Assembly (NCBI GenBank): GCA_044359815.1
Contig: JBIKLL010000076.1
Coordinates: 1 to 12,702 of the forward strand
DNA length: 12,702 bases
Direction of reading: 5' to 3'
Source: Pseudobdellovibrionaceae bacterium
Lineage (GTDB): Bacteria; Bdellovibrionota; Bdellovibrionia; Bdellovibrionales; Bdellovibrionaceae
Shown here: positions 1-12,702 of the stretch, one piece after another
How positions within the stretch are numbered: position 1 is the stretch's first letter
How the letters are laid out: each line of letters begins with the position of its first letter
Program-made: the position numbers and the translations under genes
Notes under the pieces: model-generated
Seen by the model: only the letters and a program-made list of their open reading frames with translations
Databases searched by the model: none
Told to the model about the DNA's origin: nothing

Positions 1-223
1 TAATCCATTTAAATATTTTTGGAAACAATACCGCGTATGCCTTTGCTGATCCCAAAAAGCTGTTTGAAGTTTTTTAAATTCAAGTGTTCGATTTTAATGC
101 TCTTTTTCCGTGGGATTTGAGTTCCTTAGACCAGGTAGCAATATTATTGATTGGTAATATCCCCCAGCATTTTGTTATTGTCGTGCCAGTTGAATTGACG
201 AACCACTCTGGAGGGACTGAAGT

Positions 224-694
224 TTGTTGTTACTCAAGATTCTAGCCATTTTAAATCAAATGCTGTTTGCCGATGTGTCTGCCAGATTTGTAGGCTCGGA
301 TTTGACTAAAAATGCCGAAGTTATTTGTCATATTTATGGCGAAAAAATCAACGGTAAGTTTAATCCCTATTCAACGACGGGAATGTTAACCGTCAAAAAA
401 AATCCCAAACTCAAGTCGAATTTGAAGCTAAATATTTATTCTGACCTGCAAGGAACTCTGTTTAAATCCCACGATGTAGAATACGTTGAAAGCTCAGTGT
501 TTTTAATTTACCGAGGAGAACACGAGCAAATCGAACTATCGGCCCATACAGGTGCTGTGCGGATGAACAATGATGTTGTGGATGGCTATATTGGCGTTTT
601 GACTGATAAGACCTCTGTAACAAAACACATTTATTCGATTCAATGCATAGACCCCAAAGTAAGACATATTGATTCAGAAGATTTCGAAGATTAA
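224..694 (+). CDS. Hypothetical protein, probably secreted (156 aa)
   Basis: Open frame with TTG start preceded by GGAGG at 210-214. The N-terminus MLLLKILAILNQMLFA-D resembles a signal peptide. No recognisable family motif. Confidence 0.7.
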   Translation: MLLLKILAILNQMLFADVSARFVGSDLTKNAEVICHIYGEKINGKFNPYSTTGMLTVKKNPKLKSNLKLNIYSDLQGTLFKSHDVEYVESSVFLIYRGEHEQIELSAHTGAVRMNNDVVDGYIGVLTDKTSVTKHIYSIQCIDPKVRHIDSEDFED

Positions 695-1159
695 ATTTTC
701 TTGATTGATCTTAGTTTAAATTCCTTTAAATTCTTTTGATTTATTCAGTCGTTTAGCGGGTTCTTTATTTTTAGTAATTCTGACAGAAACCATCAAAAGT
801 TCGACAACGAATACTACCCTTAGGGTGCCTTTAATCCTCCGCATTTCCATCCTACACCTGCTACTGCTCCCAGCCTGTTGTTGCACGGCTATTGCAATGA
901 TTTGGCGTTGTGAGTACCAAAACCTACTTGAAAATATGACCTGCCTAAGGATTTTGATAAAACTTTTCATAAATTGATTCAAAATTTTAAAAAATCAGCA
1001 TCGCTGACCTGTGTTTCCAGTGGTTGTAAAACCATGCTGGATTTGGGTCTAAACAATCACATAGACAAAAAATACGTTTTACCTCTCAGTATTCTCAAGC
1101 ATTTTTTTAATCTTAAACTGCAAAATAAAAATATCGAATTTATTGTTTTAGGAAACCCC

Positions 1160-1270
1160 ATGGAACACCATATGCAAAGCATTACAACTCATCAAAGACT
1201 GGTGTTAGGTTTTTACTCCAGCATCACAACAATTATGTCAGTGGCAGGCCTGTGGGCAATCGCAATGTGA
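1160..1270 (+). CDS. Possible small membrane protein (36 aa)
   Basis: Internal ATG of track ORF 974..1270, with AGGA at 1150-1153. The C-terminal half (LVLGFYSSITTIMSVAGLWAIAM) is hydrophobic. The upstream part of the longer ORF looks like AT-rich intergenic DNA. Confidence 0.35.
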   Translation: MEHHMQSITTHQRLVLGFYSSITTIMSVAGLWAIAM

Positions 1271-1355
1271 ATTCAGCTGTTCCAGCGCCCGTTGCAATAT
1301 TTGTGACTTCAATTCATCTGTTGCAATATCAATAACCCCTAGTTACAGTTTTAAA

Positions 1356-1748
1356 ATGAAAACCATATCATCACTGATTTTAATGTGGCTTTTTGTCTTT
1401 GGATTAACTGGCTATACTAAACCCAAAGAAATTGAACATAAAATCTTGGTTATAATCGGTGATGAAAAAACAGTTTTTACCTTTGTCCCAGCAAAAAAGT
1501 CTGTCACATTAAAGGACCGCGCAGGTAAATTCAGTCAGTTCACACTGAACGATGAAGGCCTAAAACATTTTGAGGGTTTGTTTTCGCAGGATTTTGGACC
1601 CAATGATGAATTGGCAAAATGCCCACAAAAATATGTTCGTTATTCATCGGGCTCAAAGGTTGCCAAGGGCTGCATCGGTCGCCCTTCAAAAGCCGCCAGG
1701 GGGTTGACTGATTTAACCAACGCCCTATCAGGCTTGTTTGCCGACTAA
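1356..1748 (+). CDS. Hypothetical secreted protein (130 aa)
   Basis: ATG start and signal-peptide-like MKTISSLILMWLFVFGLTG. Two Cys near the C-terminus could form a disulfide. Confidence 0.75.
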   Translation: MKTISSLILMWLFVFGLTGYTKPKEIEHKILVIIGDEKTVFTFVPAKKSVTLKDRAGKFSQFTLNDEGLKHFEGLFSQDFGPNDELAKCPQKYVRYSSGSKVAKGCIGRPSKAARGLTDLTNALSGLFAD

Positions 1749-3791
1749 TTACCCTCGTGTTGTTCCAATCCCAATGGCACCTTTTGGATCCTTGATGATG
1801 GGATTACTTTGCCCTGGCGGAGCAACATTGTTTGGTGCGGGATCAGCCACAGGTGGGCATTGGTACAAGATTTCTAAAGTATGACCCACTGGAACTGGGA
1901 AATCTAAAATTATCTGATCCTTTTCAATCCTAAAACCATCGAAAATTTCGACCCCGTTGTCTTTTACGGTCACATCCACTGTTGACGGATCACCATCAAT
2001 GTCTTTGGGTACGCAATTTAAAATAAAATTCTTCTGAGCCAGTTCGGCGGTTCGGGCACCGATGCGCGACAACTGCCCCGCCCAATCGGTTTTACAAACA
2101 TCACCCAAAATCCCACCTGTCATATTGGCAATCTGAGTGTAAAGCTGACCTGGGTTTTCGTTCCTGTTTGGCCGACCTCCGCAATTGCCCACATCTGGAT
2201 AAGGCACGGTGATGGCGTTAAATACAAATCCCTTGGTATTACCCAAAGTGTTTTTAACTCCGTCCAGTAAATACTGTCCCCTTTGAACCAATGGTACGTG
2301 TGCGGAAACATTACTGAGGTTTTCATCTGCGTCAGAAACTACAATGATAGAAAAAGCAGCGTCTTGTCTGAAAAATTGCAAGCTTGGATCAGAGGCTGGA
2401 TCCCAACCAGCTGTTTGCAGCCAAGGTGTTTGCACATTTTCCGCTGATGAAAAGCCCTGATCTAATTTGTTTTTTAAATCTGTCGCAGCAGCACCCATGG
2501 TGGCTGACAAACTGGTACCTTGATTATTAAACAGCACAGATGAAATTCGACTGACTGTCATCATCCCCGATTGGCCCATAATATTTTGATTAGCAAAGCT
2601 TGCTCCAAACTGAGTCCAAATTGGCGTGATTGCGTTGTTCACGGCAGTCGTCAACGACAACGGTGATTGCTTTGCACGCAACATATTCAGCGTGTTTGAT
2701 ATCGAACCCATTTGAGAACCAATACTTGGACAATGGTAAGCTGCCCTGTCATAGCTTGTCCGAGTCACAGACCTGAAACTAGCCAACAGTGTTTTTAGCT
2801 CAGCCAACAAAGCTTGAACCTGTAAAATCTGGGCTTGGAATTCTGCCAGTGTGATCACTGGGACTTCAAGCGCTTGCTGGACCTGAGTGATTTTTGCATT
2901 GATTGGTGAAATCAATCGGCTAACAGTTGCAGATTCTAAATATGTTCGATCAGAAACACAGTTATTAAAAAATGACTGGGCCTGGTCCACTTTGCCCATC
3001 AAACCGCGGATGTTATCTTCCATATCCCGCTCTTTACTTTCGTTTGATGCCACAACTGCAGATAATAAACTACTTATAGAAGTTTTTATATTTGGATTAT
3101 TCAGATGTCTGGAGTTTCCAGCAGACTGCCTCATTGTTGCAAGATTGTTGGTAAAAGCTGTCAAGCCATCTTGAATTTTTACTATAACTGCTGTGGTTTG
3201 TTCTTTTAAATACTTTTGTTTGCTTTCAACAGCTAGCCCCTCGCTCAATCTGCGGATTGAATTAACAGCTGCCATCACTCCCTGCTCGCTACCACTGCCT
3301 CCAGTTAGCATGTCCAAGGTAGCATCAAAAGCTAACTTTCGATCCGTGGGATTCATGGTTGAATCAATATAGTAACCGTCAATACCTGGTCCTTTAAATT
3401 TTTTTAATAAACCACTGATCAAAGGAGTTGTGACATCAGTGGTAGTGATTGCCAGTCTCCAACTTAAGCCTTCTAGTTGTTGAAACATCGAAGACAATCT
3501 TTGCTTGATACTTTGATATTCAAATCCCATGGACCCAGAATCATCAACCACTAACAAAATATCTAATTTGTTGTCCCCACCTACGATGACCTTTGATTGA
3601 AATCCCAATGGAGTGAAAACATTGTTTGTAGCGGGTGGAGCTCCTGGTATGACTTCAGCTAATTCTAATTTTGTAAACTGAGCGGGACTGCAGTTTTGAA
3701 AAGCAGTCAATGAAACCAAGACTGATGTCAAAATTGATACACGCAAAACCGACGGAAACCTAATTGAATTGACCAAGTGTTTTACAGACAT
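1749..3791 (-). CDS. vWA (MIDAS) domain lipoprotein with a large internal helical insertion (680 aa)
   Basis: Hydrophobic leader ending in AFQNC (Cys34). MIDAS motif DILLVVDDSGSM, followed by RLAITTTD and GSGSEQG, and much later FFRQDAAFSIIVVSDADE. These motifs are typical of vWA surface lipoproteins of myxobacteria and Bdellovibrio (CglB/CglD-like), recognised from memory. Confidence 0.85.
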   Translation of the reverse strand: MSVKHLVNSIRFPSVLRVSILTSVLVSLTAFQNCSPAQFTKLELAEVIPGAPPATNNVFTPLGFQSKVIVGGDNKLDILLVVDDSGSMGFEYQSIKQRLSSMFQQLEGLSWRLAITTTDVTTPLISGLLKKFKGPGIDGYYIDSTMNPTDRKLAFDATLDMLTGGSGSEQGVMAAVNSIRRLSEGLAVESKQKYLKEQTTAVIVKIQDGLTAFTNNLATMRQSAGNSRHLNNPNIKTSISSLLSAVVASNESKERDMEDNIRGLMGKVDQAQSFFNNCVSDRTYLESATVSRLISPINAKITQVQQALEVPVITLAEFQAQILQVQALLAELKTLLASFRSVTRTSYDRAAYHCPSIGSQMGSISNTLNMLRAKQSPLSLTTAVNNAITPIWTQFGASFANQNIMGQSGMMTVSRISSVLFNNQGTSLSATMGAAATDLKNKLDQGFSSAENVQTPWLQTAGWDPASDPSLQFFRQDAAFSIIVVSDADENLSNVSAHVPLVQRGQYLLDGVKNTLGNTKGFVFNAITVPYPDVGNCGGRPNRNENPGQLYTQIANMTGGILGDVCKTDWAGQLSRIGARTAELAQKNFILNCVPKDIDGDPSTVDVTVKDNGVEIFDGFRIEKDQIILDFPVPVGHTLEILYQCPPVADPAPNNVAPPGQSNPIIKDPKGAIGIGTTRG

Positions 3792-3957
3792 AAAGCGCTA
3801 CCCCTTTTGAAACCATCCTACAAAAGTGATAGTGCAGGTTCTGGACCACTTCCAAATTGCCCAAGCGCAGACTTGGAGTGAAACCTTTTAAACATGAAAA
3901 TTAAATATCCACTGTTTCAAACTGAATCAAAATTCTCGACTCATTTTGCTCAGATTC

Positions 3958-3985
3958 TCAATCCTAAGGCCTGAATCTCCGATAT
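3958..3985 (+). promoter_or_regulatory. Possible sigma28 (FliA)-like promoter
   Basis: TCAA-N16-TCCGATAT compared with the consensus TAAA-N15-GCCGATAA. It lies immediately upstream of the start-less fragment at 3988. Confidence 0.3.
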
Positions 3986-3987
3986 AG

Positions 3988-4203
3988 AAACTCGTCACCT
4001 TTTTAAAAAATGCCGTCGAGATTTTGGAAGACAGAATTGGTAACGACAATGGACTTTGCGAAAGTAATGAAGCTTGCGTTTACGCCCCCAATTTTGGGGC
4101 CTACCAGGGACACGGCTCGCTATCCAGCGGGACCTGCACCTTTAGTAGCGGTGGCACCGTTTCAGGAGTTTCAATGTATGGTTGGTCCACAAATGGCGGA
4201 TAG
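3988..4203 (+). pseudogene. Start-less C-terminal fragment of a large Cys-containing surface protein
   Basis: The frame between TAG 3985-3987 and TAG 4201-4203 reads KLVTFLKNAVEILEDRIGNDNGLCESNEACVYAPNFGAYQGHGSLSSGTCTFSSGGTVSGVSMYGWSTNGG*. I recall GNDNGLCESNExCxYxPNxGAYQGHG as the C-terminal motif of large beta-helix-repeat surface proteins in Bdellovibrionota, Leptospira and myxobacteria (unverified). There is no start codon before TTG 4024. Confidence 0.65.
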
Positions 4204-4208
4204 CAAAA

Positions 4209-4634
4209 CTATTCTCGCACCGAGACTGTTACATAAACTGATTTTAAAGATCTGACATTGTGCTTGTAACCCACAACTCCGATTTGTTCAGCGCACACTG
4301 TTTTGTGCAAATCAACCACCCTGTAAGTCTGTATACCTAAAGCTTCAGCAGGAATTGCTGCTGGCCATACATTGCCCTCGGTGTCTCTGATCCAAAGCTC
4401 TTTCAGCCAAAATTTTGCGTTGGCTGAACGGCCTTCTGCAAAAGTTTTCACTCTGATTTGGTCAAAGCATAAACCCTGAGCCTCAAAACTGACCAATCGC
4501 AGATTTGATTTGTTAAAAACCACCACGCCCAGATCCATCCACTGATGAGAAGGCTTGTCAGTTTTTTTAAAAACTTCAGCAAAAGCAGATATTGATACAG
4601 AGCAGATTAATAGGGCACAAATGATGGTTTTCAT
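4209..4634 (-). CDS. Hypothetical secreted protein (141 aa)
   Basis: Start re-assigned to ATG 4634, which has AGGAGA upstream (4641-4646, minus strand). This gives a classic signal peptide, MKTIICALLICSVSISAFA-E. Confidence 0.8.
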   Translation of the reverse strand: MKTIICALLICSVSISAFAEVFKKTDKPSHQWMDLGVVVFNKSNLRLVSFEAQGLCFDQIRVKTFAEGRSANAKFWLKELWIRDTEGNVWPAAIPAEALGIQTYRVVDLHKTVCAEQIGVVGYKHNVRSLKSVYVTVSVRE

Positions 4635-4706
4635 TGGAAATCTCCTTATAAAATTAAAGTGCTCACCTCGTACCATAATGATCCTAAAGAGCAAGCTATT
4701 ACCTGT

Positions 4707-4731
4707 TTAGCAATTTGTTTTCATTTGCTAA
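4707..4731. promoter_or_regulatory. Small inverted repeat, possible operator in a divergent promoter region
   Basis: TTAGCAA-N11-TTGCTAA between the divergent starts at 4634 and 4764. Confidence 0.3.
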
Positions 4732-4763
4732 TTGCTTAAAAGGCCTTACACTAATTTAAGACT

Positions 4764-7292
4764 ATGAGTATCAAAAATCAAAAGGGCTTATCCTTAATTG
4801 AAGTTTTAGTTTCCCTTCTCATTTTAGGACTGCTGACCGCTGGTGTCCTGTCCATGCAAAAATTAGTTTTTTCTAACGATTCTCGTGAAGTCAGTCTGTG
4901 TCGCAACACTTTGACAACCATGTTGGAAAACCTGAAAAATCATGGACAAGCTGGGTTTATTTTTGATTGGCAACCTGGGTATTTTGGAACTCGGTATGTG
5001 CCGCTGCAAAACGGATCCTATCCCTATCCGGCCATGACCGATGAAACTATCGACAACAATTTTAGGTGGCCACAAAATAACAATTACGCAGTATTAACCG
5101 GCGGTTTTGCCACGCCAGCACCCTCTGAAATTGGCTCTGGAAGATGGGTCAGTTTACCGACCACCTCGACTTCAACCACTCAGAGGACTCCAACAATGGC
5201 CGCCACAGGCTCTGAAGAAGTTTTGAAAAGCTCCATACTAATTGATTCTTACATGAATCAATTGCTGGCTCTGTATAATTCAAACACCGAATCCTTTTGC
5301 GAAAGTGAATACGGCCATGAAATTGTTAAAAATGGCGCTCTGACTGGGTTTCCAAAATGGGCCTTGGGCAACGTTGAAAATTTACCGGGCAAAGACAGCT
5401 TTAGTGTTAAACTGCATATTGAACCCAGATCTTTCACAGATCCCAACTCATCTTTGGCCTCAAAAAAATGTCCAACCAATTTATCCATTGTGCCGATGGG
5501 GTTTTTCACTCAAACAGCCTATGATGATCCCTCGGCTGATTTAACCCAACCTTACAACCAAGCTTACGTCCACTATGCAAAAATCGTAAGAGGTTTGAAT
5601 TCACTGGCAAACCTGTCTGACAACAATACTGTGCGTGATGTGGGACTGCATGTATCACTCCGCGGGGAATTTAATTCAACAGCTGATGCCAACAACAAAG
5701 TCGTATGTGAAATTTCAGATTTTTTAAAATACGACTCTGATATCGGAAAACCAAAATCTCCTAGAATCGAAGTCATTGAAAATTCCAGCTTTGATTCCTA
5801 TTTGTCAAAAATCGAAGACTGCACAAATTCAGCCCCTAACAGCAAAGTGAATTCACTGCGAGTCAGAGTAAACTCACCCGCAGACCAAGAATCAGGAACT
5901 CAATTACTGTGCTTGGATAATTCGTTTTACATCGTAGGCACCGAGGGCTGGACCTATCAAAATACAACACTGGGGAGCTATTTCAATTATCCCAACACTG
6001 AACCTTTCATCACAGCGGGTGTAAACAATCAGAACATAAAATTACCTCCGAACGATGGCTCACTATTCAGCTACAAAAAAATCCGCATGGTTCCGCCTAA
6101 ATGGGTGGGATGTGAAAGCGTCACTGCTTGTGGGGTGCAAGCTTACGGAGTAATGATGGGTGAAGGCGATAATCGCCCCTGCCCTAACGAAAAATTTTGC
6201 ATCGATTTATTGTTTAATACCAATGATGCCAACCGGGTATCCAGGGGTTGCTATGTGGATATTAAAGCCGTGGCCGTCGATACAGCCGGCAATATGTCTG
6301 AGATAATCTCGATGCCTGTGTCGACTGAAATTCCAAATTACATGTTTCCCTATGGTGGAGCTGCTGATTTAACTGCTTGTGGTGATTCGTGCGCGGGTTT
6401 GACCTATTACCCCGTTGCCACAGTTGATATCCCAAACACCAGATATCACTGCCCGGGCGGAGCGGGCACTTCCCCGACGACTTCAACCACCCTGGCCAGC
6501 ACGACCACAGTGCCTGTGGGCATACCAACAACCACAGTGCCCACTGGAACCACCTCGCCTACGGGAACCACTTCACCCACTGGAACGACTTTGCCTGGCC
6601 CAACCACAACAGCAGCCACACCAACGACTTCACCTCTACCAACCTCACCGCCGCCCACATCACCACCGGATGACCTGCCACCCGACTACGATATTGGGTG
6701 CTTACCAGCAGATTCGAAAATTTCATTGGCTGATGGCAGAGTTAAATCCATAGATCAAATTCAAAATGGTGATTTAGTTGTGGGATACGATGAAAGATTA
6801 AATCTGCCTGTGATTCAGAAAGTGCAATCACTGATTGTTCATGAACCCAGGATGCAAAGGTTTTTTAAATTTCATTTGGCCGATGGGACTGAATTTGAAT
6901 CCAACAGCATTCACCCGGTCTATATTCCCAAATATGGTACCTACAGATTTGCTCAGGATTTATATTGGGATTTCTTCCATGATAACAATCTTCAATTGTT
7001 AAATTCCCAAAAACAATTGGTCGGCGTTGTCAGCGTATCAATCACGGACCGTTTTGAGTCTGTTTACAATTTACACTTAGCAGGGCAAGACAATTTACCT
7101 GCTAATTCGCAACTATCCCCCAATTACCAATTAAGCTGGGGATATGGCCATAGTTTTTTTGCAGACGGGATTTTAGTGCATAATTCATGGGCCAGTCAGT
7201 TTGTTTTTATAAATGGGATTTTAAAACCTCTGCCCTCACAAGCTTTCCGCTTTTGCACTCGATCCGGCTGCGTAAAAAATGTCATTCCATAG
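4764..7292 (+). CDS. Prepilin-type N-terminal cleavage/methylation protein with Thr/Pro linker and C-terminal Hint (intein-like) domain (842 aa)
   Basis: Class III signal NQKG|LSLIEVLVSLLILGLL with Glu at +5. Cys-rich body with the Ig/Fn3-like strand AVDTAGNMS, then a T/P-rich linker. Hint domain from Cys646 (CLPADSKISLADG) through NSIHP (His717) and VYNL to HSFFADGILVHN807, followed by Ser808. Confidence 0.9.
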   Translation: MSIKNQKGLSLIEVLVSLLILGLLTAGVLSMQKLVFSNDSREVSLCRNTLTTMLENLKNHGQAGFIFDWQPGYFGTRYVPLQNGSYPYPAMTDETIDNNFRWPQNNNYAVLTGGFATPAPSEIGSGRWVSLPTTSTSTTQRTPTMAATGSEEVLKSSILIDSYMNQLLALYNSNTESFCESEYGHEIVKNGALTGFPKWALGNVENLPGKDSFSVKLHIEPRSFTDPNSSLASKKCPTNLSIVPMGFFTQTAYDDPSADLTQPYNQAYVHYAKIVRGLNSLANLSDNNTVRDVGLHVSLRGEFNSTADANNKVVCEISDFLKYDSDIGKPKSPRIEVIENSSFDSYLSKIEDCTNSAPNSKVNSLRVRVNSPADQESGTQLLCLDNSFYIVGTEGWTYQNTTLGSYFNYPNTEPFITAGVNNQNIKLPPNDGSLFSYKKIRMVPPKWVGCESVTACGVQAYGVMMGEGDNRPCPNEKFCIDLLFNTNDANRVSRGCYVDIKAVAVDTAGNMSEIISMPVSTEIPNYMFPYGGAADLTACGDSCAGLTYYPVATVDIPNTRYHCPGGAGTSPTTSTTLASTTTVPVGIPTTTVPTGTTSPTGTTSPTGTTLPGPTTTAATPTTSPLPTSPPPTSPPDDLPPDYDIGCLPADSKISLADGRVKSIDQIQNGDLVVGYDERLNLPVIQKVQSLIVHEPRMQRFFKFHLADGTEFESNSIHPVYIPKYGTYRFAQDLYWDFFHDNNLQLLNSQKQLVGVVSVSITDRFESVYNLHLAGQDNLPANSQLSPNYQLSWGYGHSFFADGILVHNSWASQFVFINGILKPLPSQAFRFCTRSGCVKNVIP
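6501..6593 (+). repeat. Coding tandem repeats in the Thr/Pro linker
   Basis: Two TTTVP units (6501, 6528) and three degenerate 18-nt units encoding PTGTTS/PTGTTS/PTGTTL (6540-6593). Confidence 0.8.
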
Positions 7293-7365
7293 TTGGTATC
7301 TGTCCGCTTATCGTGTCCTTGAAAATAAAATTTAAAATTCTAATTAATTGATTTTTCAAATTCAA

Positions 7366-7388
7366 GGCCTGCGGCACAGTCTGCGGCC
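7366..7388. terminator. Possible weak hairpin between convergent genes
   Basis: GC-rich GGCCTGCGGCACAGTCTGCGGCC within an AT-rich gap. The stem is imperfect and there is no clear U-tract. Confidence 0.2.
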
Positions 7389-7400
7389 GAATAGAATTTA

Positions 7401-8882
7401 TTAAGACCTTTTGTACAGTGAAAGAGCCTTATCCCTTTGGACCGAATGATTGACTATGGGTTTGGGATAACCCCCAAGGCTTCGATCAGCCTCAGGATCA
7501 TGCAGATCAGATGCTGGAATTTTTGATAATTCGGGAATATATTTTCTGATATATTCCCCAGTAGGATCAAATTTTTCGCTTTGTAACCAGGGATTAAAAA
7601 TTCTAAAATAAGGCTGCGGATCACAACCCGTCGAAGCCGCCCATTGCCAGCCCCCATTATTGGCGGCCAAATCGCCATCCAAAAGCTGTTTCATAAAATA
7701 ATTTTCACCAAGCTTCCAGTCGATCAATAAATCCTTAGTCAAAAAGGACGCCACAATCATTCGTACCCGGTTATGCATCCAACCCGTTTGATTGAGCTGT
7801 CTCATCCCCGCATCCACAATTGGAAATCCAGTTAAACCCTGGCACCATTTTTTAAAATAGGTCTGATTATTTTCCCATTGGATATTGCGAAACTGTGGCA
7901 AAAAACTTTGTGATTCCACATCGGGCCTGTGATGCAAAATCGAATAATAAAATTCACGCCAAGCCAGCTCTTTTAAAAACACCGACTGACCCGTCCCGTC
8001 CTGAAAATTTAATTTATTCAGTTGCAATAGGTTCATCGCTTGAACTGCACTTAAACTGCCATTTTTAAAATACACTGATAATCCAGAAGTTCCATTTTCA
8101 GAGGGAAAATCGCGATGAATTTTGTAATCTGAAATTCTGCTCTTAAATTGCTCAAGCCTGTCGTAAGCCACTGAAAACCCAGATTCTGGAATGGAAATAC
8201 TGACGTTTTTAGAATTTTCAGCAATAAATGCATCCAAAGAATCTTTAATAAACCCTGAATCTAATACGTCAGTCCATTTTAAATTAAAAATTTGCTTGGG
8301 TGATTTTGAATTTAAATTTTCTAAATATTTTTTACCACTGCTGCAATTTTGAATACGTTTTTGAATATTAGGATTTTGCAACAGTTGAAACCATTTTTTG
8401 GCATAGGGACTGTAGACCTGATAAAAACCATCGTCTTTTGTAACCTCCCAAGGTTCAAACAAAACATGATCTGGCTCGGTGATTAAATTTATTCCTAGGC
8501 TTTTAAAATAGTCCGACAATTGTTGGTCGCGGTCGTTTGCAAAAGGCTCGTAATCCCGATTAAAGCTAATCGTTGACGGCATATTGTTTTGAAGCTTTGA
8601 AAATATCAATTTAAAAGCTTCCAAGGGTCTGGCATCAACCACCAACAGATCCCCACCCAAACTTTGCATTTCGGATTTAAGTTTTTTGAGACTGTTTAAA
8701 AAGAAGGCGAAACGGTTGTGTGAAAAATCACTTCTGGATAAAAACACAGAATCAAAGCAAAAAATCCCCAATACCCTAGATTGATTCAGACCATGGTTTT
8801 TCTTGAGTGCCAGATTATCAGGTATCCTCAGATCCCGTCTGAACCAATGTATTCCCCATGATTGATTTTTTGATGTATTCAT
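7401..8882 (-). CDS. phrB: Deoxyribodipyrimidine photolyase, class I CPD type (493 aa)
   Basis: Motifs [50 protein letters not shown] and [30 protein letters not shown]. Trp-triad equivalents are present (IQW, IDW, GGWQW). Confidence 0.95.
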   Translation of the reverse strand: [493 protein letters not shown]

Positions 8883-8920
8883 CGAAGCATTTATATATCA
8901 ATTACCAACAAAGTAAATTT

Positions 8921-9369
8921 TTTTTCTGCACCCATCTACAATTGGCCCACTTGTCTGTTGTAAATTTGAATTTTAAAAAAATATTTCTATGATTTTACAC
9001 CTTGTGAATACTTGCTAACGGCCGCAAGCTCATCTCTCGTATTGCATAAATGCAAAGGTAATTTGTTTTTACTGTTTTTAGACACATACAGCGAGCGTGC
9101 GGGGCATATCTCGTGTTGAGTCATTATATAAAAGCAAAAAAATTGCTTTTATATAATGACTCAACACGAGAGATGAGCCCGCGGCCGTTAGCGAGTGTCT
9201 AAAAATAGTGAAAAAATTATGTTTGCATTTACGCAACACCAGATATGCCATGCGCGCTCGCAAATGTATTCACAAGGTGTAAAATCATAGAAATATTTTT
9301 TTAAAATTTAAATTATCCGCAGAAACAAACCACAGACAAGTGGGCCAATTGTAGATGGGTGCAGAAAAA
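8921..9369. repeat. ~450 bp nested imperfect inverted repeat (non-coding)
   Basis: Perfect stems: 8921-8958/9332-9369 (38 bp), 8969-9011/9266-9308 (43 bp) and 9109-9137/9143-9171 (29 bp, 5-nt A loop). Imperfect stem 9042-9085/9195-9236. All checked base by base. Confidence 0.95.
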
Positions 9370-9567
9370 CCAGTCGGAACATAAAAATATTTGTATTTTT
9401 CAGATTGACAGTATCAATCGAGTCATCGCTCTAAGTTAACTTCCTAAAATAATTCAAATTTTTTCTGACCGAAAGCTTTATCATAATAACCAAAAAAAAT
9501 CCTAACCGAATCGGAATTGAGTCTTTATCGTTTTAAGAACATCAATGAAAAAACTTCAGGAGGTTCT

Positions 9568-10206
9568 ATGATCAGTACAAAATTAAATTCCAAATCAATG
9601 GCTGAGGCAAAAAACAGCAGCCCGATTTCAACCAGAAAAATTGTTTCACCCGAGAACCTGAATCCTAACAACACATTATTTGGTGGAGCTTTAATGTCCT
9701 GGATTGATGAAATTGCCTTTATGTGCGCGCGCAGGTTTTCAGAAAACTCCAGATGCGTAACGGTTAATATAGATAATATTTCATTCAGAATGCCCATCAG
9801 GTCAGGGGAACATGTGATACTGACAGCATCTGTGGTGTCTGTTGGCAAAACTTCAATGGAAATCGAAGTCGATGTGTCTAAGGAACTGCACAATAGCGGT
9901 GAGATCATTCACACAAACCGGGCTTTTTTGACTTTTGTCAGTTTGGATGAGAAATCAAAACCCATAGCCGTGCCTAAACTGAAACTAGAAACCGAGGATG
10001 AATTTATTAAAAACCAGCAATCACTGATTCGAAAAAAGGTCAGATTGCGGCTGAAGAATTTCTTTTATAACAAAATGAAAAATCAAACTTATATAAATCA
10101 AAAAGACTCTCAAAAAACTTTATCAAAAATATCACTGGAGAACATTATTTCTGAAATCAGCAAATACACTTGGCTTAGCAAAAACATGCAAATCTTCAGG
10201 AAGTAA
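9568..10206 (+). CDS. Acyl-CoA thioesterase, hotdog fold (YciA-like), 212 aa
   Basis: Motifs NPNNTLFGGALMSWIDEIA, VTVNIDNISFRMPI, VGKTSMEIEV and LTFVSLDE. ATG 9568 is preferred over TTG 9517 because AGGAGG lies at 9558-9563. Confidence 0.9.
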   Translation: MISTKLNSKSMAEAKNSSPISTRKIVSPENLNPNNTLFGGALMSWIDEIAFMCARRFSENSRCVTVNIDNISFRMPIRSGEHVILTASVVSVGKTSMEIEVDVSKELHNSGEIIHTNRAFLTFVSLDEKSKPIAVPKLKLETEDEFIKNQQSLIRKKVRLRLKNFFYNKMKNQTYINQKDSQKTLSKISLENIISEISKYTWLSKNMQIFRK

Positions 10207-10221
10207 AATTTAACTTTAAAA

Positions 10222-10269
10222 ACCAGTGAGATATTTTAAAGAAATATTTCTTTAAAACATCTCAATGGT
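10222..10269. terminator. 48 bp palindrome between convergent genes (possible bidirectional terminator or protein-binding site)
   Basis: ACCAGTGAGATATTTTAAAGAAATATTTCTTTAAAACATCTCAATGGT has a perfect 24-nt core palindrome at 10234-10257 and two mismatched pairs in the outer part. Confidence 0.6.
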
Positions 10270-10282
10270 CGGGTAAGTCTAA

Positions 10283-11215
10283 TTAGAGAGGGTTTTCTGG
10301 AACTAATGGTGGGAAGAAATACAGTGAGCCAAAGGCCCGCTCGTAGTTTGCCCGTGTGTTCACACCATCAAAATAAGTTGGATTTTGTCGACTCAAGCCA
10401 ATCACGTGGTTTCTTAGCGTCACGACGATTTCCTTTGAAATATCTCTGTAAGCAAATGGCCCACTAGTCGGCTGGCAATTGGCATCAGTGTTCATCAATG
10501 CTTCTGAACACCACCTATAGTTTTCAGCAGGTGTGTTGATAAAATATCTTACAGTTACACTGAATTTTAACGACGACGCCCTTTGGGTGCTGGGTTGCAA
10601 AACCACATCAGCTGAAAAATCAACCAGTCTGTCTACAAAAATTCTGCTGTAATCAGCGGTCAAAACCGTATCAGCACCTGGATCAAAAAATAAAACTCCA
10701 GATTTTGCAGGGGTTGGCTTCATATAATAAAGTGCTGTTCGCCTGAAATCACTAACACCATCAGCAGACTTATTGCCCTCTTCTCGGACCCAATAGGCAA
10801 TGGCATCGACATTTGCCCCTGTGTTCAAACCTGACAATGAATTTGCCCCAGTGGCATCATCCACGGTGTCCAGAAATTCATTCATTGCCGGCACTCCTGA
10901 TTTAACTATTCTCAATCCGATGGGCAGGCTGGTTAAGTCTGCTGGGTTTTCCAGAGTATTGTCACCCACAGCATAAGTAAAAAATCTTCTTAAATAATAC
11001 TCGGATCTCATTAGACTATCGTCTGCTGCCGACATTTCTGAATTTTTAAAATAAACATTCTGCGAACGCATGGTTAATTGCGAAGCCAGCAAAACAAAAA
11101 AGCCCAAAATACCCAAGGCAACCAATGATTCAATTAAAGACAAACCTTTTTGATTGTTGAGACCATTCTGACTGCTCAGATACTTTAGAATGTTCGGGCA
11201 CTTAAGGTTTTTCAT
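10283..11215 (-). CDS. Prepilin-type N-terminal cleavage/methylation protein (minor pilin/pseudopilin, PilW/GspJ-like), 310 aa
   Basis: NQKG|LSLIESLVALGILGFFVLLA class III signal with Glu at +5, followed by an amphipathic helix, a beta-rich domain and a C-terminal Cys pair. Confidence 0.85.
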   Translation of the reverse strand: MKNLKCPNILKYLSSQNGLNNQKGLSLIESLVALGILGFFVLLASQLTMRSQNVYFKNSEMSAADDSLMRSEYYLRRFFTYAVGDNTLENPADLTSLPIGLRIVKSGVPAMNEFLDTVDDATGANSLSGLNTGANVDAIAYWVREEGNKSADGVSDFRRTALYYMKPTPAKSGVLFFDPGADTVLTADYSRIFVDRLVDFSADVVLQPSTQRASSLKFSVTVRYFINTPAENYRWCSEALMNTDANCQPTSGPFAYRDISKEIVVTLRNHVIGLSRQNPTYFDGVNTRANYERAFGSLYFFPPLVPENPL

Positions 11216-11225
11216 CGTATAGATA

Positions 11226-11253
11226 CTTTCGGTCTTTTGAGTAAAAAACTAGA
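11226..11253 (-). promoter_or_regulatory. Possible sigma28 (FliA)-like promoter of the pilin-like gene
   Basis: The minus strand reads TCTAGTTT-N12-ACCGAAAG, compared with TAAAGTTT-N11-GCCGATAA. It ends 10 nt before the ATG and there is no SD sequence, so the mRNA may be leaderless or short-leader. Confidence 0.35.
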
Positions 11254-11315
11254 CTCTTATCCAAACGAAAATATTTTTGATGAGCTCCCCTTGGTTTTAG
11301 GTTTTAATTTGATTG

Positions 11316-12509
11316 ATGGATGCATGTCTCAGATTTAGAAATATTATTGTTATAGTGTCGTTGGCGCTCTTGTCTGGCTGCAAGTCCGTCGACACACCTC
11401 CAAACCTGACCGAGCATGAACAAAACCTCAAACAGACTCAGTCCATAATGTGTCATGATGAAACAGATGTTCAAAAGCTGCAACCCTTGGAAACCCAAAT
11501 TCTGAATCCCATTGCCTTTTACCCCATGGGGATCACCAGCAGTCAGGATAGCACTGTGTACACCGAACAAATTAAAAGCCGGATCCTCAGTCACAATGGC
11601 TCTGAAAATTCTGAATTATGGAGCCTTACGGGCTGTGGCCCCTCGTCAATCGAATCAGATAACGAAACCTTTTTAATCACCTGTTATCAATCCAGTTCAT
11701 TGATCAGAATCTCAAAATCCTCTCCAGTAAAAATACTGGATACTTATTTTGGTTACCGCAACGCTTATGGCCTGAGCTCTGATGGCAAAGGTGGATTTTA
11801 TTTTACCTCAGCAGGAACTTTACAAAAAAACTCGCCCAAAGAGGGTGAAATTTATTTTCTGGATTCAGACAAACGCATTCGCAAAGTTGCCGATGGCATT
11901 CATTACGCCGCAGGTCTGGCCGTAATTGAAAAAGGTAAATTTCTGCTAGTGGCAGAACAGCTGCAAAACAGAGTTTTAAAATATAAAATTCAAGAAAACG
12001 GCGACCTAATGCCAATCTATGATCAAACCACCATCGCAGATCCACAAAAAATGGAATCCAAAAAAACTAAAGGCAAAAACAAAAAGGCCAAGCCCGTCAA
12101 AACCAAAACTGCAAAAAAATCAGGTCTAAAAAAATCCAAACGTCCCTTAGCTGTCACCAGCGTTTTTCTGGATTTGGATGATTTAAAATCCCCCTACCCA
12201 GATCCCACGGGGGGACTGAGGGGCCCTGATCAAATCTGGATGAATACAGACAACATGATTTTTGTCAGCCAGTATGCCTCTAGCAGAATTTTAAAATACC
12301 GCATGGAACGCAAAAAATCCAAATTTGTAGGATCTGTGGTGATCGATTCTGAGTTTCAGAACCTGACTCATTTTCTGGTGCAAGGTACAAAGATTTACCT
12401 ATCAGCATCACAGATAAACCCAGCAAATCAAAACCAGGGGATTGTCTTTACCGTCAACGATCCCATTTTGAATTCTCGTCGAAAACTGATTTGTTCGCCC
12501 AATAAATAG
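11316..12509 (+). CDS. SMP-30/gluconolactonase/LRE-like beta-propeller lipoprotein
   Basis: Lipobox LSGC. Propeller-type motifs DGKGGFYFT, GEIYFLD, VADGIHYAAGLAV, LLVAEQLQNRVLKY and GPDQIWMNTDNMIFV. Start is ATG 11316 or TTG 11313. Confidence 0.8.
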   Translation: MDACLRFRNIIVIVSLALLSGCKSVDTPPNLTEHEQNLKQTQSIMCHDETDVQKLQPLETQILNPIAFYPMGITSSQDSTVYTEQIKSRILSHNGSENSELWSLTGCGPSSIESDNETFLITCYQSSSLIRISKSSPVKILDTYFGYRNAYGLSSDGKGGFYFTSAGTLQKNSPKEGEIYFLDSDKRIRKVADGIHYAAGLAVIEKGKFLLVAEQLQNRVLKYKIQENGDLMPIYDQTTIADPQKMESKKTKGKNKKAKPVKTKTAKKSGLKKSKRPLAVTSVFLDLDDLKSPYPDPTGGLRGPDQIWMNTDNMIFVSQYASSRILKYRMERKKSKFVGSVVIDSEFQNLTHFLVQGTKIYLSASQINPANQNQGIVFTVNDPILNSRRKLICSPNK

Positions 12510-12553
12510 ATCTATTGCTTGAATACAAAGCTGAATTTCATTAGGCTAATCAG

Positions 12554-12702
12554 GTGGATTCGCACTTTATTACTTGGGTTGAATACCTGCTCAGATTTTC
12601 TCATCTGGTGGCTGGCATCTATTGGATTGGCAGCTCATTTTATTTTATCTGGCTGGATTCATCCTTTGAGCCCCCAGAAAAACCTCAAAAAAACACAGAT
12701 GG
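12554..12702 (+). CDS. puuD: Urate hydroxylase PuuD-like membrane protein, 5' part (runs off the window)
   Basis: Not in the ORF track. GTG 12554, following an in-frame TAG at 12542, gives MDSHFITWVEYLLRFSHLVAGIYWIGSSFYFIWLDSSFEPP. This matches the PuuD N-terminal pattern W..LLLRWxHxxxGIxWIGSSFYFxWLD. Confidence 0.8.
   Translation, partial: MDSHFITWVEYLLRFSHLVAGIYWIGSSFYFIWLDSSFEPPEKPQKNTD

Follow-up and report, generated by a model that had tools for sequence, protein, structure and literature searches.

The stretch of Pseudobdellovibrionaceae DNA analysed here (12,702 nucleotides; hereafter the window) carries on its forward strand a gene whose product joins a type IV prepilin leader at its N-terminus to a modelled Hint domain near its C-terminus. 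Translation of the open reading frame agreed throughout with the first-pass annotation, which had described a leader, a Cys-rich body, a Thr/Pro linker, a Hint domain, Ser808 and a tail within 4764..7292. The features of this gene, and of a second pilin-like gene in the window, are as follows.

4764..7292, + strand: complete gene for a type IV pilin-like protein of modular build, with its Hint domain towards the C-terminus; 842 aa plus stop (ORF list, translation)
4764..4787, + strand: prepilin (class III) leader, M1-G8, with a predicted peptidase cut after Gly8 (N_methyl, TIGR02532)
4788..4868, + strand: mature N-terminus, L9-V35, LSLIE (Glu13 is +5) and then the hydrophobic alpha1-N helix (sequence; helix 11-35 in the body model)
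4869..6464, + strand: body, residues 36-567, with 14 Cys (homologues P0002, L024 and P0012)
6465..6683, + strand: Thr/Pro-rich linker ("stalk"), residues 568-640 (composition)
6684..6698, + strand: N-flank DYDIG, residues 641-645, Gly645 being the -1 residue (homologue comparison)
6699..7184, + strand: Hint domain of BIL/PT-HINT type, Cys646-Asn807, 162 aa (profiles, phmmer, alignment, AF2 and Foldseek)
6699..6701, + strand: Cys646, the position 1 nucleophile (Cys in 112/112 aligned domains)
6912..6914, + strand: His717, the block B histidine, in the motif N714-x-x-H717 (His in 112/112 aligned domains)
7179..7184, + strand: His806-Asn807, the Hint C-terminal His-Asn (His 111/112, Asn 112/112; TIGR01443 spans 795-808)
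7185..7187, + strand: Ser808, the +1 residue (sequence)
7185..7289, + strand: tail, 35 aa, with Cys831 and Cys836 (low pLDDT in the AF2 model)
7290-7292, + strand: stop codon (translation)
10283..11215, - strand: second pilin-like gene in the window, 310 aa (N_methyl, 23.9 bits)

The linker that separates body and Hint domain is 73 aa long and includes 28 Thr, 18 Pro and 8 Ser residues; the GC content of its DNA is 0.616. Corresponding values are 0.383 for the Hint segment, 0.442 for the body and 0.406 for the window, and the differences among these three are too weak to make a case for foreign origin. The gene was present with 0 differences in contigs from four other lake-water runs, and the linker-Hint junction was bridged in X2 record 5, X3 record 8 and X4 record 14. 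Since independent lake-metagenome contigs span the junction, the fusion is not an assembly chimera. Joints that skip the Hint domain were absent from the contigs of the four runs, which as assembled sequences drop rare variants. A scan for promoters and terminators around the gene gave counts no better than those of shuffled sequences.

At the N-terminus, the leader (MSIKNQKG/LSLIE, with the slash at the predicted cut) has Gly at -1 and Glu at +5 and is followed by a 21-residue hydrophobic stretch. The Pfam N_methyl profile matched residues 4-29 with 29.4 bits (cut-off 21.2) and TIGR02532 matched with 20.9 bits (cut-off 16.3), while the PilV and GspH equivalog profiles scored far under their cut-offs. 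Together, the class III leader, Glu+5 and the two profile scores sustain the earlier claim that the product is a type IV pilin-like protein. The source genome encodes 7 N_methyl genes and two A24 prepilin peptidase homologues (PF01478, 81.3 and 58.8 bits, above cut-off); the gene itself lies outside any pilus-machine operon. The product of 10283..11215 (-) has a near-identical leader, NQKG/LSLIE. Its homologue in genome G275 (E 4e-13) is a pilin-like gene that adjoins a 4HBT thioesterase and lies ~5 kb from a pilin-Hint gene. The product of 10283..11215 (-) is a possible partner of the pilin-Hint protein.

Profile searches with the C-terminal domain gave the Hint match expected at first pass only in part. 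TIGR01443 (intein_Cterm) scored 21.1 bits, above its cut-off of 15.6, whereas Pfam Hint (PF01079) fell just under its cut-off of 29.7 (25.6 bits with the whole protein, 28.7 with the domain alone), and PT-HINT (PF07591) matched neither the domain at E<=10 nor anything in the source genome at E<=0.1. An exhaustive phmmer search with residues 641-842 against 1.84 billion representatives recovered 398 matches at E<=1e-3, of which 100 also reached E<=1e-10; the majority of the matches run from Cys646 to Asn807. The PT-HINT cut-off was reached by 59 of 74 relatives, these being the first 74 of the best 150. A Hint profile searched against the PDB found 8w20_A (1.4e-12), BIL2 (1.3e-10) and 2lwy (7.8e-4).

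AlphaFold modelling, which the first-pass annotation had proposed, produced a Hint fold with a pLDDT of 83.1 and a pTM of 0.79, the pLDDT exceeding 90 over model residues 11-130. Foldseek returned 63 PDB matches at E<=1e-3 and, among the matches listed, all were Hint folds (BILs, inteins, Hog and Vint). The best was 6y75_A (BIL2; E 1.8e-11, TM by target 0.82, 18% identity), and others included 2lwy (C. thermocellum BIL, TM by target 0.86), DnaB mini-inteins and Hedgehog 1at0 (0.79). With its BIL, mini-intein and Hedgehog Hog matches, the model upholds the initial identification of a Hint domain. As modelled, the C-terminal domain is a Hint fold with its catalytic residues intact, and it belongs to a known kind, that of bacterial intein-like (BIL) and pretoxin-HINT domains. 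In a tree of 112 Hint domains the query lies on a long branch, and pilin-type hosts form no clade near it. A search of 53 other genomes from the family to which the window belongs found no Hint of this type at E<=1e-8.

We next consider residue use across the 112 aligned Hint domains. Cys1, the block B His and the terminal Asn are invariant (112/112) and the terminal His nearly so (111/112), a conservation that argues for selection on the reactions at both junctions. Position 714 in block B is occupied by Asn (76 domains), Thr (34) or Ser (2); at -1, 34 domains have Gly, 26 have Ser and 10 have Ala. Block A of the query reads CLPADS, against CF[VI]AGT in the family; this divergence, together with the long branch, the score below the Pfam cut-off and the lack of a PT-HINT match, makes reduced or altered activity possible.

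The position after the domain varies far more. A Ser, Thr or Cys stands at +1 in 9/112 domains (2/41 where the host is of the pilin type); the remaining 103/112 have a non-nucleophilic residue, mostly Lys, Ala, Val or Leu. The most frequent residue is Lys, both at +1 (30/112) and at +2 (42/112), where the query has Ser and Trp. The first-pass description of the domain as potentially splicing-competent thus holds for the query itself, which carries all four class 1 intein positions (Cys646, His717, His806-Asn807 and Ser808), but a +1 nucleophile is not a trait of the family, and P0012, a homologue described below, has Ala there. Its rarity makes self-cleavage, or processing of the BIL type, likelier than dedicated canonical splicing. 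Judged by its residues, canonical splicing would still be chemically possible in the pilin-Hint protein. Tails are under 20 aa in 46/112 relatives, many having only 0-10 aa, as is expected for cleavage and not for dedicated splicing. The G275 protein, with a non-nucleophilic +1 residue and the tail LNSNKL, is one such relative.

The body (residues 36-567) has no Pfam domain match. An AF2 model of residues 1-570, built on a 4-sequence alignment, reached a pLDDT of 40.5 and predicted only N-terminal helices, including helix 11-35; searching the ESM Atlas with the body gave pilin-like leads only, at 0.81 and with TM below 0.3. Homologues of the body are few. Word-index searches found only P0002, which is encoded on a 25.7-kb contig, and nothing among shorter proteins; comparison of 40 relatives with the body gave no match beyond a single one confined to the leader. 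A metagenome scan queried with P0002 found nothing, and one with a two-sequence alignment found a single truncated orthologue, L024. Identity to the body is 86% for L024, 58% for P0002 and 29% for P0012, and all three also have the Thr/Pro linker. The C-terminal end of L024 is cut by the contig end, after a Gly-Cys and the first 31 Hint residues, which are kept with 2 substitutions; its counterpart of DYDIG is DYNVG. P0012 is the only distant full-length homologue with both body and Hint, and the association of the two persists down to 29% identity.

On this evidence we favor, with roughly even confidence, the view that the gene encodes a large modular surface protein of the minor-pilin or pseudopilin class in an uncultured Bdellovibrio-like lake bacterium, and that its Hint domain serves mainly to remove itself after export in the manner of BIL domains. 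The protein would be exported, a prepilin peptidase would remove its class III leader by cutting behind Gly8, and the hydrophobic N-terminal helix would allow the protein to be carried by a type IV filament. Such a filament would display the Cys-rich body and the 73-aa Thr/Pro stalk, with a Hint domain of the BIL/pretoxin-HINT kind at the far end of the stalk. After export, Cys646 would form a thioester with Gly645 through an N-to-S acyl shift assisted by His717, and cyclisation of Asn807, assisted by His806, would break the bond to Ser808. The domain would then most likely remove itself, mainly by cleavage at one or both junctions, to free a mature pilin-like protein from the Hint; ligation of stalk to tail may occur as a side or alternative product. 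Two published accounts describe BIL domains as cleaving at either end and sometimes splicing (PMC5874633, PMC9185962).

If the domain were instead a class 1 mini-intein that splices in cis, Ser808 would take the N-flank from the Cys646 thioester, Asn807 would cyclise, and the 35-aa tail would become peptide-bonded to Gly645, leaving as the mature form a 680-aa pilin-like protein in which the tail follows body and stalk. The residues of the query at the four class 1 positions are consistent with this route, as is P0002, which is 58% identical in the body, lacks a Hint domain and continues directly from YTDIG, its counterpart of DYDIG, into a 33-aa Cys-containing tail, the layout that a spliced product would have. 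The presence of Ser808 and the short tail after DIG in this Hint-less protein would fit true splicing better than simple cleavage. Tail length is also conserved among the three family members with known tails, at 35 aa in the query and in P0012 and 33 aa in P0002. However, similarity among the tail sequences is not significant (scores as high arose in 595, 1441 and 584 of 2000 shuffles), which supports neither homology of the tails nor a contiguous "extein". The scarcity of +1 nucleophiles in the family and on pilin-type hosts, the Ala at +1 of P0012 in spite of its shared body and Hint, and the frequent tails of 0-10 aa in relatives all speak against splicing. Parsimony, moreover, makes the Hint ancestral and lost in P0002, and not inserted as a mobile intein would be. 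We regard splicing in cis as unlikely, although worth weighing.

An amine, or a hydroxyl that does not belong to Ser808, could also resolve the Gly645 thioester, as in Hedgehog proteins or BIL2 of Tetrahymena BUBL, in which case the pilin-borne body would become covalently tethered and the protein would act as a covalent-capture adhesin. Candidate acceptors would be Lys821 or Lys838 of the tail, another protein, a component of the cell envelope or a molecule on the prey surface. BIL2, the closest solved structure, is described as making an isopeptide between a Lys epsilon-amine and a C-terminus and as attaching its N-flank to other proteins (PMC8616854, section 2.4). In the family, no residue is more frequent than Lys at +1 and at +2, and a long stalk would present the query protein. 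The query, however, has Ser-Trp and not Lys at these positions, its tail is short and of low confidence in the model, with no evident adduct-recognition region, and the terminal Asn is invariant (112/112) though transfer of the Hedgehog type does not need it. Such transfer seems to us distinctly improbable. By analogy with the Lys isopeptides of BIL2, one could go further and picture the Hint as a one-shot ligase at the tip of a pilus-borne stalk that passes the Gly645 thioester to a Lys of a partner pilin or to an envelope or prey-surface molecule, thereby making a covalent, single-use adhesin; we give this only a slim chance. If it were so, the combination seen across the family, in which the body varies while the pilin leader and the C-terminal Hint stay constant, would amount to a toolkit for covalent attachment.

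That the Hint is inactive and merely structural, staying attached as a C-terminal globular module whose catalytic residues are kept only by recent descent, is very unlikely: block A diverges, the Pfam score is under the cut-off with no PT-HINT match and the branch is long, but every catalytic position is retained, the 86% orthologue L024 keeps the Gly-Cys and its 31 Hint residues with 2 substitutions, and the model is confident over residues 11-130.

Self-removal after export, the reading we favor, is best compared with A-type BIL/PT-HINT domains (PF07591; 2LWY). Points in common are a length of about 140-160 aa, the Hint fold (TM by target 0.86), Cys1, the block B His and terminal His-Asn, a +1 residue that is usually non-nucleophilic in the query's family, and placement in a variable region of secreted or surface hosts, which for the query corresponds to a class III signal peptide and to the absence of the Hint from P0002. 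The query differs in having no PT-HINT match and a Ser at +1, and in that its Hint is the last domain of a prepilin-type protein and is followed only by a 35-aa tail, with no toxin or large domain. The motifs that define A-type BILs reportedly go back to Amitai 2003 and Dassa 2004. C-type BIL domains of predatory bacteria are said to have been described by Dori-Bachash et al. 2009 (Funct Integr Genomics 9:153). These resemble the query, by description only, as BIL-type Hints in Bdellovibrio-like proteins, and according to a review-style passage they come with a "putative predator-specific domain 1".

BIL2 of Tetrahymena thermophila BUBL1 (6Y75/6TMM) is the best structural match and among the best sequence matches of solved structures, and shares with the query a BIL-type Hint, Cys1 and the terminal Asn; it is nevertheless eukaryotic, flanked by ubiquitin-like domains, reported to give Lys isopeptide conjugates, and only 18% identical. 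Hedgehog Hog (1AT0; TM by target 0.79) is likewise a C-terminal Hint, and it releases the functional portion on its N-terminal side by way of a Gly-Cys thioester. It carries a sterol-recognition region and does not require a terminal His-Asn, whereas His-Asn is invariant in the query's family and no adduct-binding region was seen in the query. On the pilin side, PilB and PilC of S. sanguinis are modular type IV pilins that similarly combine a class III signal peptide, a pilin module and an extra functional module, but their characterised modules (vWA, lectin) are adhesive and not self-processing (PMC8179133). The main text of that study, Raynaud et al. 2021, makes no mention of Hint or intein (PMC8179133).

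The first-pass annotation had guessed that pilin-Hint architectures might already exist in databases. They do: Dataset S1 of the same study lists 1 protein with the architecture "IPR012902 - PF07591" (PMC8179133), and a pilin leader with a C-terminal Hint occurs in about 43 of 120 complete-looking relatives of the present domain. Among the top 150 relatives, 26 N-termini are canonical prepilin leaders and about 18 are pilin-like. The pairing of pilin and Hint is thus a recurrent one that is frequent in uncultured and environmental bacteria, with pilin-type N-termini on roughly one in three of the relatives that look complete. Our literature search found no experimental study of any pilin-Hint fusion, and expression combined with mass spectrometry could open the whole class. 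Modular minor pilins are regarded as a means by which type IV filaments acquire functions. A self-processing module of the kind proposed here would add maturation after export, by cleavage, ligation or tethering, to the repertoire of these filaments.

The window comprises the entire contig C91 (12.7 kb), part of a metagenome-assembled genome of 2.95 Mb (125 contigs, 91% complete). The ORF list and translation agreed with the first-pass annotation in every coordinate of the pilin-Hint gene and its parts:

4764..7292 (+), pilin-Hint gene, an ORF of 842 residues
Leader, MSIKNQKG/LSLIEVLVSLLILGLL, with Gly at -1, Glu at +5 and then a hydrophobic helix
Residues 36-567, body with 14 Cys
Residues 568-640, linker of 73 aa with 28 Thr, 18 Pro and 8 Ser
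6699-6701, Cys646, directly after DYDIG
His717, block-B His of the Hint domain
7179-7184, His806-Asn807, C-terminal His-Asn of the Hint domain
Ser808 and tail, after Asn807, 35 aa with two Cys

The leader region was recognized by Pfam N_methyl (residues 4-29, 29.4 bits; cut-off 21.2) and TIGR02532 (20.9 bits; cut-off 16.3), and a Pfam scan matched no family in the body. The host genome encodes two A24 prepilin peptidase homologues together with seven N_methyl genes; of the latter, four cluster elsewhere in the genome and one is probably a major pilin. Contigs from four other lake-water runs were identical across the pilin-Hint gene, those from three of the four bridged the linker-Hint junction, and none contained a joint skipping the Hint. 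Since identical contigs were recovered in other runs and three bridged the junction, the linker-Hint fusion is not an assembly artefact. Neighbouring features in the window are as follows:

1749-3791 (-), 680-aa protein with a vWA-like LLVVDDSGSM motif that weakly matched NF052240, a model of the Bdellovibrio MIDAS-family adhesin (62.8 bits vs. a cut-off of 700); possibly a further surface adhesin close to the pilin-like gene
4209-4694 (-), 161-aa gene of no known family, divergent from and upstream of the pilin-Hint gene; its product is probably secreted
~7370-7395, inverted repeat between the pilin-Hint and photolyase genes
7401-8882 (-), deoxyribodipyrimidine photolyase gene converging on the 3′ end of the pilin-Hint gene

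The Hint domain proposed at first pass was borne out by its relatives, its catalytic residues and its fold. Support from curated profiles is borderline: Pfam Hint scored 25.6 bits on the whole protein and 28.7 on the domain alone (cut-off 29.7), TIGR01443, for the intein C-terminal region, passed (21.1 bits vs. a cut-off of 15.6), and PT-HINT gave no match with the domain alone or in the genome search. An exhaustive search with residues 641-842 against 1.84 billion representatives returned 398 proteins at E≤1e-3, of which 100 reached E≤1e-10 and 3 reached E≤1e-30, the majority of matches extending from the Cys to the His-Asn. When the first 74 of the best 150 relatives were scanned with Pfam, 59 reached the PT-HINT cut-off and most also matched Hint or Hom_end_hint. 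In an alignment of 112 full-length Hint domains (the query and 111 others), Cys1, the block-B His and the terminal Asn were invariant (112/112 each) and the penultimate His was present in 111; block B read (Asn 76/Thr 34/Ser 2)-x-x-His. The AlphaFold2 model suggested at first pass, built from a 47-sequence alignment, was a confident Hint fold (pLDDT 83.1, pTM 0.79; core >90, tail low), and Foldseek returned 63 PDB matches at E≤1e-3, including:

6y75, BIL2 (a bacterial intein-like domain) of Tetrahymena BUBL1, best structural match (E 1.8e-11)
6riz, gp41-1 intein, among the top matches
DnaB mini-inteins, among the top matches
2lwy, C. thermocellum BIL (TM by target 0.86)
1at0, Hedgehog (TM by target 0.79)

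Searches for relatives of the body yielded only three. L024, a 5-kb metagenome contig, encodes an 86%-identical orthologue that reads DYNVG/CLPADSKISLADG up to the contig end and thus also carries the Hint; the 161-aa upstream protein occupies the same position there (2465-2950, -; 91% identity). In P0012 (744 aa) a prepilin leader precedes a body sharing 29% identity with that of the pilin-Hint protein (E 2e-37); a T/P linker, a 33%-identical Hint with Ala at +1 (the residue after the terminal His-Asn) and a 35-aa tail follow. P0002 (635 aa) shares 58% identity over residues 5-567 and comprises a leader, body and T/P linker without the Hint, YTDIG running straight into a 33-aa tail. Because the Hint is present in P0012, the most distant member, and absent from the closer P0002, the simplest reading of these sequences is that the Hint is ancient in the body family and was lost in P0002.

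Within the window's phylum the distribution of this Hint type is sporadic. At E≤1e-8 it was detected in 15 of 400 other genomes; the window's own family, with 53 genomes, gave no match. As we read the match table, 7 of 60 nearer relatives have hits to the Hint portion of a mixed model. Inspection of loci in the matching genomes revealed a pilin-type N-terminus joined to a Hint in three (G275, G416 and G327). G416 has a pilin-like gene that overlaps the beginning of its pilin-like-Hint gene. In G275 the pilin-Hint gene has a 4HBT thioesterase and two pilin-like genes at a distance of ~5 kb. One of these two pilin-like genes is homologous (E 4e-13) to a second pilin-like gene in the window, which adjoins a 4HBT thioesterase and has a leader (NQKG/LSLIE) almost the same as that of the pilin-Hint protein. 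When the pilin-Hint proteins of G275 and the window were compared pairwise, similarity was confined to the leader region (E 4e-4) and the Hint (E 2e-23), with no match between the bodies. Coordinates tied to the thioesterase and second-pilin observation are:

10283-11215 (-), second pilin-like gene of the window (310 aa)
9517-10206 (+), in the window
1985-3339, in compared locus L056

Seven other loci of the phylum (L048, L049, L052, L053, L038, L041 and L044) form a separate subgroup with block A CFPGET, Cys at +1, long C-terminal regions and Sec-type signals, resembling the way pretoxin-HINT domains are arranged in bacterial polymorphic toxins.

A screen by motif and hydrophobicity flagged 65 of the best 150 of the 398 relatives as candidate pilin-type proteins. 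A canonical prepilin leader with Glu at +5 was present in 26, another 18 were judged pilin-like without the Glu, and 21 Gly-rich or Sec-type N-termini were rejected as false positives. Among the 120 complete-looking relatives (the 150 include 30 fragments), the corresponding counts were 26 and 17; N_methyl was matched at E≤1e-3 in 8 of 74 scanned relatives, four of them above the cut-off. Other hosts carry lipoprotein or Sec signals, or other N-termini. The Hint is usually the final domain, followed by tails with a median of 37 aa (<20 aa in 46/112), and many longer tails are Cys-rich. Cys-rich tails of 40-75 aa recur after the His-Asn in relatives P0014, P0015, P0017, P0029, P0039 and P0047, and in P0035, P0044, P0107 and P0149, in at least two pattern classes, one ending ...G..CC.. 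and the other with YPRG[IF]FC-like motifs; the tail of Hint-less P0002, fused directly to the stalk, has six Cys. Such tails may be a module delivered or released by the Hint. Tandem Hints, with linkers down to 7 residues (HN-KVVNPYS-C), occur in P0005, P0018, P0004, P0135 and P0143 and resemble BIL arrays.

The pilin-Hint protein combines a pilin-type signal and a confident Hint fold with full conservation of the acyl-shift and Asn-cyclisation residues, in an architecture that recurs. We infer that it would be exported, with the leader cut after Gly8, and displayed on a type IV filament, where the Hint would process itself. The primary papers on BIL domains are those of Amitai in 2003 and Dassa in 2004. 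Passages in PMC5874633 and PMC9185962 describe these domains as cleaving at either end and sometimes splicing. Residues at +1 of the 112 domains were Lys (30), Ala (21), Val (16), Leu (10), Ser (8), Thr (1) and others, with no Cys, leaving a nucleophile in 9. Because the family generally lacks this nucleophile and its tails are often tiny, cleavage-dominated self-removal of the Hint is the outcome we favour, at roughly even chances.

The first-pass annotation had called the domain potentially splicing-competent. This holds for the pilin-Hint protein, in which all catalytic residues are present and Ser808 at +1 makes canonical splicing possible, but not as a family trait, given the rarity of a +1 nucleophile and the Ala of P0012. 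The best argument for splicing is the body, stalk and short tail of P0002, which a spliced pilin-Hint protein would resemble; it is weakened by the tails of the pilin-Hint protein, P0012 and P0002, which are not significantly similar (595, 1441 and 584 of 2000 shuffles reached the observed scores). Dedicated canonical splicing is unlikely. In the boldest of the first-pass ideas, the Gly645 thioester would be transferred to a different nucleophile. This has a precedent in BIL2, which according to section 2.4 of PMC8616854 forms a Lys isopeptide and conjugates its N-flank with other proteins, and Lys is the commonest residue at both +1 and +2 of the family; we regard such transfer as improbable. 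Only the divergent block A (CLPADS) and long branch in the tree would suit an inactive Hint, which we consider very doubtful.

The closest known kinds to this Hint are A-type BIL and PT-HINT domains. The C-type BIL domains of Bdellovibrio, reportedly described by Dori-Bachash in 2009, are possibly also close. The nearest counterpart among pilin concepts is the modular pilin described by Raynaud et al. 2021 (PMC8179133), whose main text mentions neither Hint nor intein. Dataset S1 of that paper lists "IPR012902 - PF07591" with one protein and none of six other Hint accessions; with the pilin-type N-termini counted among complete-looking relatives, this agrees with the earlier surmise that pilin-Hint architectures may already be in databases. 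Full-text literature searches (pilin with "Hint domain" or "intein-like"), judged mostly by titles and the starts of abstracts, found no study of such a fusion. The Hint domain and its chemistry are already known; pilins as its host context are catalogued but uncharacterised, and the pairing of pilin and Hint is recurrent.

Follow-up and report, generated by a model that had tools for sequence, protein, structure and literature searches.

The giant palindrome at positions 8921-9369 of the window (the whole stretch of 12,702 nucleotides analysed here, contig C91 of a MAG) is very probably one copy of a lineage-restricted, non-coding, non-autonomous family of foldback repeats. The source genome is the 2.95 Mb MAG of an uncultured predatory bacterium of the Bdellovibrionales, which consists of 125 contigs and is 91% complete. 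The earlier note on this DNA had taken the palindrome to be a singular object; this premise was wrong, since BLAST of the region against its own genome returns 327 matches that merge into 113 places with related sequence, about 30 of them full-length copies (330-430 bp; 75-95% identity). Matches in the same orientation score far higher than the opposite ones (93% vs 78%) and, hence, the element has polarity. Taken together, the dispersal of intergenic copies, the lack of coding capacity, the nesting of copies within copies, and the turnover between strains point to a non-autonomous mobile repeat.

The physical description of the palindrome stands: the region holds three perfect stems, namely, one of 38 bp (8921-8958 with 9332-9369), one of 43 bp (8969-9011 with 9266-9308), and one of 29 bp (9109-9137 with 9143-9171, closed by a loop at 9138-9142), and the asymmetric loop in which 8959-8962 faces 9315-9331 is present as well. 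Folded as single-stranded DNA, 8921-9369 forms one rod of -169.6 kcal/mol; 100 dinucleotide-preserving shuffles yield a mean of -47.3 +/- 4.9 kcal/mol, and none of them folds as well (z = -25). There is, indeed, no credible open reading frame: the sole ORF inside is a 61-aa TTG frame on the minus strand (9078-9263), without a Pfam match. A domain scan of the window ORFs likewise bears out the absence of a transposase gene from the window.

Structure and genome BLAST, considered jointly, resolve the whole palindrome (8921-9369) into one two-layer copy of the foldback family with a copy-specific outer extension. The left half of this extension (8921-8943, 23 nt) is found elsewhere in the genome only as its mirror, the right half (9347-9369); because the outermost 23 nt on each side are unique in the genome, the 38-bp outer stem is partly locus-specific. 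The mirror arose either by insertion of the element into the centre of a pre-existing palindrome or by outward growth through template switching. The left long stem, of type A (8944-9011), has a variable outer part (65%), the changes being compensated in the other arm, and a conserved inner stretch of 13 nt (88%). It is followed by module P of the outer layer (9014-9044, plus strand), which is near-invariant with 97.8% pairwise identity, by the left stem of the inner layer (x1, 9045-9090; 94%), a layer that is present or absent at a site common to two strains, and by module Q of the inner layer (9091-9118, plus strand; 96%). The apical hairpin (9109-9171), with its 29-bp perfect stem, shows 61% identity, comes in two length types in the family, and contains pairs that covary. 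On the returning side lie module P of the inner layer (9162-9192, minus strand), which can also pair perfectly, off register, with the outer P (12 + 13 bp), the right stem of the inner layer (x1', 9196-9230; 96%), module Q of the outer layer (9234-9261, minus strand; 91%), which pairs imperfectly with the outer P, and the right long stem of type A (9266-9346), as delimited by inverted-repeat and alignment data. The asymmetric loop (9315-9331) is made of extra bases in this right arm that result in two tandem versions of the motif TCTGyGG; these bases (alignment columns 504-518) are filled only in the window copy and in copy C124b. The module order is P+ Q+ P- Q-, with gaps of 46, 43 and 41 nt, and the window copy is a unit in one orientation within the apex of a unit in the opposite orientation. 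A reading of the arms as carrying a permuted module order was dropped: the two arms fold collinearly, and the similarity of P and Q accounts for the off-register repeats.

Across the family, P (31 nt, 9014-9044 in the window) and Q (28 nt) are the constant parts. An error-tolerant scan detected 222 P/Q modules at 89 loci, 35 of which lie within 350 bp of a contig end, and the BLAST version of the same search gave 228 modules in 92 clusters, 38 of them touching contig ends; with so many of its places at contig ends, the family breaks the assembly. The basic unit runs from a long variable stem through P, an apical hairpin and Q' to the returning stem, and measures 260-550 bp across the family. 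In its simplest form, found at 13 loci, P and Q' are separated by 65 nt, of which 53 form the apical hairpin and the rest a short conserved collar. P pairs imperfectly with Q' because P and Q are diverged relatives; across the interior, there are 69 Watson-Crick pairs vs 22 mismatches, and the identical mismatches recur in every copy. Four modules were detected at 19 loci and three modules at 18 more, one variant of Q with a 13-nt insertion being often missed by the module scan. The two-layer composite is itself repeated across the genome, and wide three-layer forms, in which the inner unit has a full stem of its own, are found on contigs C6, C20, C83, C95 and C106. The arms of about 75-90 nt act as terminal inverted repeats, with 87% of positions paired in 27 copies, and the outer stems fall into at least two sequence types. 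At C124:77845-78450, a type-B stem lies within the outer end of a type-A stem, which shows that layering can combine both stem types. The genome also has a second foldback family, about 190 bp long and present at about 20 loci (for example, C52:6626-6827, C21:12825-13007, C124:61267-61451, C104:16885-17074 and C2:2343-2526), with similar stems around an unrelated, conserved, GC-rich and non-palindromic core of about 65 nt; it was not found in the 40 relatives searched and has no Rfam match.

How the sequence varies within the element is best seen in an alignment of 24 two-layer copies, with pairing scored on the RNAalifold consensus. Mean pairwise identity is 91-98% in the interior (P, Q and the inner stems), 65-77% in the outer stems, 61% in the apex, and 24-28%, i.e. 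that of unrelated sequences, in the flanks. Standard pairs occupy 96.9% of the cells. Changes on both sides affect 60 of 161 pairs (247 cells), as compared to 16-27 pairs when the partner is slid by 1-3 columns, and none of 500 column shuffles reached the observed value. Specifically, 48 of the 65 outer-stem pairs have changed on both sides; in the inner helix (helix 6, columns 181-278 with 308-404) the figure is 12 of 84 pairs, 11 of which belong to its apical end (columns 266-278). The same picture emerges from 27 cleanly delimited copies, where the same non-consensus base is found in both arms in 319 cells and in one arm only in 175; of the variants seen in a single copy, 23 have a compensating change and 10 lack one, and the median arm identity is 0.835 within a copy vs 0.659 between copies. 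A single-copy relic without homologues or covariation, which the earlier note had named as one outcome that would undo its reading, is not what we see: there are about 90 loci, and both the stems and the apex covary.

The combination of invariant, mismatched modules with stems that are free to vary as long as the variation is compensated favours propagation as a hairpin by a single-strand-specific enzyme. Each half of this pattern could also arise differently. The interior could be invariant because it alone is young or because it is homogenised by gene conversion, and the compensated stems could be produced, in the absence of selection, when replication switches templates inside a palindrome. 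A long non-coding RNA, which had been offered as one option, finds no support: Rfam 15 scans of the window copy and three other units returned only eukaryotic miRNA-hairpin models, all far below threshold, and mismatches of the G.T type are no more frequent than those of the A.C type (53 vs 62 in the stems, 6 vs 5 in the interior), so that nothing in this lack of strand bias points to a single transcribed strand.

The hairpin reading has to be weighed against an ordinary cut-and-paste MITE, moved by a DDE transposase, since lost or left out of the assembly, that binds double-stranded ends, the palindromy being a by-product of very long repeats. We consider this unlikely. The termini are commonly TGG...CCA, as would be expected of such an element, and the second foldback family, with its similar stems and unrelated core, is of a kind often seen in MITE families. 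Direct repeats of at least 5 nt near the ends were found in 12 of 23 copies vs 23% of cross-pair controls; the signal is weak, with variable offsets and lengths, and the excess is one of AT-rich repeats that lie 6-9 nt beyond the ends. Such a weak target-duplication signal would be easier to reconcile with a DDE than with an HUH enzyme, and the parent element could be unassembled given the 38 of 92 loci at contig ends. The conservation profile, however, is the reverse of what transposase-bound ends would produce, the termini being the least and the interior the most conserved, and recognition of a duplex does not need the covariation of the arms. Furthermore, genome scans yielded no match for IS110, TnpB, DDE_1 or DDE_3 and no multi-copy DDE gene, and the sole IS3-type gene, at a contig edge, has no similar end and was rejected as a partner.

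The genomic placement of the family is biased. All 54 internal loci are intergenic, though the gene calls used genome-wide, crude stop-to-stop ORFs, cover 92% of the genome. Among the 53 loci with a gene on both sides, the genes are convergent at 34, tandem at 16, and divergent at 3. The window palindrome is one of these three divergent cases: it lies between a DNA photolyase gene (7401-8882, minus strand), whose start codon is 39 bp from the element, and a 4HBT thioesterase gene (9517-10206, plus strand), and at this locus the element is a parasite inserted into a divergent promoter region. The best public relatives of the photolyase, at no more than 60% identity, come from MAGs of Pseudobdellovibrionaceae, Bdellovibrionaceae and Bdellovibrionales. 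For the thioesterase ORF, the listed start is a TTG at 9517, but the ATG at 9569, after GGAGG, is the likelier one. Elsewhere, the window encodes an 842-aa protein (4764-7292, plus strand) that combines, in an odd pairing, an N-terminal pilin-type methylation motif with a weak match to a Hint module below the Pfam cut-off.

Could the element be there for the benefit of the host? In this case, it would primarily be a structured element under host selection, with its repetition a coincidence; it might, for instance, terminate transcription in both directions or stabilise mRNAs, serve as a substrate of RNase III, or bind a protein. The interior, conserved at 91-98% at 24 loci beside diverging stems, does look as if selected in place, and the location of 34 of the 53 loci at convergent gene ends also speaks for this reading, yet the placement bias is equally well explained by purifying selection against insertions into promoters. 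A consensus scan of the window copy found 7 promoter-like sites vs 3.4 +/- 1.8 in shuffles, two of which face outward from the stems, and this excess, too, could be counted in favour of a host element; in itself, it is no evidence of function. The mirror TATAAT hexamers reported previously are at the positions given, 9152-9157 (plus strand) and 9123-9128 (minus strand), but they sit in the apical stem, in the variable and least conserved part of the element (61%), and are not a feature of the family. Considering, in addition, that no Rfam family matches, that the mismatches show no strand bias, that none of the 40 relatives searched has the element, that copies nest in one another, and that their layering differs between strains, we find a host-selected element highly improbable.

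The flanks offer a hint of target preferences. As judged against controls from cross-copy comparisons, the flanks form locus-specific inverted repeats above the control 95th percentile in 8 of 24 copies, 6 of which exceed the control maximum; the window copy has a flank palindromy score of 19 vs a control maximum of 10. At C33, an A-run and a T-run delimit the flanking inverted repeat, which follows a stop codon, in the manner of a terminator hairpin. Together with the self-nesting, the palindromic flanks suggest that insertion favours the centres of palindromes. As no empty site was found, transposition is inferred from the distribution of the copies.

The distribution of the family across genomes is narrow. 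It was found in none of 40 relatives (each from a different genus, with 24 belonging to the same taxonomic family), an exact 23-mer scan of 185,579 species genomes gave no match, and the element was not found in plasmids, phages or viral contigs; nor did our literature searches yield a description of such repeats in Bdellovibrio-like bacteria. One other metagenome assembly has 7 short contigs with the family, the flanks of which match the MAG at 86-98% and, hence, belong to a related strain. At 4 of the 6 sites common to both strains, the interior differs in orientation or layering, the outer stems being identical or nearly so. Specifically, contig L038 has a two-layer interior where contig C110 of the MAG has a simple one in the opposite orientation, the extra layer being bounded by a 6-nt direct repeat; L042 and C6 differ as compact vs wide layering; and in L044 and L040 the interior is flipped relative to the MAG. 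These differences at shared sites indicate that it does not take long for the interior to be inverted or for layers to be gained or lost. The suggestion of an invertible regulatory segment is thereby borne out to a small degree: the interior is flipped between strains at some shared sites, but nothing shows a regulated switch. A fixed difference between the two ends relative to P and Q, considered at one stage, was dropped given that the interiors flip between strains.

The metagenomes also bear on whether the palindrome at the photolyase/thioesterase locus exists at all, or is an artefact of assembly or amplification, such as a fold-back chimera. In four lake-water metagenome runs, no independent contig spans all 449 bp and none joins across, which leaves these runs uninformative on absence or on empty sites and could be counted in favour of an artefact. 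Contigs from these separate runs, however, reproduce both junctions, including the copy-specific outer stem, with 0 differences (8300-8992, 9279-10000 and 9340-10000), and the same four-module architecture recurs at 19 loci of the MAG and in contig L038 of the other metagenome assembly, so that an artefact is hardly credible. In an independent lake metagenome, the word depth rises to 2405 inside the element vs 8.2 in the flank.

If the family is mobile and encodes nothing, which enzyme moves it? No transposase gene lies between or beside the family ends, the MAG being incomplete so that one could be unassembled. The genome contains eight copies, 87-93% identical, of a gene for a 206-aa, weakly Y1/HUH-like protein (on contigs C23, C48, C56, C47, C49, C100, C125 and C8; e.g. 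C49:93340-93948), along with two distant paralogues (C116:57092-57760 and C123:18349-19062). Matches of the 206-aa protein to Y1/IS200-type models are weak (22-25 bits in Pfam, 23.7 bits for the NCBIfam REP-associated tyrosine transposase), and the comparison with ISDra2 TnpA from the PDB gives E 0.93, with the HUH motif and the C-terminal tyrosine region aligned. The eight genes share only the gene itself and about 100 bp of conserved upstream sequence; neither P nor Q is found within 700 bp of any of them, and the four that were checked share no flanking inverted repeats. This Y1-like gene family is present in 24 of the 40 relatives, with up to 17 divergent copies per genome, and the foldback element in 0 of the 40. 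The Y1-like genes were therefore not retained as a demonstrated partner, being unlinked to the element by sequence. In the relative with 17 copies, some Y1-like genes have upstream tandem arrays that carry a ATTGCCCC-containing motif.

The other candidates fared no better. A classical RAYT-like gene (C8:9501-10136; 72.5 bits for the NCBIfam REP-associated tyrosine transposase, with an 80-bit cut-off) was rejected since it is flanked by a different REP, of 31 nt, rather than by P or Q; this REP, which lies on both sides of the RAYT gene and recurs in clustered form on many contigs, seems to belong to a REP/REPIN system of its own. Two tyrosine recombinases show no link to the element. A gene that ends in an HNH endonuclease-like motif, as read by eye, is present seven times, in two subfamilies, at C35:383-1777, C107:10378-11352, C34:3-917, C17:6736-7437, C19:532-1962, C8:4038-5249 and C48:29399-30406; the one on C8 stops 38 bp short of a foldback copy, the others are not adjacent to one, and these genes were rejected as partners as well. 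Judging from the sequences, the family does not appear to be an IS200/IS605-derived palindrome-associated element, sharing no ends with a TnpA-encoding gene, nor would it be a retron or another reverse-transcribed hairpin DNA, as the genome scans yielded no match for a reverse transcriptase (RVT_1).

With these data at hand, propagation as a hairpin can be envisaged as follows. Copying would take place on the single strand folded into a hairpin, in which an enzyme would recognise the invariant, imperfect P:Q' duplex, so that the stems would need only to pair. New copies would prefer the centres of existing palindromes, namely, hairpins at the 3' ends of genes and the tips of other copies of the family. 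The interior would be flipped, and the number of layers changed, when the long inverted arms recombine or when template switching occurs between them. The enzyme would act in trans, the best candidates being the HUH/Y1 transposase-like genes of the genome. With the partner missing, we advance this joint mechanism, propagation as a hairpin through a single-strand-specific enzyme acting in trans, tentatively and at slightly less than an even chance. In its broader outline, the possibility that the palindrome serves as the hairpin substrate of a MITE- or REPIN-like element, raised in the earlier note, has gained support from the roughly 90 intergenic loci, the compensated stems, the invariant modules, the nesting and the lack of coding capacity.

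A further question is how such long palindromes can persist in a bacterial genome. In E. coli, SbcCD cleaves hairpins and makes long palindromes inviable, and the expected instability had been held against a giant palindrome. The SbcD model (TIGR00619) has no match in the source genome, and its cut-off is passed in 1 of the 40 Bdellovibrionales relatives; for comparison, control genomes gave a match in 13 of 14 cases and passed the cut-off in 8 of 14. For SbcC, there is only a 24-bit match in the genome. Since SbcD was not detected, the objection is eased, and it appears that the apparent lack of SbcCD in Bdellovibrionales lets such palindromes persist. One could go further and see here a distinct class of giant, REPIN-like "onion" elements, hairpin-propagated and self-nesting, with P:Q' recognised on a long free stem, integration into apices including their own, mobilisation by the divergent multi-copy Y1/HUH family of 24 of the 40 relatives, and a spread permitted by the order-wide lack of SbcCD; we regard this full construction as doubtful.

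Whatever the mechanism, it is unusual for a bacterial genome of 3 Mb to have about 90 loci with near-perfect palindromes of 260-550 bp. The compensated stems beside invariant mismatched modules make up a natural data set on the recognition and copying of single-stranded DNA hairpins, and the family allows one to test whether palindrome tolerance tracks the loss of SbcCD. On the practical side, repeats that break short-read assemblies, as at the 38 of 92 loci that end contigs, limit the quality of MAGs in this predator lineage.

Among the known systems, bacterial MITEs (Correia/NEMIS and ERIC, for example) carry inverted repeats that are short, their ends are conserved, and in some of them a TA duplication is well defined. 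Like these elements, the family is small, non-coding and dispersed, with terminal inverted repeats, the ability to form hairpins, and a location beside genes; unlike them, it is a near-perfect palindrome over its whole length, its ends are variable, the signal of a target duplication is weak, and no parent transposon was found. The very long inverted arms, which make up almost the whole element, are reminiscent of the eukaryotic foldback (FB) transposons, whose very long inverted arms are built of subrepeats, with no homology implied. Insertion sequences, which are autonomous and have transposase genes, have been described to target REP palindromes (Tobes & Pareja 2006, PMC1525189); our family would share with them the preference for palindromic targets (here, the locus-specific palindromic flanks of 8 of 24 copies, and nesting at the apex of a sister copy) and differs in encoding nothing.

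The closest comparison is with REPINs, which, according to Bertels & Rainey 2011 (PMC3116915), have conserved inverted REPs, a compensated spacer and insertions into or beside other REPINs, and form hairpins that are mobilised by RAYT Y1 transposases, folding having been proposed to serve copying. The family is, like REPINs, non-coding, intergenic, of high copy number and lineage-restricted, with two conserved inverted modules around a compensated spacer, copies in or beside copies, and a stable rod fold that competes with alternative local folds. With its 260-550 bp, it is three to six times longer than REPINs, which measure roughly 70-110 bp. The differences extend to the architecture: P and Q have diverged from each other and are two distinct modules rather than mirror copies, they lie inside long variable stems whereas the conserved modules of REPINs lie at the ends, the family regularly nests in itself in two to three layers, and the one classical RAYT gene of the genome is flanked by a different 31-nt REP. 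By its sequence, then, the family would not be a MITE in the strict sense, with no parent element and a duplication signal that is weak, even though it has the size, the lack of coding capacity, the multiple copies and the inverted repeats of one; nor would it be a strict REPIN, since the modules are not mirror copies and a cognate RAYT is lacking, although the spacer does pair. In the way it is likely to work, the family would nevertheless resemble both MITEs and REPINs.

Follow-up and report, generated by a model that had tools for sequence, protein, structure and literature searches.

What does it mean when a palindrome carries some of its internal modules in exchanged order between its two arms? 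The question is raised by an imperfect palindrome of 449 nt at positions 8921-9369 of the window, by which we mean the whole stretch of DNA that was analysed, the entire 12,702-bp contig C91 of a 2.95-Mb genome (125 contigs, 41% G+C, completeness 91%). The palindrome occupies a divergent gap between two gene starts, that of a photolyase gene (7401-8882, minus strand) on its left and that of a 4HBT thioesterase gene (9517-10206, plus strand) on its right. Folded as single-stranded DNA, it reaches -169.6 kcal/mol, compared with -47.3 +/- 4.9 kcal/mol for 100 shuffles (z = -25). A first-pass annotation had reported that module C (9012-9044) matches the reverse complement of 9162-9194 at 29 of 33 positions and that module E (9091-9118) matches the reverse complement of 9234-9261 at 24 of 28, both without gaps. 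These counts are exact. The next-best reverse-complement match of C within 8900-9400 is 15/33, and that of E is 17/28 at 9162-9189, on the related C' module. The resulting order B-C-D-E-F-F'-C'-D'-E'-B' is therefore real and, by the match scores and the folding z value, far beyond chance. A separate repeat search independently returned the crossed pairs (I3, 8993-9044/9162-9213; I6, 9091-9121/9231-9261) together with the inner mirror pairs (I5, 9031-9067/9211-9247; I7, 9066-9085/9195-9214; I4, 9105-9137/9143-9175) and the outer mirror pairs (I1, 8954-9011/9266-9323; I2, 8921-8961/9329-9369).

The answer lies in the other copies of the element. On comparison of these copies, the 9012-9261 segment is best described as the core of one long-form member of a lineage-specific, genome-wide family of nested hairpin repeats. 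A blastn search of the genome with 8901-9400 (E <= 1e-5) yields 104 merged loci, 19 of them touching contig ends, which together cover 25,831 bp (0.88% of the genome). Two modules recur in them, X (the C of the window copy) and Y (its E). Scanned with mismatches allowed, the genome yields 123 X, 98 Y and 28 long-Y variants, which always occur in tight clusters. The basic unit consists of a variable outer stem, X, a variable inner hairpin, Y' and the other strand of the outer stem. Short forms of ~170-280 nt have exactly this composition, with a hairpin of the type GTCAT...ATGAC, and contain neither X' nor Y. Together, X (5' strand) and Y' (3' strand) form a conserved asymmetric junction between two helices, which we call J. 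Pairing between the two halves of J runs through a common 14-nt core and the short helices beside it, and the internal loop that they surround is fixed, with TAACGGCC facing GCGCTC. The helices on either side of J may change in sequence provided that their pairing is kept.

Long copies contain a second J, nested within the first in opposite orientation, and D/D' is the helix between the two junctions. The order C-D-E...C'-D'-E' thus arises automatically, and each DNA strand carries one sense-oriented J. Each of the 26 full copies in the alignment has the order B X D Y F F' X' D' Y' B', either as written or reverse-complemented as a whole; counted more strictly, the genome contains 26 complete long forms and 30 two-module units. 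Since all 26 complete long copies keep the swapped order, as does one complete copy from a related contig of a metagenome, this order is a fixed architecture of the family and not a peculiarity or an isomer of the window locus.

The window copy can be read in these terms from its ends inwards. The outermost left arm O (8921-8953) begins with 22 nt that are specific to this copy and pair with 9348-9369 (I2, 41 nt, 98% complementary); this 22-mer occurs in the genome only at 8921 (plus strand) and 9348 (minus strand). In four copies, including that of the window, the palindrome runs into sequence that is unique in the genome to its two arms. The outermost right arm O' (9324-9369) has a 13-nt insertion relative to the left arm. 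The left outer stem B (8954-9011) is homologous among copies and variable, and its changes are mirrored in its partner, the right outer stem B' (9266-9323; I1, 58 nt, 91%). In this outer helix (helix 1), 47 of 63 pairs show changes on both sides. B is followed by module X (9012-9044, plus strand), the 5' half of the outer J, which is present in its 'AA' variant, TTGCTAACGGCCGCAAGCTCATCTCTCGTATTG, and whose alignment columns are nearly invariant. Next come stem D (9045-9085), which is invariant among long copies and pairs with D' (9195-9233) through I5 and I7, the linker ATACA (9086-9090) and module Y (9091-9118), which on the minus strand is the Y'-type 3' half of the inner J in its 'CC' variant.

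The central hairpin (9119-9161) belongs to a short, 43-nt class and consists of the stem strands F (9119-9137) and F' (9143-9161) and a loop (9138-9142). Its stem differs among copies with compensation (alignment columns 180-192), and in the window copy changes in Y and X' extend the central stem to 33 nt at 97% (I4). On the other side of the apex lie X' (the C' of 9162-9194), which on the minus strand is the X-type 5' half of the inner J in its 'GG' variant, stem D' and Y' (9234-9265, with E' at 9234-9261). Y' is the plus-strand 3' half of the outer J and is of the short variant, followed by an AAAT linker. C and E share the core CAT(C/A)TCT(C/G)GT(G/A)TTG, which can be read directly in the sequence, and the internal loops of this copy form two complementary pairs, TAACGGCC/GGCCGTTA, which are exact complements, and GAGCG/CGCTC.

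The family obeys a strict grammar. Neighbouring modules occur genome-wide as X+Y- (29), Y+X- (27), X+Y+ (26), Y+X+ (22), X-Y- (25) and Y-X- (25) pairs, and X+X+, X-X- and Y-Y- neighbours are absent. The inner end of arm B always joins X (64 cases) or Y (60 cases). A single Y+Y+ pair was found, in a long-form copy at C22:2330-2600, where a long-variant Y replaces X and the outer junction is Y/Y'; this copy is symmetric because Y stands in the X position. It is degenerate (seven mismatches), is the sole case among ~60 outer junctions and looks like the product of one arm copied onto the other. Nesting is also seen in other composites, in which a whole short element, arms included, sits inverted in the apical hairpin of another; by reading of the maps, such composites occur on C83, C95, C61, C14, C106, C52, C20 and C6. 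Truncated and deleted copies are common.

Within this grammar, certain parts vary freely. Central hairpins fall into 43-nt and 65-nt classes, and 55 of the 60 found are distinct. Y' exists as a short variant or as a long variant in which a small hairpin segment replaces CATGC; the long variant makes up 28 of the 126 Y-type hits (for example C50:9127 and C99:15683), and the window copy has the short variant at 9248-9252. Apical loops occur in both orientations, the rarer being seen on C93 and C13. We also considered whether old hairpins had been colonised by a young core and rejected this scenario, as arms never occur without J among the family loci of the genome.

Which pairing does evolution maintain in these elements? 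In an alignment of 25 long copies (24 from the genome and one from a metagenome), X, D, Y, X', D' and Y' are near-invariant, and strong variation is seen in the outer stem and midway along the central hairpin. The RNAalifold consensus of these copies is the straight hairpin, with 158 pairs and 97.8% of cells paired. Fifty-nine of its pairs are changed on both sides, compared with 32.1 +/- 2.7 in column shuffles and with 20-28 double-change pairs in slid controls, and none of 500 shuffles reaches the observed value on any of five measures. The same holds outside the long form: 19 of 52 pairs are compensated among 16 short copies, one of them within the 14-nt core of J (C33), and 451 of 500 departures of the outer arms from the family consensus are mirrored in both arms, as counted in the 40 of 47 outer arm pairs that are comparable without gaps.

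Even the near-invariant junction changes in a coordinated manner. The tail of Y' pairs with the first nucleotides of X, and there columns 68/356 and 69/355 are U-A in 21 copies and switch jointly to C-G in four, fitting the straight hairpin. The haplotypes of the two halves covary as well (TT..AA with CC..GG; AA with AT, and GG with CC). In the 90 J units compared, the X variants AA and GG accompany the Y' variants AT and CC, and the exceptions seen are two GG copies with a long Y' and one AT variant of X.

The crossed pairing behaves differently. The first-pass annotation had proposed that the complementary loops pair with each other to form a pseudoknot, a paranemic crossover or a two-state switch. 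In the 25 long copies, the crossed pairing shows one double-change pair, which 365 of 500 shuffles match. In the alternative X:X'/Y:Y' pairing, 92% of cells do pair, because reverse-complement copies must pair, and the C:C'/E:E' complementarity of the long form exists because the same module is present twice in opposite orientation. These pairs are disrupted at the sites that vary: of 25 cells, 14 are unpaired at columns 168/319, 14 at columns 172/315 and 4 at columns 68/272. The changes that break C:C'/E:E' restore the straight hairpin, one example being the change of C to G in Y' opposite X. Moreover, short forms are devoid of X' and Y, and therefore selection on the family cannot be acting on the knot-like complementarity. 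Apparent pseudoknot complementarity within a palindrome can thus arise simply from one module that occurs twice.

The family is restricted to this lineage in every collection searched. A 25-mer of X has no exact counterpart among 185,579 species genomes, and when the element is compared by blastn with 40 relatives, of which 24 belong to other genera of the same family, the only matches are four AT-rich ones of 25 nt, all in one genome. A search with a covariance model built on short copies gives 62 places in this genome and no hit in any of the 40 relatives. No description of such repeats in Bdellovibrio-like bacteria was found in the full-text literature searched.

One metagenome scan provided eight short contigs. 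Their unique flanks share 88-96% identity with this genome, and they therefore represent orthologous loci of a near relative. At two of these eight loci (L021 on C110 and L028 on C49), the arms are the same and the core is reversed and of another type. At L025 on C113, the element is nearly identical and the central hairpin is a different family variant. Other orthologous loci differ in the long or short variant of Y' or in inner structure, and at four orthologous loci this genome has a long Y' where the metagenome relative has a short one. These differences suggest exchange or inversion of cores between copies and between inverted arms, which we treat as a lead because short-read assemblies that run through more than 100 near-identical repeats may contain chimeric paths. 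J itself is near-unchanged at structure-sharing orthologous loci, with identities of 89/90 and 56/58 compared with ~91% for the flanks. Such conservation could reflect host-level selection, i.e. function, rather than selfish spread. Four lake-metagenome assemblies compared with 8500-9800 yield short pieces only, dominated by paralogous copies and none of them long enough to cross the element, and the joint from 9044 to 9234 that appears in them is the short form of other loci.

Where in the genome do the elements reside? With genes called crudely as the longest non-overlapping ORFs of at least 90 aa, the context of the 78 loci of at least 150 nt was assigned; 27 of them cannot be classified owing to a flanking gene missing at a contig edge, and two overlap an ORF call. 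The 49 classifiable elements lie predominantly at gene 3' ends, with 31 in convergent, 15 in tandem and three in divergent gaps, the window copy being one of the last three, compared with 256 convergent, 712 tandem and 363 divergent gaps genome-wide. Many elements take up nearly the whole gap, leaving 5-60 nt to the stop codon on either side. The ends of the palindromes are ragged and copy-specific, and neither a target-site duplication nor an empty site could be defined in the sample, which consists of filled sites.

Simpler readings of the locus do not match. No T-run follows the palindromes and one weak terminator-like site was found, so that we rejected a terminator. The seven weak sigma-70-like sites, compared with 3.4 +/- 1.8 in shuffles, are not conserved in the arm subfamilies, and a promoter was rejected likewise. 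An ORF of 61 aa (9078-9263, minus strand) has no Pfam match and would be broken by the 13-nt and 22-nt length variants found elsewhere. HIP1 or a cyanobacterial origin was also rejected. Rfam 15 gives no match in the window at gathering thresholds, and in 8850-9450 it returns only generic miRNA-precursor hairpins, the best of which scores 56 bits against a gathering score of 245.

Elsewhere in the window, 4764-7292 (plus strand) and 10283-11215 (minus strand) encode proteins with a prepilin-type N-terminal methylation motif, and the 842-aa prepilin-motif protein has a weak match to the Hint module (25.6 bits, below the cut-off of 29.7). Four further ORFs, at 1749-3791 (minus), 224-694 (plus), 1356-1748 (plus) and 4209-4694 (minus), encode 130-680 aa and match no Pfam family at E <= 0.001.

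We propose, with moderate confidence, that the family consists of REPIN- or MITE-like hairpin elements whose J, in hairpin or cruciform DNA, is recognised by a putative enzyme and which have been spread and reshuffled by recombination. On this view, the elements would be mobile or recombining DNA of a non-autonomous kind, with insertion into hairpin tips and recombination, both between copies and between the inverted arms of one copy, as the means of spread and rearrangement.

REPINs are REP doublets that form hairpins and are mobilised by RAYT Y1 transposases, and the cited part of their description gives them ends that are conserved and a spacer hairpin that varies, with compensatory changes being common (Bertels & Rainey 2011, PMC3116915). 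As far as that account goes, the J family resembles them in being extragenic, in its ~100 copies, in its conserved inverted blocks around a compensated hairpin spacer, in its higher-order arrangements and in a hairpin that an enzyme may recognise. It departs from the same account in several respects. X and Y' do not look like inverted copies of one REP, as they have nothing beyond the 14-nt core (11/14 complementary) in common and each is extended differently; outside the conserved blocks there is a further stem, also long and variable, in an element of 170-600 nt; and the elements nest in strictly alternating orientation.

The family also shares with REP-RAYT systems an extragenic, over-represented distribution, often between convergent genes, and REP and SPRITE elements are biased to convergent gene ends in the part of PMC3184786 that treats them. 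According to the same part, MITEs such as Correia/NEMIS, ERIC, bcr1 and RUP/BOX/SPRITE are, like the J family, non-coding, AT-rich, intergenic and palindromic throughout, with modular variants that contain internal insertions or deletions, and bcr1 shows compensatory changes (PMC3184786). One argument against mobility is that the conservation is the reverse of that in a classical MITE: variation is greatest at the termini and the core does not vary, whereas MITE terminal inverted repeats, as portrayed there, are conserved and bound by the transposase. In addition, the family has no conserved terminal inverted repeats in common with an autonomous IS, and no parent IS was found.

A third class of hairpins offers a parallel in how specificity is stored. 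attC sites and the ends of IS200/IS605 elements are imperfect hairpins in which unpaired bases carry the specificity, the stem is variable and the structure is conserved. The J family shares this idea of a structure that is kept with a stem sequence that is free. J, with its 33 + 28 nt, is far larger than the determinants of attC or IS608, and unlike attC sites, J copies are dispersed singly between ordinary genes rather than in cassette arrays, and no TnpA is linked to them. The first-pass annotation had suggested that one and the same bulged motif is offered on either DNA strand to an enzyme that recognises hairpins, loosely like REP or attC sites. The motif on each strand fits the anatomy described here, and this suggestion comes close to our best reading; the enzyme half of the suggestion found no counterpart, as no such enzyme was identified.

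The search for an enzyme partner covered several transposase families. PF07282 (TnpB), PF13358 (DDE_3) and PF01609 (DDE_Tnp_1) were not found in the genome at its completeness of 91%, and a search with PF01797 (Y1_Tnp) identified nine places. One of them is a RAYT-like Y1 gene (C8:9501-10160) flanked by inverted copies of a different 25-nt repeat, and thus a cognate RAYT flanked by the repeats of the J family was not found. None of the 50 hits of this 25-nt repeat lies within 150 nt of any J locus. The other eight places are paralogues of a divergent HUH/Y1-like protein of 206-211 aa (C23:186-821, C48:48162-48797, C56:2966-3616, C47:11949-12584, C49:93316-93951, C100:633-1268, C125:2378-3013 and C8:23373-24140). 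These paralogues share 86-92% protein identity, and the protein scores 23.9 bits on PF01797 and does not reach the cut-off of either NCBIfam model. Conservation among the paralogues is limited to the ORF, and each adjoins tandem arrays of ~4-14-nt units, e.g. CTAACTAT or CCGATTC. No X or Y module lies within 1.2 kb of the eight, and B-arm pieces alone occur near the C56 and C48 copies. Homologues are present in 24 of the 40 relatives, which are without the J family, and are multi-copy there, with up to 17 matches. No link between these Y1 or RAYT-like genes and the J family was seen in any of these comparisons. Three small contigs bounded by elements (C115, C97 and C102) hold housekeeping genes only, namely an acyltransferase, an FGGY kinase, an ABC transporter, YebC and a pseudouridine synthase.

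The RAYT-like gene on C8 is of interest in its own right. It scores 34.8 bits on PF01797 and lies in a second, unrelated repeat element (C8:9476-10289, locus L011) with a ~32-nt terminal inverted repeat that starts with AAAAGAGACCGTACGACTTTTTCTG. Elsewhere, repeats of the AAAAGAGACCGTACGACTTTTTCTG type form plus/minus pairs ~95 and ~270 nt apart, and there are 50 hits genome-wide. This second family looks like a classical REPIN/MITE-with-RAYT system.

The main rival to the mobile-element reading, possible in our view and yet unlikely, places the function in RNA at gene 3' ends. Read-through transcripts would fold into the hairpin, and J would be where a host protein or RNase binds or processes them, for end formation or stability; the long form would then offer a sense J to the transcripts from both sides of a convergent gene pair. 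The excess of convergent over divergent positions and the filling of gaps nearly up to the stop codons are in line with such a role, functional RNAs typically combine a junction that does not vary with helices that covary, and the conservation of J beyond that of the flanks at orthologous loci points in the same direction. Orientation in tandem gaps, where single-J copies have J in the transcription sense in four of four cases and nested copies divide four to five, would also agree, in a sample that is too small to weigh. The absence of a T-tract after the palindromes and of an Rfam family at gathering thresholds argues against this role, and the window copy itself sits between two gene starts.

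Wobble pairs also fail to single out an RNA strand. Among the arm mismatches, G.T types number 14 on the J strand and 17 on the opposite one, and 18 mismatches are of other types, so that the sense strand has no excess of G.U-compatible mismatches. The constraint therefore looks strand-symmetric, as expected for DNA, and is compatible with RNA too. Finally, we know of no described role for near-perfect double-stranded RNA hairpins of 200-600 nt that are present in ~100 copies.

More doubtful is an extended version of the mobile-element reading, in which J is the recognition module of an undescribed hairpin-specific enzyme that mediates invasion of hairpin tips in the opposite orientation, while cores are exchanged or flipped between locus-fixed arms. 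If so, the spread of the family would differ from that of a classical MITE, tip invasion, always in opposite orientation, would produce the self-nesting, each locus would act as a cassette holder, and the long form would be selected for its one sense-oriented J per strand.

Another rival, which we regard as improbable, assigns J to the host chromosome as a DNA-level site that, as a cruciform or duplex, would bind a nucleoid protein, gyrase or recombinase for chromosome organisation in the manner of a BIME. The invariance of J on both strands, the strand symmetry of mismatch types and the extragenic, convergent-biased location would be in keeping with such a site, and BIMEs bind IHF, Pol I and gyrase according to the relevant part of PMC3184786. 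A family carried by none of the 40 relatives would be odd for a housekeeping role, no candidate protein was found, and deleted and truncated copies are frequent.

The weakest alternative, a switch in which the C-D-E core flips via D/D', as the first-pass annotation had also envisaged, or in which the loops pair as a pseudoknot, paranemic or two-state structure, draws on the complementarity of the crossed modules and their loops and on inversions at other levels of the family (apical loops and the whole cores at two of eight orthologous loci, both known from short-read assemblies), but it is very improbable and already largely refuted by family comparison, given that none of the 26 long copies is in the D/D'-flipped order and both orientations of that segment, as in an invertible DNA switch, were not encountered, that the neighbour pairs X+X+ and Y-Y- are missing, that the crossed pairs do not covary and that short forms exist without C' and E.

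The abundance of these elements touches on how long palindromes are maintained. This 3-Mb genome tolerates palindromes of 200-600 bp at ~50 sites, and SbcD (TIGR00619) was not found in it (at 91% completeness). In the same genome, with its ~50 near-perfect palindromes of this length, SbcC (TIGR00618) gives a 24-bit N-terminal match only. This result may bear on the tolerance of palindromes.

Hairpin repeats of the REP, REPIN and MITE kinds are common in bacteria, and the enzyme and the unit of selection are known for few families. The J family has an unusually clear grammar, with one invariant asymmetric junction, symmetric change in the stems and nesting that always alternates, and its cores are possibly swapped between locus-fixed arms. 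Owing to this clarity, the family is a good case for finding the recogniser of a bacterial hairpin repeat and for learning whether such repeats are parasites, transcript-end signals or both.
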